This document shows, in pieces, positions 1 to 64,000 of a stretch of 64,000 bases of DNA; the first letter of the stretch is position 1; the number at the start of each line of letters is the position of its first letter. Made by a program: the position numbers and the translations under genes. This stretch comes from Patescibacteria group bacterium (GTDB taxonomy: Bacteria > Patescibacteriota > Patescibacteriia > 2-01-FULL-39-33), in contig JBAZRV010000002.1 in assembly GCA_041662745.1 (NCBI GenBank), positions 21,785-85,784 of the forward strand, written 5' to 3'. The notes under the pieces are model-generated. The model saw nothing but the letters and a program-made list of their open reading frames with translations, had not been told where the DNA came from and ran no database searches.

Positions 1-1
1 C

Positions 2-1126
2 AATTTTTTATTGGATAAAAAATTGGCCATCATTGACATTCGGCCACAAGCCGCCTTAAGCGTCTGGTATTGGCAGAAACTTTTATTTTTTAAGCGGGTC
101 AGCAATAAAGATTTGGTTATATTTTTTCGTCAATTGGCGGTAATGGTTGAAGCTAATATCCCACTGGTACGCGGTTTGCGTATCTTAGTCCGGCAAACCA
201 AGAATGATTATTTGCGTAATGTAATTGACAAGGTGGCGGACGAAGTGGAGGGCGGATCAAGTTTTTCTTCCGCCTTAGAGGCCTATCCCGATGTTTTCAC
301 TAAGTTTTATGTCAATATTATGCGTTCCGGTGAGACGTCAGGCCGCTTATCGGAAGTGATGAATTATTTGGCCGATCAAAAAGAAAAGGATTATGATTTG
401 GAATCCAAGGTTAGGGGGGCGATGATTTATCCGGCCATGATTGTTTTAGTTTTGGGCGTAGTGGGTTTTATCGTCGTAGCCTTTGTTATTCCCGGCATTA
501 CTAAAATGTTAGTGGAATCAGGCGCTCAGATACCGTTAATTACCAGGTTAATGATGAATTTAGCTAATTTTTTAAGGAATTTTTGGTGGTTAGTGGTGCT
601 TTCAGTTGCTGGTTTGCTAATAATATTTTTTGTCGGTCGGCAGACGCCTGAAGGCAGACGTTTTCTGGATTGGGTAAAACTTAAAATTCCTATTTTTGGC
701 GCTATTTTTAAGGATATTTATATTGTGCGTTTTGCTCAGAGTTTTGCCACCCTGATTAAAGGCGGAGTTCCCATCGCCCAGGGCTTAGCCGTGGTGAAGG
801 AGGTTGTTGACAATAAATTATTTGAAGAAATGATTAATGATGCAATTGAAGGCGTTAATGAAGGCAATCAGATTTCTGAGAGTTTGGCCGCCAGTCCTTA
901 TTTGCCGCAAATCGTGGCTAATATGATCAGTATTGGAGAAGAATCGGGAAAATTGGAAGAAGTATTAGATAAGGCTGCCGATTTTTATTCCAAAGAAATA
1001 GATAATTCGGTTAGGAATCTATCCAATCTGATTGAACCGATAATTATGATTGTTTTGGGAATTGCAGTGGCATTGTTTGTTATTGCAGTCATCTTGCCAA
1101 TGTGGCAGTTGTCGTCTGCTTTTTAA
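2..1126 (+). CDS. pilC: Type IV pilus assembly platform protein PilC/GspF family (5' partial; frame is open to the window edge)
   Basis: Two GspF-type repeats (FFRQLAVMVEANIPLVRGL...; FAQSFATLIKGGVPIAQGL) and 3 TM segments; N-terminus is missing relative to ~400 aa PilC. Confidence 0.8.
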   Translation, partial: NFLLDKKLAIIDIRPQAALSVWYWQKLLFFKRVSNKDLVIFFRQLAVMVEANIPLVRGLRILVRQTKNDYLRNVIDKVADEVEGGSSFSSALEAYPDVFTKFYVNIMRSGETSGRLSEVMNYLADQKEKDYDLESKVRGAMIYPAMIVLVLGVVGFIVVAFVIPGITKMLVESGAQIPLITRLMMNLANFLRNFWWLVVLSVAGLLIIFFVGRQTPEGRRFLDWVKLKIPIFGAIFKDIYIVRFAQSFATLIKGGVPIAQGLAVVKEVVDNKLFEEMINDAIEGVNEGNQISESLAASPYLPQIVANMISIGEESGKLEEVLDKAADFYSKEIDNSVRNLSNLIEPIIMIVLGIAVALFVIAVILPMWQLSSAF

Positions 1127-1312
1127 AGTTTGCAAATTGCTGGTTTTTCTGTTTTTTTATCATTTTTTGTGCTATAATTATGTTATAAAATAGCTGTGGA
1201 TAAGCTAAATAACCCATTTAATAAGGGAAAGGTCGAGGAAAAAGCTTAAGAGACAGTTGAATTTTATTCACTCGCGAGTGAACTTAAAATGTTAAATATA
1301 AATTATAAACCT

Positions 1313-1723
1313 ATGAATAAGAAAGGTTTTACTTTGATTGAATTGCTGGTGGTTATCGCCATTATCGGCATTTTGTCTTCAGTTGCCATTGTTTATTTGC
1401 AAGATGCCAGAAATAAAGCTAATGACGCCAAGGTTCAATCTAATATTGCCACCGCCTCCACTCAAACGGAAATTGCCAGGGCCAATGGAGAAAGCGTTGA
1501 TTCCGACACTTATAGAGATTCTGTTATCGCAAAGTTAGGCACTTATCCTTGTACTGCCGCCGGTAAGGTTAGTTGGACCGCTTCACCTTCCACTACGGCC
1601 TCTGTTGTTGCTTATTATGCCCAACTTTGTACCAGCGATTCCTATTTCTGCGCTGATACCAACGGCTTTAGAGGATTGAATACGGCCGTTCCTGCCGTAG
1701 ACGGACAATGCAATGCTAATTAA
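1313..1723 (+). CDS. Type IV (major) pilin with prepilin N-terminal methylation motif
   Basis: MNKKG|FTLIELLVVIAIIGIL with Glu at +5; C-terminal Cys pairs; start chosen at the short-leader Met (ORF track begins 1289). Confidence 0.8.
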   Translation: MNKKGFTLIELLVVIAIIGILSSVAIVYLQDARNKANDAKVQSNIATASTQTEIARANGESVDSDTYRDSVIAKLGTYPCTAAGKVSWTASPSTTASVVAYYAQLCTSDSYFCADTNGFRGLNTAVPAVDGQCNAN

Positions 1724-1734
1724 GATTTGAATTA

Positions 1735-1767
1735 AACCCTCCCGTTAAATCGGGAGGGTTTTTTTGT
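1735..1767 (+). terminator. Rho-independent terminator after the pilin gene
   Basis: AACCCTCCCG-TTAAAT-CGGGAGGGTT followed by TTTTTTT. Confidence 0.75.
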
Positions 1768-1806
1768 CGGTTTGTTTATGGTATAATATTAAGGTAAATA
1801 TAACCT

Positions 1807-2190
1807 ATGCGACGACTATCTTATAAAATCATTGTCTATTCCATGCTGCTTATTTTGGGGCTGATTTTTACCGGTTTGGCCGTTTGGTTTTATAGCGGTC
1901 AAGCGAGGGATTTTGAGCGTCTTAAAGGCCTAAAAGTCTGGCAGGATATTATGGCTGAATACTTTTCCAAGTACAATACTTACCAAGTCATTAATTGCAA
2001 TCCGGGCATGGTCATCAGCCAGTGTTTTCCCGATCGGGCCACCCCGCTTGATCCTATCAATAATGGCAATTATAAGTATCTCGTCGGCACTTTGGGCGAA
2101 ACCGATTACGAGATTAATTTTTATTTAGAGCGCGGTATCGGCGGCCTTAGGGCCGGCGGTTATACTTGGACTAAAAACGGCGTGAAATGA
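1807..2190 (+). CDS. Hypothetical small membrane protein inside the pilus locus
   Basis: N-terminal TM helix; 4-bp overlap with downstream pilD; no recognisable motif. Confidence 0.4.
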   Translation: MRRLSYKIIVYSMLLILGLIFTGLAVWFYSGQARDFERLKGLKVWQDIMAEYFSKYNTYQVINCNPGMVISQCFPDRATPLDPINNGNYKYLVGTLGETDYEINFYLERGIGGLRAGGYTWTKNGVK

Positions 2191-2930
2191 TTTTATTTAT
2201 TTTCATTATCGGCTTGATTGTCGGTAGTTTCCTCAATGTCGTTATTTGGCGACTGCATTCAGGCGAACCGATTGTTTTTGGTCGATCGCAGTGCCCGCGC
2301 TGCCAAGCTAAGCTGCGACCGAAAGATTTGATACCGTTACTGAGTTTTATTTTTCTGCAGGGCAGGTGTCGTTATTGTCGGCAACCGATTTCTTGGCAAT
2401 ATCCTTTAGTGGAATTTGCTACCGGCCTGCTCTTTCTCCTGGCTTATAGCTGCCATCCCCAGCCATTAATTTTTTTTAGAGACGCAGTATTAATTTCTAT
2501 TTTAATCGTTATTTTTGTTTACGACTTGCGCTGGCAGTTGATTCCCGATCAGATAACTATCCCCGCCATTATTTTATTGTTTATATTCAGCTTGCTTTTA
2601 GGCAGCAGTTTATGGTTGTTGATCTTTTCTGTCTTAGTTGGTTTTGGTTTTTTCGGCTTGCAATACCTGGTTTCTTCCGGGCGTTGGATCGGCGGCGGTG
2701 ATTTGCGTTTAGGCGCTTTGATGGGGGCGACTTTGGGCTGGCCTCTTCTGATAGTCGCCTTATTAATCGCTTATATTATCGGCGCCGCGGTTTCTATGAT
2801 ATTATTGATTTTAGGTAAAGCCAAAGCTAAGACGCCCATCGCCTTTGGTACTTTTTTGGCCTTGGGCACTTTAATCGCTTTGTTTTGGGGTGAAAGAATC
2901 ATCAGTTGGTATCTTGGTCTATTATTATAA
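2187..2930 (+). CDS. pilD: Prepilin peptidase (A24 family)
   Basis: N-terminal CxxC...CxxC zinc motif (CPRCQAKL...CRYCRQPI) and polytopic membrane core typical of PilD. Confidence 0.8.
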   Translation: MILFIFIIGLIVGSFLNVVIWRLHSGEPIVFGRSQCPRCQAKLRPKDLIPLLSFIFLQGRCRYCRQPISWQYPLVEFATGLLFLLAYSCHPQPLIFFRDAVLISILIVIFVYDLRWQLIPDQITIPAIILLFIFSLLLGSSLWLLIFSVLVGFGFFGLQYLVSSGRWIGGGDLRLGALMGATLGWPLLIVALLIAYIIGAAVSMILLILGKAKAKTPIAFGTFLALGTLIALFWGERIISWYLGLLL

Positions 2931-2933
2931 TGT

Positions 2934-3446
2934 ATGTTACGACATAAATTACAGCAAGGGTTCACTTTGATTGAATTGCTGATTGCCATCGCTATTTTTA
3001 CGATGCTTTCTTCTTTTATGGTGGCCAGTTTTACCAGTGACGAGAAAACCCGCCTATTAAAAGAACAGGCTGATTTGGTTTTAGCCGGAATTGATCAGGC
3101 GCGTAATTTATCTTTGGCCGGCAGCGGCCCAAGCAATATTTATTCTCAACAGTTTGTTTTTACTGTCAGTAATTGCCAAACCGGTTGTTTTTATGAGGTC
3201 AAGGGCCGAGATCCGGATCAGCAGATAGTCAAGAAAAATTTAGAGGGGATAAGCGTCACTGTTAAAAATGAAACGAGCAATCAGTTGTCAATTTCTTTCG
3301 CCGTGCCTCGGGGGCGAATGGCCTTGTCCGGCGATAGCAATCCCAGTGAGGCCCAGATAGAAGTCAGTAACAATTCAAGCGCTTTTTGCATCCAAGTTAA
3401 CAGTATTTCTGGTAAGGTTGAGGAAATTAAAGGCAATTGCCCGTAG
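2934..3446 (+). CDS. Minor pilin / pseudopilin with prepilin N-terminus
   Basis: MLRHKLQQG|FTLIELLIAIAIF. Confidence 0.7.
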   Translation: MLRHKLQQGFTLIELLIAIAIFTMLSSFMVASFTSDEKTRLLKEQADLVLAGIDQARNLSLAGSGPSNIYSQQFVFTVSNCQTGCFYEVKGRDPDQQIVKKNLEGISVTVKNETSNQLSISFAVPRGRMALSGDSNPSEAQIEVSNNSSAFCIQVNSISGKVEEIKGNCP

Positions 3447-3450
3447 TTCT

Positions 3451-4065
3451 ATGATAAGATTAAAAAATGACCAATCCGGCCAAAGCCTGATTGAATTGAT
3501 TGTTTCCATCGCTGTTATAACTATCGGCCTCTTTTCTGTTTGGTTTTTATTTTTGGTTAATTTTAATGCCGTTAAAGAGTCGGAAATGCGTATTGTAGCG
3601 GCCAATCTGGCTCGCGAAGGAGTGGAAATAACCAAAAATGTCCGTGATAGCAATTGGCTGAGAATGGCCAGGAATATTCCCGACGAAACCTCTTTGTGGC
3701 TATGGGATAGGGGATTGGCTGATGGCAGTTATACCGTTGATTATAAGAGTGGTTTATTTGAGGTTACAGACAGCAGCCAAACTGGTAAATTATTTTATGG
3801 TATTGATGGCTACTATTCGGTTCAGCCGTCAAATAAAGCCTCTTTTTTTTCCCGTTTTATTACTTTAACCTCCATTTGTTGCAATGATAGTAATCCCGAA
3901 GATTTAAAATGTGATGATACGGCTTATTTTTCTCCTACGGATAGCGGCGGTTGTCCTAATAATACCCTTAAGATCGGTATTAATATCAGTTCTCGTGTCA
4001 CTTGGTCTTATTCCGGCCAGCCTCGCCAACTCATCGTAGAAGATCAATTGTTTAATTGGCGTTAA
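3451..4065 (+). CDS. Minor pilin (PilV-like) with prepilin N-terminus
   Basis: MIRLKNDQSGQS|LIELIVSIAVI; internal Met start chosen to avoid overlap with the upstream gene. Confidence 0.6.
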   Translation: MIRLKNDQSGQSLIELIVSIAVITIGLFSVWFLFLVNFNAVKESEMRIVAANLAREGVEITKNVRDSNWLRMARNIPDETSLWLWDRGLADGSYTVDYKSGLFEVTDSSQTGKLFYGIDGYYSVQPSNKASFFSRFITLTSICCNDSNPEDLKCDDTAYFSPTDSGGCPNNTLKIGINISSRVTWSYSGQPRQLIVEDQLFNWR

Positions 4066-4068
4066 TTT

Positions 4069-4644
4069 ATGGAATCAAAATCTAATTACAATCAAGGGTT
4101 TACTTTAATAGAGATGCTGATTACTGCCGGTTTGTTTGCCATTACTTCGGTTTTGGTCGGCGGAGTTTTTATCAATGTCAATAATCTCCAGCAGCAGACT
4201 GCCAATATGCAAAAGTTGCAAAATGACGGCCGCTATATGATTGAAAAAATAGGCCGGGAAATTCGCGGCCGGGAGCTGGATTATGAAAGGACTTTGCCGC
4301 CTGTTGACGGTAAGGTTGATAGGCTGATATTTAAAAAGGATGAGGCCGGGGAGATTTGGCAATTGGCTTATGATCCGGAAGATCTTACGGCTAAGATCTT
4401 TATTACTACCCTTAACCCCGATGGCACTGTTTTCGCCCCCCTAAACGCTTCCGACGTGGGCGTAAGCAACTTGCAGTTCATCGTCAGCCCGATTTATGAT
4501 CCTTATGCCGGCATTACGGCCGATGATTATATTTATCAGCCGAAAATTACTTTACTTATGTCGATTTATAATAAAAATGCGCCCGATCGCTATCGTAAGG
4601 AATTGCGGCTGCAGACTACGATTTCTTCCAAAGTCTACCATTAA
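4069..4644 (+). CDS. Minor pilin (PilW-like) with prepilin N-terminus
   Basis: MESKSNYNQG|FTLIEMLITAGLF. Confidence 0.65.
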   Translation: MESKSNYNQGFTLIEMLITAGLFAITSVLVGGVFINVNNLQQQTANMQKLQNDGRYMIEKIGREIRGRELDYERTLPPVDGKVDRLIFKKDEAGEIWQLAYDPEDLTAKIFITTLNPDGTVFAPLNASDVGVSNLQFIVSPIYDPYAGITADDYIYQPKITLLMSIYNKNAPDRYRKELRLQTTISSKVYH

Positions 4645-4646
4645 TT

Positions 4647-7558
<2,912 letters not shown>

Positions 7559-7658
7559 TTTCATTAAATGCCGTTGTAACTATTTATTGCCCGGCATTAC
7601 CGGCGATTGACAAGGAGCAAGGCAAAAAATCCTGATTTATTAAAATAAAGATTGAATT

Positions 7659-7684
7659 AAACGCCTGCTGACAGGCGTTTTTGC
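7659..7684 (+). terminator. Rho-independent terminator after ligA
   Basis: AACGCCTG-CTGAC-CAGGCGTT followed by TTTTG. Confidence 0.7.
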
Positions 7685-7725
7685 ATACTTGATTTTTTTC
7701 GTTGTTTTATGTTATTATTTAGTAT

Positions 7726-9222
7726 ATGAAAGAGGCCGCTAAACAACGTTTATCGGAAATTTTTCCCGCTGCCATTGTTTGGCTGACTTTTGTTGCTGCC
7801 ATAGGATTATCATTAATAAAACCGCTTTGGGCGGTTTATTTTATTTTGATTTTTTCCGTTTATTGGATTGTCCGCTTATTTTACATGCTATGGTGGCTGA
7901 TTTCCTCTTGGATCAAATTCCGACGGAACATTAAGAAGGATTGGCTGGAGCAGGTTAAAAAGTTACCTAAAAATTATCTTGATTATTGGCATGTTATTAC
8001 CTTACCCACCTACAAGGAGCCTTACGAAGTAATTGAAAGAACTTTTGAAACATTGCTTAAGTGCGATTACCCCAAGGAAAAGATGATTGTTGTTTTGGGC
8101 GGAGAAGGGGGGGATAAAGAGAATTTTTTAAAGGTGGCTGCCAAAATAGAAGCTAAATATGCGGACAGATTCAAGAAACTGATGATTACCGTGCATCCTC
8201 GCCGGCCTGATGAATTGCCGGGCAAGGGCAGTAACGTCCATTATCAGGAAGAGCGCCTTAAAGAGTATATTGATCAAGAAGGAATCCCTTATGAAGATGT
8301 GATTGTTTCTTGTTTTGATATTGAAACCCTGCCTCATCCCCAGTATTTCGCCTATTTGACTTATAAATATTTAACTCATCCTAATCCGACCCATGCCAGT
8401 TATCAGCCATTAGTGCTTTATAATAATAATATTTGGGAGTCTAATCCGATCATTCGCGTAGTGGCTTCAGCCACGACTTTTTGGCTATTGACTGATATGT
8501 CGCGCCCGGAGCGCTTGTTGACCTTTTCCAGCCATTCCATGAGTTTTAAAATGATTGTTGATGTCGGCGGTCATGAAAAGACAATTGTTTCTGAAGATTC
8601 GCGCATTTGTCTGCAGGCCGTAGATCATTACAATGGCGATTATGAAGTGGTGCCTATGTTTATTACCGTATCTATGGACACTGTCTATATTGGAAAGTTT
8701 TGGCAGTCCTTGGGCAATCAGTATAAGCAAATGCGACGGTGGGCTTGGGGCGTAGAGCATTTCCCTTGGATGTGGGATCATTTTTTCGGCGCCCATAAAA
8801 ATACTAAAATTCCCTTGCACGTGCGTTTAAGGTACTTTTGGGTGCAAGCCGAGGGCATGTATTCTTGGGCGACGGCGCCGATATTGATTTTAATTGTCGG
8901 CCGTCTGCCCTTAGCGATGATTTCCGGCGCTGATAAAGCCACGGCTTTTGTCCAGAATGCGCCGATTACTCTTGAAAATTTAATGACTATCGGTATGGTT
9001 GGCTTGGTTTTGAACGCGGTCATGTACACCTTTTCTTTGCCGGAACGGCCAAAGCACATGTCAGTTTTTAATTGGCTGATAATGGTTCTGCAGTGGGTAT
9101 TATTCCCCGTTACCATGATTATTTTCGGCTCTATTCCGGCCATAGAATCGCAGACCCGCTTATTGCTTGGCGGCAAGTATCGTTTGGGTTTCTGGGTGAC
9201 GGAAAAGAAATTAACCAAATAG
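7726..9222 (+). CDS. Membrane-embedded processive family-2 glycosyltransferase (cellulose/chitin-synthase-like)
   Basis: N- and C-terminal TM helices; QxxRW motif (QYKQMRRWAWG). Confidence 0.6.
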   Translation: MKEAAKQRLSEIFPAAIVWLTFVAAIGLSLIKPLWAVYFILIFSVYWIVRLFYMLWWLISSWIKFRRNIKKDWLEQVKKLPKNYLDYWHVITLPTYKEPYEVIERTFETLLKCDYPKEKMIVVLGGEGGDKENFLKVAAKIEAKYADRFKKLMITVHPRRPDELPGKGSNVHYQEERLKEYIDQEGIPYEDVIVSCFDIETLPHPQYFAYLTYKYLTHPNPTHASYQPLVLYNNNIWESNPIIRVVASATTFWLLTDMSRPERLLTFSSHSMSFKMIVDVGGHEKTIVSEDSRICLQAVDHYNGDYEVVPMFITVSMDTVYIGKFWQSLGNQYKQMRRWAWGVEHFPWMWDHFFGAHKNTKIPLHVRLRYFWVQAEGMYSWATAPILILIVGRLPLAMISGADKATAFVQNAPITLENLMTIGMVGLVLNAVMYTFSLPERPKHMSVFNWLIMVLQWVLFPVTMIIFGSIPAIESQTRLLLGGKYRLGFWVTEKKLTK

Positions 9223-9223
9223 C

Positions 9224-10261
9224 ATGATTAGTCCTAAAGTTACCATAATTATTGTTACCAGAAACAGCCAGCGTTTTATGGCGTCTTGTTTGGATTCAAT
9301 TTATGCCCAGACTTATCGTGATTTCCAGGTTTTGGTGATTGATAATGACAGCCATGACGGCACGGTAGAATTTGTCCGTTCTAATTATCCGCAAACCGTG
9401 ATGTTCGTCAATAATAAGAACTCTGGTTTTGCTAAAGCCAACAATCAAGGCATCAGGCTGATTAAGTCGCCGTTTTTTCTATTATGCAATCCGGATATAA
9501 TTTTGGAACCCGATTGGCTGGAAAAGATCATGTCCATAGCCGAGTTGGAACAAAACAATGATTGCGCCAGTTTCGGCGGGAAACTGCTTAAGTTAAAATT
9601 AATTAATGCGGAAATAGGCGAAACGGAAAAAACCGAAATCATTGATTCTTGCGGTTTAAAATTCCTCAAAAATCATCGTTTTGTGGAATGGGGGGCCGGT
9701 GATCCGGCAGCAGAATACAATCAGGCGCAAGAGGTGTTCGGCCATTCCGGCGCTTTAGTGTTGTTGCGTAAAGAGTCATTGGAACAGGTTGTTATTCAGG
9801 ATAGGCACCATTATACCGGTGATTTTTTGGACAGTAATTTTTTCTTTTATAAAGAAGATGTGGATTTGGCTTGGCGTTTGCGCCTGCAGGGTTTTAGATC
9901 GATGTTCATACCCGAGGCCGTGGCTTATCATTTGCGAACCTTTCCGGCAGCGCAGAATAATCGCTTGGGCGAGGTGGTTGCCAATCGCCGCCAGCAAAAT
10001 GATCTGGCTCGCTATTATTCTTACCGTAATCATTTTTTGGTCTTGCTGGGCAATGAATATTTATCCAATCTAATCATTTATTCGCCGTTCATCGCCTGGT
10101 ATGAGCTGAAGAAATTCTGTTATTTGTTGATTTTTGAAATTAGGAATTTAAAAGCGATTGCCGAAGTGATCGGGATGTTGCCCCAAACATTAGCCAAGCG
10201 CCGGCAGATTTTTCGACGCGCCAAACTTAAGGCCGGAGATATTAGAAAATGGATAAGTTAA
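9224..10261 (+). CDS. Glycosyltransferase family 2
   Basis: VTIIIVTRNSQRFMASCLDSI...VLVIDNDSHDGT GT2 signature. Confidence 0.75.
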   Translation: MISPKVTIIIVTRNSQRFMASCLDSIYAQTYRDFQVLVIDNDSHDGTVEFVRSNYPQTVMFVNNKNSGFAKANNQGIRLIKSPFFLLCNPDIILEPDWLEKIMSIAELEQNNDCASFGGKLLKLKLINAEIGETEKTEIIDSCGLKFLKNHRFVEWGAGDPAAEYNQAQEVFGHSGALVLLRKESLEQVVIQDRHHYTGDFLDSNFFFYKEDVDLAWRLRLQGFRSMFIPEAVAYHLRTFPAAQNNRLGEVVANRRQQNDLARYYSYRNHFLVLLGNEYLSNLIIYSPFIAWYELKKFCYLLIFEIRNLKAIAEVIGMLPQTLAKRRQIFRRAKLKAGDIRKWIS

Positions 10262-10295
10262 TCAGAACGGGCCCTCATTTCTATTAAATTTAATT

Positions 10296-11075
10296 ATGGA
10301 GATATCAATAGTCATTAATAATTATAAAACCCGCGGGTTGCTTAAACAGTGCCTGAAGGGCATATACGCTAATCCGCCCAGCGCAGAGTTTGAAGTTGTG
10401 GTGGTTGATAATAATAGCCAAGACGGCTCGGTAGAGTTAGTTCGGGAGAGCTTTCCCCAAGTCCGCTTAATCGCTTCAGGCAAGAATCTCGGCCACCATA
10501 AAGGCAATAATTTGGGCATCAAAAATTCCGTCGGTAAGTATGTTTTAATCTTGAATACTGATATTGCCGTATCGGCTGGGGCCGTTGATGAGTTGTATGA
10601 TTTTATGGAAAGCCAGCCGGAAATCGCTTTAGTCGGTCCGCGATTAAAGAATCCTGACGGTTCCATTCAAATGTCTTGCTTGCGTTTTCCGCATTTATTG
10701 ACGCCGTTTTACCGCCGGACAGCGCTGAATCAATTCAAATTTGCACAGGAGGAATTGCGCCGTTATCTGATGGAAGATTTCAATCATAATGAAACGCGGC
10801 CGGTGGATTGGATTTTAGGCGCCTGTGAAATGGTCCGTCGCGGCGCGATTGATCGGGTTGGCGGCATGGATGAAGGCTTATTTTTGTATTTTGGCGATGT
10901 AGCTTGGTGTCGAAAGTTTTGGCAGGCGGGATTGCCGGTATATTATTTTGCCGGCGCCGATATTATTCATTACCATAAGCGCGAGTCAGCCGAGAGCGGA
11001 ATTTTCTCCAAGATTTTTTGGATTCATATCAGTGATTGGATCAGATATTTATTGAAATATTATCGCCCCGATTAG
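10296..11075 (+). CDS. Glycosyltransferase family 2
   Basis: ISIVINNYKTRGLLKQCL...VVVVDNNSQDGS GT2 signature. Confidence 0.75.
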   Translation: MEISIVINNYKTRGLLKQCLKGIYANPPSAEFEVVVVDNNSQDGSVELVRESFPQVRLIASGKNLGHHKGNNLGIKNSVGKYVLILNTDIAVSAGAVDELYDFMESQPEIALVGPRLKNPDGSIQMSCLRFPHLLTPFYRRTALNQFKFAQEELRRYLMEDFNHNETRPVDWILGACEMVRRGAIDRVGGMDEGLFLYFGDVAWCRKFWQAGLPVYYFAGADIIHYHKRESAESGIFSKIFWIHISDWIRYLLKYYRPD

Positions 11076-11121
11076 TTGTTTTATAGTTGTTTTAAATTTT
11101 ATACTTTTTAGATTTTATATT

Positions 11122-13092
11122 ATGTTCTTTAAGAAAAAAAACAAATTGGAGCAGTTGCTTCAAGTGAACCCTTTTAATAAAAAAGCCAAAAGGCGCTGGT
11201 GGAAATTTTTGGCGCCGGCGGTTTTATTGTTGATAATTATTGCCGCCATCATCGTTCCCCTGGCTGTAAACGGCAGTTATATTTATCTCCGACTTGTGGC
11301 AATAAATAATCGGGTTGAACCGATTATGACGGCCGCCACGCAAGGTGATTTTGCCGTTATTGACGCCCAACTGACGGCGATTCGCGATGATTTGGCCGTA
11401 GTGCGGGAAAGAACCAGACAATTAGGGCCGATTTTATGGTGGCCGGCGGTGGCTAAGACTGCGCGTACCGGAGATAAAATGATGTTGGCAACCGGCGATC
11501 TGCTTGCCGGCTATCAGGAAATGCTGTCGGTTTTTTCCGATTTGTCTTTGCAGACCCAGGAACAGAGGGTGGTATTTGATTTCTCGGCCAAGGAATCCAA
11601 ACGTCAATTGTTGGCTTCCATCGTTAAGAACAGGAATAAATTGGAAGAAGCGAGAAATAAAATAGTTTTAGCTAAGGCCGGATTGAATTCGGTCAATACT
11701 GATGATTTGACCGGTATCTTCCAAAACAAGGTGGCCGCCGCCAACCGTTTATTGTCTGAGGCGGTAGAACAAAGCGAAGTGGCTTTGCCGTTATTCAAGT
11801 ATCTGCCGGAGTTAGCCGGTTACAATCAAGAAAAAAATTATTTGATTTTGTTTGAAAATAATACCGAACTCAGGCCGACCGGAGGATTTATCGGCAGCTA
11901 CGGCTTAGTAACCGTTAAGGACGGCGATATTATCGCTATGCATACTGATGATATTTATAATCTTGATAAGTGGTCCAAAGATAAGTTACAAGTCCCGGCG
12001 CCTTGGCCCATGACTGCTTACAATGCTCAGAAATATTTGTTTTTGCGCGATGCCAATTGGTCGCCGGATTGGCCGACTTCGGCTCGGCAGATTGAATGGT
12101 TTTGGAACGTGGAGCGGGCTAATGCCGGCTTAGCGCCGGTTCACCTTGATGGCATCATTGCCATCACGCCGGAATTCATCGCTAATTTTTTGGCGGTTAC
12201 CGGGCCGATTACCGCCGACGGCATTACTTTCACTAGCGACAACTTTACTTATCAATTGGAACAGCAAGTGGAATTTGCTTATGCCGCGAGAGGCATTGAC
12301 CTGGCTAATCGTAAAGATATCATCGGTGATTTAACCAAGGATATCATCGCCCGTATTACCAAGGCTAAGGCCGCCGAGTTATTCCAAGTCTGGCTGGCTA
12401 TGAAAAAGAATATAGACGAGAAGCAGGTTTTGGCGTATATGACTGATCCGCAACTGCAGACCTATTTGGCGCAAGAAAACTGGTCGGGGGAGATGAAGCA
12501 AGGCGAAGGCGATTATTTGTATATTGTTGACGCTAATTTGGCGGCGTTAAAAACCGACCAAGTAATGAAGCGGGCGATAACTTATAGCGTCACTCCTGAT
12601 GTTAACGGCGATTTGCTGGCTAAGGTGGAAATCAATTATCAACACACCGGCCGATCGGTTCCGGCCTTGATTACTAATTATCGCAGTTATACCAGAGTGT
12701 ATGTGCCGGAAGGCAGCTGGTTCACCAAAGCGTATTTTAAGGATAGCAAGGGCACGCAGGATTTATCGTTAGACAAGGAAGTGGAAATTAAAAATGAGTT
12801 GGGCAAGCGTTACTTAGGTGTTTTTTTGACCGTTAACCAGGGGTCTGATAAAACTTTGGTTTTGGAATATCGGTTGTCTCCGGAGGTAAAGCAATTGGCT
12901 CAAGACGGCCTGTACAAATTAAGTGTTCAGAAGCAACCGGGCACGCCTGGACATAAACTCAAAATTGATTTAAAATTTGACCAGCGCATTACCGCTTATT
13001 ATTCCAAAATCATGCCTCAAAGGGTATTGGGTCAAAGTTTGCTTTGGGACACTGATTTATCGGTTGATCGCGATTTTATTATAAAGTTTTAG
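11122..13092 (+). CDS. DUF4012-family membrane-anchored protein
   Basis: Single N-terminal TM; NTELRPTGGFIGSYG motif; ~650 aa; adjacent to GT2 genes. Confidence 0.55.
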   Translation: MFFKKKNKLEQLLQVNPFNKKAKRRWWKFLAPAVLLLIIIAAIIVPLAVNGSYIYLRLVAINNRVEPIMTAATQGDFAVIDAQLTAIRDDLAVVRERTRQLGPILWWPAVAKTARTGDKMMLATGDLLAGYQEMLSVFSDLSLQTQEQRVVFDFSAKESKRQLLASIVKNRNKLEEARNKIVLAKAGLNSVNTDDLTGIFQNKVAAANRLLSEAVEQSEVALPLFKYLPELAGYNQEKNYLILFENNTELRPTGGFIGSYGLVTVKDGDIIAMHTDDIYNLDKWSKDKLQVPAPWPMTAYNAQKYLFLRDANWSPDWPTSARQIEWFWNVERANAGLAPVHLDGIIAITPEFIANFLAVTGPITADGITFTSDNFTYQLEQQVEFAYAARGIDLANRKDIIGDLTKDIIARITKAKAAELFQVWLAMKKNIDEKQVLAYMTDPQLQTYLAQENWSGEMKQGEGDYLYIVDANLAALKTDQVMKRAITYSVTPDVNGDLLAKVEINYQHTGRSVPALITNYRSYTRVYVPEGSWFTKAYFKDSKGTQDLSLDKEVEIKNELGKRYLGVFLTVNQGSDKTLVLEYRLSPEVKQLAQDGLYKLSVQKQPGTPGHKLKIDLKFDQRITAYYSKIMPQRVLGQSLLWDTDLSVDRDFIIKF

Positions 13093-13112
13093 GAGGGTTA
13101 TCATAGATTATT

Positions 13113-14117
13113 ATGGCTAAAAAAATCGGTATTGATTTGGGTACGACTAATATTTTGGTTTATGTGCCCAAGAAGGGAGTGGTGATAAATGAGCCCTCAG
13201 TGGTGGCGATTTCCGCCTTGGACCGCAAAGTTATTGCTGTCGGCATTGAAGCCAAAGAAATGTTGGGACGTACGCCGGATACGATTATCGCCCAACGGCC
13301 TTTGCGCGATGGCGTGATCGCCGATTATAAGACTACCGAGGCCATGCTCAGGTATTTTATTAATAAAGCTTTGGGCGGCATTCGCTTGCTTCGTCCGGAG
13401 GTGATGATAGCCGTTCCTGCCGGCATTACTTCCACTGAACGGCGCGCCGTAGTGGACGCGGCTATCGCCGCCGGCGCTAAGGCCGCTTATATTATTAAAG
13501 AGCCGATCGTCGCCGCTATCGGCGCTAACATTCCGATCGGTTCTCCGTCCGGCCATATGATTATTGATATCGGCGGCGGCACTTCCGAAATCGCAGTTAT
13601 TTCTTTAGGCGGCGTGGTAACTTCCACTTCGGTCAGAATCGGCGGTACGCGATTGGATACGGCGATCATTGAATATGTCAGGCGCAAGTATGGCATGGCT
13701 ATAGGCGAACGCACAGCCGAGGAAATCAAGATCAATATCGGTTCGGCCTTATATTTGAAAGAGAAAATGTATATGGATGTGCGCGGTCGCGATATTATTG
13801 CCGGCTTGCCCAAGACCATTCGCATTTCCTCCGATGATACGACTGAGGCCATTCAGAGCGAACTGGAAGGCATTGTGGCGGCTATTAAAGCAGTACTAAG
13901 CGAGACGCCGCCGGAATTGTCGGCCGATGTAACGGTGAATGGCATTACTATGTCAGGCGGTACGAGCTTGCTGCGTAACATTGATAAATTAATCACCCAA
14001 GCAACCGGCATTAAGGCTTATGTAGCCGAAGATGCGCTGTATTGCGTGGCCAAGGGCACGGGCATCGCGTTGGAGAATTTAGACAGCTACAAGAGGAGCA
14101 TCTTGGCGACAAAATAA
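13113..14117 (+). CDS. mreB: Actin-like rod-shape protein MreB paralog (Mbl-like, second copy)
   Basis: IGIDLGTTNILVYV...; full actin-fold ATPase motifs; 334 aa. Confidence 0.8.
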   Translation: MAKKIGIDLGTTNILVYVPKKGVVINEPSVVAISALDRKVIAVGIEAKEMLGRTPDTIIAQRPLRDGVIADYKTTEAMLRYFINKALGGIRLLRPEVMIAVPAGITSTERRAVVDAAIAAGAKAAYIIKEPIVAAIGANIPIGSPSGHMIIDIGGGTSEIAVISLGGVVTSTSVRIGGTRLDTAIIEYVRRKYGMAIGERTAEEIKINIGSALYLKEKMYMDVRGRDIIAGLPKTIRISSDDTTEAIQSELEGIVAAIKAVLSETPPELSADVTVNGITMSGGTSLLRNIDKLITQATGIKAYVAEDALYCVAKGTGIALENLDSYKRSILATK

Positions 14118-14158
14118 GGCGTTAGCAATTAATTAATAGTAATTTTGACAAAATAAAA

Positions 14159-14183
14159 TCCCGCAGCCGGAAGGCTTGCGGGA
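14159..14183 (-). terminator. Hairpin terminator for the minus-strand 14214-14948 operon
   Basis: CCCGCAGCC-GGAA-GGCT(T)GCGGG; T-tract on the minus strand. Confidence 0.5.
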
Positions 14184-14213
14184 CGTAAGGTGCTGAAATG
14201 CTGCCTGCGGAGC

Positions 14214-14444
14214 TCAGCGATAAACTACGATGCGTTTTAGCTGAGTAAATGGCGGGTGATTATTTGTTTCTTGATCGGTTATTAAAGTAATTGCTTCGGA
14301 CTTAACCGCTAAGGCATTGCTCAATAAATCCATTTGTTTTATCGCCCATGCTTCTTGCCCTGGAAGAGTGCAATCGTAGACGACTATCAGTGTCTTGACT
14401 TTAAGCGGTTCAGGTTTTTTGTTCTCGGCTTTATCCTGCTCCAT
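14214..14444 (-). CDS. Hypothetical protein (76 aa)
   Basis: ORF with an upstream RBS-like GGAGGGAG; no recognisable motif. Confidence 0.4.
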   Translation of the reverse strand: MEQDKAENKKPEPLKVKTLIVVYDCTLPGQEAWAIKQMDLLSNALAVKSEAITLITDQETNNHPPFTQLKRIVVYR

Positions 14445-14471
14445 GGCTTGCTCCCTCCTTGTTTGGTAAAA

Positions 14472-14948
14472 TTAATTAGGACTATTGGAAGTTGCTTCAA
14501 TCATGTCGGGTGGGTCGGACGGAATGTCGGGTGGCAGGGGGCCAGGTTTGAGCTCTTTTGAGAGGTCAACCGGTTGATCCAATCGGCAATTAATAGTTTT
14601 GATGGCAGTAACGATTTTCTTAACGGCTTTATCCTTGTCAAGTTCGGGAATGCGGTTGAGAAAGCACCATCGGGCGATTGCCTCTTCCATCCCTATTGTG
14701 CAATCTTTCGAAGGATTAAGCAGTTGGTCAATTTGCATCAGTGTTACCCTCTCCCCCTTGACCAGCTTATCAATCGTAGGGACGTTTGCCGTAAGGTATC
14801 CATTGTTGCTTTTTGTTGGACCAATCACTGAAATGTAAATCAGCAGAAAACATGTCATGCCTATGATCACAATTACAGTGGAAAAACGTAAGACCCAGAA
14901 AAAAACATCTTTCATAAGACTTTTCAGCTCCTTCGTGTAATTTTTCAT
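14472..14948 (-). CDS. Hypothetical membrane-anchored protein with Pro-rich C-terminus
   Basis: N-terminal TM helix; C-terminal PGPLPPDIPSDPPD tail. Confidence 0.45.
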   Translation of the reverse strand: MKNYTKELKSLMKDVFFWVLRFSTVIVIIGMTCFLLIYISVIGPTKSNNGYLTANVPTIDKLVKGERVTLMQIDQLLNPSKDCTIGMEEAIARWCFLNRIPELDKDKAVKKIVTAIKTINCRLDQPVDLSKELKPGPLPPDIPSDPPDMIEATSNSPN

Positions 14949-15137
14949 GGTATTTACCTCCTTTAGCGGTTTGGATTTTTAGCGGTCGGATTAATTTAGA
15001 ATTGATTTATTGTGAAAGGTGCTTGTTTTTATCCTTTTACGATTATATCACATCATAATCTCTTTAAACTTATTTGTCAATATCTTTTTAATTTTGTTCG
15101 CAGTTAATTTATAGTATTTATCTAAATTTACATATTT

Positions 15138-16277
15138 ATGACAATCGGCATTGACGCATCGCGCGCCAATAAAAATGATAAAACCGGCACCGAATGGTAT
15201 AGCTGGCATTTGATTCAGGAATTAAAGAAGATCGTTCCTGTCGATATTAAGGTTGTTTTGTACGCCAATGAGAAGCTTAGCGGGGAATTGGGCGGTTTGC
15301 CTCAGAACTGGCAAATTAGGGTTTTGTCTTGGCCGCCTAAATATTTATGGACGCAATTGCGTTTGTGGTGGGAATTGCAGATCAATCCGCCAGACGTGCT
15401 GTTGGTACCGGCGCATACCATTCCGCTTCTGCCCATTCCGCGTTCAATCAAAGTCGCGGTTAATGTTCATGATGTCGGCTTCAAACGCAGTCCGGAATTA
15501 TACAAGCCGATCCAGGTTTGGTATCACGATCTTACCATGTGGCGCATCAAGGCGCGCGCCGATTTGATCATTACTATCTCCAAGTTTTCTCAAGAAGAGA
15601 TTATTGAGCTTTATGGCGTCCGGCCGGAGAAAATCAAGGTGGTTTATTTGGGGTTTGATGCCGAGCAATTTCATTTGAATAATCAAGAGCGGGAACCGGA
15701 TCAAGCGGCCGTCCTGCAGAAATACAATATCGCTAAGCCTTATTTGTTTTATGTCGGCCGGCTGGAAAAGAAAAAGAATATCGGCAATATCGTTAAAGCT
15801 TTTGCCTTAGCCAAAATGAAGCGGGAAGATCTGAAATTGGTTTTGGCCGGCGCGTCCGGCAATCAGTATGAGGAAATAAAGAATATCATTAGCGCCGATA
15901 AATTGGAAAGCGAAGTGATTTTGACCGGCTACATTGATAATGAGGATCTGCCGACGATTTATGGCAACGCTTCCGTTTTTGTTTTCCCTACTTTGTATGA
16001 GGGGTTCGGTTTGCCGATTTTAGAGGCTATGGCCTCGGGTACGCCGGTTGTTACTTCCGATCAGTCGCCCCATACGGAGGTCGGCGGTTCAGCCGTACTG
16101 TACGCCAGACCGAATTCGGCTGATGATATCGCCGATAAGATAATCAAGCTTTTGATTGATGATAATTTGCGCCAAGAGATGATCGGCCGCGGATTCAATC
16201 GAGCCAAGGAATTTTCCTGGCGCCAAACCGCGACAGAAGTTTATCAAGCGATTAAGAGTTTAGCCAACAATTATTAA
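15138..16277 (+). CDS. Glycosyltransferase family 4 (GT-B)
   Basis: FVFPTLYEGFGLPILEAMASGTPVVTSD EX7E-type motif. Confidence 0.8.
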   Translation: MTIGIDASRANKNDKTGTEWYSWHLIQELKKIVPVDIKVVLYANEKLSGELGGLPQNWQIRVLSWPPKYLWTQLRLWWELQINPPDVLLVPAHTIPLLPIPRSIKVAVNVHDVGFKRSPELYKPIQVWYHDLTMWRIKARADLIITISKFSQEEIIELYGVRPEKIKVVYLGFDAEQFHLNNQEREPDQAAVLQKYNIAKPYLFYVGRLEKKKNIGNIVKAFALAKMKREDLKLVLAGASGNQYEEIKNIISADKLESEVILTGYIDNEDLPTIYGNASVFVFPTLYEGFGLPILEAMASGTPVVTSDQSPHTEVGGSAVLYARPNSADDIADKIIKLLIDDNLRQEMIGRGFNRAKEFSWRQTATEVYQAIKSLANNY

Positions 16278-16299
16278 TTATCAATCCAATTATAAATAT

Positions 16300-17271
16300 A
16301 TGAAACCCATTCTCCTTTCCGGCGTTAAGCCGACCAATCGCGTCCATATCGGTAATTATTTCGGTGCCATGAAACAATTTGTGGATTTGCAGGATGATTA
16401 CCGCAATTATATTTTTATTGCCGACTATCATGCCCTGAATCAACTCAAAGACGCTAAAGAACTCAGTGCTTACAGTTGGGAGCTGATTATCAGTTATTTG
16501 TCCATCGGCCTTGACCCCAAGAAAACCGTATTGTTTAAGCAATCGGATGCGCCTCAAGTGTGCGAGCTGCAATGGATTTTTAATTGTCTTTTGCCCTTGC
16601 CGTATCTGCAACGCGCTCATGCTTACAAGGACGCGGTGGCCAAGAAGCGGGAAGTGAATATGGGTTTGTTCTGTTATCCGGTCCTGATGGCCGCAGATAT
16701 CTTAATGTATGACGCCGACGTGGTGCCGGTGGGTGAGGACCAAAAACAGCATTTGGAAATGGCGATTGATCTGGCTAATAAGTTTAACCATCAGTGGGGC
16801 GAGACGTTTAAGGCGCCTCAGCCCTTGATTATGAAAGAAATGCTGATTATCGGCACGGATGGCGACAAGATGTCCAAGAGCAAGAACAATATTATTGAAT
16901 TATTCGAGCCGGAGGAGTCCCTAAAGAAAAAAGTCATGTCCATTAAGACTGACTCCAAAGGCGTTACTGATAAAAAAGATCCGGAAGCGGACAATGTGTT
17001 TGCTTTTCATAAGCTGTTTTCCCAGCCCAGGCTGGAGGAATTAAGGCAGAGGTATGAGGAGGGCGGCATTGGTTATAAGGAATCCAAAGAGATTTTGCTG
17101 AATAACATTCTGGAATATACGGCGCCGTTTAGAAAGAGGCGAGCGGAGTTATTGAAAGACAAAAATTATGTCCTCGGCATTTTGGAGGATGGCGCTAAGC
17201 GGGCCGACAAAGCGGCGGAAGCCAAGATGGAAAAAGTCAGACGCGCCATTGGCGTCAAATCAACCGGATAA
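16300..17271 (+). CDS. trpS: Tryptophan--tRNA ligase
   Basis: Class I HIGN and KMSKS motifs; 323 aa. Confidence 0.9.
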   Translation: MKPILLSGVKPTNRVHIGNYFGAMKQFVDLQDDYRNYIFIADYHALNQLKDAKELSAYSWELIISYLSIGLDPKKTVLFKQSDAPQVCELQWIFNCLLPLPYLQRAHAYKDAVAKKREVNMGLFCYPVLMAADILMYDADVVPVGEDQKQHLEMAIDLANKFNHQWGETFKAPQPLIMKEMLIIGTDGDKMSKSKNNIIELFEPEESLKKKVMSIKTDSKGVTDKKDPEADNVFAFHKLFSQPRLEELRQRYEEGGIGYKESKEILLNNILEYTAPFRKRRAELLKDKNYVLGILEDGAKRADKAAEAKMEKVRRAIGVKSTG

Positions 17272-17337
17272 CTTTGATTAAGTCAGACGCCGTTGTTTGT
17301 TTATTAGTAGCAATAAAGTGAAAATTGACTGGAATTA

Positions 17338-17346
17338 TGTTATAAT
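17338..17346 (+). promoter_or_regulatory. Extended -10 element (TGtTATAAT) 6 nt upstream of the holB ATG; suggests a leaderless transcript
   Basis: TGTTATAAT-cggctt-ATG; the nearby TTGACT is only 10 nt upstream, so it is not a canonical -35. Confidence 0.35.
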
Positions 17347-17352
17347 CGGCTT

Positions 17353-18387
17353 ATGAATGAAACGAATAAAATTCAGTATTTCTGGGATATTTGCGGCCAG
17401 GAAAAAGTCGTTGATTTTTTGAAGTCGGCCATAAAAAATAATCGTGTCGGTCACGCCTATATCTTCACGGGTCCGGACGCCTTGGGCAAAGAGACCATCG
17501 CCAATCAATTCATTAAATCCTTAATGTGCACCGGAACCGGAGAAACCAAGCCTTGCAATGATTGCGCCGTTTGCCGGCAGATAAATAACAGAACCCATCC
17601 TGATGTTTTTCGCTTAGGCCGGATTCAGGATGAAAAGACCGGCAAATGGAAACGGGATATTATTATTGATCAGATTCGTGAATTGAAATACAAATTGTCG
17701 CAAGGCAGTTTCTTGTCCGGCTGGAAGGCGGCGATAATTTCCGAAGCGGAGTTGCTTAATATAAATTCCGCCAATGCTTTTTTGAAAGTCTTGGAGGAGC
17801 CGACAGCCAAAACCATTATCATTCTGATTGTCAGTGACATTTCTGCTGTTCCCAAAACCATCGCTTCCCGTTGCCAGGTTTTGAGCTTTTTGCCGGTTGC
17901 CCGCAAGGAGATTAAGGATTATCTTCTGTCAAATGAGGTGGCAGAAGAAATTGCTGAAAGATCGGCACGCCTGGCTTTGGGCCGGCCGGGACGGGCTGTG
18001 GCCCTGGCCAATAATCAGGAGCTGTTGAATGAAGAGCAGGAGCAAATCGATTCATTATTAAAAATCTTGCCCCTGCCTTTAGTAGGACGCCTGAAACTAT
18101 TGGATGAAGTGTTTAAGGCGGACAAGGATGAAGCCATCAGTTCAGATCGCGCCCATCGCTTAATGGAGAGTTGGCAGATAACTTTGCGGGATTTGATACT
18201 GCTTAAATTGAACAGTGAATATTATATGTCTAATTTGTCGTCTTTGCCGTTATTGTATGAAATCAGGGATAAGGTTAGCTGGGAAAGGGTTCTGAATGCG
18301 GATCGGTTGATCAGCGAATTGAAAAAAATGTTTAATAATAACATCAGCTCTAAGAATATTTTGGAGAACTTGGTTATTAATTTATAA
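17353..18387 (+). CDS. holB: DNA polymerase III delta' subunit
   Basis: GHAYIFTGPDALGKET Walker-like motif; CNDCAVCRQI zinc module. Confidence 0.8.
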   Translation: MNETNKIQYFWDICGQEKVVDFLKSAIKNNRVGHAYIFTGPDALGKETIANQFIKSLMCTGTGETKPCNDCAVCRQINNRTHPDVFRLGRIQDEKTGKWKRDIIIDQIRELKYKLSQGSFLSGWKAAIISEAELLNINSANAFLKVLEEPTAKTIIILIVSDISAVPKTIASRCQVLSFLPVARKEIKDYLLSNEVAEEIAERSARLALGRPGRAVALANNQELLNEEQEQIDSLLKILPLPLVGRLKLLDEVFKADKDEAISSDRAHRLMESWQITLRDLILLKLNSEYYMSNLSSLPLLYEIRDKVSWERVLNADRLISELKKMFNNNISSKNILENLVINL

Positions 18388-18428
18388 AAATAAAAATCAT
18401 TCAATATTGATTATTAATCATTAAACAT

Positions 18429-19490
18429 ATGCTTGTCAAAAAACTTGTTCCTTTTTTAGCGTTAGCCGTCATTCTGGGCGGTTGCACTATCGGCGCTCCG
18501 CTCAGCACCACCACTAAGGCGGCTGACGGCGGCATCTGGAAATCAGCCGATAGCGGCAAGACCTGGACGCAAACCAATGATGTTTTAACGACTAAGGGCA
18601 AGGTTGCCTCCATTGCCTCGGTTGATATCAGAAAGGTCTCGCTTGATCCTCAAGATGCTACAGCCCTGTATCTGAGTACAGAAAAAAACGGCGTTGTTTA
18701 TTCGCTTGACGGCGGCGCTTCCTGGCAGCAATTTAAAAAGCTGAAATTTGATAAAGTGAGAAAAGTCGTTGTCAGTCCGCAGAATAAATGCGTTTTTTAT
18801 GTTTTATTGGATACTTATGTGTTTAAAACCGATAATTGCGGGCGTGATTTCGTTAATGTTTATTATCATCAAAAAGCCAACGTGGTTTTAACCGATATCA
18901 GTATTGACCCGGCCAATCCCGATATTATGCTGATGGGCACCAGCGCCGGAGAAATTTTGAAAAGCACTAATGCCGGCCAGGCCTGGGTGACTGCCCAGCG
19001 CGTTACTGGCGGCGTAATTAAGGACATTCTGTTTGATCCGCGCGATTCCCGAACGGTTTATGTCGGCACTGACAAAGAAGGGATTTATAAAACCACCAAT
19101 AGCGGCGACTCTTGGCGGTCATTGGGCGAGGGCTTAAAATCATATATCGGCAGCCAGCAGTATCAGCAGTTAATAATTGATAAGGCCACGCCTAACGGTT
19201 TGATTTTCATTTCTAAATTCGGCATGTTGAGAAGCTCCGACGGCGGCAATACCTGGAGTATAGTTGATCTGTTGCCGGCTCAGCGTTCCGCTACGATTTT
19301 GACGGTGGCGGTTAATCCTAAGGCTAGCAATGAGATCTATTATGCGACTGCCGGCGCTTTAGTCAAATCGATTGATGGCGGTAAGACTTGGTCATCGCGC
19401 AAATTGCCGTACAGCCGTTTGACCACGGCCATTGTCGTCAACCCGGATACGCCGGCCACGGTTTATCTGGCGACGGAGCTGGCGCAGTAG
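18429..19490 (+). CDS. Lipoprotein with BNR/Asp-box repeats (Ycf48-like beta-propeller)
   Basis: Lipobox LGGC; six SxDxGxTW repeats (SADSGKTW, SLDGGASW, STNAGQAW, TTNSGDSW, SSDGGNTW, SIDGGKTW). Confidence 0.65.
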   Translation: MLVKKLVPFLALAVILGGCTIGAPLSTTTKAADGGIWKSADSGKTWTQTNDVLTTKGKVASIASVDIRKVSLDPQDATALYLSTEKNGVVYSLDGGASWQQFKKLKFDKVRKVVVSPQNKCVFYVLLDTYVFKTDNCGRDFVNVYYHQKANVVLTDISIDPANPDIMLMGTSAGEILKSTNAGQAWVTAQRVTGGVIKDILFDPRDSRTVYVGTDKEGIYKTTNSGDSWRSLGEGLKSYIGSQQYQQLIIDKATPNGLIFISKFGMLRSSDGGNTWSIVDLLPAQRSATILTVAVNPKASNEIYYATAGALVKSIDGGKTWSSRKLPYSRLTTAIVVNPDTPATVYLATELAQ

Positions 19491-19565
19491 GTAAATTAAT
19501 AATTAATTGGCTTTATGGATATTTTAGTCGTGAACCCCGCGCCATAAGCCCCATAACTATACAAT

Positions 19566-20117
19566 ATGAGCATCATCGATGATCACAAAAATGAATTTAT
19601 AAAAGTCGTAGACCATTTTAAGACGGAATTGGGACAGCTCAAAACCGGCCGAGCCAATCCGGCGATCTTGGACGGCGTCAGGGTGCAGAATTACGGTACG
19701 TTAATGCCCCTCAATCAAGTTGCTTCCGTTAGTATCGGCGACTCCCGATCGCTTTTGATTCAGCCCTGGGACAAAAGCATCGTCAAAGAGATTGAGAAGG
19801 CGATTTTGGAATCAAATTTGAATTTGTCGCCGTCAAACGAGGGTGAAAGAATCAGGATTTCTCTGCCGGTGATGACCGAGGAAACCAGGCGTGATACGGT
19901 CAAATTATTGCATCAGAAGGCGGAGCAGGCCAAGATCGCCATTCGTTTGGAACGCGATCAAGTTAAGGGGAAGATTGAAGCGGCTGAGGAGAATAAGGAA
20001 TTCGGCGAAGATGAGAGATTCCGCCTCTTGGAGGAGCTGGATAAGACGGTGGGAAAGTATAACGAAGAAGTCAAGGGTTTGGTGGAGAAAAAAGAGGAAG
20101 AAATAATGACAGTTTAA
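19566..20117 (+). CDS. frr: Ribosome recycling factor
   Basis: Full-length similarity to Frr (ILDGVRVQNYG..., RRD motifs); 183 aa. Confidence 0.9.
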   Translation: MSIIDDHKNEFIKVVDHFKTELGQLKTGRANPAILDGVRVQNYGTLMPLNQVASVSIGDSRSLLIQPWDKSIVKEIEKAILESNLNLSPSNEGERIRISLPVMTEETRRDTVKLLHQKAEQAKIAIRLERDQVKGKIEAAEENKEFGEDERFRLLEELDKTVGKYNEEVKGLVEKKEEEIMTV

Positions 20118-20222
20118 CTATAAATTCCGAAGCTTATAAAGTCCTTAAAGTAAAAAGTCGTAAGAACTTGTTGGATTATTTTTTCAGCTTTAAAAACTTC
20201 CGACTTCCAATCACATAATTTT

Positions 20223-21380
20223 ATGTTACTAACGATTATCATATTTATTTTAGTTTTATCCTTACTGGTGTTTGTCCATGAGTTGGGGCATTTCTTAACA
20301 GCCCGGGGATTCGGCGTTAAGTGCGAAGAATTCGGCATGGGTTTGCCGCCGCGCGTTATCGGTTGGCAAAAATACCAAGGACGTTGGCGTTTAATCTGGG
20401 GCAATAGGGAAATCGCTCCGGCTGAACCGATGATTTATTCCATAAACTGGATTCCGGTGGGCGGATTTGTCAAAATTAAAGGCGAGAATGGCGAGCAGGC
20501 GAGCGAGGCTGACAGTTTCGGTCATAAGCCGATTTGGCAAAGGAATATTATCCTGGCCGCCGGCGTAACCATGAACTTGATTCTTTGCGTCCTGCTTTTA
20601 TCGCTGGGTTTTGCTATCGGCATGCCCTCGGCGGTGGAAGATAACCAGGGCGGTAAATTTGTTGCTCCGCCGGAAGTGCAAGTTACGGAAATATTGCCGG
20701 ATATGCCGGCTGCCCAAAACGACATTAAACCGGGTGATATCATAGCCAAGGTTAACGGTGTAGAAATAACCTCTTCGCAAGGGCTTAAGGATAATTTTAA
20801 TCAACTAGTCGGCCAAACCGCCAGAATTACAATTGAGCGTGATAATGCGCAATTGGAAAAAGATATTATGATCGCGCAAAAAGACGGCATTATCGGCATC
20901 GGCATTGGCATAATGGATGTCGGCGTAGTGCGTTATCCCTTGCCTTTAGCTTTATGGCAGGGACTCAAGATGACTTGGCAGTGGCTGGTTTTGATTGTTT
21001 TGGCGGTGGCGGGTTTAATTCGGCAACTGTTCGGCGGGCCATCCCTGGGTTTGGATTTTGCCGGTCCGGTCGGCATTGCGGTGATGACCGGACAAGCGGC
21101 CAAAATGGGTTGGATTTATGTGTTGCAATTCGTTGCTTTGCTGTCCTTGAATCTGGCCATTATCAATATTCTGCCATTTCCAGCTTTAGACGGCGGTAGA
21201 ATAATGTTTTTAGCGGTGGAGAAAATCCGCGGTAAAGCGGTCAACAGCAAATGGGAGAATTTGTCACACAATGTCGGTTTTCTGCTGTTAATGTTGCTTA
21301 TCGTAGTCATCACTTATCGTGATATTATCAGATATGGCGCGAAGATTATCAGCGTGTTTAAGCGCAGTGTCGGATTATAG
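20223..21380 (+). CDS. rseP: RIP site-2 zinc metalloprotease
   Basis: HELGHFLTARGFGV HExxH; PDZ segment; C-terminal LDGG motif. Confidence 0.85.
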   Translation: MLLTIIIFILVLSLLVFVHELGHFLTARGFGVKCEEFGMGLPPRVIGWQKYQGRWRLIWGNREIAPAEPMIYSINWIPVGGFVKIKGENGEQASEADSFGHKPIWQRNIILAAGVTMNLILCVLLLSLGFAIGMPSAVEDNQGGKFVAPPEVQVTEILPDMPAAQNDIKPGDIIAKVNGVEITSSQGLKDNFNQLVGQTARITIERDNAQLEKDIMIAQKDGIIGIGIGIMDVGVVRYPLPLALWQGLKMTWQWLVLIVLAVAGLIRQLFGGPSLGLDFAGPVGIAVMTGQAAKMGWIYVLQFVALLSLNLAIINILPFPALDGGRIMFLAVEKIRGKAVNSKWENLSHNVGFLLLMLLIVVITYRDIIRYGAKIISVFKRSVGL

Positions 21381-21390
21381 GAAAATAAAA

Positions 21391-21414
21391 ATCCGACGAG
21401 GCGAGTCGTCGGAT
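21391..21414. terminator. Bidirectional hairpin between rseP and the minus-strand 3-gene operon
   Basis: ATCCGACGA-GGCGAG-TCGTCGGAT; A-run upstream gives a T-tract on the minus strand. Confidence 0.6.
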
Positions 21415-21448
21415 CAATAAAGTTCTGTTGGCGTTACGGTTTGAATCC

Positions 21449-21796
21449 TTACATTATTGACGGTTTGAATCCTTCCATTATTGACAGTAGCCAGTTCACA
21501 TGCGCGGCCCACTCAGTGAAATCTTTCATCGTGATGCCGCGTGGCAGAGAGGTTGATTTCTCAGTAAGAGAAATGTAGTTGCTTAAGTTACCTTTTTGAT
21601 CCGATAGCAGTATATCTTCAATCGCTTTGATGGCTATATATGCCCTGGGTGACAAGGTGTTAGAGGAATTTATCAGTCTTTGTTCATTTTCCAGCTCCTT
21701 TTTTGTCTCTTCACAAGTTACTTGGTATGTTCTCATGGCATGCAAATGGTCCAGAAGCCGCCGGACAATCGTTACTTGATCCATGGTGGTAATCAT
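21449..21796 (-). CDS. Hypothetical protein; paralog of 21866-22165
   Basis: Start at the internal Met (MITTMDQ...) preceded by GAGGAGGAAATC; the ORF track extends to 21841 across the RBS. Confidence 0.5.
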   Translation of the reverse strand: MITTMDQVTIVRRLLDHLHAMRTYQVTCEETKKELENEQRLINSSNTLSPRAYIAIKAIEDILLSDQKGNLSNYISLTEKSTSLPRGITMKDFTEWAAHVNWLLSIMEGFKPSIM

Positions 21797-21865
21797 GATT
21801 TCCTCCTCTTCAGTTGAAGATCTCGTGTTCAATATAGGCAATATAAGCCCGTTCTAGCTAAAACT

Positions 21866-22165
21866 CTAACCAAGGCATGGAAATGGGCCTGACAACAGGG
21901 TGTTATAGACAAATGGTTTGATGAAATCAAACCAACCGATGAATGTCTTGATAGTATGCGTACTGTGGGTTATGAAACATTCGCTGCATAGTACTTCGCC
22001 GGTGTTGCTTCTTCCAATAAGCTCTTCTAAATGAAGGATAATGAGAAAGGCCTCATTTGAATAGCGCTTAGTTTGACCATCCATTATCTCATGGCTGTTA
22101 ATCAACTGCTCTAAGCGATGAACATACCGGCTAATTAATTTGGCCTGATCTATCGAGGTAATCAT
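21866..22165 (-). CDS. Hypothetical protein; paralog of 21449-21796
   Basis: MITSIDQAKLISRY... shares N- and C-terminal patterns with the downstream paralog; same AAGAGGAGGAAA RBS context. Confidence 0.5.
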   Translation of the reverse strand: MITSIDQAKLISRYVHRLEQLINSHEIMDGQTKRYSNEAFLIILHLEELIGRSNTGEVLCSECFITHSTHTIKTFIGWFDFIKPFVYNTLLSGPFPCLG

Positions 22166-22482
22166 GATTTTTCCTCCTCTTGAGTTGAGGTTTTGGGCAT
22201 GGCTGATTCCGCCGCTTTTATAATTTTTCGACTCTCAACGATCAAATGAGTAATCTGCTGAATGGTTGGAGCCTCTGTCGGACAGGTTAATTCGCAAAAA
22301 TAATTGAGATGATTAACGCACGCTTCGGCTAAAATGGAAAGTTTTTTCTCTGATCCGCTACCGCTAATGCCCTCAATTTTTGGCACCCCATGATTATCAA
22401 AAAGCTTACCTCGGCGCTTAAGACTAGTCAATTTTTTCAAAAACCCCTTGGCGATAATGATTTTATCAAAAGTGTCAATCAT
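22162..22482 (-). CDS. Hypothetical protein (106 aa), first gene of the 3-gene operon
   Basis: RBS AAGGAGAT; ATGA overlap with the next gene. Confidence 0.45.
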   Translation of the reverse strand: MIDTFDKIIIAKGFLKKLTSLKRRGKLFDNHGVPKIEGISGSGSEKKLSILAEACVNHLNYFCELTCPTEAPTIQQITHLIVESRKIIKAAESAMPKTSTQEEEKS

Positions 22483-22618
22483 TCATATCTCCTTATGGTT
22501 TTAAAATACTATTTTAAGGTTCATTGCTGATTGACTATGTTATCACGCCTTGTAAAGTTTGTCAAATTCACCTTGTAAATACCATTTATAATTCAGTTAC
22601 TGATTTAATACAATAAAT

Positions 22619-22984
22619 ATGAAAATAAGCCTGCCAAGCAGCCTCAATCCAATAGATGCCATTCGTCGTTGCGGTTATGGCCAAGTTTTAGATCGACGCG
22701 CCACCGAGCCAAGTTTTGCCCGCCGGCTGGGTACCGGCCTGTATCCGCGTTTCCATGCTTATATAAATCAAATCGGCGCCGGTTATGTGGTTAATCTCCA
22801 TTTGGACCAAAAGCAAGCGTCTTACGAGGGCACAGCAGCGCACAGCGGCGAATACGAGGGTGGGGCGGTTGAAGCTGAGGGTCGCCGGATAGCCGAGTGT
22901 TTGCAAAAAGCGGCAACGGAAAAATCAGCTCCGGCGGTTCCGGAAAAAGAGGAGAAAAAAGGCTTTTTCCATCGATTTTTCTAA
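22619..22984 (+). CDS. Hypothetical protein (121 aa)
   Basis: ORF divergent from the minus-strand operon; Gly/Glu-rich centre; no motif recognised. Confidence 0.35.
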   Translation: MKISLPSSLNPIDAIRRCGYGQVLDRRATEPSFARRLGTGLYPRFHAYINQIGAGYVVNLHLDQKQASYEGTAAHSGEYEGGAVEAEGRRIAECLQKAATEKSAPAVPEKEEKKGFFHRFF

Positions 22985-23024
22985 GTTTGACTTTAAGTCT
23001 TTATAATAGTAAAATAAGCCCATT

Positions 23025-24254
23025 ATGAAACAGTCCAAGCTATTCCCCAAGACATTAAAAAATCCGCCCAAAGACGCAACTTCCGCCAGCCACAGACTAT
23101 TAGTGCAAGGCGGTTATGTTGATATGCTCCAAGCCGGAGTTTACACTTATTTACCCCTTGGTTGGCGGGTAATCCAAAAAATCGTACGGATTGTGCGAGA
23201 AGAAATGGACGCTGAGGGCGGTCAAGAATTGCTTATGCCGGCCTTGCAACCTAAGAATATTTGGGAGGAAACCGGCCGGTGGAGCGGCAGTTTGCAGGAA
23301 GTGATGTATCAATTTAAAGATGCGGCCGGCAAAGAACTGGGATTGGCCGCTACGCATGAAGAGGTTATTTATGATTTGGCGCGCCGCTTCCTTTCTTCTT
23401 ATAAGGAATTGCCTTTGGCTGTTTATCAAATCCAAAATAAATTTCGCGCCGAGCTCAGGGCTAAGGGCGGATTGATGCGCGGTCGCGAATTCATGATGAA
23501 AGACTTATACAGTTTTCATTTGAGCGAAGAAGATTTGAATCAGTATTATCAGCGTCAAATTGAGGCTTATAAACGCGTTTACAGCCGTTTGGGTTTGCAG
23601 GCTAAAGTCGTGGAGGCTTCCGGCGGTGTTTTTACCAAGAATTTTTCTCATGAGTTCCAAGTGGTCTCCGCCGCCGGCGAAGATAAGATTGTTTATTGCG
23701 ACGGTTGCGACTTCGCGCAGAATGCGGAAATCGCGACGGTCAAGGCTGGTGAAAATTGCCCTAAATGCGGTTTGCCGGTCAAAGAGGGCAAAAGCATAGA
23801 AGTGGGCAATATTTTTAACTTCGGCGATAAGTACGCCAAGGATATGAACGGCTATATCAATGACGAGTCAGGCAAGAAATTGCCGATTCTGATGGCCTCT
23901 TACGGCATTGGAATTTCCCGGCTAGTGGCGACGATAGTGGAATTGTATCATGATGATAAAGGCATCGTCTGGCCGGAAAGCTCCTCGCCCTTTTCTGTTC
24001 ATTTATTATCGCTTAAGGCGGATGCTCAAGCCGCTAAAGTTTACGATGAATTGATTAAGGCCGGCATTGAAGTATTATACGATGATCGCGACATTTCCGC
24101 CGGTCAGAAATTCGCCGATAGCGACTTGTTGGGCATCAGTTGGCGTTTAATCGTAAGCGAGAAAACGGGGGAGAAGGCGGAGATTAAGAAGAGGGAAGGA
24201 GCCGAGGCGGAATTAATGACAACGGAAGAAGTTATTAAGAAATTGAAAAAATAA
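23025..24254 (+). CDS. proS: Proline--tRNA ligase, bacterial-type but lacking the INS editing domain
   Basis: N-terminal class II ProRS pattern (SHRLLVQGGYVDMLQAGVYTYLPLGWRV...QPKNIWEETGRW); only 409 aa. Confidence 0.8.
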   Translation: MKQSKLFPKTLKNPPKDATSASHRLLVQGGYVDMLQAGVYTYLPLGWRVIQKIVRIVREEMDAEGGQELLMPALQPKNIWEETGRWSGSLQEVMYQFKDAAGKELGLAATHEEVIYDLARRFLSSYKELPLAVYQIQNKFRAELRAKGGLMRGREFMMKDLYSFHLSEEDLNQYYQRQIEAYKRVYSRLGLQAKVVEASGGVFTKNFSHEFQVVSAAGEDKIVYCDGCDFAQNAEIATVKAGENCPKCGLPVKEGKSIEVGNIFNFGDKYAKDMNGYINDESGKKLPILMASYGIGISRLVATIVELYHDDKGIVWPESSSPFSVHLLSLKADAQAAKVYDELIKAGIEVLYDDRDISAGQKFADSDLLGISWRLIVSEKTGEKAEIKKREGAEAELMTTEEVIKKLKK

Positions 24255-24314
24255 GGTTTTGCTTGTTTGAAGTTTATTGGCGGAGGCCGATTAAGAAACA
24301 GATAATTTTTCAAG

Positions 24315-25349
24315 ATGTTTAAAAAATTTTTCGGAAAATTCAATCGCGGCTTGGGCATTGACCTGGGCAGCGGCAATACCTTGGTCTATCAGCAGGATCG
24401 CGGTATTGTGATTGCCGAATCTTCGGTAGTGGCGGTAAATAATCGCACCGATCAGATTTTGGCGATCGGCGATGAGGCTCGAAGAATGCTGGGCAAAACT
24501 CCGCCGCATATTACCGCTACCCGCCCGCTGGAGTATGGCATTATTTCTGATTTTGAAGTAACCGAAAAAATGCTGAAGTTTTTTATGAACAAGGTTCGAG
24601 CCGGCCGCGTGGGATTTTCGGCTATGCCCATCGTAGTGGTGGGCGTGCCTTTGGATGTTACGGCAGTAGAGAAAAAAGCGGTGGCTGACGTGGTTATGGC
24701 CGCCGGAGCGGCGCAAGTTTATTTGGTGGAAAATGTCATGGCTACGGCTATCGGCGCGCGCATCCCCATTCAGGATCCGACCGGCAACATGGTGGTTAAT
24801 ATCGGCTGCGGTTTGGCCGAAGCCGCGGTTATTTCGTTGGACGGCATTGTTAATTTTAAGGTTTCCCGCGTCGCCGGCAACGCTTTGGACAAAGACATCA
24901 TCAACTTCGCCCGCGAGGAATTCTCTTTGATTCTGGGTGAAATGGTAGCTGAAGACATTAAGAAAAAAATCGGTTCGGCTTTGCCGCTTAAAGAGCCGTT
25001 AGAAATGGCTATGCGCGGCCGCGATGTGATGACCGGTCTGCCGAGAGAGATAAAAGTCAATGATGCGCAAATCCGCGAAGCTATCGCCAAGTCGCTGGAA
25101 AAAATATTAAATACGATTAAAGCGACCTTGGAAACCACTCCGCCGGAATTGGTAGCCGATATTTATCAGAAGGGAATTTATCTGACCGGCGGTACGGCTC
25201 AATTAAAAGAACTGGATAACTATGTTTCCAAAGGCATCAATATACCGGTTCATATCGCTGAAGATCCGCAGACTTGCGCCGTGCGCGGCTTGGGATCGCT
25301 TTTAGACGATGAAGCTCTGCTGAAAGACATTGTCGTGCCGAATTCCTAA
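24315..25349 (+). CDS. mreB: Rod-shape protein MreB
   Basis: LGIDLGSGNTLVY actin-fold motifs; followed by mreC, mreD and PBP2. Confidence 0.85.
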   Translation: MFKKFFGKFNRGLGIDLGSGNTLVYQQDRGIVIAESSVVAVNNRTDQILAIGDEARRMLGKTPPHITATRPLEYGIISDFEVTEKMLKFFMNKVRAGRVGFSAMPIVVVGVPLDVTAVEKKAVADVVMAAGAAQVYLVENVMATAIGARIPIQDPTGNMVVNIGCGLAEAAVISLDGIVNFKVSRVAGNALDKDIINFAREEFSLILGEMVAEDIKKKIGSALPLKEPLEMAMRGRDVMTGLPREIKVNDAQIREAIAKSLEKILNTIKATLETTPPELVADIYQKGIYLTGGTAQLKELDNYVSKGINIPVHIAEDPQTCAVRGLGSLLDDEALLKDIVVPNS

Positions 25350-25408
25350 ATTGGCAGCCGATAATTAAGCCAATATCAAGAGATTTTTTTGATTATTTAT
25401 TACGGCTC

Positions 25409-26206
25409 ATGTTAGACAGGTTACTCAAATCATTAATCTATTCTTTAGCGGCAATACTTATTGCCGTGTTTTTTCATTACCTGGGTTGGTTGAGGCCGGT
25501 GGAGAATGTGTTCATCTTGCTATTCAAGCCGTTGCAAGGCGGCGCTTATGAGCTATCGCAGAAAACCAAGAATTTTTCCGATTACTGGTTGCGCAAAAGG
25601 AATCTTATCGCCGAGAATCAAAAGCTGATTGAGGAAATAAAAAACCTGTCTTTGGACCAATCCAAAATAAACAGTTTGGAAGAAGAAAATGCTTTATTGA
25701 AGAAAGAGCTGAATTTTATTGACGAGGATAAAAAACAATTCGTGGCCGCGCGCATTATCACCGGCGTATCCGATCCCTTGTCGCAGACCGTCATCATTGA
25801 TCGCGGCGCCCGAGACGGTATCGTTAAGGGATTGGCGGTCTCGGTTGATCGCGGCGTGTTGGTCGGAAAGATAGCCGAGGTTTTTGACGATTATTCCAAA
25901 GTGATGCTGTTATCGGACAATAAATCGCGCGTGGCGGCGACGGTGCAGAATCTTGACCATACCGTCGGCCTGGTTGAGGGGCAATACGGCCTATCTTTTG
26001 CCATGACTAACATCCCGCAAAATCAGGATATTCGTCAAGGCGATTTGGTGGTTACTTCCGGCTTGGAGGGCCAAATACCCAAAGATCTGTTAATCGCTAA
26101 AGTGGAAAGCGTTAAAACGGTAGAATCGGAGATTTTTAAGACTGCCATTCTTCAGCCCATTATACCCTTGAGCAACCTGTCTTATGTCTTGGTTATTATA
26201 CCTTAA
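25409..26206 (+). CDS. mreC: Rod-shape protein MreC
   Basis: N-terminal TM, coiled-coil, C-terminal beta domain; position after mreB. Confidence 0.7.
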   Translation: MLDRLLKSLIYSLAAILIAVFFHYLGWLRPVENVFILLFKPLQGGAYELSQKTKNFSDYWLRKRNLIAENQKLIEEIKNLSLDQSKINSLEEENALLKKELNFIDEDKKQFVAARIITGVSDPLSQTVIIDRGARDGIVKGLAVSVDRGVLVGKIAEVFDDYSKVMLLSDNKSRVAATVQNLDHTVGLVEGQYGLSFAMTNIPQNQDIRQGDLVVTSGLEGQIPKDLLIAKVESVKTVESEIFKTAILQPIIPLSNLSYVLVIIP

Positions 26207-26735
26207 ACTGAATAATAAATGGCGACCGCTATTGGCTGTTGTTTGCCTGATCGGCGCAGTAGTTTTGAATTTGCTGTTAGCCGGCGGAGTAATCAAGTAT
26301 TTGGCTTTCGTTAATTTGATTTTTGCCGCTCTGGTTGTTTTGGTTAATTTGCGCAGCGTCGGTGAAGCGTTTATCTTTGCTGCCGTTAGCGGCATTATTC
26401 TAGATATTTATTCCGGCCTGCCCTTCGGTTTGACGGCGGCCAGCTTGGTGTTGTCCGCGGCCGTTATGGAAATATTAATCGCCAATATCTTTTCCAATCG
26501 GTCGTTTTATTCTTTGGTCGGCTTGGGCGCGATCGGTTTGATTGTTTATCGCTTAATTTTCGCTTTATTCACTCAAAGCCTGTTCTTTATCGGCCTGACC
26601 GATGCCACCATCAATTGGAATTTCGGCCTGCAGATGATTCAGGAACTGGTTTTGACTTCTTTGCTGCTGGTTGCAGTTTTTTTTGTTATTGATCGCTGGT
26701 CCAACAGCTTTCGTCCTAATTATTTATCGCGGTAG
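26184..26735 (+). CDS. mreD: Rod-shape protein MreD
   Basis: Small polytopic membrane protein between mreC and PBP2. Confidence 0.6.
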   Translation: MSWLLYLKLNNKWRPLLAVVCLIGAVVLNLLLAGGVIKYLAFVNLIFAALVVLVNLRSVGEAFIFAAVSGIILDIYSGLPFGLTAASLVLSAAVMEILIANIFSNRSFYSLVGLGAIGLIVYRLIFALFTQSLFFIGLTDATINWNFGLQMIQELVLTSLLLVAVFFVIDRWSNSFRPNYLSR

Positions 26736-26736
26736 T

Positions 26737-28638
26737 ATGGCCAATCCCTTCGCCACAATTGAGCCGATAGCTATCAAGCGCAAGAGCCGTTTGAACTGGG
26801 TGGAAGACAGCTGCGATCTTAGCAACTCCCTGGAAAGCGGCGTAGAAACCGGTTATTTGAATTTATCCTTATCCGGCAGGAAAATCCGCTGGTTTTTTTT
26901 GTTGATCGCTTTGGCGCTAGCAGTGGTTCTCGTCAAAAGTTTCTGGTTGCAAATAATTTCCGGCGAACATTATTTTTCTTTGGCGGAAAACAACCGCATC
27001 AAAACCGAATACGTTAAAGCGCATCGCGGCATTATTTTTGATCGCAACGGCCAGCCCCTGGTCAATAATCTGTTCGGCTTCTCCTTGTCTTTGTTGCCGG
27101 CGGAATTACCCAAGGATGAGGCGGTCCGGGCGGAAGAAATCAAAGAATTATCCGGGATTATTGATATGCCCGAAGGGGAGATTGAAGCGCGTTTAGTCGG
27201 CGCCGATGAGAATTACTATCAACCGGTAACCTTGCGCGTCGGTGTTCCTTATGAGCAGGCCATGATTATTAAAATCAAGGCCGATGATTTGCCCGGCGCC
27301 GAGCTTAATGTGGATTCCTGGCGTTTGTATCCGATTAGCGAATCCTTGTCCCATATCTTGGGTTATATCGGCAAGTTGAATCAGGAGGAATATCGGGAAT
27401 TAAGCGATAGTTACCTAATGGACGCCAATATCGGCAAGGCCGGTCTAGAGAAGCAGTATGAAAGCAATTTACGCGGAATTAACGGTCAAGAACAAATTGA
27501 AGTTGATGCCCTGGGCCGGGAGAAAAAAGTTATCTCTCAGAATCAATCGGTGCCGGGGGATAATGTAGTATTGTCATTGGATGCGGCATTGCAAGAAAAA
27601 ATTTATGAGGTGTTAAATGCCAGAGTTAAGGGCAAGAAGGCCTCGGTAATCGTTTCCAATCCGCAAAACGGCGAGATTTTGGCCATGGTTGATTACCCCA
27701 GTTTTGATAATAATCTTTTTACCGGTGGCATTAGCGCCGATGATTATAAAAAACTGTTGGCTGATCCTAATAATCCCTTGTTCACTCGTTCAATTTTCGG
27801 CGAATACCCTTCCGGTTCAACGGTCAAGCCGGTAATAGCTTCCGCCGCCTTGGAAGAAAAAATCATTACCAAGGGTACTACGGTTAATTCCGTCGGCGGC
27901 ATCAGAGTCGGCCAATGGTATTTTCCCGATTGGCAGAGCGGTGGCCATGGTGTAACTAACGTCACAAAAGCCATTGCTTGGTCCGTTAATACTTTCTTTT
28001 ATTACATCGGCGGCGGTTATGGCGATTTTGCCGGTTTGGGTTTGGAGCGGTTGGTGAAATATTTTAAATCATTCGGTCTGGGCCAGGCGACCGGAATTGA
28101 TTTGCCCGGCGAACGGCCGGGATTCGTGCCTGACGCCAAATGGAAAGAAGACACCAAGAATGAAGTCTGGTATATCGGCGACACTTATCATTTATCTATC
28201 GGCCAGGGCGATTTATTAGTAACGCCATTGCAGGTTAATAATTATACGGCGGCAGTGGCTAACGGTGGCAAATTAATCAAGCCTCATTTGGCTGTAGCGA
28301 TTATTAAGGCCGACGGTACCAAGCAAACCGTTCAGTCGGAAGTAATCAGGCAAATTCCGGTTTCCGCGGAAAACTTGGCGATTGTCCGCGAGGGCATGCG
28401 ACAGACCGTAACGGCCGGTTCCGCCGGCAGCCTGAATGCTCTGCCTGTTGCCGTGGCCGGGAAAACCGGTACAGCTCAATGGAGTTCAACCAAAGCCAAT
28501 CATGCCTGGTTTGCCGGCTTTGCCCCTTATGACAACCCTAATTTTTGCATTACCGTCTTAGTGGAGGAGGGCGGGGAAGGCTCTTCTGTCTCCGTACCGA
28601 TTGCCAGGGATATTATGCAGTGGTGGTTTACCAGATAA
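26737..28638 (+). CDS. mrdA: Penicillin-binding protein 2 (transpeptidase)
   Basis: SxxK active site SGSTVKP, SxN and KTG(T) motifs; start placed after the mreD stop. Confidence 0.8.
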   Translation: MANPFATIEPIAIKRKSRLNWVEDSCDLSNSLESGVETGYLNLSLSGRKIRWFFLLIALALAVVLVKSFWLQIISGEHYFSLAENNRIKTEYVKAHRGIIFDRNGQPLVNNLFGFSLSLLPAELPKDEAVRAEEIKELSGIIDMPEGEIEARLVGADENYYQPVTLRVGVPYEQAMIIKIKADDLPGAELNVDSWRLYPISESLSHILGYIGKLNQEEYRELSDSYLMDANIGKAGLEKQYESNLRGINGQEQIEVDALGREKKVISQNQSVPGDNVVLSLDAALQEKIYEVLNARVKGKKASVIVSNPQNGEILAMVDYPSFDNNLFTGGISADDYKKLLADPNNPLFTRSIFGEYPSGSTVKPVIASAALEEKIITKGTTVNSVGGIRVGQWYFPDWQSGGHGVTNVTKAIAWSVNTFFYYIGGGYGDFAGLGLERLVKYFKSFGLGQATGIDLPGERPGFVPDAKWKEDTKNEVWYIGDTYHLSIGQGDLLVTPLQVNNYTAAVANGGKLIKPHLAVAIIKADGTKQTVQSEVIRQIPVSAENLAIVREGMRQTVTAGSAGSLNALPVAVAGKTGTAQWSSTKANHAWFAGFAPYDNPNFCITVLVEEGGEGSSVSVPIARDIMQWWFTR

Positions 28639-28749
28639 GGCGGATTATGTTAAACTGCTAAAATCGGCAGTACTTTAACTGTGACAGCTGTTAAAAGTGA
28701 TAATTTTGCCTTATTTATGCGGCTTTTTGCTAATTATTATCAACGGCTA

Positions 28750-28778
28750 TTGACAACATTAAGAGACCGTGATATCAT
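28750..28778 (+). promoter_or_regulatory. Sigma-70-like promoter for greA
   Basis: TTGACA-17nt-TATCAT. Confidence 0.5.
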
Positions 28779-28854
28779 TATTACTATAAATTCACTCTAA
28801 TTTCTCAAATCGTCTTTAATGGAGGAGTTTTTAAATTGTCTAAAATACAAATAC

Positions 28855-29313
28855 ATGTCAGAAAATTATATCTCTTCCGACGGTCTGAAAAAGATCAAGG
28901 AAGAACTGGAACAACTTAAAGCAATTGATCGTCCCGAGGTTATTGACCGCATCGCCAAAGCGCGCGATTTGGGTGATTTATCGGAAAACGCCGAGTATCA
29001 TGAAGCCAGGGAAAAGCAAAGTTTTATTGAAGGCCGCATTCAAGAATTGGAGGCCTTGGTTAGAAATGCCGTCATTATCAAAAATAAGAAATCAGATACG
29101 GTGCAGATCGGCTCCACCGTCCACGCCACTTGCGATAACGGCATGAAAGTCAAATATCAGATTGTCGGCCACTCCGAAGCTGATCCGGCCAACGGACGAA
29201 TCAGCCACCAGTCGCCTTTGGGTTCGGCTTTCATCGGCAAGGGCATCGGCCACGAGTTTGAACTTAAAGTGCCGGCCGGCGCCATCAAGTGCGTTATTGA
29301 TCATATTGAATAA
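28855..29313 (+). CDS. greA: Transcription elongation factor GreA
   Basis: Coiled-coil N-terminus with DLSENAEYHEAREKQSF and C-terminal FKBP-like domain; start at MSENY by homology (ORF track 28819). Confidence 0.85.
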   Translation: MSENYISSDGLKKIKEELEQLKAIDRPEVIDRIAKARDLGDLSENAEYHEAREKQSFIEGRIQELEALVRNAVIIKNKKSDTVQIGSTVHATCDNGMKVKYQIVGHSEADPANGRISHQSPLGSAFIGKGIGHEFELKVPAGAIKCVIDHIE

Positions 29314-29419
29314 TTTTAATATTTTTTTAGTGTTTTTTATTGAATTGTCGGTTTTGAAGTTTTAGATTGGCAGTCAAAGAGTCTTTTAAAAGTAAATCAA
29401 CAACCGGAAGGAGAGAGTA

Positions 29420-29839
29420 ATGAGACATAATGATTCTGGCTTTAGCTTAGTTGAGTTTTTGGTTGTTATGGCAATTCTGGCTATTTTGGCGAGTATAATT
29501 GTCGGTAGCGGCGGCGGCTGCAGTGTTGGTGATGGGGAACGGGTAGGCAAGGTGGTTAAATTGAGCTACAAAGGCGTAATCTGGAAAACCAATGAGGGTC
29601 AATTGATTTTAGGTGATAAGGGGACTATTACCAATAATACTTGGGATTTCAGCATTCTAGACCCCGACATTTATCAGCAGATTAAAAAGGCAATGGAAGA
29701 TCAGAAACTTGTACGTCTGTCTTATCATCAGAATTTTCTTATTCGTCCCTGGAACGGTTCTACCACCTATTTCATTACCGGTGTCAGTATTGTTGGATCG
29801 GGAGAGAAACACGAGGAAGTTGTTGAATTGCAAGAATAG
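29420..29839 (+). CDS. Orphan pilin-like protein with prepilin N-terminus
   Basis: MRHNDSG|FSLVEFLVVMAILAILA with Glu at +5. Confidence 0.55.
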   Translation: MRHNDSGFSLVEFLVVMAILAILASIIVGSGGGCSVGDGERVGKVVKLSYKGVIWKTNEGQLILGDKGTITNNTWDFSILDPDIYQQIKKAMEDQKLVRLSYHQNFLIRPWNGSTTYFITGVSIVGSGEKHEEVVELQE

Positions 29840-29868
29840 GGATGAGCTGTAAGCACATTAATATAATA

Positions 29869-29905
29869 CCGCTTAGCTGTGTTGGCTGAGCGGTATTTTT
29901 ATTTT
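29869..29905 (+). terminator. Hairpin terminator between the pilin-like gene and the convergent gyrB
   Basis: ACCGCTTAGC-loop-GCTGAGCGGT then ATTTTTATTTT. Confidence 0.6.
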
Positions 29906-29923
29906 ATTCGGTTTTATTCGGTT

Positions 29924-31999
<2,076 letters not shown>

Positions 32000-32017
32000 T
32001 TATCTAAATTTAGATAA
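32000..32017. promoter_or_regulatory. Perfect 18-nt palindrome TTATCTAAATTTAGATAA, 4 nt upstream of the gyrB start codon
   Basis: Seen directly; related words TTATCTAAATTTA recur at 15118, 39712 and 63667. Confidence 0.3.
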
Positions 32018-32328
32018 GAATAACACCAATCACTGTCGAAAAATTTCGACAGCAGGTGACTGAAATTAATGTTTTCCACACCTTTAATTTTAGCATTTTT
32101 TAGGTATTTCTACAAGAGAAAAAATCATGATTTATCGTTCAATTTTAGGTATTATATTAGCCAATAAAACGGTTGATTTTGTGTTGTGGATAAGTTATTT
32201 TTTAGGTTGACAAAATTTCTCCAATGTACTATCATTATTTGATAATCCCAAAGGTTGGGATTTCACTCGGTCCGGAGTGGCATAACGCCAAAGGACAAAG
32301 TACATCAACAAAAAGAAAGGAAATGCCC

Positions 32329-33093
32329 ATGCCTAAGAAAGCAGGGAATGTCCAAGACAGCGGTTTAACCGCGAAACAGCAACGTGAGCTGTTCACAATG
32401 ATGATTCTCGCAACTCCTACGGATATACCGCGGTACATTTATGACCAATGGACGGCTAACCCCCTCGGTCTTAATCGCGAAGTGCGGCGGATTTTGATGT
32501 CGCCAACTAACAAACCAATGGTTTTGCTCGCCCTTCAGCACGACACCGACACCCTCGCCCAACTGGAGAGTTGGGAACGGCACTACCATGATGAATATGG
32601 CATGGCCGTTGATTTTTCCGGCATATTTATTCCGCTTCGTCGCGACGGCTTTAAGCGTTTGATTGTCGTGCCGCAAGGCATGACGTGCAACTTCGCTTTC
32701 GCCAAGAATGCCAGTATGTTTCCGTGTTTGGCATGGGCGAGCGATTTAGATACTGCTGTCAAAGGCCGTAACGATCGCGAGCCGCATCGGCATTATGCCA
32801 TCTGGATTCGCGGTGATGTAGAGCCGGATGAAGTGTTCCTGACGGCCCATCAGGCGCGAGCTTTCGGTTTGAGTTGCACTACTCTTCTGGAGGACTTGTT
32901 AATGGAACTGAAGTATTTCAAGGAAACCGGCGAGCATCTCAATAAGCGGAGGATTACTCGTTGCGACGGTTCGCGCCACTCCGATGGCCTTGTGTCAGGC
33001 GTCAGTTGGTACGGTGTAGATTTCCGGGTCTGCAGGTTTAATCTCAGCGATTATCCGGAAGACAATTTGCGTCCTCGTTCCGTAATTTCTTAA
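32329..33093 (+). CDS. Hypothetical protein, GC-rich; distant paralog of 51562-52350
   Basis: GC jumps to ~55% exactly at this ORF; RBS GAAAGGAA 7 nt upstream; shares GFxxLxxxPxxGxxC and FKxTGE...SDxxxxG patterns with the 51562 protein. Confidence 0.5.
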   Translation: MPKKAGNVQDSGLTAKQQRELFTMMILATPTDIPRYIYDQWTANPLGLNREVRRILMSPTNKPMVLLALQHDTDTLAQLESWERHYHDEYGMAVDFSGIFIPLRRDGFKRLIVVPQGMTCNFAFAKNASMFPCLAWASDLDTAVKGRNDREPHRHYAIWIRGDVEPDEVFLTAHQARAFGLSCTTLLEDLLMELKYFKETGEHLNKRRITRCDGSRHSDGLVSGVSWYGVDFRVCRFNLSDYPEDNLRPRSVIS

Positions 33094-33136
33094 TTTCGTT
33101 CTTTTATAATTCAACCAAGCCGAATAAGGAGATGAA

Positions 33137-33427
33137 ATGAGCACCAGAGATAATTCTGTAAAATGTCCAGTATGTGGCAGAGAGGGAATTAGTAATAACC
33201 TATATGCTGACGAATTCAAGCCGGAGGAATTCAGAACTGAGCTTGTTTGTATTTTTTGTCAGGCCAAGTTCAATCCTTGTGGTGGCTGTCATGGTCAAGG
33301 AATTGGTGATTATCCTTATGAATGCTCAATTTGCGGAGGTAGTGGCGTTGGGAGACGATTGATAACGGATCAATCCGAGATGGTAGCGACGAAACAATCT
33401 AAGATGGTAGCGACGAAACAACCTTAA
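33137..33427 (+). CDS. Small DnaJ-type zinc-finger protein (CxxCxGxG repeats)
   Basis: CPVCGREG...CIFCQ...CGGCHGQG...CSICGGSG; C-terminal tandem repeat SEMVATKQSKMVATKQ. Confidence 0.5.
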   Translation: MSTRDNSVKCPVCGREGISNNLYADEFKPEEFRTELVCIFCQAKFNPCGGCHGQGIGDYPYECSICGGSGVGRRLITDQSEMVATKQSKMVATKQP

Positions 33428-33441
33428 TTCTTGTTCTTTAT

Positions 33442-33474
33442 GCCGTGTCGGCTTTGCCTGACGCGGTTTTTTTG
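33442..33474 (+). terminator. Rho-independent terminator
   Basis: CCGTGTC-GGCTTTGCCT-GACGCGG then TTTTTTT. Confidence 0.65.
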
Positions 33475-33485
33475 TCAAAATAAAA

Positions 33486-33512
33486 CTCGTCCCGATAGAA
33501 TATCGGGACGAG
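33486..33512 (-). terminator. Terminator for the minus-strand membrane-protein gene
   Basis: Perfect 12-bp stem CTCGTCCCGATA/TATCGGGACGAG with a T-tract on the minus strand. Confidence 0.65.
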
Positions 33513-33524
33513 GAATGAGCTTTG

Positions 33525-33929
33525 TTACTGGGGCGATTGAGCCGGCTTTTGCCGTGGCTTGAAATACCCTAAATACCAGGTCAGTAAAAAAAATCCTAAG
33601 AAAATAACCCAGCAGATCGCGCCTTGGATTATGGCTATAACCACAAGATCCCACCAGAATGTGAGAACGCCCGCCAACATGATAATCGGTCCGTACAACA
33701 ATAATATCGCTATCAGCAATAATCGGTTGATCTGATGTTGCGAGGCGGATATTACGACCGAAGCAATGAGGCTAAAGTACCAGCCGAAGAAAGGTATTGT
33801 CAGGATAATCACCCCGGCTGCTATTGCCATAACAATTAAAATAACGTTTACGGAAAATTCCCAGGTTACGCTGCCGGCTTTTTTGATAAAGCTAATAATC
33901 GCCGAGAGCAATTCGTTGATTTTTTTCAT
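33525..33929 (-). CDS. Hypothetical polytopic membrane protein
   Basis: Four predicted TM helices; no motif. Confidence 0.45.
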   Translation of the reverse strand: MKKINELLSAIISFIKKAGSVTWEFSVNVILIVMAIAAGVIILTIPFFGWYFSLIASVVISASQHQINRLLLIAILLLYGPIIMLAGVLTFWWDLVVIAIIQGAICWVIFLGFFLLTWYLGYFKPRQKPAQSPQ

Positions 33930-34158
33930 TTTTAGCCCTTTCTTTCGGTTTGTTTGTTTTGTTCGTTTTAATTTTAATGTCCGATTCAGCTTGACTGGGC
34001 GTCAAATCAATATTGCATTGTATCACGTATTAAATAAATTGTCAATAGGGATGATTCAGAGTGGTTCCGAGGTGATTTTTCGGTTTGCATTAAAAATCTG
34101 ATTTTGTTATAATATAAACAATTTAAACGGGAGGGAAATTCAAAAATAAGCAAATTTT

Positions 34159-35613
34159 ATGGAACGAACGTTAGTAGCGGAGGTGGCAAAAAAAGCCGGG
34201 CAAGAAGTATTGATCAAGGGTTGGGTGCATACGCGCCGCGATCATGGAAAATTAGTGTTTATTGACGTGCGCGATCGCAGCGGTTTGTTGCAGGTTGTTT
34301 TTATTCCGTCCAATAAAGAGGCGCATGAGTTGGCGCAGAAGTTGCGCAGCGAATACGTCGTGGCCGTTACCGGCCAAATCAACGAACGGCCGGCCAATAT
34401 GGTCAATGACAAGTTGCCGACCGGCGGCGTAGAAATGCTGGCGACCGGTTTGGAGATCATTAATGAAGCCAAAACTCCGCCGTTTGAAATTGATCAGGAT
34501 ACGATTGAAGTCAACGAAGAATTGCGCCTTAAGTACCGCTATCTGGATTTGCGCTCCTTGCGTATGGCCAATAATCTGGCGATGCGTTCCAAGGCCAATA
34601 AGTTTTTTCGCGATTATCTGGAACAGCAAGGATTTTTGGAGATTGAGACTCCGATTTTAACCAAGGGCACGCCAGAAGGCGCCCGTGAATTTTTGGTGCC
34701 GTCGCGCCAGTGGCCGGGCAAGTTTTATGTCTTGCCGCAATCGCCCCAGCAGTTCAAGCAATTATTAATGGTGGCCGGCGCAGAAAAATATTTTCAGATC
34801 GCCAGATGCTTCCGCGATGAAGACACTCGCGGCGACCGCCAAGCCGAATTCACGCAACTGGATATTGAAATGAGTTTTATTGAGCAGGAAGATATTTTCA
34901 ATTTGATTGAGCCGATGATGATTGAATTGGTGGAAAAATTATATCCTAACAAAAAAATCCTAGCCAAGCCGTTTCCGCGCTTGACTTATGCCGAGTGCCT
35001 GGAAAAATACGGCACGGACAAGCCCGACTTGCGTCCCGACAAAAATGACCCCGATCTTCTGGCGTTCATGTGGCTGATTGATCCGCCCATGTTTAAACAC
35101 AGCGAAACAGAAAACAAGTTAGTCGCTTCTCATCATCCGTTTACCATGCCGAATCGCGAAGATATGGAGAAGTATCCCGATGAGCCCAAGAAGTGGCGCG
35201 CCTACGGCTATGATTTGGTATTGAATGGTTTTGAAGTCGCCGGCGGTTCCATCAGGATCCATTTGCGCGATGTCCAACAAAAAGTTTTTGAGCTTTTGGG
35301 CGTGGGAGAAAATGAAATCAAAACCCGTTTCGGCCATATACTGGAAGCTTTTGAATTCGGCGCCCCGCCTCATGGCGGCATCGCTCCGGGCGTGGATCGT
35401 TTGTTAGCTATTTTGCATAACGAACCCAATATCCGCGAAGTGATTGTTTTCCCCAAGACCGGCGACAGCCGGGATTTGATGATGGATGCGCCTAATTACA
35501 CCAGCCTGAAGGCCTTGCGCGAGGCCAATATCCGCATTGCCGACAGCGTGGAAGCGCGCGCCGAAAAAGACGGCGTCAACCTTTACGGCGAACAGACGCA
35601 GACCGCGGATTAA
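34159..35613 (+). CDS. aspS: Aspartate--tRNA ligase (short form, likely non-discriminating)
   Basis: FRDEDTRGDRQAEFTQLDIEMSF motif 2 region; motif 3 GGIAPGVDRL; N-terminal OB fold; 484 aa. Confidence 0.85.
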   Translation: MERTLVAEVAKKAGQEVLIKGWVHTRRDHGKLVFIDVRDRSGLLQVVFIPSNKEAHELAQKLRSEYVVAVTGQINERPANMVNDKLPTGGVEMLATGLEIINEAKTPPFEIDQDTIEVNEELRLKYRYLDLRSLRMANNLAMRSKANKFFRDYLEQQGFLEIETPILTKGTPEGAREFLVPSRQWPGKFYVLPQSPQQFKQLLMVAGAEKYFQIARCFRDEDTRGDRQAEFTQLDIEMSFIEQEDIFNLIEPMMIELVEKLYPNKKILAKPFPRLTYAECLEKYGTDKPDLRPDKNDPDLLAFMWLIDPPMFKHSETENKLVASHHPFTMPNREDMEKYPDEPKKWRAYGYDLVLNGFEVAGGSIRIHLRDVQQKVFELLGVGENEIKTRFGHILEAFEFGAPPHGGIAPGVDRLLAILHNEPNIREVIVFPKTGDSRDLMMDAPNYTSLKALREANIRIADSVEARAEKDGVNLYGEQTQTAD

Positions 35614-35676
35614 TTTTTTATTATTGCTACGTAACAAGTTACATAGCAAGCTACGTAGCAAAGTTTAATTGATTTT

Positions 35677-36504
35677 ATGAAAAAGCTCGCCCTATTATTT
35701 TTTGTTCTCTTGGTTGTTGTTTTATCCGGCTGCACTTTGCCCGGCCAAAAACCGGCGCCAACGGCTTGCACGTTGGAGGCCAAGATTTGTCCGGACGGCT
35801 CATCAGTCGGCCGCACCGGCCCAAATTGTGAGTTTGCGCAATGCCCCGTTTCTGATGCCGGCAACGTCGGCTTGGCCAACCCCGCCTCGGTCAATTGCCG
35901 GGAAAAAGGCGGCAGTTTGGAAATTATTACTGACTTGGAGGGTAATCAATCCGGCTTATGCAAATTTCCTGATAATACTCAATGCGAGGAATGGGCGTTT
36001 TTTCGAGGTGAATGCCGTCCTGGGTTGATAACCTCGTCTTCTACGACGACAATAACTACTCTAACCGATTGGTCGGTCTACCAAAGCCAAGAATACGGTT
36101 TGGAATTTCAATACCCCAAGGATTGGCCTAAACCGCAAGTTTCTGCCGGCGTCTATACTGGCGGTTATCCGCAGGTAAGATCGAATTGGCGGATAAATGT
36201 TGGACCGGTTTCTAAGGGTGCTTGCGAAGGTGAAGATTGTTATGGTCTTTATCTTGATAAATTTCCCCTGCAGAATTACGCGGAAACATTAAAAGCGTTA
36301 AAAAATGATGGATCGATTAACGGAATAACCGAAGAAGTGATTAATGGCAATAATGTCATATTTTTTACTGAAGCGGGGATGAAAGATTATGCCTCAGCTT
36401 TGATTTTTGGTTCTGCTATGATGATAAAATTGCAAGACAGCGGATTTTCTTCGTCAGCCAGCAATTTTAGGCAGGTTATTTCTACCGTTAAGTTCATAAA
36501 ATAG
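35677..36504 (+). CDS. DUF333-domain lipoprotein
   Basis: Lipobox LSGC; ANPASVNCREKGGSLEIITDLEGNQSGLCKFPDNTQCEEWAFFRGEC matches the DUF333 consensus. Confidence 0.6.
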   Translation: MKKLALLFFVLLVVVLSGCTLPGQKPAPTACTLEAKICPDGSSVGRTGPNCEFAQCPVSDAGNVGLANPASVNCREKGGSLEIITDLEGNQSGLCKFPDNTQCEEWAFFRGECRPGLITSSSTTTITTLTDWSVYQSQEYGLEFQYPKDWPKPQVSAGVYTGGYPQVRSNWRINVGPVSKGACEGEDCYGLYLDKFPLQNYAETLKALKNDGSINGITEEVINGNNVIFFTEAGMKDYASALIFGSAMMIKLQDSGFSSSASNFRQVISTVKFIK

Positions 36505-36531
36505 TTTAGTAATTTGAAGGTGACAAATATT

Positions 36532-37203
36532 ATGAAAAATTTGACTCTGGAGGAAGTCAAGGCTAATCCTTATGTCGATGACTTTATCCGCCAAACGGAA
36601 AAATACCTGATCGCTTTGGGCTATACCGATCACGGCTATCGTCATGTTAATATCGTTTCAGAGCGATGCCGCGGTTTGGCCAAGCAATTGGGGCTGGCCA
36701 AGAAAGATCAGGAACTGGCCGCCATCGCCGGCTATTGCCATGATATGGGCAACTATCTGGGCCGTACCCAGCACCATTATTGGGCGGCCATGCTGTTCTC
36801 GCAGATTTTCATCCCTCAAGGCATAAATCCGGATGACATCGCCCGCATCACCCAAGCCATTGTCAGCCATGATAAGGACGAATTGAAGATAGTTGATAAG
36901 ATTTCGGCGATTCTGGTTTTGGCCGATAAATCCGATGTGCACCGCAGCCGCGTTATCAGCCGAGAAGTTCAGGCGCGGGGAGAAGATATCCACGATCGGG
37001 TCAATTACGCCGCGACCGGCAACAGCCTGAAGGTCAATCGTCTGCTCAAACAGATCATTCTCAAGATCCAGATTGACACGCAGGAAGCCAAACCCATGGA
37101 TTACTTTGAGATTTTTTCCGAACGCATGAGTTTCTGCCGGCTGGCCGCGGAATTTTTGGGTTATAAGTTCGTCCTGATTATCAATAATTTTAAATTATCT
37201 TAA
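36532..37203 (+). CDS. HD-domain phosphohydrolase
   Basis: H...HD motif (GYRHVNIV...AGYCHDMGNY); RBS GAAGGTGA 8 nt upstream of the chosen ATG. Confidence 0.65.
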   Translation: MKNLTLEEVKANPYVDDFIRQTEKYLIALGYTDHGYRHVNIVSERCRGLAKQLGLAKKDQELAAIAGYCHDMGNYLGRTQHHYWAAMLFSQIFIPQGINPDDIARITQAIVSHDKDELKIVDKISAILVLADKSDVHRSRVISREVQARGEDIHDRVNYAATGNSLKVNRLLKQIILKIQIDTQEAKPMDYFEIFSERMSFCRLAAEFLGYKFVLIINNFKLS

Positions 37204-37218
37204 TTTAACTTTAACCAT

Positions 37219-38169
37219 ATGCCAAATGACAACAGCCCGTATCGGGGCAAAGGCGCTTTGGACGCTTTTCTCAATCTGTTATCCTTCATCTCTTTAGGTT
37301 GGATGTCCTGGGCGATTGGCGGCATCGCTTTCCAGTTGATCAACAAGTATCTGGCCGAAAGCCTGAAACTTCAGATGTATTATCCGACGATGTATTCGCA
37401 GGAAGTGGTTAAATACGCCATTGCTTCCTTGATCATCGTGGTGCCGGTGTATTTTTTGGCCGTCAATCTGTTGCATCGCAATTACAAGAAGAACACGCTG
37501 AATCATAACAGCGGCATTTATCGCTGGCTGACTTATCTGATGCTTTTAGTGTCGGCCTTAACGATTATCGGCGCCCTCGTCCGCTTGATTTTCATTTTCT
37601 TAAACGGCGAACAGACTTGGCGCATCGCCTTGAAGATTTTGACCGTTGTCGCGATCGCCGCCGGAATATTTAGTTATTATTTTTATGATTTGCGCCGCAA
37701 GGTCTACCAGAAATACAGCACGACTTCTTTGGCTTTTGCCGTTGTCTTGGCGATTATAGTTTTGGTTGAATTGGTCGCCGGCTTAATGATCATAGATTCG
37801 CCGGCCGTTACCAGGAACAAGCAATTGGACAGCCAGCTGGTTAATGATCTGACGCAAATCAACTATATGTTGGAGCTGGATTATCAGCAGGATGGCGTCC
37901 TACCGGTTGATTTGAGCGCCGCCAAATACAAGAATGTCATTGAGGCGGTAAAAAGCGATAAAATAGAATATAGCCGAAAAACGGCGAATGAATTTGAATT
38001 TTGCGCGGCGTTTCTGACTGATGCGACTATGGATAATTCGCAGGGCTGGCAAGGCGATAACTGGTATTACCATGGCGCCGGCCGGCAATGCTTCACCAAG
38101 AAGGTTGTTTTACCCAAAGCCGACATGTCGCCGGAAGCGATCAAGGGCGAGACGCCGGTGGCGAGATAA
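37219..38169 (+). CDS. Hypothetical integral membrane protein (possibly DUF5671-like)
   Basis: Four N-terminal TM helices and a soluble C-terminal domain. Confidence 0.4.
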   Translation: MPNDNSPYRGKGALDAFLNLLSFISLGWMSWAIGGIAFQLINKYLAESLKLQMYYPTMYSQEVVKYAIASLIIVVPVYFLAVNLLHRNYKKNTLNHNSGIYRWLTYLMLLVSALTIIGALVRLIFIFLNGEQTWRIALKILTVVAIAAGIFSYYFYDLRRKVYQKYSTTSLAFAVVLAIIVLVELVAGLMIIDSPAVTRNKQLDSQLVNDLTQINYMLELDYQQDGVLPVDLSAAKYKNVIEAVKSDKIEYSRKTANEFEFCAAFLTDATMDNSQGWQGDNWYYHGAGRQCFTKKVVLPKADMSPEAIKGETPVAR

Positions 38170-38233
38170 TATCCTTGATTATTAATCAGCGGTTTAATTA
38201 ATTTATTTTAAATCCGTAATAGCAATTAAATTT

Positions 38234-38929
38234 ATGCCAATCCCAGCCAAGGTCAAGAAATATCTTGACACTAAGGGCATTGATTATGAAGAGCTGGCCC
38301 ACAAGACCGTCTTTACCGCTTACGATGCGGCGCAGACATTGAAAAAACAGCTCAAAGAAATCGCCAAGACGATTTTGATTGAAGCGGACAAAACCCATGT
38401 GTTGGTGGTTTTGCCGGCCGACAAAAAAATCGATATGGCCAAGCTTAAAAAGGTCTTGGGCGCCAAAAGCGTCCGCATTCCCGATGAAAAGGTGATGATT
38501 AAAGTATTAAAAATCAAGCCGGGGACTTTGTCGTCTTTCGGCCGTTTACATGACATGGAAGTGGTGGTGGACAAAGCCATGATCGGCGTGAAAAAGGCCG
38601 TAGTGTCTACCGGCAGTTTTACCGACAGCGTCCTGATGAAAGTCAAGGATTTCGTGCAGAGCGAGGAAGCGCGTTTGGTTGACATCGCCATGAAGGGCGG
38701 TTACAAAGTTCCCAAGGCGACAAAGAAAAAGATGATTAAGGTAAAAAAGCAGGTTCAGGCCAGGAAAGGCAAAAAGACCAAGATTAAAGTTCCTAAAACG
38801 CTGAAGAAGCTGGTTAAGCCGGCCAAGAAAGCCCTGAAGGCGGCAATCAAACGGCCGATTAAAAAGTCAACCGGAAAATCCGTCAGTAAGAAAACAACCG
38901 TCAGTAAGAAAATAAGTAAGAGGAGATAG
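38234..38929 (+). CDS. YbaK/ProX-like aminoacyl-tRNA deacylase domain with a poly-lysine C-terminal tail
   Basis: YbaK-like pattern (ILIEADKTHVLVVLPADKKIDMAKLKKVLGAKSVRIPDEKV...KPGTLSSFG) followed by ~70 aa of KKxK repeats. Confidence 0.5.
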   Translation: MPIPAKVKKYLDTKGIDYEELAHKTVFTAYDAAQTLKKQLKEIAKTILIEADKTHVLVVLPADKKIDMAKLKKVLGAKSVRIPDEKVMIKVLKIKPGTLSSFGRLHDMEVVVDKAMIGVKKAVVSTGSFTDSVLMKVKDFVQSEEARLVDIAMKGGYKVPKATKKKMIKVKKQVQARKGKKTKIKVPKTLKKLVKPAKKALKAAIKRPIKKSTGKSVSKKTTVSKKISKRR

Positions 38930-38942
38930 AAAAATAAAAAGA

Positions 38943-38965
38943 GAGCAGCCGATGCGGTTGCTCCC
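38943..38965 (-). terminator. Hairpin terminator for the minus-strand gene 38995-39579
   Basis: GAGCAGCCG-ATG-CGGTTGCTC; A-run on the plus strand gives a T-tract on the minus strand. Confidence 0.5.
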
Positions 38966-38994
38966 AAGAGAAGGTTCGGAAGAAATTCAAGGGG

Positions 38995-39579
38995 TTATTT
39001 TAGCAGTATTTTAGGGGATTCCACCATGTCCTGCTCATCAATAATCCGCACGCCGCATTCTTCAAAACTCGGCCGGAAACGATCCAACGACCTGGCCAGC
39101 GGAAGCCACTCTGCGGTGCCGGACGATGTGATAAGGGCGATCGGCGGAATTTTGATTGCAGTTAGTTCGCACAGGGTAATAATATCAAAAGCCACGCAGG
39201 CGCCGGTGAGAATTCCATTTTGGGAAAGCGGGCGATGAAATGGATCGTGTTCCATGGCGATAATGAACAAGCGTTCAAATTGCTTCCGTTGAATGCCGGA
39301 TAGCAATTCCTCCGGATCGTCCAGACTGATCCCGGACATGCTGAAAACCATTTTTTCGTTGGCGCGATGAAGCGCGCATACCAGATCTTTGATCATCAGG
39401 GAATCCGGCGACATGGCGGCGTAGGGATCGCTGCAGGTTAAACAATTTTCCAAATTGATTTTTGCTTGTTCCGGAGTTTTTCCCTGGTAAATCAGGGCAA
39501 AAGACCTTGCTTTTTCCCCGGAGGCGCTTGGGCAAAGCCCTGGGTGAAAAGGTGAGAGCTCAATCATCATGATAATCAA
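38995..39579 (-). CDS. Hypothetical protein (194 aa)
   Basis: ORF with its own promoter region; no confident motif. Confidence 0.4.
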   Translation of the reverse strand: MIIMMIELSPFHPGLCPSASGEKARSFALIYQGKTPEQAKINLENCLTCSDPYAAMSPDSLMIKDLVCALHRANEKMVFSMSGISLDDPEELLSGIQRKQFERLFIIAMEHDPFHRPLSQNGILTGACVAFDIITLCELTAIKIPPIALITSSGTAEWLPLARSLDRFRPSFEECGVRIIDEQDMVESPKILLK

Positions 39580-39740
39580 TCCCTTTCTGCGTTGTTAACG
39601 TCCTTGGTTGATGTTTCTGCCACAAAAATTCTAGTTAGATCATACCATAAACAAAGAAAAAGTCAAGCATTAGTTGATTGAATTTATTGAAGAATATTTT
39701 ATAATTTGTTTAAATTTAGATAAAAAATTATTGACCAATC

Positions 39741-40448
39741 GTGGATTATCAAATAGTTTTAGATAAATTTTCCGGTCCCTTGGATCTTTTGCTGCAATTG
39801 ATTGAGCAAGAGGAACTTGATATTTCTCAGGTTTCCCTGGCCAAGGTTACCGATCAATATTTGGCTTATTTGGACGCCAATAAGGGTCTGCCGGCCGGGG
39901 AGTTGGCTGATTTTTTGACGGTGGCGACGAAGTTATTGGTTATTAAGTCAAAATTATTGTTACCGCAGTTGGCGGATGAGGAAGAAGACAGCGCGGAACA
40001 ATTGGAAGCCCAGCTCAAGATGTATAAGGAATATTTGGAAGCGAGCAAGAAGCTTGAAGTATTGTTAATGGAAAATAATTATTCTTTCACGCGCGAGCGT
40101 TTGCCGATTGATTTTCGGCCGGCCTTTTCTCCGCCACCCTCGCTTTCGGCCGGCGATCTGACCGCTATTTTTGAGGAGATTTTAAAGCGCGTTGAATATG
40201 TTACCGGGTTGCCGAAGAAAATAATGGAACGGGTGGTCAGCTTGCAGGAGATGGTAACCGGCATCAGAGAAGCTTTGGGGCGAGCGCAGAAGATGAGTTT
40301 TAAAGAGGTGATCGCTAACGCCAAATCCAAGCATGAGGTAGTCATCAGTTTCATGGCCTTGCTGGAACTGATTAAATCCGGCGAAGCCGCCGTCAACCAA
40401 AAGGGAATTTTTGATGAGATAGAAGTGGAAAAAGTCAGCGCCAATTAA
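39741..40448 (+). CDS. scpA: Segregation and condensation protein A
   Basis: LDKFSGPLDLLLQLIEQEELDISQVSLAKVTDQYL; GTG start. Confidence 0.8.
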   Translation: MDYQIVLDKFSGPLDLLLQLIEQEELDISQVSLAKVTDQYLAYLDANKGLPAGELADFLTVATKLLVIKSKLLLPQLADEEEDSAEQLEAQLKMYKEYLEASKKLEVLLMENNYSFTRERLPIDFRPAFSPPPSLSAGDLTAIFEEILKRVEYVTGLPKKIMERVVSLQEMVTGIREALGRAQKMSFKEVIANAKSKHEVVISFMALLELIKSGEAAVNQKGIFDEIEVEKVSAN

Positions 40449-40458
40449 AATATCAATT

Positions 40459-41040
40459 ATGAATTTAAAAAATACCATTGAATCATTGCTGTTTATTTCC
40501 CATAAGCCGTTGAGCGTCGCGGAACTGGCCAGGTTGGCCGAAAGCGACAAAACGGCGGTGGAGGAAGCGCTTAAATTATTGCAAGGGGAGTATGGAGAAA
40601 AAAACGGCGGTATAGAAATAATCAATATTGAAGATAAATATCAGATGGCCGCTACCGGCGAATCTTCGACGACCGTGGCTAAATTTTTGAAAACAGAAGT
40701 GACCGGAGAGCTGACTCGGCCGTCGTTGGAAACATTGACCATCATCGCCTATCGCGGACCGGTTTCCAAGGCGGAATTGGAATTGATACGCGGGGTCAAT
40801 TGTTCTTTGATTTTGCGCAATCTGCTGATGCGCGGGCTGATTGAATCGCGCGAGGATAAAGACAAGGCCGCAAACGTTTATCAGATAACTTTTGATTTCT
40901 TAAAGCATTTGGGCCTCAGTTCGGTTAGCGAATTGCCGGATTATGAACGGCTTAACCGCAATAATAACTTGGAGAAATTATTGCACGGCCTGACCGGCGG
41001 CGCAGTGGAACAGGAAATCACCGCCGACTTGGCCGTTTAA
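40459..41040 (+). CDS. scpB: Segregation and condensation protein B
   Basis: ESLLFISHKPLSVAELARL winged-helix pattern; follows scpA. Confidence 0.8.
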   Translation: MNLKNTIESLLFISHKPLSVAELARLAESDKTAVEEALKLLQGEYGEKNGGIEIINIEDKYQMAATGESSTTVAKFLKTEVTGELTRPSLETLTIIAYRGPVSKAELELIRGVNCSLILRNLLMRGLIESREDKDKAANVYQITFDFLKHLGLSSVSELPDYERLNRNNNLEKLLHGLTGGAVEQEITADLAV

Positions 41041-41091
41041 TTTTATATTTTAAGATAATACTAAAAAAACCTGATTATTAACTCATTTGCC

Positions 41092-42015
41092 ATGTTTGAA
41101 GCCGTCTTAAATCTGTTTTTGGCCGCAATTTTCCTGCAAGCGCAGGCCACCAACCCCGCCGATGCCGTTATGCCGGCTAACTCTTTGCCTTTGGCTCAAC
41201 AGAAAATTGAAGCCCGTCTTCCGGAAAAAGCCATAGACAGCGAAAGCTTGGGTGTCAGAGTCTCGGCTAAAAGCTTTATCGTGGTGGAACCGGAAACCGG
41301 CGCGGTTTTGTATGAGAAAAATTCCCAAGATTGCCGGCCCATCGCTTCTTTGACCAAGCTCATGACCGCTTTGGTGTTTCTGGAACATAATCCCGGTTGG
41401 GATAAGCAATACACGATGACCGCTGATGATTTTCGCGTGGGAGCCAAGCCGGCCCTGATGGTTGGCGACGTTCTGACCGTCCGCGAGCTGTTTTATACCA
41501 TGCTGATTTCTTCGGCTAACGAAGCGGCGGTGGCTTTAGCCAAGTCTACCGGCTTGACGCCGGAAGAGTTCGTCGGGCAAATGAATTTATACGCCAAATT
41601 ATTGGCTATGGATTCCAGCCAGTTTAGCGAGACGACCGGATTGTCCGTGGATAACAAGGCCAGCGCCGAGGATGTTATTAAATTGATTAAAGTCGCCTTC
41701 TCCCATTCCGAAATCCGCAAGGCCTTGGGCTTTAAGAGTTACAATGTGTCGATCATCAATAAAAATTTGTCGCGCCATATCAACAGCACGGACATGATTT
41801 TGAAAGCCGAGTTCGGCTATCGCGGCGATTCCTACAAGTTGGAAGCGGGCAAGACCGGCACCTTGCCGTCCGCCGGCTACTGTTTCGCCAGCCAGGTCAA
41901 GGATCAGAATAATCGCCGGTTGCTGATAGCCGTTTTGGGCAGTTCTTCCACCTATGATCGCTTTACCGACACCAAATCCCTGGCCTATTGGGTGTTCAAT
42001 AATTTTTCTTGGTAA
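41092..42015 (+). CDS. D-alanyl-D-alanine carboxypeptidase (peptidase S11)
   Basis: Signal peptide; active-site SxxK ASLTKLMT; SxN and KTG motifs. Confidence 0.75.
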   Translation: MFEAVLNLFLAAIFLQAQATNPADAVMPANSLPLAQQKIEARLPEKAIDSESLGVRVSAKSFIVVEPETGAVLYEKNSQDCRPIASLTKLMTALVFLEHNPGWDKQYTMTADDFRVGAKPALMVGDVLTVRELFYTMLISSANEAAVALAKSTGLTPEEFVGQMNLYAKLLAMDSSQFSETTGLSVDNKASAEDVIKLIKVAFSHSEIRKALGFKSYNVSIINKNLSRHINSTDMILKAEFGYRGDSYKLEAGKTGTLPSAGYCFASQVKDQNNRRLLIAVLGSSSTYDRFTDTKSLAYWVFNNFSW

Positions 42016-42022
42016 CATTAAT

Positions 42023-42325
42023 ATGCTGTATAATAAACTGATCAGAGATAATATTCCTGACATTATAGCCGCTAAAGGTGAGAAAGCAATAATTCATGTT
42101 GCCGATTTATCCGAGTATAAGAAAAAACTCGATGAAAAATTAATGGAAGAGGTGGGAGAGCTTTTAGCCGGCTACGAGATGGCCGAGATGGCTGATGTTT
42201 TTGAGGTGTTAGCGGCTATAGCTAAAGTTAACGGTTATGACTTGGCGCAAGTGGAGCAATTAAGGCAAGAAAAGAAGGGGCAGCGCGGGGGATTTGAGCG
42301 GAGAATTATTTTGGAGGAATCGTAA
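42023..42325 (+). CDS. MazG-like nucleoside triphosphate pyrophosphohydrolase
   Basis: MLYNKLIRDNIPDII...EMADVFEVLAAI...KKGQRGGFERRIIL pattern; internal Met start (ORF track 41954). Confidence 0.6.
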   Translation: MLYNKLIRDNIPDIIAAKGEKAIIHVADLSEYKKKLDEKLMEEVGELLAGYEMAEMADVFEVLAAIAKVNGYDLAQVEQLRQEKKGQRGGFERRIILEES

Positions 42326-42358
42326 TTTATGGAGTTAATTATTATTGATAATTGAGGT

Positions 42359-42859
42359 ATGGATTTTTTATTGAGTTTTTTTGCCGGCTTGCCGCCAGCA
42401 TGGGTGATTTTGTTTATTTCCATGATTCCGATCGTGGAGTTGCGCGGCGCTTTGCCTGTGGCCTTGACGTTTTATAAGCTTAATCCCATCTTGGCTTACT
42501 GTTTGTCGGTTATCGGCAATCTGTTGCCGGTGATGCTGATTTTGCTTTACATCGGCCCGGTCTCCGATTGGCTGAAAAAGCGCAGTCGGCTGATGGACAG
42601 GTTTTTTGCCTGGCTGTTTAAACGTACCAGGCATAAAATCGGCAAAAATTACGAAAAGTACGGCCTGTTGGCCTTGGCGATTTTTGTGGCCATCCCACTG
42701 CCTATGACCGGCGCTTGGACCGGCGCTTTGGCGGCTTGGCTGTTCGGGATTGATAATCGGCGCGCCTTTTTGGCTATTGCCGCCGGTGTCCTGGTCGCCG
42801 GCCTTATTGTGCTTTCGGCTACTGCCGGCATATTGAATTTTTTGGATTTTTTAATTTAA
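42359..42859 (+). CDS. COG2426-family small membrane protein
   Basis: Four TM helices; IVELRGALPVAL motif. Confidence 0.45.
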   Translation: MDFLLSFFAGLPPAWVILFISMIPIVELRGALPVALTFYKLNPILAYCLSVIGNLLPVMLILLYIGPVSDWLKKRSRLMDRFFAWLFKRTRHKIGKNYEKYGLLALAIFVAIPLPMTGAWTGALAAWLFGIDNRRAFLAIAAGVLVAGLIVLSATAGILNFLDFLI

Positions 42860-42863
42860 ACAT

Positions 42864-43622
42864 ATGCGCAAAATAATCATTGCCAATTGGAAAATGAATT
42901 TAAGTCCGGCCGCTTCGGCCGAGCTGGCCCATGATTTGGCTAAAGTTTTAAGCAATGACGCGCTGGAACGGAAAGATGTGGTTTTGGCGCCTTCCGTTTC
43001 CGCCTTGACTTTGGTGGCGGAAGAGATTAAAAAGGAAGAAATGGCTTTGAGCGCTCAGGATATTTTTTGGGAGGATCGGGGAGCCTTTACCGGCTGCGAA
43101 TCGCCTGAATTTTTGCGCGAAGCCGGTTGCCGCTATGCCATTGTCGGTCACTCGGAACGGCGGCAGAATCTGGCTGAGACCGATGAAATGATCCATCTTA
43201 AACTCAAAGCCGCCCTCTCGGCCGGCTTGACTCCGATTTTGTGCGTTGGCGAAACTTACGAAGAGCGTCGCGAGGGGCAGACCGGCAATGTTTTGTTGCG
43301 TCAGGTTAACTCCGCTCTGCAAGGCATAAACTTTCTTACCGATGAATACTTGGTGGTCGCTTATGAGCCGGTTTGGGTAATCGGTTCGGGACAGGCGATT
43401 GAACCGGCCCAAGCCGAGGAAGCTTTCCGCATTATTTGGCAACAGATTATTGACAATATACCGATGGCCGTAGCCAAGTCCAATGTCCGCATTATTTACG
43501 GCGGTTCGGTGGACTCGTCCAATGCGGAGGATTTTGTGCCGCTGGATCATTTCGCCGGCTTTTTGGTTGGTGGAGCAAGTTTGAAAGCGGAGGAATTGGT
43601 CAAGGTTATAGAATTAACTTAA
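42864..43622 (+). CDS. tpiA: Triosephosphate isomerase
   Basis: IIANWKMN N-terminus and HSERR catalytic motif. Confidence 0.9.
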   Translation: MRKIIIANWKMNLSPAASAELAHDLAKVLSNDALERKDVVLAPSVSALTLVAEEIKKEEMALSAQDIFWEDRGAFTGCESPEFLREAGCRYAIVGHSERRQNLAETDEMIHLKLKAALSAGLTPILCVGETYEERREGQTGNVLLRQVNSALQGINFLTDEYLVVAYEPVWVIGSGQAIEPAQAEEAFRIIWQQIIDNIPMAVAKSNVRIIYGGSVDSSNAEDFVPLDHFAGFLVGGASLKAEELVKVIELT

Positions 43623-43626
43623 ATAT

Positions 43627-44442
43627 ATGAGATCTAAATCTTTTAAAACACCGGAGTTTAAAGCTCCTGTTGATATTTCGGATGAATCCGAGAAAGACAG
43701 AGAAAATGAGCCAACATTACCGGAACGTCTTGATGATGGTGAGGCAGAAGAAGAAATCAACAAAAAGGTTGACTTAGCGGCAGTGATTGATGAATATTTA
43801 AAATTAGAAAGTGCCTGTTTTAAAGTTAATGATAGAAATACTATTATTGAGGCAACCGTTCAAGATTTAGCTCGCTTAGTTTTAGAATTAAAAGATAAAT
43901 TAGCCGATTATGATGCTATTGTCAGCGATGATAGCAGCGGCCGTTTACCCTCATTACTTTTTAGAAGAATAATTAATAGACAAAAAAGAAAAAGCGGCCG
44001 GAAGGGGATACAAACCTTTTTTGTTTCTAGCGGCCGTCATAATTATTCTGAAATAATTTCCGGTTTGAGAGAATTTTTTGTTAAGAATCAGGAACAATTA
44101 GGCAGGGTATTATTAGTTACAGAATATATTGATAGCGGCAGGAGCATTTCCAGGTTAATTGGTATTATGCAAGAAGCGGGGGTTAATTTTGATTTGGCCG
44201 CTGTTTCTCTGTCAGGTGATGCCGCTAGTTACAATGATCAACAGCAACTCTATCAGCATTTGAGATACGGCGGTGTAAATAACGGCGGTCTTTATTTTTT
44301 TGAGCATCCCGGTCGAGGCGTTAAGAAAAACTGCGATAAGGTTCATCCGGTAAAGAGTTTTGTGGTAAGTCAAAAAAAGATTAACGCCAGTCGCAATAAT
44401 ATTAATTATTTAGCCGATCAGTTAGCTGTTTTAGCCGATTAA
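43627..44442 (+). CDS. Hypothetical protein with an acidic N-terminus and a phosphoribosyltransferase-like motif
   Basis: VLLVTEYIDSGRSISRL resembles a type I PRTase PRPP-binding loop; weak. Confidence 0.35.
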   Translation: MRSKSFKTPEFKAPVDISDESEKDRENEPTLPERLDDGEAEEEINKKVDLAAVIDEYLKLESACFKVNDRNTIIEATVQDLARLVLELKDKLADYDAIVSDDSSGRLPSLLFRRIINRQKRKSGRKGIQTFFVSSGRHNYSEIISGLREFFVKNQEQLGRVLLVTEYIDSGRSISRLIGIMQEAGVNFDLAAVSLSGDAASYNDQQQLYQHLRYGGVNNGGLYFFEHPGRGVKKNCDKVHPVKSFVVSQKKINASRNNINYLADQLAVLAD

Positions 44443-44445
44443 AAT

Positions 44446-45312
44446 ATGATTACACACCTCAAAAACATTGTTAGCAGCGCGCAACGGGGCAAGTATGCCT
44501 TGGGCGCCTTTAATACTTCCAATTTGGAAGTGACACTGGGCATTATTCGTGGTGCGGCGGCGCAGAAGTCTCCGGTGATTGTCCAAGTCTCCGAAAGCAC
44601 TATTAAGTATGCCGGCTTGACCAATATCACGGAATTGATTAAGATTATTGCTGCCAATGACGGCAAGAAAATTCCCATAGCCATCCACCTGGATCACGGC
44701 CATACCTTTCAAATCGTGGCCGATTGCGTTAAGGCGGGGTTTTCTTCGGTTCATATAGACGGTTCGGATCTGCCTTTTGAGAAGAATATCGCCTTAACTA
44801 AGAAGGCCGCGATTTTTGCTCATCGTCATGGCGTTTGGGCGCAAGCCGAATTAGGGGCAATGCTGGGCAAAGAGGGCACGGTGCTTAAGAATGTGCCCAA
44901 AGACCCTAATGCTTACATGACTGATCCGGCTAAGGTGAAGGAGTTTGTCCGCCGTACCGGCGCAGATACCTTGGCAATTTCTGTCGGCACCATGCACGGT
45001 TATTATCAGGGCCGGGAGAAGATTGATTTCCCCCGCTTAAAGAAAATTCAGCAAGAGATTCCGCAGACGCCTCTGGTGCTTCATGGCGCTTCCGGCTTAT
45101 CCGACAGCGATTTGCGTTCAGCCGCCAAGTTCGGCGTCAGGATTGTCAATATTGATACGGATCTGCGTCGCGCCTTTACGCAAGCGTTAAGGCGGACAAT
45201 CAAAACTGCGCCCAAGAACCATTATGACCCGCGCCAAATTTTAAAGCCGTCAATTGAAGCCGTGGCCGCCGAAACGGAACGCTTAATCAAATTGTTCGGC
45301 AGCGGACGCTAA
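44446..45312 (+). CDS. fba: Class II fructose-bisphosphate aldolase
   Basis: GKYALGAFNTSNLE...HLDHG metal-binding motifs. Confidence 0.88.
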   Translation: MITHLKNIVSSAQRGKYALGAFNTSNLEVTLGIIRGAAAQKSPVIVQVSESTIKYAGLTNITELIKIIAANDGKKIPIAIHLDHGHTFQIVADCVKAGFSSVHIDGSDLPFEKNIALTKKAAIFAHRHGVWAQAELGAMLGKEGTVLKNVPKDPNAYMTDPAKVKEFVRRTGADTLAISVGTMHGYYQGREKIDFPRLKKIQQEIPQTPLVLHGASGLSDSDLRSAAKFGVRIVNIDTDLRRAFTQALRRTIKTAPKNHYDPRQILKPSIEAVAAETERLIKLFGSGR

Positions 45313-45317
45313 ATTTT

Positions 45318-46184
45318 ATGTTGTTAAATATCACAGTCTTAATAATTTTAATAATTTCCTTGATTTTGCTGGCTCGCATTATCTGGCGGCATTTGCCGGA
45401 ACTGAAGATCTTGGATATCAATTCCATTCCCAAGGAAAAACACGTTGACACCAAAGCTAAGATTTTGGAGTCAAAGTTTTTGCGCCAAAGCGATAAGACG
45501 CGCCAGCGTTTGGATAAAGTGATCGGGCCGATTAAGGCCGGCGTGGGCGGGTTGAAAAGCAGATTGCAAGAGCAGGTGCAGACATTGGAGAAAAAATATC
45601 AACGCCACGGGGAAGTAGAGGAGGCGAAAACCAAAAGCATCAACGATTTATTCGTGGAAGCGGAGCAATTGCTGGCTAAAGATGATTTGGCGGCGGCGGA
45701 AAGGGATTTGATTGAGATTATTTCCCGCGATAAAAAGAGTATCCGCGCCTATGAATTATTATCCGACGTGTATCGAAGCGGAAAAAATTATGAGCAGGCG
45801 GCCGAGGTGATTAAATATTTGATCAAGCTTAAATCGCTCAAGTACCGCAAAAAGAATCCGGTTGAACCGTTGCAAAAGGAAAAATTGGAAGATACGGAAG
45901 CGGCTATGCTGGAGACGATTAATGTGGATGTGGAAATCGCTGGCTATTATGATGACCTGGGCAAGGTTTATGAGATTTTAGGTAAAATTGACAAGGCTTT
46001 GGATAACTACCTCAAAGCCAACGCCATTGAACCCAATAACCCCAAATACCTGGATAAAGTCATTGATTTGGCTATTCTGGTCAAGGATAAGGGGTTGGCC
46101 AAGAAAACCTATCGCCAACTAAAGGAGATTAATCCGGAAAATGCCAAATTGGCCCGATTTAAAGAGGCGCTTGAAAAAATGTAA
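45318..46184 (+). CDS. Membrane-anchored TPR-repeat protein
   Basis: N-terminal TM helix; TPR-like helical repeats (AYELLSDVYRSGKNYEQAAE...). Confidence 0.55.
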   Translation: MLLNITVLIILIISLILLARIIWRHLPELKILDINSIPKEKHVDTKAKILESKFLRQSDKTRQRLDKVIGPIKAGVGGLKSRLQEQVQTLEKKYQRHGEVEEAKTKSINDLFVEAEQLLAKDDLAAAERDLIEIISRDKKSIRAYELLSDVYRSGKNYEQAAEVIKYLIKLKSLKYRKKNPVEPLQKEKLEDTEAAMLETINVDVEIAGYYDDLGKVYEILGKIDKALDNYLKANAIEPNNPKYLDKVIDLAILVKDKGLAKKTYRQLKEINPENAKLARFKEALEKM

Positions 46185-46214
46185 GAAGTGTGCTAAAATA
46201 GTTCTGTTGTTTTC

Positions 46215-46287
46215 GCCGTTGTAGCTCAGTTGGTAGAGCGCATCCATGGTAAGGATGAGGTCTCCGGTTCAAGCCCGGACAACGGCT
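46215..46287 (+). tRNA. tRNA-Thr (anticodon GGT)
   Basis: Cloverleaf folded by hand: acceptor GCCGTTG/CAACGGC, D-arm GCTC/GAGC, anticodon loop ATGGTAA, T-arm TCCGG-TTCAAGC-CCGGA; no encoded CCA. Confidence 0.85.
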
Positions 46288-46322
46288 TAGGTGGTAAAAT
46301 CGTATTATTAGGTTATAAACTC

Positions 46323-46404
46323 GGGTCGGTACCAAAGCGGTCAACTGGGGGAGACTGTAAATCTCTTGGCTCTGCCTTCGGGGGTTCGAATCCCTCCCGG
46401 CCCA
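46323..46404 (+). tRNA. tRNA-Tyr (anticodon GTA), class II with 13-nt variable arm
   Basis: Acceptor GGGTCGG/CCGGCCC, anticodon loop CTGTAAA, variable arm TGGCTCTGCCTTC, T-arm GGGGG-TTCGAAT-CCCTC. Confidence 0.85.
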
Positions 46405-46418
46405 TATCAAAAAGAAAA

Positions 46419-46446
46419 ACAGGATATTATCCTGTTTTTCTTTTTG
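46419..46446 (+). terminator. Terminator after the tRNA pair
   Basis: CAGGATA-T-TATCCTG palindrome followed by TTTTTCTTTTT. Confidence 0.7.
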
Positions 46447-46623
46447 ACTTGAGTTGTCGATAGGATTCGAACAGGCGGTTAATTGAGCCAGAAGTCCGAC
46501 GGAAGGAGGACGACGCAGCGAAATTACAGCCAATCCGAGCTGGCGTAGGATTGGCGACCACCCAGGACAGAAGAAATTGCCAGATTCTGCTGGCGATTTC
46601 TGTCGGAAATCCCTCCCGGCCCA
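46447..46623 (+). ncRNA. GC-rich structured element ending in a copy of the tRNA-Tyr 3' end (candidate tRNA-linked ncRNA or degraded att repeat), copy 1
   Basis: 5' GGATTCGAAC, internal helices (GCCAATCC/GGATTGGC; GCCAG/CTGGC), 3' CGGAAATCCCTCCCGGCCCA; own downstream terminator. Confidence 0.3.
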
Positions 46624-46632
46624 TAAATTTAA

Positions 46633-46660
46633 AAACGCAGGCTTTATGCCTGTGTTTTTA
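46633..46660 (+). terminator. Terminator after structured element 1
   Basis: ACGCAGGC-TTTAT-GCCTGTGT followed by TTTTT. Confidence 0.6.
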
Positions 46661-46671
46661 AATTTATAAGT

Positions 46672-46840
46672 TGAGAGCGGGATTCGAACGGGTCAGCAGT
46701 GAAGCAAGTTCCGAGGCGGAAGCCGAGGAATGAAGCTGAACGCCGACAGTTGCGACCCTGGGAGCAACTGGCGCTGACCCGGGACAAATGAACTCGTCGC
46801 TTTTGGGCGGCGAGTGAGCGCGGAAATCCCTCCCGGCCCA
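46672..46840 (+). ncRNA. GC-rich structured element ending in a copy of the tRNA-Tyr 3' end, copy 2 (diverged paralog of copy 1)
   Basis: 5' GAGCGGGATTCGAAC; long-range helix CGGGTCAGC/GCTGACCCG; hairpins CAGTTGC/GCAACTG and CTCGTCGC/GCGGCGAG; 3' CGGAAATCCCTCCCGGCCCA; possible -10 TATAAG at 46665. Confidence 0.3.
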
Positions 46841-46847
46841 ATTTTGT

Positions 46848-46877
46848 AAAAGAGTGGTTAATCGCCGCTCTTTTTGT
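46848..46877 (+). terminator. Terminator after structured element 2
   Basis: AAAAGAGTGG-TTAATCG-CCGCTCTTTT then TG. Confidence 0.6.
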
Positions 46878-46902
46878 TATAATAAATCCATAAAATAATT
46901 TT

Positions 46903-47754
46903 ATGGCAAATAATAAACAAGTCACTATTTTTGAGGGTCAGAAAATTCGTCGGCATTATGATGAAAAAAATGAAAAATGGTATTTTTCGGTTATTGATAT
47001 TATTGCCGTATTGATTGAACAACTTGATTTTAAAAAAGCCAAGAGTTATTGGGCAACTCTTAAAAATCGGCTAAGAATGGAGGGAAGTGAGGTGGTCACA
47101 AAATGTGACCAACTGAAAATGCAGTCGGCTGATGGGAAATTTTACCTGACTGATGTGGCCGATGTTGAAGTGATATTCCGTCTCATCCAGTCTGTGCCCA
47201 GCCCTAAAGCCGAGCCAATCAAGCTCTGGTTGGCTAAGGTTGGCTACGAAAGAATTGAGGAAATATCCGATCCTGAAAAAGCGCTTAATCGCAGCCGTGA
47301 TTATTGGCAGAAAATGGGCCGAAGCAAGCAATGGATCCAGCAGAGGATGATGGGTCAGGAAATCAGGAACAAACTGACTGATTATTGGAAGGATAATGAA
47401 GTTAAGAAACAAGATGAATATGCTATTTTGACAAACATAATCCACGAGGAATGGAGTGATCTATCAGTTAAAGACCATAAGAAATTAAAGGGATTGAAGA
47501 CGCAGAATTTACGCGACCACATGAGTGATGCGGAATTGGTTTTTACGGCTTTGGCGGAATTATCTACTCGTCAGATCGCGGAGACTATGTCGACAAAGGG
47601 TTTAGAAGATAATAAAATTCCCGCGAAAAGGGGTGGGCGAATTGCCAAGAATGCGCGGTTGGAATTGGAGCAAAAAACTGGCAGAAAAGTCGTCAGTGGA
47701 AATAATTTTTTTCAATCGGCTAAAAGTGGTAAAAGACTAAAGGGTCAAGGTTGA
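46903..47754 (+). CDS. DinD-like (DNA-damage-inducible protein D) / Bro-N domain protein
   Basis: Pattern similarity to E. coli DinD along the length (KWYFSVIDIIAVL..., KKLKGLKTQNLRDHMSDAELVFTA..., KRGGRIAKNARLELEQKTG). Confidence 0.55.
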   Translation: MANNKQVTIFEGQKIRRHYDEKNEKWYFSVIDIIAVLIEQLDFKKAKSYWATLKNRLRMEGSEVVTKCDQLKMQSADGKFYLTDVADVEVIFRLIQSVPSPKAEPIKLWLAKVGYERIEEISDPEKALNRSRDYWQKMGRSKQWIQQRMMGQEIRNKLTDYWKDNEVKKQDEYAILTNIIHEEWSDLSVKDHKKLKGLKTQNLRDHMSDAELVFTALAELSTRQIAETMSTKGLEDNKIPAKRGGRIAKNARLELEQKTGRKVVSGNNFFQSAKSGKRLKGQG

Positions 47755-47859
47755 TTTTGCGGGGTTTTTGTATTGGTTTTTGACCGAGGTCGGATTAGAT
47801 TCGAACTTTAGATAGTAAATAAATTTGAGATTTGGTATAATATAGCTATATTATTATTT

Positions 47860-48663
47860 ATGTATAATCCTCCAGCCATAAAATCCTCAAAATTTTGGCC
47901 ATTACTTAAAATTGGTTTTAGTCGATTTGTTAAGGATTTTTTCTCGCTCAAATCTTTTTATGTATTGGCTTATAATTTTGTACCGTTTTTAGGAGTGATC
48001 TTAAATTACTACGACTTTTATACTCTGATTTTTGTTTACCTTTTTGAAACTGTCATCTTGGCTTTTTTTGCGATATATAAAACATACTATTTCAAATGGG
48101 AAGAAGTAATGATTTATGCTCCAGTTACAATTATAATTGTCGGCTTTGTGACTTTTTTTGTTTGTTTTGTTGTGGTCGGTTCTATTTCTAGTGGTCAACC
48201 CTTTAAGCTAAGTAGCCTTCTTTTACACTATCCCTTAAAGAGTCCTCTCATAGTTATCGCTAACCTAATCTATTATACCCTTCAAGAGGGCTATTTAATG
48301 ATTAAATCCATGCAGTCTGGCGTTATGAGCAAAGTTAAGAGTTATTTGTCATCAAATTTGATTAAAACTCAAAAGGATTATTTGTTTAATATCGTACTTA
48401 ATCAAATAAATCCAGCCCTGGTCAGAGCGTCTACGCTGTTAGTAGCTGCTTTTTTTACTATGTTTGTTATTTTTCCTGCCGCGATAATATATATTTTTAT
48501 CCGTGCTTATAGCAACAGCGACATTCCTATCGAATATATATTTACTTATTCGGCGATGTTCAGTGTTTGTTTATGGAAGGGGATATTTGATATTTTAACT
48601 CGTATTAATGAAAAATATGATTCTGAAAAACTTAAGGAATTTGAGTTAAAATTAACGTCATAA
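47860..48663 (+). CDS. Hypothetical polytopic membrane protein (AT-rich gene, ~31% GC)
   Basis: 6-7 TM helices; strongly AT-rich relative to flanking genes. Confidence 0.45.
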   Translation: MYNPPAIKSSKFWPLLKIGFSRFVKDFFSLKSFYVLAYNFVPFLGVILNYYDFYTLIFVYLFETVILAFFAIYKTYYFKWEEVMIYAPVTIIIVGFVTFFVCFVVVGSISSGQPFKLSSLLLHYPLKSPLIVIANLIYYTLQEGYLMIKSMQSGVMSKVKSYLSSNLIKTQKDYLFNIVLNQINPALVRASTLLVAAFFTMFVIFPAAIIYIFIRAYSNSDIPIEYIFTYSAMFSVCLWKGIFDILTRINEKYDSEKLKEFELKLTS

Positions 48664-48692
48664 TTTTTTTATTTTAACTTAAAAAATAATTT

Positions 48693-50627
48693 ATGAAAAA
48701 AATTATCATTTTGGCATTCGCGCTGTTCGGTTCCTTGGCTCTTTTTATCGCCGTCTATGCGGATTATTCCCCGTCCCCAGGAGATATCATCAAAGTTGAT
48801 GATAAGACAAAGCCCGCGCTGTATCTGATAGACAGCCAAGGAAATCGCCAATTATACTCTAATGCGGTCACATTCTGGACTTGGCATAGCGGCGATTGGA
48901 ACAATATCAAGGATGTAAATGGCAATAAAGTGACGTTAAAGTTGATTAGCCAAAGCGATTTCGATAATATTCCGAGCACTAAAAATGTAGTTGCGAGAGC
49001 CAATTCGACTTTGCTGAAGTTCGACAATAGCGGCAATATTTATACTGTCGCTGATGATGGCGTAATCAACAAGGTTGCCACTAGTGATGATGATTCCGTA
49101 GCTAAAAAACTCTATGGCGATAATTATAAAAACCAAATAATTGTTATTCAAAATAGCTTTCAAAATGATTACATAGAGGGTCAGCCGTTGACTATTAGTT
49201 CAAGTGTACCCCAGCTAACACAACCGGGACAAGTACTATCTTATATTAGTTGTATTGATTCTGATTATGGATCAGATGGATCAGAGGCTATTTATGATTT
49301 CGGAAAAACTGTACTTAAAAACAGTAATGGAAACGATACTGCATATGAGGATTCTTGTTCTGATATATATACTAATAAAGAATGGCAGTGTAAGCATGAT
49401 GGCACAATACAAGCTGAATCTTTTTATATAGAATGTAGTAATGGTTGTGAAAACGGTCATTGTGTAAAATCATTTGATTCTTCGGTCTGTACTGATTCGG
49501 ATGGTGGACAAAACTACACTGTTCAGGGAGTAATTCGTGGACTCGGTTGGGATAATAAACCCCATGCTAATTTTGACTCTTGCGTAGATGCAACCGTATT
49601 ACGTGAAGGATTTTGCATAGTTCCTACTGGAAACGTAGTAGGCACGCTTTCTTCAAAAGATGTAACTTGCCCCAGTGGTTGTAAAAATGGTGCCTGCGTA
49701 AATCCAGATACTAGTTGTGTTACTGGCCAGCATAAAGAAAATGATAACTGCATATCCGATTTTCAAACCTGCACTATTGCCAATGGTACGGCGCAAAAAA
49801 GTTGGAATGGGACTACTTGGGGGGATTGCACGCTTGCTTCCTGCAATAGTGGTTATGAAAAATATAATAATGAATGTAAAAATAGCAGTTGTGTCGATTC
49901 TGATGGCGGTCAAAATTATTATGTGAAAGGAACTGCTACTATGGGTTGGCAAACTACACCAGATTGGTGCTCAACAGACAGTACTGGCTTAAATTCGGGC
50001 TGGATAGTCGAAGCATGGTGTGACAGTAATGGGATTAGGCAGGATTGGCACTTTTGTCCCGGTGGATGCAGCAACGGTACCTGTCTTCAAGCTACTAGCT
50101 GTTCTTCTGGTCAGCATTTGGAAAATGATCGTTGTGAGGCCAATATAAAATCTTGCAATATGTTGTATGGAACGGGTCAGCAGACATGGGCTAATGGCGC
50201 CTGGAGCGATTGCCAAGCAGTATCTTGTAGTACAAATTATGAAATAAAAAATAATATCTGTGTTGCTGCAACAAAATATTGTAGTCAAACCGATGACGAC
50301 ACCGATACTGGTTTCGTAGTGGGTACTGGAATTCAAACCTGGAATGGCGATTCATGGGGTATGTGTAATGCGACCTCCTGTCTGCCAGGATTTGAATTGA
50401 ATGGAAATAGGTGTTTTGCCTCTTTTCATCCTAATTGTGTTGATTATGATAGTGGTAAAGATTATTTTACTAAGAGTTATACTATGTTTGGTAGCGGTTT
50501 TGGCTATGATTATTGCGATACCAGTCATAATAATGATTTAGGCGAATGGTATTGTTTGAATAATATGTATAATTTGCAATATTATACTTGCCCCAAGGGT
50601 TGCAGTAATGGGGCTTGCATTCAATAA
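48693..50627 (+). CDS. Secreted modular cysteine-rich repeat protein
   Basis: Signal peptide; repeated modules CxDSDGGQNYxVxG, CPxGCxNGxC, and 3 copies of C..GQH.END.C...C...GT.Q.W.G..W..C...C..GYE..NN.C. Confidence 0.55.
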   Translation: MKKIIILAFALFGSLALFIAVYADYSPSPGDIIKVDDKTKPALYLIDSQGNRQLYSNAVTFWTWHSGDWNNIKDVNGNKVTLKLISQSDFDNIPSTKNVVARANSTLLKFDNSGNIYTVADDGVINKVATSDDDSVAKKLYGDNYKNQIIVIQNSFQNDYIEGQPLTISSSVPQLTQPGQVLSYISCIDSDYGSDGSEAIYDFGKTVLKNSNGNDTAYEDSCSDIYTNKEWQCKHDGTIQAESFYIECSNGCENGHCVKSFDSSVCTDSDGGQNYTVQGVIRGLGWDNKPHANFDSCVDATVLREGFCIVPTGNVVGTLSSKDVTCPSGCKNGACVNPDTSCVTGQHKENDNCISDFQTCTIANGTAQKSWNGTTWGDCTLASCNSGYEKYNNECKNSSCVDSDGGQNYYVKGTATMGWQTTPDWCSTDSTGLNSGWIVEAWCDSNGIRQDWHFCPGGCSNGTCLQATSCSSGQHLENDRCEANIKSCNMLYGTGQQTWANGAWSDCQAVSCSTNYEIKNNICVAATKYCSQTDDDTDTGFVVGTGIQTWNGDSWGMCNATSCLPGFELNGNRCFASFHPNCVDYDSGKDYFTKSYTMFGSGFGYDYCDTSHNNDLGEWYCLNNMYNLQYYTCPKGCSNGACIQ

Positions 50628-50769
50628 CTAATTTATATTGTTTAGCGGTAAGGCAAGATAGTTTCTTTAGTTAAAGTGTAAATTTTTTTTTCGGTTCGGA
50701 ATAACGGGATTCCGCGCCACATTACACTTGACAAGTGGTCAAACAATACCATAAGATATAAACATAAAG

Positions 50770-50812
50770 TCTCCTGCGCCAGTGAAAGCTGAGTGCAGGA
50801 CTTTTGTTTTTT
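50770..50812 (+). terminator. Terminator downstream of the Cys-rich gene
   Basis: TCCTGC...GCAGGA hairpin followed by CTTTTGTTTTTT. Confidence 0.5.
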
Positions 50813-50823
50813 AATACGAAATA

Positions 50824-50853
50824 AAAAGACGCCGAGAACTTTCCGTTCTCGGC
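50824..50853 (-). terminator. Terminator for the minus-strand gene 50878-51255
   Basis: GCCGAGAAC-TTTCC-GTTCTCGGC; T-tract on the minus strand. Confidence 0.6.
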
Positions 50854-50877
50854 GTTTCGTACGATTTGAAAGATCAA

Positions 50878-51255
50878 TCACCCCCTCGCTTCTTTTATGA
50901 GTTGTTTGAACCTTTCAGTTTTTTCATCGAATTCAATGTAGAGCTCAACATTGGGAAAACGGCCAAAATCACCTCGTTCAAAATCGTCGGCGCTTTCGCC
51001 TGTCAGGAAAAAGATGAACCTTATTTGCGGATTTCTCTGCACGCATTCCAACAGTTTTTCCCATTGTCGGCGATTTAGTGTTGGATATACAAGTAATACA
51101 TTAAGGTTTAATGGGTCATTGTCATCTCTCTCGTTATTGGCGCCTAGATATGATAACTTATCAATGTACTGGATATGAACTCCCTGTTCGTCGGCTAATT
51201 TGCAGAATACATGCATGCAGCTTGGCATATGTTTATCAAACAACCCGATTCTCAT
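50878..51255 (-). CDS. Hypothetical protein with flavodoxin/receiver-like alternating beta-alpha pattern
   Basis: MRIGLFDK...NVLLVYP...IRFIFFLTG; no canonical REC Asp pocket. Confidence 0.4.
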   Translation of the reverse strand: MRIGLFDKHMPSCMHVFCKLADEQGVHIQYIDKLSYLGANNERDDNDPLNLNVLLVYPTLNRRQWEKLLECVQRNPQIRFIFFLTGESADDFERGDFGRFPNVELYIEFDEKTERFKQLIKEARG

Positions 51256-51355
51256 TGCATTTCTCCTTCTTCGTTGTTATTTTTTAGCTTAATGAAAATG
51301 TAAAAGTGCGAGTAGAGAACAATCTTCGTCGCTATTATATCCTGTTTACCGAATT

Positions 51356-51402
51356 TTGTCAAGAAATTAGATGTTGACAAATTATATTATATGCTGTATG
51401 AT
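51356..51402 (+). promoter_or_regulatory. Promoter (TTGACA-17-TATGAT) overlapped by the inverted repeat TTGTCAA-N11-TTGACAA
   Basis: Seen directly; lies ~160 nt upstream of the GC-rich gene, with a GC-rich hairpin-containing leader in between. Confidence 0.4.
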
Positions 51403-51561
51403 ATATCATTAGTTCATTAACAGGTTGATAAGTTTTATGTCCTGGCTTTCTTTTTGTTTAATTTAAGTTAAATCAGATAAAAAGAAAGCCGGGAAAAGTC
51501 CTGGTTTCTTCCTGGCCGTAGCGGTTGGGAATACTGCCTCACAGAGGCGGAAAGGCAAGTT

Positions 51562-52350
51562 ATGGCAAGACGCAAGGCAAGTGTGGCAGCTCTTTTGGCC
51601 ATGCTGAAAGATCTGAGCCCGGAAGAATTATTGGCCTTGACGGACAATCCCGGCGAAGTGAAGAAGCTTGGTGGCGAGCTTGTCATCAAGGAAATCGTGA
51701 ATACTTTCGCCATTCCCTTGTCCGACAGTGAGATGCTGGAGCGATTCCCGCAGTTCGCCGATCGTCTCATCCCCTGGCGCAAGCTGGCGGCTCTGATGGG
51801 CTACACTGGTCCCGTCGCCTGGCTTATCAAGCAGGGCTTCACACTGAAGAAGCACGCCCCGCTCGTCGGCCCCTGCTACGATAATCTCGGCTACCTTCAG
51901 GGCTGGAATTTCGGCGACAATCCCACCGACGATTGCCTGGTGTTCTGGGTGCCCCGTTTGGCGAAGAATAGCACGGGCAAGACAATCAAAGCGATGGAAA
52001 AGCACCGCGCCGAACTCAAGAAGCGCTATAAGCTTCCTGGCAATCACGCGACCTACTTCGGCTCGATTCAACTCCAGTTTGCTCTCACCCTCGCGCATTT
52101 TAAGCGCACGGGCGAACGCGTACCGCTGAATCTCCGCTATGCCGCGTCGGACACCTTGTATAACGGCTCTCGTCTCATCGCTGGCTCTTTCGAAGACAGC
52201 GGGTTCTACTGCGACCATTGGGCCGAGTTTGGCTTCGGCGGTATCGGTTTCGTGCTTCTGGGAGTGGAGAAGCTCAATCAACAAAACTCCACACCTCAAC
52301 CGGGAGATGAAAAATGCTTGAACGAAAAGCTCGGCAACGAAAGAAATTAG
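51562..52350 (+). CDS. Hypothetical protein, GC-rich (~56% GC); distant paralog of 32329-33093
   Basis: RBS GGAAAGG; shared motifs with the 32329 protein (TxNPxE, GFxL...PxxGxC, HFKRTGE...SDTLYNG); abrupt GC shift. Confidence 0.5.
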   Translation: MARRKASVAALLAMLKDLSPEELLALTDNPGEVKKLGGELVIKEIVNTFAIPLSDSEMLERFPQFADRLIPWRKLAALMGYTGPVAWLIKQGFTLKKHAPLVGPCYDNLGYLQGWNFGDNPTDDCLVFWVPRLAKNSTGKTIKAMEKHRAELKKRYKLPGNHATYFGSIQLQFALTLAHFKRTGERVPLNLRYAASDTLYNGSRLIAGSFEDSGFYCDHWAEFGFGGIGFVLLGVEKLNQQNSTPQPGDEKCLNEKLGNERN

Positions 52351-52619
52351 CACTGGTTATCAGTTTGATGGTAATGGCGCCCTTGATGTTGATTCTGGCA
52401 GTCCTAACCGTTCAAGCGGAGAATCGCCTGGCAAAGCAGTCGCCGACAGTTGATCAGCAGTCTTCGCCGGCAGCTATGGATTCGTCGGCAGACATAGAAC
52501 AGATAAGCAGTCCGGAAGCGAATAATTTGTCGCAAAAATACTTGAGCGGCATGAGAGGCCCGGACAGCTTTTATCTGGAACGGGCGGAAACGGAACAACA
52601 AGAAGCAAAAGAAAAGTAA
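52314..52619 (+). CDS. Small membrane-anchored protein co-transcribed with the GC-rich gene
   Basis: Overlaps the upstream gene by 37 nt; one TM helix then a Ser/Gln-rich tail; terminator follows. Confidence 0.4.
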   Translation: MLERKARQRKKLALVISLMVMAPLMLILAVLTVQAENRLAKQSPTVDQQSSPAAMDSSADIEQISSPEANNLSQKYLSGMRGPDSFYLERAETEQQEAKEK

Positions 52620-52626
52620 GCACAAG

Positions 52627-52654
52627 AAACGGACCATCGCGGTCCGTTTTAAAA
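52627..52654 (+). terminator. Rho-independent terminator
   Basis: AAACGGACC-ATCGC-GGTCCGTTT then TAAAATT. Confidence 0.65.
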
Positions 52655-52809
52655 TTCATGGCTTTATCCGTATTAGCGGGGCAGTCGTTCAATTTTTGTT
52701 TTATCACCCTTGATTTTATTCCGTTATCTGTTATGATACAATAATTATATAAATTCGCTAAAAATCACCAGCCTTGAGCCGGCGAGCCAAGATAAAATAA
52801 GATAAACTT

Positions 52810-54978
52810 ATGAAACCAACCAAAAACAAAATTATTCTGACCGCAGTCATTATAGCGGTCTTGGCAGCGCTTTTGGCCGTTTGGTTTTTATGGCCGAAGA
52901 GCCAGCCGATAATTGATCAGCGTTATTATAACGGTCCGACCGGCCTTAACCTGATTGATCGGGCCTTGGCCGAAGAAAAAATTGATTCGGAAACAGCGTT
53001 GATTTATAAAGTGAAGTTTATTTTCCGCGATCCGACTTTGCCCCAGGAGTATTTTACCAAGGAGTTCCCGTTTGAAGAGGGCGGAGTTTTTGCGGAAGTC
53101 AGCGAGAATTGGGACAAACTGTCCCCAACCGCCAAGGAAATATTAGCGCCTTACTTTAAGCGTCCCGACGATTCGGAGAGTTACATCAGCCAAAAGCTTA
53201 ACAGTGAAACGCAGAATCAAGAAACGGGCTTGGGATTGATCAAGGCGGCTCAGGCTTTTGACCGTCCCTTGTCTTATAAGTCTGACGATAGCCTGATTAC
53301 GGCTGATGGCAAAATAAAAGTTTGGTATTTAGAAAAGAAAGAAACCATTAACGGCCGGGAAAATATTACTAAAATTTATTATGGTACGGCTCAAAAAATC
53401 GTCGCCAACTTAAATACTGACGGGGCCTATGCCCAATATGTCGGTTTACTAGGAAAAATCCCGCCCAGTGATGGGACTTTAGGCGGCGACAGCAAGACTG
53501 ATATTTATGTCGTGTCCACTGGTTATAGTTTATTGCTTAATGATGATAATTCGTCTTCTCAAGGGGTTAACGCGCCAGACGGTCCCACGAATGGAAGCAG
53601 TTTTATTTTAATTCGTGATAACTTAAACGCCAAGCATTTAAAAACTACGACCGTTCATGAAATCTTCCACGCTTTCCAGCGGGCTTTTAATTGCCGGCTG
53701 ACCAAAGCCAATTGGTGGTGGATTGAAGGCACGGCCACTTGGTCGGAAGACATGATTTATCCTAAGGAAGATTCCGAACAAGGCTATGTGGAGAGTTTTA
53801 TGCCTAGGCCCGACACCAGCTTGTTTAAAAACGGCGATAATTTTGAATATGGCGCTTATCTTTTTCCGTTTTATCTCTCCAATACTTACGATCGGATGAT
53901 TGTCACTAAAGTTTTTGAAAATTGCAAAAGCGATGGCGATCCTTTGGCTAGCGCCGAAGCAACGATTGACGGCGGTTTTAAAAAAAATTGGAGAGAGTTC
54001 GCTTTATGGAATTTTAATCAACAGCCGGTTGAATATTACAAAAAAGCCGATCAAAGCAAAAAATTTCCGGCCGATACTTCGCAAAAAAGCAATAATGATC
54101 TGATTTTTTTGGCGCCGGGCGAAAACACTATTCCTACCAAAGAATTAAACCCCCTGACAGCCCAAGTGATTGAAACTTTTTTCAGCGAATCGCAAGGCGT
54201 GCGCAAGGCGGTTTTTAAAAATTTTAAAAATTTTACCGGCAAAAGCGCTAAGGGAGCGATAAAAGCCATAATTTATCCCAAGAATAACGGCCAGCCGTAT
54301 ATTGAAGATTGGACGGAAAAGGAAAGCCGCAGCTTTTGTTTTGATAAAGCCGACGATAATTTTGATAAGATAATCTTGATTTTCAGCAACGCGGAATTGA
54401 AAAATAAAATTGCAGCAACCGGTATCAAGGTCAAAACTCTGGAGTCTTGCTACGCAATTGATCAGGGCGAAACTATGACCGTCAAGCCGATTTTCGCCGT
54501 AACGTCGGGCTATGTTGGCACGTTGAAATACCAAGCCGAGGGCGGCTTGGTTAAGGATTCCGTGCCGGCCGCGGCCAAGTATCCTTACTTGGGTAAGTGG
54601 CAGGTCAAAGTTGATTATTTGGAGCAATTTCCGCCCCAAAGAGTGGTGGCGATTACCGCCAGCGAGATGGATTTCGCTTATAACCATTATTTGGAATTTG
54701 ATTTGAGCGCCGATTCTGTTTTAAAAGACGGCACGGTTGAAGTGACCACTAAGGAAGGCAAGTTTGAGACCCCGGGCTGGGAAATCCATAATGAACTGTC
54801 CGGCCAGACAGCGACCATTCCCAAAAATACCACCATGTGGGATGTGCCGCAGAAAGGCGTGATTACGGAAATGACCGCAGACGGCTGTAAGATCAGCTTG
54901 CCCGATTTCGTTTTGTATAATTCCGGCGGTTATCGCAGTTTGCCCCATCCGATAGTTTTGGAAATAAAAAATAATTAG
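52810..54978 (+). CDS. Membrane-anchored large extracytoplasmic protein with an HExxH...E gluzincin-like motif (putative zinc metalloprotease)
   Basis: N-terminal TM; TVHEIFHAFQRAF...WWWIEG. Confidence 0.4.
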   Translation: MKPTKNKIILTAVIIAVLAALLAVWFLWPKSQPIIDQRYYNGPTGLNLIDRALAEEKIDSETALIYKVKFIFRDPTLPQEYFTKEFPFEEGGVFAEVSENWDKLSPTAKEILAPYFKRPDDSESYISQKLNSETQNQETGLGLIKAAQAFDRPLSYKSDDSLITADGKIKVWYLEKKETINGRENITKIYYGTAQKIVANLNTDGAYAQYVGLLGKIPPSDGTLGGDSKTDIYVVSTGYSLLLNDDNSSSQGVNAPDGPTNGSSFILIRDNLNAKHLKTTTVHEIFHAFQRAFNCRLTKANWWWIEGTATWSEDMIYPKEDSEQGYVESFMPRPDTSLFKNGDNFEYGAYLFPFYLSNTYDRMIVTKVFENCKSDGDPLASAEATIDGGFKKNWREFALWNFNQQPVEYYKKADQSKKFPADTSQKSNNDLIFLAPGENTIPTKELNPLTAQVIETFFSESQGVRKAVFKNFKNFTGKSAKGAIKAIIYPKNNGQPYIEDWTEKESRSFCFDKADDNFDKIILIFSNAELKNKIAATGIKVKTLESCYAIDQGETMTVKPIFAVTSGYVGTLKYQAEGGLVKDSVPAAAKYPYLGKWQVKVDYLEQFPPQRVVAITASEMDFAYNHYLEFDLSADSVLKDGTVEVTTKEGKFETPGWEIHNELSGQTATIPKNTTMWDVPQKGVITEMTADGCKISLPDFVLYNSGGYRSLPHPIVLEIKNN

Positions 54979-54996
54979 TTTGCCAAATAATTTTTA

Positions 54997-56007
54997 ATGG
55001 CCACCCCTTTTAAAAAATTAATAGTGATTCTCGGTCCGACCGCCACCGGCAAAACCCGCTTGGCGGTCGCTTTGGCGCGACGCTTTGGCGGTGAAATAAT
55101 CTCCGCCGACAGCCGGCAGGTGTATCGGGGCATGGATATCGGCACGGGCAAGGATTTGCAAGAGTATGTTTTGACTGGGTCGGCCGTGAAATCAACCGGG
55201 CGGACCGGTAGGGCCTTAAAAGGGCATTCTGGAAGGGTGCTGGGAGGCCATAAAACGACCGGCAATATGCCTTATCATTTAATTGATATAATTCAGCCGA
55301 TGACGCCGTTTAACGTCGCCAAGTATCAGAAGCTGGCCTATCGGTCTATTGAGGGAGTGTTAGCCCGAGGCAAGGTGCCGATTCTATGCGGCGGTACGGG
55401 CCTCTACATTGACGCGGTGACCAGGGGCTATGAGTTTGGCGGGGCGTTGGCGGACAAGGAGCTTAAGGCGTTGCGCAACAGGTTGGATAAATTGTCCCTG
55501 CCCCGGCTTTTGGCGCGATTAAAAAAAATTGACTTGCCGACTTATAAGACGATAGATCGGAAAAACCGCCGGCGCGTGCAAAGGGCGGTAGAGATTTATT
55601 ATCAAACCGGCCGGAAGAAATCCGTCGGCGACCGGCCGGTCAAGTCGGATTATGATTTGCTGATTATCGGAGTGAAGTTTCCGCTGGCGGAGATTTATCG
55701 CCGTATTGACAGCCGGCTGGAAACACGAATCAAGGAGGGGATGATCAAAGAAATAAAAAAACTCCGCCGGCAGGGCGTGAGTTGGAAGCGCTTGGAGGAA
55801 TTCGGTTTGGAGTATCGTTATGTGTCGCGTTATTTGCGTGGCCTGATCGGCTATCGGGAAATGTTGGAGCAACTCAGGAATGAAATCCATCATTTCGCCA
55901 AACGGCAGCTGACTTGGTTTAAAAGAAACAAAGACATTGTTTGGGTTAACGAACCCCAAGAGGCCGAGCGAGCCATTGACGGTTTCCTTAAAAAATTACC
56001 ATTATAA
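54997..56007 (+). CDS. miaA: tRNA dimethylallyltransferase
   Basis: P-loop ILGPTATGKT; SRQVYRGMDIGT; insertion within the core. Confidence 0.85.
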   Translation: MATPFKKLIVILGPTATGKTRLAVALARRFGGEIISADSRQVYRGMDIGTGKDLQEYVLTGSAVKSTGRTGRALKGHSGRVLGGHKTTGNMPYHLIDIIQPMTPFNVAKYQKLAYRSIEGVLARGKVPILCGGTGLYIDAVTRGYEFGGALADKELKALRNRLDKLSLPRLLARLKKIDLPTYKTIDRKNRRRVQRAVEIYYQTGRKKSVGDRPVKSDYDLLIIGVKFPLAEIYRRIDSRLETRIKEGMIKEIKKLRRQGVSWKRLEEFGLEYRYVSRYLRGLIGYREMLEQLRNEIHHFAKRQLTWFKRNKDIVWVNEPQEAERAIDGFLKKLPL

Positions 56008-56008
56008 A

Positions 56009-56041
56009 CCGCCACATTGATTGTGTGGCGGATTTATTTTT
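56009..56041 (+). terminator. Terminator after miaA
   Basis: CCGCCACA-TTGATTG-TGTGGCGG then ATTTATTTTT. Confidence 0.7.
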
Positions 56042-56293
56042 GACCGCACAATTATTTGTGATTTATTTATGATTCGCCATCTTTAACTTCTTTAGAGATT
56101 TTTTGAGAAAGCGGATTCTGGTCAAAATCTTGCCGTCCCCGTTATAATCTTATTTGTTTCTGGTTTTAAGTTTAATCATTGGTTAATTAGTTTGTCGGTT
56201 TTTTTTATCAATTTTTATCATTATTTTTATCTAATTTTATACATTTATAAGCTATGGGTTACGTATTGGATAATGTTTGCGTGGATAAACTTT

Positions 56294-57295
56294 TGTTTAG
56301 TTAACAGTCAAGGGTGACACTTTGGATTGGATTGATACCATATATTGATTAAACTTTTGTATTGGAGTTAAACCGTTCATGTTCTTGCCCAAATGGTATC
56401 TCTCATGGTTGTACCAATGAACGTATTCTCTCAAACTCTTGAATGGCTTGCCGGGATTTAAATAGTACTCGTCATCTACGCTCCGATTAGCCCTTTCAAC
56501 TTTGCCGTTCCAAGGAGCGCTTCTCTTGGGAATGAATCTCTGATTGATGCCGCTATTTTTAACATGGCTGGCAAAGCCGCCTCGAAACTCTCCGCCATTG
56601 TCAGTCTGCAGTCCCTTGATCTCGAAAGGAAAGAATCTCTTGGCTTTCTTCAACGCGATCATCGATGTCGGCGCATTCCGGCTGTAGCAGTCGACAGCTA
56701 ATTGCATATTCGTGTAAGTATCGATGAATCTGTATTGATAGTTCCAAACTCCCGGTTCTTCCTCTGATGGCACGTATTTTACGTCTAATTGGACGTTTTC
56801 TCCTGGCTGTTTGGCTTTGTAGGGCTCTTTCATGGGCTGATACCAAGGTTGTTTTCTCTGCGGCTTCCTGATCAATTTCTTCTTCTTGTAGTAGCGGTAA
56901 ATTATCGTAGTCGAGATATCGACATTCAATTTCTCTTTGACATGGAGTTTCATCTTCTTCGGCCCATAATTGTATTTGAGCTTGGCATCGTAGATGAAGC
57001 ATCTGACTTGAGAAGTCATCTTCAACTGGGGATGGAGCTCACGGCTGATGTGTCTGTTAGAGCCGTAACCATGATCCTTGTTGTACCATTTGTAGTAGGT
57101 CTTGCGAGAAATGCCGAAGATATTGCAAACCTCTTCAATCGTTTTTCCATACTTTTCGACCTGGCGATACCATCTGAACCTCATTTCCTGAGGAGCGCTA
57201 AGCGGTGATCCTGGCATATATTTGGCTGATTTTAGGTGAGTTAACAGTGTCACCCTTATCCTACCAGAATGTCACCCTTTAATGTTAACTGTACA
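56294..57295 (-). mobile_element. IS481-family insertion sequence (~1.0 kb) with imperfect terminal IRs and a 5-6 bp target-site duplication ACTTT(T)
   Basis: IR-L TGTTTAGTTAACAGTCAAGGGTGAC vs rc of IR-R TGTACAGTTAACATTAAAGGGTGAC; flanking ACTTTT at 56289-56294 and 57296-57301. Confidence 0.7.
56297..57217 (-). CDS. IS481-family DDE transposase
   Basis: N-terminal HTH; integrase core with VQLDVKYV, LQTDNGGEF, APWNGKVERANRS; stop lies inside IR-L. Confidence 0.75.
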   Translation of the reverse strand: MPGSPLSAPQEMRFRWYRQVEKYGKTIEEVCNIFGISRKTYYKWYNKDHGYGSNRHISRELHPQLKMTSQVRCFIYDAKLKYNYGPKKMKLHVKEKLNVDISTTIIYRYYKKKKLIRKPQRKQPWYQPMKEPYKAKQPGENVQLDVKYVPSEEEPGVWNYQYRFIDTYTNMQLAVDCYSRNAPTSMIALKKAKRFFPFEIKGLQTDNGGEFRGGFASHVKNSGINQRFIPKRSAPWNGKVERANRSVDDEYYLNPGKPFKSLREYVHWYNHERYHLGKNMNGLTPIQKFNQYMVSIQSKVSPLTVN

Positions 57296-57300
57296 ACTTT

Positions 57301-57329
57301 TTGACAAAAATATCAATGTATGCTATAAT
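57301..57329 (+). promoter_or_regulatory. Consensus sigma-70 promoter (TTGACA-17-TATAAT) immediately abutting the IS right end
   Basis: Seen directly; drives the 57397 gene with a ~60-nt leader. Confidence 0.55.
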
Positions 57330-57396
57330 TATATATTCCTCATTGGGAGGAAGGCACCTACACAATCGCAGTTAGCAACACAGAAGGGAAATTGCA

Positions 57397-58335
57397 ATGC
57401 GTAACATCGCGGTCTTCACGATCTTGCTGGCCTGTGCGTTTTTGGTTTTGGCGGTTTCGGCTTTTGCTGACGCCCCTTATCATGACGCCGATACCAATCA
57501 GGACAACAAAATAGAATTGTCCGAACTTTTGCGCGTCATTCAGTTCTTCAATATGGATGGGTATCATGCTTGTCCGGAAGAGGGAACCGAAGACGGCTTC
57601 TGTCCCGGCTTATCTCCGAGTGAAGGCGAAGGAGAAGGCGAAGGAGTCGAAAGTTATACCGTCTCCTTAGTAGCTGATCCTCCTGATGCTGGTACCATAA
57701 ATTTTATGCCGGATTCTTCGGAAACAACAATGACCGTTGAAGGCGGTACAAGAGTGACTATTGGCGCAACGGTTTTTCCCGGCTGGTATTTTAATCGTTT
57801 TAAGATAGTCGATTCTACTGGCCATACCGTTTATTCGACGATCAACCCCTTCTCGATTATCGTTTGGGATGATCAAGTTGTCACCGCTCAATTCGTCCTT
57901 AATTACGTGTCGGTCCCGACTATTTCATTCCGTTGCAGTTCAAGTAGCGATATCCAATTATCTGTTAGGATGCCCAGCGGTAATAATCTCCACAGCTACT
58001 TGGTTGATCCGACCATTGGCCATCTCAACTATGTGGGAGTAGCCGGACCAAACGGAAACTGGGTATGGGATCCGGAAACTAGCCCTCGCAATCCGGATAT
58101 CGTAATTATTGAATCAGAGACTTACTGGTTGATTCAATTAACCACTAATTTTGAGTCCTGGGCACCGGATCATTTCCGTGGCAATCTGTTTGCTGTGGAT
58201 GACACGGGCCAGATGTCGTTTTTTGACCTCAGCCAATGGTCGGTCAATTACGGGTTGGATGATTCAGTGGTGGTTGATGATGGATCCGGCGAATTGGCGA
58301 TTGAATTCCTTCGGGATGATGGCGACTGCTACTAG
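57397..58335 (+). CDS. Secreted protein with an N-terminal DxDxNxDN-I-xLSELL calcium-binding-like (dockerin/EF-hand-like) motif
   Basis: Signal peptide; YHDADTNQDNKIELSELLRVIQFFN; EGEGEGEG linker; paralog at 63838. Confidence 0.5.
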   Translation: MRNIAVFTILLACAFLVLAVSAFADAPYHDADTNQDNKIELSELLRVIQFFNMDGYHACPEEGTEDGFCPGLSPSEGEGEGEGVESYTVSLVADPPDAGTINFMPDSSETTMTVEGGTRVTIGATVFPGWYFNRFKIVDSTGHTVYSTINPFSIIVWDDQVVTAQFVLNYVSVPTISFRCSSSSDIQLSVRMPSGNNLHSYLVDPTIGHLNYVGVAGPNGNWVWDPETSPRNPDIVIIESETYWLIQLTTNFESWAPDHFRGNLFAVDDTGQMSFFDLSQWSVNYGLDDSVVVDDGSGELAIEFLRDDGDCY

Positions 58336-58392
58336 AAAGTAGTCACTACGACAGACGCACCTTACGGGCGGTCAGCAAGAGCTGGCCGTCTA

Positions 58393-58647
58393 TTATTTTA
58401 GGCCGCCTTTGCCAAAAGTCCTGTTTAGCCATTCTTTTAGGGGAGCATCCTTGTCTAATTCTTTTCGCGCCGCTTGTTCCCTGATGGTCGGCTCAATATC
58501 GTTAGCGATGTTCGTCAATTCCGCCTCGCGGTCGCTTAAATCGCCGCCTTGGCGGGATTCGCGGGTTTTTTCGGCTTGATTCAACCCATCAAGATCAACT
58601 ATTCCCGGGGAAGGTAATTCCGTCCCTCTTTTCGTTGTTTCCGGCAT
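58393..58647 (-). CDS. Hypothetical protein (84 aa)
   Basis: ORF downstream of gatB on the same strand. Confidence 0.35.
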   Translation of the reverse strand: MPETTKRGTELPSPGIVDLDGLNQAEKTRESRQGGDLSDREAELTNIANDIEPTIREQAARKELDKDAPLKEWLNRTFGKGGLK

Positions 58648-58658
58648 ATTATTTATAA

Positions 58659-59228
58659 TTAAAATTTAGGTTTGAGCGAGCTGGGTATGCCGGCAGAAAC
58701 AAATCCGCCGCCGCCGGCTTTGCCGGACAGAGAAGAGGCGATACGGCGGGAACCGGTCAGACTGGTAGCTTTTGCCTGTTGGCGTTGCAAGAACGAAGGC
58801 TTTTCTCCGGCATGGGGGCCAAGAGCTTTTTGATTTAATGAGCTTACGCCGGCTTGGCCCAAATCTTCTTCTGACATCTCCAGAATATGTTCCCGTCTGA
58901 CGCGGGCAATGCTTTGGGCCTTGACGCGTTCTTTGTTGAGGTACTCCTTAACGGCAAAAGTCGGATTCTTCTCAAAGCCGTAGACGCCGGCTCGGTTAAG
59001 AACGGCAGCGATTTCTTTCATTTGCGAAACAGGAATCGGCTTGTCTTGAGTGATTATCTTGCTGATGGCCGGATCATCGTAACCGGCGTTCCTTAGGGCC
59101 TCCTTGGTTTTCCACAGGACGGATTCGCCAACCGCCCGACGGCTTTTGATGTTGGCTTGGTAGAGTTTAGAAAATTTTATTTCCTTGGGCGTGTATTTTT
59201 GCGCCTGGGATTGTTGGATAAAAGGCAT
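58659..59228 (-). CDS. Hypothetical protein (189 aa)
   Basis: ORF downstream of gatB; Gly/Ser-rich C-terminus. Confidence 0.4.
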   Translation of the reverse strand: MPFIQQSQAQKYTPKEIKFSKLYQANIKSRRAVGESVLWKTKEALRNAGYDDPAISKIITQDKPIPVSQMKEIAAVLNRAGVYGFEKNPTFAVKEYLNKERVKAQSIARVRREHILEMSEEDLGQAGVSSLNQKALGPHAGEKPSFLQRQQAKATSLTGSRRIASSLSGKAGGGGFVSAGIPSSLKPKF

Positions 59229-59297
59229 GGGATTATTTGAACTGAGGAATTGAAAATCTCGCGCTATGATAATTAACGGGATAATTATGGCAAATCG

Positions 59298-60821
59298 TTA
59301 GCTTAGTTTCTTGGTCAATAAGTCATTGATTATCGCCGGATTGGCCTTGCCCTTGGCTTCGCGCATCACTTGGCCGACTAAGAATTTGAAGGAAGCCTCT
59401 TTGCCTGCTTTAAAATCCTCCACTGCTTTGGGATTGGCGGCGATGATTTTTTCCACAATCGTTTCAATTTCTCCGGCATCTTCCATTTGGCCTAAGTTTT
59501 TCTCTTCCATAATATCAGACGGATCTTTGCCGGTGGCGAACATTTCTTCCAGTATTTGCTGGGCGGCCAGATTATTGACTTTGGAAACATAGATTAATGA
59601 CAGGAATTCGGCGAAGTTTTCCGGCGCAATCTTGCAATCCTTGATAGCGGTTTTATGTTCGTTTAAATGCTTGAACAGATGGTTAACCAGCCAATTGCCA
59701 ACCAGTTTGGAGATTTTTTTGCCTTCGCGCTCCCGGATTTCCTCGGCCGTGCCCTCAACTTCGGGCACGCTGTCCAGCCATTCAATCATTTCCGAAATAA
59801 CTTCTTCGGCGTAGGCGGCCAAGGCCTTGTCGGCTACGATGATGCCGGCGACTTCCGGATCAAATTGGTATTCGGCCACGAAACGCTTGAGTTTGGCTTG
59901 GGGCAATTCCGGCAGGGTGGCGCGCAATAAGGCGATTTTATCTTCGCTGATTTGTAGCGGCGGCAAGTCCGGCTCGGGGAAATAGCGGTAGTCGGCGGCG
60001 GTTTCCTTGATGCGTTGGCTGAAAGTTTCTTGTTTGGCATCATCCCAGCCGCGGGTTTCTTGCACCAGCTTTTCGCCGGCATCAATCGCTTTGGTTTGCC
60101 GGCGGATTTCAAATTCAATGGCTCGCTCCAGGGAGCGGAATGAATTGATGTTTTTGAGCTCCACTTTGGGATTCAACCGGTAATCCAACAGCGGTTTGAC
60201 TTCGTTATTGACGATTTCAAATTTGCCGTCTTCTTGCAATGACACGTTAGCCTCGCAACGCATTTGGCCCTTTTCCATATCCGCTTCGGAGATTTCCAGA
60301 TAACGCAGGATTTGTTGGTAAAGCTGGCAGAATTCTTTGGCTTCCTTGGCGCTGTCAATGACCGGCCCGGTGACCAATTCAATCAGGGGAGTGCCGGCGC
60401 GCGACAAGTCAACCAAAGTACCGGAAGAAACATGGGAGAGCTTGCCCGTGTCTTCCTCCAAGTGGATGCGCACGATGGAAACGTTTTTTTTGCCGACTTG
60501 CAGGTTGCCGTCGTAAGTCAAAGGCAAATCATATTGGGAAATCTGATAGCCCTTGGGCAGGTCGGGATAAAAATAATTTTTGCGGTCAAACTTGGTGAAG
60601 TTATTGATTTGGCAATTCAAAGCCAGACCGACCAAAATTGTCCAGTCAATCGCTTGACGGTTGGCTACCGGCAACATGCCCGGATGGCCCAGGCAGATAG
60701 GGCAAATGTTTTCGTTGGGCTTGTCCTGCAGTTTGTAGCCGTTGGCGCAGGTGCAGAACATTTTGGTTTTGGTGTTGAGTTCGGCGTGGATTTCCATGCC
60801 GATAACCGGAACAAGCTTCAT
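59298..60821 (-). CDS. gatB: Asp/Glu-tRNA amidotransferase subunit B
   Basis: N-terminal IGMEIHAEL...CxC...CPICLGHPG motif; 507 aa. Confidence 0.88.
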   Translation of the reverse strand: MKLVPVIGMEIHAELNTKTKMFCTCANGYKLQDKPNENICPICLGHPGMLPVANRQAIDWTILVGLALNCQINNFTKFDRKNYFYPDLPKGYQISQYDLPLTYDGNLQVGKKNVSIVRIHLEEDTGKLSHVSSGTLVDLSRAGTPLIELVTGPVIDSAKEAKEFCQLYQQILRYLEISEADMEKGQMRCEANVSLQEDGKFEIVNNEVKPLLDYRLNPKVELKNINSFRSLERAIEFEIRRQTKAIDAGEKLVQETRGWDDAKQETFSQRIKETAADYRYFPEPDLPPLQISEDKIALLRATLPELPQAKLKRFVAEYQFDPEVAGIIVADKALAAYAEEVISEMIEWLDSVPEVEGTAEEIREREGKKISKLVGNWLVNHLFKHLNEHKTAIKDCKIAPENFAEFLSLIYVSKVNNLAAQQILEEMFATGKDPSDIMEEKNLGQMEDAGEIETIVEKIIAANPKAVEDFKAGKEASFKFLVGQVMREAKGKANPAIINDLLTKKLS

Positions 60822-61023
60822 AGTGTCTGGTGTCTATAATGGTTTAAGTTGAATATAGTTTAACGTTTTTTGCCGTAAAAATCAAGTCTAACCCCCTTCC
60901 CCCTATCCCCGTTTTAAAGATTTCTTATTCAATCAAAAGGCCAATAGTTTGTAAAAAATGTGTTTAAAATAAGGTAAAGGGGCTTTATTTTTCGCTTGGC
61001 CTAACAGCTGAGCGTTTTTGCAT

Positions 61024-61048
61024 AAAAAAACCGGCAAAAGTTTGCCGG
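61024..61048 (-). terminator. Terminator for thyX
   Basis: CCGGCAA-AAGT-TTGCCGG; T8 tract on the minus strand. Confidence 0.7.
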
Positions 61049-61077
61049 TGATAAGGTGCGAGATTAAGAATGATTTT

Positions 61078-62142
61078 TTAAAAATTCTCATACAATCTTT
61101 CCGCTTCAGGAATAGCCGCAAACAGTTGATGCTGGAATTCTTCAATTACCCCGCGGATTTCCCACTGAGCATGGGAATCCAGCCGCAATTTGAATACCCG
61201 GAACCATTGCTCTAAATTGCCAGCCATGCAAATTTCCGAGGCTACGGCGTTGGGCAATATAAAGCGGGCGTCTTCCTTGAGTTTTTTGCCCTTCAATCCC
61301 ATTCGCTCCATTGAGCCAAGCAATTTTTGATACATTAGATTGCTTTCTTGCAATTGCGTCAAATATAGATCGCTCAATTCGGCTTCTACAATGGATGGCG
61401 GTACGATGAAATACCCGTTTTCAATGAAACCTCTTTCATCGCAATAACGTTGCGATTCTTGCGCGAAAGAAGAACGGCGATGGCGGACAAGCTGGTGGGT
61501 AAAGGCGCGGGAGCCGACAAAGCGAGCCGCGGCCCAATAATGCTTGAGTTTTTCTTGATCAGTCAAAGGCGACTCCGAGATATTATAAAAACCATGTTCC
61601 ACGCAATAGCAGTGCCAATAACAGAATTTTGATTTATTATCGTTTAAGATTTCTTGCTGGGCCCTATTCTCTATCTCGCCTTCTACGATTTCCGGATAGT
61701 GGACGGCTAAATCAAGATAAATGGCTATGCTTTCAATATAATCCCGATAGTCCAAAGAAATAGTCCGCAACAAATCGCGAAATGATCGGAAATTTCCACT
61801 GATTAGGAAATGCTTTTTCTCTTCCGTCACTTGAACGCAAGCCCCGGATTTTAACACCTCAATCAGCCATTCTTTTAAACGTTCGGAACCGGTTAATCGT
61901 TCGGAATCGGTTTTGGGGAGTTTGAAGGTCAGCCAGGAGAATTCTATCATGGCCTCGTGGCCGCTTTTGATCAGGGCGCCCACAAAGCGCCGAGCAGAGT
62001 CATCGCTGATTTTGTCTTGTGATTTATAGCAGGTTCGGCCGGCTAATTCCACTAATTTCAATTGATCAATCGGTTGTCCGGTCGCATCCAATAATTCCGG
62101 TTTGGCAGTCTTTACGGCTAAGAGCTTAACCGTGTTTTTCAT
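61078..62142 (-). CDS. thyX: Flavin-dependent thymidylate synthase, long form
   Basis: ThyX motif RHRRSSFAQESQRY; 354 aa. Confidence 0.75.
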   Translation of the reverse strand: MKNTVKLLAVKTAKPELLDATGQPIDQLKLVELAGRTCYKSQDKISDDSARRFVGALIKSGHEAMIEFSWLTFKLPKTDSERLTGSERLKEWLIEVLKSGACVQVTEEKKHFLISGNFRSFRDLLRTISLDYRDYIESIAIYLDLAVHYPEIVEGEIENRAQQEILNDNKSKFCYWHCYCVEHGFYNISESPLTDQEKLKHYWAAARFVGSRAFTHQLVRHRRSSFAQESQRYCDERGFIENGYFIVPPSIVEAELSDLYLTQLQESNLMYQKLLGSMERMGLKGKKLKEDARFILPNAVASEICMAGNLEQWFRVFKLRLDSHAQWEIRGVIEEFQHQLFAAIPEAERLYENF

Positions 62143-62144
62143 TT

Positions 62145-62870
62145 TTATGCTCCTTGATTTTTGCCGATTAAGGCATCTAAATGTTTTTTGATTCGTTCAA
62201 ACACTTCTTCTTTGGTGCCGATGCCATTAATCACTTTGACTCGCTCGGGTTCTTGCCGGGCGATTTGCTTATACATGTCTCTGGCGCGTTCAAAGAATTC
62301 TTTTCCGTACATCCGTTCAAAAAAAGCCAGCTTGTCGGGATGTTCCTGAGCCAATCGTTCCAGCATTGTGGCGATCGGAATGTCAATGAACAATGTCAGG
62401 TCGGGCTTGACGCCCTGCAAAGCAAAACGGTTGGCAGCGGCAATGAATTTGACTATGGCCGGATCGCCATTGGCGTGTCCGCCACCCTGGTAGGCCACGG
62501 AAGAGTCGCCCAAGCGATCGCATAAGACCGTCTTGCCGGCAGCCAGGGCCGGTTTGACGGCTTTATCCATGAATTCGGCGCGGCTGGCCAAGAACAAAAA
62601 CAATTCGCAGGCCATGGTGCGGGAAAAATCTTGATTTTCTGTCGGGGTCGTTTGGGCGGTATAATCATTATGCTTGGCAAGCGCTTGGTCAATGGCGGGA
62701 ATGGCTTCTTCCGGATTTTTCAGAAGTTTCCTGATGGCCTCGCCATAAAGCGTGCCCCCAGGTTCGCGCATGATTACCGGATCCAGGCCAAGATCTTGCA
62801 AATAAGCGGCGGTTTTTTTTGTTTGTACGCCCTTGCCGGCGCCTTCAATGCCCTCAAAAGAAATAATCAT
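62145..62870 (-). CDS. tmk: Thymidylate kinase
   Basis: P-loop FEGIEGAGKGVQ; DRY-like region; ATGA overlap with thyX. Confidence 0.85.
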   Translation of the reverse strand: MIISFEGIEGAGKGVQTKKTAAYLQDLGLDPVIMREPGGTLYGEAIRKLLKNPEEAIPAIDQALAKHNDYTAQTTPTENQDFSRTMACELFLFLASRAEFMDKAVKPALAAGKTVLCDRLGDSSVAYQGGGHANGDPAIVKFIAAANRFALQGVKPDLTLFIDIPIATMLERLAQEHPDKLAFFERMYGKEFFERARDMYKQIARQEPERVKVINGIGTKEEVFERIKKHLDALIGKNQGA

Positions 62871-63036
62871 ATTTTTCCTTTCCGGCTTCGCCTAAATCCA
62901 TTGGCTTAGGCGGTTTTGCCTTAGTTTTGCCTTAGTTTTGCAGTTAAAATCGTATTGTTAAGGTGCTAAATTGTTGGATAAATTTAACACACAAATACGA
63001 TTAAGTCAAAATTGACGATTATTGCGATAATACCTT

Positions 63037-63591
63037 CTATTTTTTGATGTTTTTCATCAGTTGTTCAACTTGTTGGAATAATTCCCGTTTAGTGCCATTG
63101 TTGTCCAGTTGGAATTTTGCCCGTTTGGCGATTTGCCGGATTTGTTGCTGAAGCGGAACCCGCGAGTCGCTAAGGAATTGCCGCCAGGTTTTGGTTTTAT
63201 CGTCTATGTTTTGCCGGCGGTTTTTCAGCCGGGCGAAACGAGTCTTAATTTCGCAGTCAATACCGACCAGATGGAATTCCGGCAGGGTCTTAAGATAAAC
63301 CATATCCGATTCCAGGCGGATATTGGGCAGAACCACTAATTTTGATTTGGTTTGTCTGACTTCATCGTAAATAACGCGCGACAGCAGATCTTGGCCGAAG
63401 ACTTGTCTTAAGTTCATACCCAAGTCATCCATATTTTTTCGGTTTATCGGCAGGTATAACCGATTCAGGATATCGCGCAACGGCTGAGAAAAACTGACGG
63501 TTTGCGATTTGTATTTTTTTTTCAGATAAGCGGCGACAGTGTCTTTGCCGGCCGCGATTTCTCCTACCAGGCCCAAAACGATTTTGTTCAT
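63037..63591 (-). CDS. P-loop nucleotide/nucleoside kinase (dNMP-kinase/CoaE-like)
   Basis: Walker A GLVGEIAAGKDT; ~184 aa; adjacent to tmk and thyX. Confidence 0.5.
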   Translation of the reverse strand: MNKIVLGLVGEIAAGKDTVAAYLKKKYKSQTVSFSQPLRDILNRLYLPINRKNMDDLGMNLRQVFGQDLLSRVIYDEVRQTKSKLVVLPNIRLESDMVYLKTLPEFHLVGIDCEIKTRFARLKNRRQNIDDKTKTWRQFLSDSRVPLQQQIRQIAKRAKFQLDNNGTKRELFQQVEQLMKNIKK

Positions 63592-63725
63592 AAATTATTG
63601 ATATTTGTTGTTTAATTAATTGTAGCAAGAATTTTTGAATTTTGGTATTTTAAAATATTCTTTATCTAAATTTAGGCAATATTTTAGTAAATTATGTTAA
63701 TTTTAACTATTTATATTGATTTTGT

Positions 63726-63754
63726 TTGACTTTATTATCTGTCCGTGCTATAAT
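63726..63754 (+). promoter_or_regulatory. Consensus sigma-70 promoter (TTGACT-17-TATAAT)
   Basis: Same architecture and leader length as the promoter at 57301. Confidence 0.5.
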
Positions 63755-63837
63755 TAAATGTCAGTTAGAAGCACCTTAAATCGTTTTTGACTTATTTTTG
63801 TTTTGCAAACCGTAAACCCGACTGAAAGGAGTGTGCC

Positions 63838-64000
63838 ATGCGCAACGCAAGAGTCATCATCGTTTTGTCAATCATTTATTGTTTCGTTTTCTCTTTCTCC
63901 TGTCTGGCCGACGTCTACCATGACGCCGATACGAATCAGGATAATGCGATTGATCTCAGCGAATTGCTCCGAGTCATCCAATTCTTCAATAGCGGCGGTT
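63838..64000 (+). CDS. Secreted protein, paralog of 57397-58335 (3' partial at window edge)
   Basis: Signal peptide plus VYHDADTNQDNAIDLSELLRVIQFFN, near-identical to the 57397 N-terminal motif. Confidence 0.5.
   Translation, partial: MRNARVIIVLSIIYCFVFSFSCLADVYHDADTNQDNAIDLSELLRVIQFFNSGG

What the first reader, a model, noticed from the sequence alone, without database searches (positions are those of the whole stretch)
46405..46880. Two tandem GC-rich structured elements downstream of tRNA-Tyr, each ending in the tRNA-Tyr 3' end and each with its own terminator
Directly after tRNA-Thr and tRNA-Tyr there are two elements of about 175 nt (46447-46623 and 46672-46840). They are about 55% GC in an AT-rich genome. 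Both begin with GGATTCGAAC, which is the reverse complement of the tRNA T-loop GTTCGAATCC. Both end with CGGAAATCCCTCCCGGCCCA, which is the T-stem 3' strand plus acceptor 3' strand of the adjacent tRNA-Tyr. Both have extensive internal helices, for example CGGGTCAGC/GCTGACCCG, CAGTTGC/GCAACTG and CTCGTCGC/GCGGCGAG in copy 2, and GCCAATCC/GGATTGGC in copy 1. Both are followed by a separate rho-independent terminator. The two copies share a central CCGA-GGAAG-GAGGA core and are otherwise diverged, so they are paralogs and not a recent duplication. No ORF on either strand is plausible. One reading is stacked remnants of attL/attR repeats from serial integrations at the tRNA-Tyr 3' end. The other is a family of small RNAs with a tRNA-like 3' terminus, perhaps 3'-processed or CCA-tagged like a tRNA. 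The shared non-tRNA core, the 5' T-loop complement and the private terminators favour the RNA reading.
Basis: seen in the sequence. Interest (0 to 1): 0.78.

Follow-up and report, generated by a model that had tools for sequence, protein, structure and literature searches.

The report
tRNA-tailed structured RNA elements (RtT-like)
The two GC-rich units after tRNA-Tyr belong to a previously uncatalogued family of about 165-nt folded RNA elements in Patescibacteria that sit behind tRNA genes and always end in a copy of that tRNA's last 16-17 bases, an arrangement otherwise known only from the unexplained RtT repeats behind E. coli tRNA-Tyr.

Summary
Two 161/162-nt units (46462-46623, 46679-46840) follow tRNA-Thr and tRNA-Tyr. 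Each starts with (A/G)GGATTCGAAC, ends in the tRNA-Tyr 3' 16-mer, and is bracketed by strong hairpin terminators. They are two subtypes (63% identical) of a family I recovered in 14 further copies (two of them partial or decayed) from Patescibacteria contigs. No Rfam family matches. Covariation is strong: 91% of cells are paired, and 29 of 42 pairs change on both sides, against 5-9 in slid controls. The fold is a closing helix P0, then P1 bearing two hairpins (one with an invariant GGAA loop), then a third hairpin, with conserved purine-rich junctions. Across the family the elements lie behind tRNA-Tyr, three tRNA-Ser genes and tRNA-Gln, and the 3' tail always equals the neighbouring tRNA from T-loop A58 to the discriminator. 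This holds even where the bodies are nearly identical. No integrase or other shared gene is linked. Copy number varies among relatives (0, 1 or 2). The architecture matches E. coli RtT (tyrT 178-bp repeats), but no sequence homology is detectable. Best reading: an RtT-like, protein-less RNA-gene element tied to tRNA 3' ends by recombination. Transcription, processing and function remain untested.

The parts
46171..46199 (+). promoter-like site (TTGAAA-17-TAAAAT) of the tRNA-Thr/tRNA-Tyr unit
   Evidence: consensus scan; it is the only + strand promoter-like site in 46100-47000
46215..46287 (+). tRNA-Thr(GGT)
   Evidence: ARAGORN; Rfam 66.3 bits
46323..46404 (+). tRNA-Tyr(GTA); its last 16 nt (46389-46404, A58 to discriminator A73, no encoded CCA) are the repeated tail
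46407..46447 (.). palindromic terminator hairpin 1 (19-bp stem, A run / T run on either side)
   Evidence: fold -23.6 kcal/mol
46448..46461 (+). leader of element 1; GAGTTGT (46451-46457) resembles a decayed tRNA-Tyr acceptor 5' strand (GGGTCGG)
   Evidence: read; pairing test inconclusive
46462..46469 (+). element 1, P0 5' strand AGGATTCG (start of the invariant GGATTCGAAC, the complement of the tRNA T arm)
46474..46562 (+). element 1, helix P1 (46474-46479 / 46557-46562) enclosing hairpin A (46482-46524, C-GGAA-G loop) and hairpin B (46527-46556)
   Evidence: covariation; coordinates
46563..46603 (+). element 1, conserved junction CAGGACAGAAGA, hairpin C (46575-46598) and junction TCTGT
46604..46623 (+). 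element 1, P0 3' strand CGGAAATCCC plus tail TCCCGGCCCA; 46608-46623 is identical to the tRNA-Tyr 3' end
46624..46666 (.). palindromic terminator hairpin 2; the same palindrome occurs inverted in L022 and nearly identical in L031
   Evidence: fold -24.4 kcal/mol
46667..46678 (+). leader of element 2 (TAAGTTGAGAGC), shared with L022
46679..46686 (+). element 2, P0 5' strand GGGATTCG
46691..46779 (+). element 2, helix P1 (46691-46696 / 46774-46779) enclosing hairpin A (46699-46741, GGAA loop) and hairpin B (46744-46773)
46780..46820 (+). element 2, junction CGGGACAAATGA, hairpin C (46792-46815) and junction GAGCG
46821..46840 (+). element 2, P0 3' strand CGGAAATCCC plus tail TCCCGGCCCA; 46825-46840 is identical to the tRNA-Tyr 3' end
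46848..46874 (.). terminator hairpin 3 with T run
   Evidence: fold -13.4 kcal/mol

Best explanation
The two units are members (two subtypes) of an undescribed family of about 165-nt structured RNA elements in Patescibacteria (Buchananbacteria-like Parcubacteria). These elements live directly behind tRNA genes. Shown: the + strand folds into a closing helix P0. From P0 spring P1, which carries a GNRA-capped hairpin A and a hairpin B, and a hairpin C, joined by conserved purine-rich strands. The 3' strand of P0 and the 10-nt tail after it are a copy of the neighbouring tRNA gene from T-loop A58 to the discriminator. The 5' strand of P0 is the reverse complement of that T-arm segment. The tail changes with the tRNA (Tyr, Ser-TGA, Ser-GGA, Ser-GCT, Gln) while the body is conserved. 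Elements stack in arrays, decay, and are present or absent among close relatives. No protein gene travels with them. Inferred: they are protein-less RNA-gene cassettes that are created, moved or homogenised by recombination at the T-loop-to-3'-end segment of tRNA genes. That would explain the flanking direct repeat and the inverted repeat that closes the RNA. Each cassette is probably a separate, terminator-bounded transcription unit or a read-through product. Its tRNA-derived terminal helix and tail would then let the tRNA end-maturation enzymes trim it at the discriminator, as reported for E. coli rtT RNA released from the tyrT transcript. What the mature RNA does is not known. The invariant GNRA loop and junctions point to a defined tertiary fold that binds a partner or catalyses a reaction.
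For: Structure: the RNAalifold consensus has 42 pairs, 28 of them with compensatory changes. On the 15-sequence model alignment, 91% of cells are paired and 29 pairs change on both sides, against 5-9 for slid controls and 0/500 shuffles. Strand: 20 G.U cells against 9 A.C cells, an invariant C-GGAA-G loop, and better fold z-scores on + (-2.1, -3.4) than on - (-1.1, -1.6). The differences between L003 and copy 2 are G.U to A-U and U.G to C-G. Family: 16 copies in all, the two in the window plus 14 elsewhere, two of those partial or decayed. Tail tracks the tRNA: tail tables. In L031 the tRNA-Tyr T stem is GCTGG/CCAGC and the element tail is AATCCAGCCCGGCCCA. L024a and L024b bodies are 96% identical but their tails (CCCACCC, CCCTCCC) each match their own tRNA-Ser. 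L020 and L021 bodies are nearly identical yet their tails, leaders and spacers are locus-specific. Body similarity does not follow tRNA identity: copy 2 is 74% identical to the tRNA-Ser elements of L024 but 63% identical to copy 1. Polymorphism: the window has 2 copies, L003 has 1, L015 has 1, L031 has 1 plus a stump, and L004 and L010 have 0. No linked protein: all-against-all ORF comparison within 6 kb of 11 loci finds only syntenic housekeeping genes, and Pfam finds no integrase near the window array. Known analogue: the Rfam RtT structure on the E. coli tyrT/tyrV repeats has the same closing helix between an upstream complement and the tRNA-derived AUCCUUCCCC. It also has the same A58 boundary, an unpaired acceptor tail, a branched GC-rich interior and a tandem array.
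Against: No expression data exist. Strong terminators separate the tRNA from element 1 and element 1 from element 2, and no sigma-70-like promoter was found in the 12-25-nt leaders. How the RNA is made is therefore open. An acceptor-stem-like pairing of leader and tail is not statistically supported across the family, which weakens the inferred tRNA-type end processing. Neither simple DNA model fits everything. A T-loop integrase crossover would give the tRNA an element-borne tail, and a target-site duplication should abut the insert on both sides, which it does not on the left. Three copies (L018, L019, second copy of L022) have no detectable tRNA upstream. Homology to RtT is not detectable: the RtT model does not hit the window at E<=10, and my model scores about 1 bit on the E. 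coli repeats.
Confidence: 0.6

Rival explanations
1. Pure att scars: the units are leftover attL/attR junction DNA from serial integration and excision of genomic islands at tRNA-Tyr, with no function at the RNA level.
For: The direct repeat runs from the T loop to the tRNA 3' end, which is the classic identity block of tRNA-integrating elements. A variable low-GC island follows the array. This tRNA locus is an integration hot spot in relatives: L005-L007 carry an integrase island in tRNA-Thr.
Against: The DNA between repeats is only about 215 bp and never contains an integrase in any of 16 copies. Scars would not keep 42 base pairs through compensatory substitutions across 55-75% identical sequences. 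The integrase island in relatives sits in the tRNA-Thr anticodon loop and carries no such element.
Confidence: 0.04
2. A host small RNA that mimics a tRNA acceptor/T-stem minihelix. The leader pairs with the tail, RNase P and RNase Z cut it out, the CCA-adding enzyme tags it, and it acts as a decoy or regulator for tRNA-binding enzymes. It is not mobile; copies spread only by duplication together with tRNA genes.
For: MFE folds of copy 2, L024a and the variant element L024:6610-6779 extend the closing helix into the acceptor strand: GUUG/CGGC leaving a CCA overhang, GGAG/CUCC, and GGAGAG/CUCUCC. The L024 leader GGAGTGG matches the tRNA-Ser acceptor strand GGAGAGG at 6 of 7 positions. In L018 the tail is intact although no tRNA is left upstream.
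Against: Leader-tail pairing is no better than shuffles for most copies, with a combined P of about 0.05. The T loop is replaced, and ARAGORN and the Rfam tRNA/tmRNA models see nothing. The patchy presence, decayed copies and near-identical bodies behind different tRNAs look like a mobile or converting repeat.
Confidence: 0.2
3. A cis-acting regulator of tRNA maturation. In a read-through transcript the invariant GGGAUUCGAAC pairs either with the element's own tail (P0) or with the T arm of the upstream tRNA (11 nt perfect), and so switches tRNA folding or processing.
For: There is 11-nt perfect complementarity to GUUCGAAUCCC of the adjacent tRNA. GAAC is invariant although unpaired in the consensus fold. 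Rfam classes RtT as cis-regulatory.
Against: Very stable terminators (-23.6 and -24.4 kcal/mol) lie between the tRNA and the elements. Orphan copies without a tRNA keep an intact body. The second element in an array is far from the tRNA.
Confidence: 0.08
4. A guide RNA: a conserved scaffold followed by a 16-nt guide taken from flanking DNA, as in TnpB omega-RNAs or the tRNA-homing crRNAs of type V-K CRISPR transposons. It would direct a trans-encoded nuclease or transposase to tRNA genes.
For: The design is a conserved scaffold with a 3' segment that changes with the insertion site and equals the adjacent target.
Against: No TnpB, IscB, Cas or transposase gene lies within 6 kb in 11 loci. The 644-aa ORF downstream is a signal-peptide, Cys-rich repeat protein. 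Part of the 'guide' is base-paired in P0.
Confidence: 0.04
5. The conserved fold acts in single-stranded DNA (like integron attC sites or IS200/IS605 ends) and is recognised by a recombinase during mobilisation, rather than in RNA.
For: The elements behave like mobile or recombining DNA, and covariation alone cannot tell RNA from ssDNA.
Against: The architecture is multi-branched, with an invariant GNRA tetraloop and purine-rich junctions, which is typical of RNA. Terminators bracket each unit like a gene. No recombinase is linked.
Confidence: 0.05

Closest known systems
RtT RNA / the 178-bp repeats distal to E. coli tyrT-tyrV (Rfam RF00391; Egan & Landy 1978 and Bosl & Kersten 1991, cited from memory and via PMC7542023)
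   Same: Both lie immediately 3' of a tRNA-Tyr gene. In both, the unit ends in the tRNA's 3' end starting at the same T-loop position (AAUCC...). A closing helix forms between that tRNA-derived strand and an upstream reverse complement, and the acceptor tail is unpaired. The interior is GC-rich and branched. Arrays are tandem, copy number varies between strains (PMC7542023), and the function is unknown.
   Different: No sequence or covariance-model similarity is detectable. The Patescibacteria family has an extra hairpin, an invariant GGAA loop and the full T-loop complement GGGAUUCGAAC. It occurs behind at least five different tRNA genes with matching tails. Its copies are diverged paralogs rather than near-identical repeats. 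Strong terminators separate the units, and the tRNA genes and tails lack an encoded CCA.
attL/attR direct repeats of tRNA-integrating islands (tyrosine integrases that cross over in the T loop; general knowledge)
   Same: The direct repeat spans the T loop to the tRNA 3' end. Elements stack at one tRNA, and presence or absence varies among relatives.
   Different: There is no integrase and no cargo. The segment between repeats is about 215 bp and is a structured RNA under purifying selection. Tails switch between unrelated tRNAs while the resident tRNA stays intact.
tRNA-like domains of tmRNA and viral/retroplasmid 3' tRNA-like structures
   Same: A large RNA body is closed by a helix built from tRNA acceptor/T-arm sequence, with a discriminator at the 3' end.
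   Different: The T loop is not intact because the body emerges from it. The acceptor pairing is weak or absent in most copies. There is no resume codon or tag, and ARAGORN and Rfam do not detect it.
IS200/IS605 omega-RNA (TnpB) and delocalised homing crRNA of type V-K CRISPR transposons
   Same: A conserved scaffold is followed by a short 3' segment identical to the DNA next to the element, here a tRNA gene end.
   Different: No nuclease or transposase gene is present. The variable segment is partly inside a helix, and the element is not inside a transposon.

Membership tests
RtT RNA (RF00391) | Scores above the Rfam gathering threshold (45 bits) with the RtT covariance model | tested here: not met
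   There is no RtT hit in 46150-46950 even at E<=10. The same model scores 133-137 bits on the E. coli repeats. My model R1 scores about 1 bit on those repeats.
RtT RNA (RF00391) | Lies directly 3' of a tRNA gene and ends in that tRNA's 3'-terminal segment from the T loop onward | tested here: met
   The E. coli boundary is TTCG|AATCC and the boundary here is ..|AATCCC.
RtT RNA (RF00391) | Closing helix between the tRNA-derived strand and an upstream complement, with an unpaired acceptor tail and a branched interior | tested here: met
   Rfam consensus structure, compared with the consensus.
RtT RNA (RF00391) | Released from the tRNA primary transcript by processing | not testable with these tools
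   No RNA data are available. The intervening terminators argue that transcription differs from E. coli.
att repeats of an integrated island | Integrase or other island genes between or next to the repeats, in this genome or in relatives | tested here: not met
   and relatives. The only integrase island found is in tRNA-Thr and lacks the element.
att repeats of an integrated island | Direct repeat equal to the 3' part of the target tRNA gene | tested here: met
tRNA-like RNA (tRNA, tmRNA, TLS) | Acceptor stem formed by the 5' end and the 3' tail | tested here: inconclusive
   It forms in MFE folds of some copies. Family-wide pairing gives a combined P of about 0.05, and individual copies are not significant.
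tRNA-like RNA (tRNA, tmRNA, TLS) | Intact T arm, and recognition by tRNA/tmRNA detectors | tested here: not met
   ARAGORN and the Rfam tRNA/tmRNA models find only the two true tRNAs.
MITE-type transposon | Terminal inverted repeats with a target-site duplication abutting both ends | tested here: inconclusive
   An 8-bp inverted repeat GGGATTCG/CGAATCCC exists. However, the repeated tRNA tail abuts only the right end, and on the left a terminator spacer intervenes.
Guide RNA of TnpB/IscB/Cas12k | Adjacent RNA-guided nuclease or transposase gene | tested here: not met
Group I introns of Patescibacteria tRNA genes (PMC13011429) | Inserted inside the tRNA (anticodon loop) and matching a group I intron model | tested here: not met
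   The elements lie outside intact tRNAs, and there is no Intron_gpI hit.

The most novel reading that the evidence does not exclude
RtT-type elements, including the 45-year-old E. coli tyrT repeats, are a widespread class of protein-less, RNA-based mobile elements. In this reading the folded body is a ribozyme or recombination scaffold that finds tRNA genes through its 11-nt complement to the universal T arm (GGGAUUCGAAC vs GUUCGAAUCCC). It then copies the target's 3' end as it inserts, so that each copy carries a spare tRNA acceptor strand.
Probability: 0.1. Interest if true: 0.9.

Novelty: new variant of a known kind. Interest (0 to 1): 0.68.

Why it matters
The finding adds a well-supported structured RNA class, with strong covariation and no Rfam match, to the small set known from the Candidate Phyla Radiation. 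It also shows that the odd design of E. coli RtT is not an enterobacterial curiosity. That design is a folded RNA closed by an inverted copy of the neighbouring tRNA's 3' end and ending in a direct copy of it. It recurs in a distant phylum and at several tRNA species, and the tail is re-matched to each tRNA. The origin and function of RtT-type elements therefore become testable by comparative genomics (filled versus empty sites, tail switching) and by simple biochemistry (RNase P, RNase Z, CCA-adding enzyme, self-cleavage). For annotation, these partial tRNA 3' ends should not be read as prophage att scars.

Tried and rejected
1. The first collection pattern (GGATTCGAACNGG..CCNGGACANANGAA) found nothing in genome or viral contigs. 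A looser pattern worked.
2. Two pattern hits were chance matches: L027 (Alistipes) and viral L030, which has no model hit. No member was found in viral contigs.
3. A minus-strand tRNA-like reading was rejected. There is no T stem around GTTCGAATCC on the - strand, the fold z-scores are weaker there, and G.U cells outnumber A.C cells on +.
4. Origin of the tail by reverse transcription of mature tRNA stopping at m1A58 was rejected. None of the tails carries CCA, and these tRNA genes do not encode CCA.
5. The guide-RNA or CRISPR-transposon idea was rejected. The 644-aa downstream ORF is a secreted Cys-rich protein and no nuclease is nearby.
6. A conserved partner protein was not found: no family is shared among neighbourhoods.
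7. Leader-tail acceptor pairing was tested by energy and by pair count, and both were inconclusive.
8. Homology to RtT was tested with both covariance models and not detected.
9. Orphan copies are not next to any Rfam family.
10. Five literature searches found no description of this family. One paper, Bosl & Kersten 1991, could not be read.
Full report
**1. Observation**

The window carries tRNA-Thr(GGT) at 46215-46287 and tRNA-Tyr(GTA) at 46323-46404. A promoter-like site lies just upstream at 46171-46199.

- GGATTCGAAC occurs on the + strand only at 46463 and 46680. Its complement lies in the tRNA-Tyr T arm.
- The 16-mer AATCCCTCCCGGCCCA occurs exactly three times: at the tRNA end, at 46608-46623 and at 46825-46840.
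- The two cores (46462-46623 and 46679-46840) align without gaps and are 63% identical.
- Their GC is 0.56 and 0.62, against 0.446 for the window.
- Very stable palindromic hairpins with T runs follow the tRNA, copy 1 and copy 2: -23.6, -24.4 and -13.4 kcal/mol.
- No Rfam family other than tRNA matches the region, even at E<=10.

The description is therefore accurate. Only the last 16 nt of the shared 3' 20-mer are tRNA sequence.

**2. Organism and relatives**

Homologues of the upstream TPR protein carry names such as Candidatus Buchananbacteria and Parcubacteria / Patescibacteria group. Syntenic loci were fetched through those proteins.

| Locus | TPR identity to window | State behind tRNA-Tyr |
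|---|---|---|
| L003 | 92% | one element, 95% identical to copy 2 |
| L015 / L016 | 59% | one element, 85% identical to copy 1 |
| L031 | 58% | one element plus a truncated stump |
| L004 | 58% | only a terminator |
| L010 | 57% | only a terminator |
| L012, L013, L033 | 85%, 63%, 60% | no tRNA-Tyr at this position |

The two window copies are thus old paralogs, each with its own orthologues, and copy number is polymorphic.

**3. The family**

A degenerate pattern built on conserved blocks recovered further copies.

- Metagenome contigs: L018-L024.
- Species-representative genomes: two Buchananbacteria MAGs, plus one contig labelled Gammaproteobacteria.
- Chance hits: L027 and viral L030.

A covariance model built from 13 sequences finds 16 copies in the sequence held. 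The intact ones score 130-179 bits, L031 scores 103 bits, one is cut by a contig end (81 bits) and one is decayed (19 bits).

**4. Structure**

RNAalifold predicts 42 pairs, 28 of them with compensatory changes. On the model alignment of 15 sequences:

- 91% of cells are paired.
- 29 pairs change on both sides, against 5-9 when the partners are slid by 1-3 columns.
- 0 of 500 shuffles reach the observed covariation.

The fold is as follows (coordinates):

- P0: GGGAUUCG pairs with CG..AAUCCC.
- Junction AAC(A).
- P1, which encloses hairpin A (invariant C-GGAA-G loop) and hairpin B.
- Junction (A)GGACAAGUGAA.
- Hairpin C.
- Junction GUGAGCG, returning to P0.
- A tail of about 10 nt.

The + strand is favoured by three observations:

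- G.U cells (20) outnumber A.C cells (9).
- The hairpin A loop is a GNRA tetraloop.
- Single-sequence fold z-scores are better on +.

The few differences between copy 2 and L003 turn G.U into A-U and U.G into C-G. This is the signature of a functional folded RNA. Single-stranded DNA cannot be formally excluded.

**5. The tail tracks the neighbouring tRNA**

Elements lie behind five different tRNA genes:

- tRNA-Tyr: window, L003, L015, L031.
- tRNA-Ser(TGA): L020, L024a.
- tRNA-Ser(GGA): L021.
- tRNA-Ser(GCT): L024b.
- tRNA-Gln: L023.

In each intact copy, the sequence from AAUCC onward equals the adjacent tRNA from A58 to the discriminator. The clearest cases are these:

- **L031.** Its tRNA-Tyr has the T stem GCTGG/CCAGC, and the element tail reads AATCCAGCCCGGCCCA.
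- **L024a and L024b.** The bodies are 96% identical, but the tails (CCCACCC, CCCTCCC) match their own tRNA-Ser.
- **L020 and L021.** The bodies are nearly identical over more than 110 nt. The tails, leaders and terminator spacers are locus-specific.

Body similarity cuts across tRNA identity. Copy 2 is 74% identical to the tRNA-Ser elements of L024 but only 63% identical to copy 1.

Decayed copies have decayed tails (L023; L024:6171-6317). Three copies have no detectable tRNA upstream (L018, L019 and the second copy in L022), and L018 and L019 still keep an intact Gln-like or Ser-like tail; the L022 copy is cut off by the contig end before its tail.

L024:6610-6779 is a different GC-rich body (fold z-score -5.8). 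It again ends in the tRNA-Ser 3' end and is closed by an acceptor-like helix GGAGAG/CUCUCC. The superfamily is therefore wider than my model.

**6. What is not there**

- No integrase, transposase or nuclease is associated. Pfam on the ten neighbouring proteins gives TIM, aldolase, TPR, Bro-N and DUF6055, with no match for the other five.
- An all-against-all comparison of ORFs within 6 kb of 11 loci finds only syntenic housekeeping genes.
- The 644-aa ORF downstream is a signal-peptide, Cys-rich repeat protein.
- An integrase island does exist in some relatives, but it sits in the anticodon loop of tRNA-Thr and carries none of these elements.
- No sigma-70-like promoter was found in the short leaders.
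- Leader-tail pairing that would make a true acceptor stem is seen in some MFE folds. Across the family it is not significant (combined P about 0.05).

**7. Closest known thing**

The E. coli tyrT-tyrV locus was fetched. Its 178-bp repeats, which Rfam models as RtT, share these features with the window elements:

- They end in AATCCTTCCCCCACCACCA, so the repeat begins at the same T-loop position as here.
- Rfam's consensus structure closes the RNA with a helix between an upstream GGGGAAGGAU and the tRNA-derived AUCCUUCCCC.
- The acceptor tail is left unpaired.
- The helix encloses a branched GC-rich interior.

The design and genomic setting are the same. Neither covariance model detects the other family. 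I therefore call this a new variant of the RtT kind, not a member of RF00391. The function of RtT is still described as unknown, and its copy number varies between strains.

**8. Mechanism**

*Shown:*

- A conserved folded RNA.
- A tRNA-derived closing strand and tail that follow the neighbouring tRNA.
- Arrays, decay and presence/absence polymorphism.
- No linked protein.

*Inferred:* the cassettes arise, move or are homogenised by recombination at the T-loop-to-3'-end segment of tRNA genes.

- A T-loop crossover by a trans-acting tyrosine recombinase explains both repeat boundaries (A58 and the discriminator). It would, however, give the resident tRNA an element-borne tail, which is hard to reconcile with tail switching between Tyr, Ser and Gln.
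- A target duplication explains the switching. It does not explain the terminator spacer between the left repeat and the body.
- Gene conversion of bodies between long-resident copies would explain identical bodies with locus-specific flanks.

I cannot decide among these with the data held (note).

At the RNA level, the most economical idea follows what is reported for E. coli rtT RNA. The tRNA-derived helix and tail would define the 3' end through the tRNA maturation enzymes. This is unproven and is weakened by the poor acceptor pairing and by the intervening terminators.

**9. Verdict**

This is a real, non-chance feature and a new structured RNA family with an RtT-like, tRNA-tailed architecture. 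I am about 95% confident that it is a conserved structured RNA linked to tRNA 3' ends. I am about 60% confident in the combined explanation given as best. Transcription, end processing, mobility mechanism and function are all open, and they are directly testable.

Noticed in passing
L005:6733-7176 (also L006, L007); empty site in L004:6933-7005: In some strains an island with two Phage_integrase genes is inserted in the anticodon loop of tRNA-Thr(GGT). The island brings its own tRNA-Thr copy, interrupted after the anticodon by an insert of about 195 nt. The insert may be a group I intron of the kind described for Patescibacteria (PMC13011429), but no Rfam model hits it at E<=0.01 and ARAGORN misses the gene.
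   Followed up: partly
window 46903-50627: A low-GC block (down to 0.22-0.35) directly follows the element array. It encodes a Bro-N protein, a multi-pass membrane protein and a 644-aa secreted Cys-rich protein. The block is absent from the 92% relative L003. No further tRNA-Tyr 3' repeat bounds it.
   Followed up: partly
L022:1-123 and 2977-3099: This 3099-nt contig begins and ends inside the same element. Either two identical copies lie 2.98 kb apart or the assembly is circular. The second copy is not preceded by a tRNA.
   Followed up: no
window 46624-46666; L022:2935-2977; L031:4363-4403: The palindromic terminator between the two elements is conserved across distant relatives. In L022 it is present in inverted form, with the loop and mismatch positions flipped. 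Other terminator spacers in the family are replaced wholesale although the adjacent bodies are 95% identical.
   Followed up: no
L024:6610-6779 and L024:6171-6317: A second, unrelated-looking GC-rich structured body (MFE -86.7 kcal/mol, z -5.8) also ends in the tRNA-Ser 3' end and has a clean acceptor-like closing stem. Next to it is a decayed family copy with the tail AATCCCGCTCTCTGCCA, which matches neither neighbouring tRNA.
   Followed up: partly
alignment A3, columns 15 and 108 (window 46473/46563 and 46690/46780): The two bases flanking helix P1 co-vary as A.A (most copies), G.G (window copy 2) or U-A (L019). This suggests a conserved non-canonical pair at the junction.
   Followed up: no
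L029 (E. coli NC_000913 1286000-1287500): The E. coli RtT unit contains GGGGAAGGAT, the reverse complement of the tRNA-Tyr T-stem and acceptor segment in its own tail. The repeats are therefore closed by an inverted copy of the tRNA 3' end, just like the Patescibacteria elements.
   Followed up: partly
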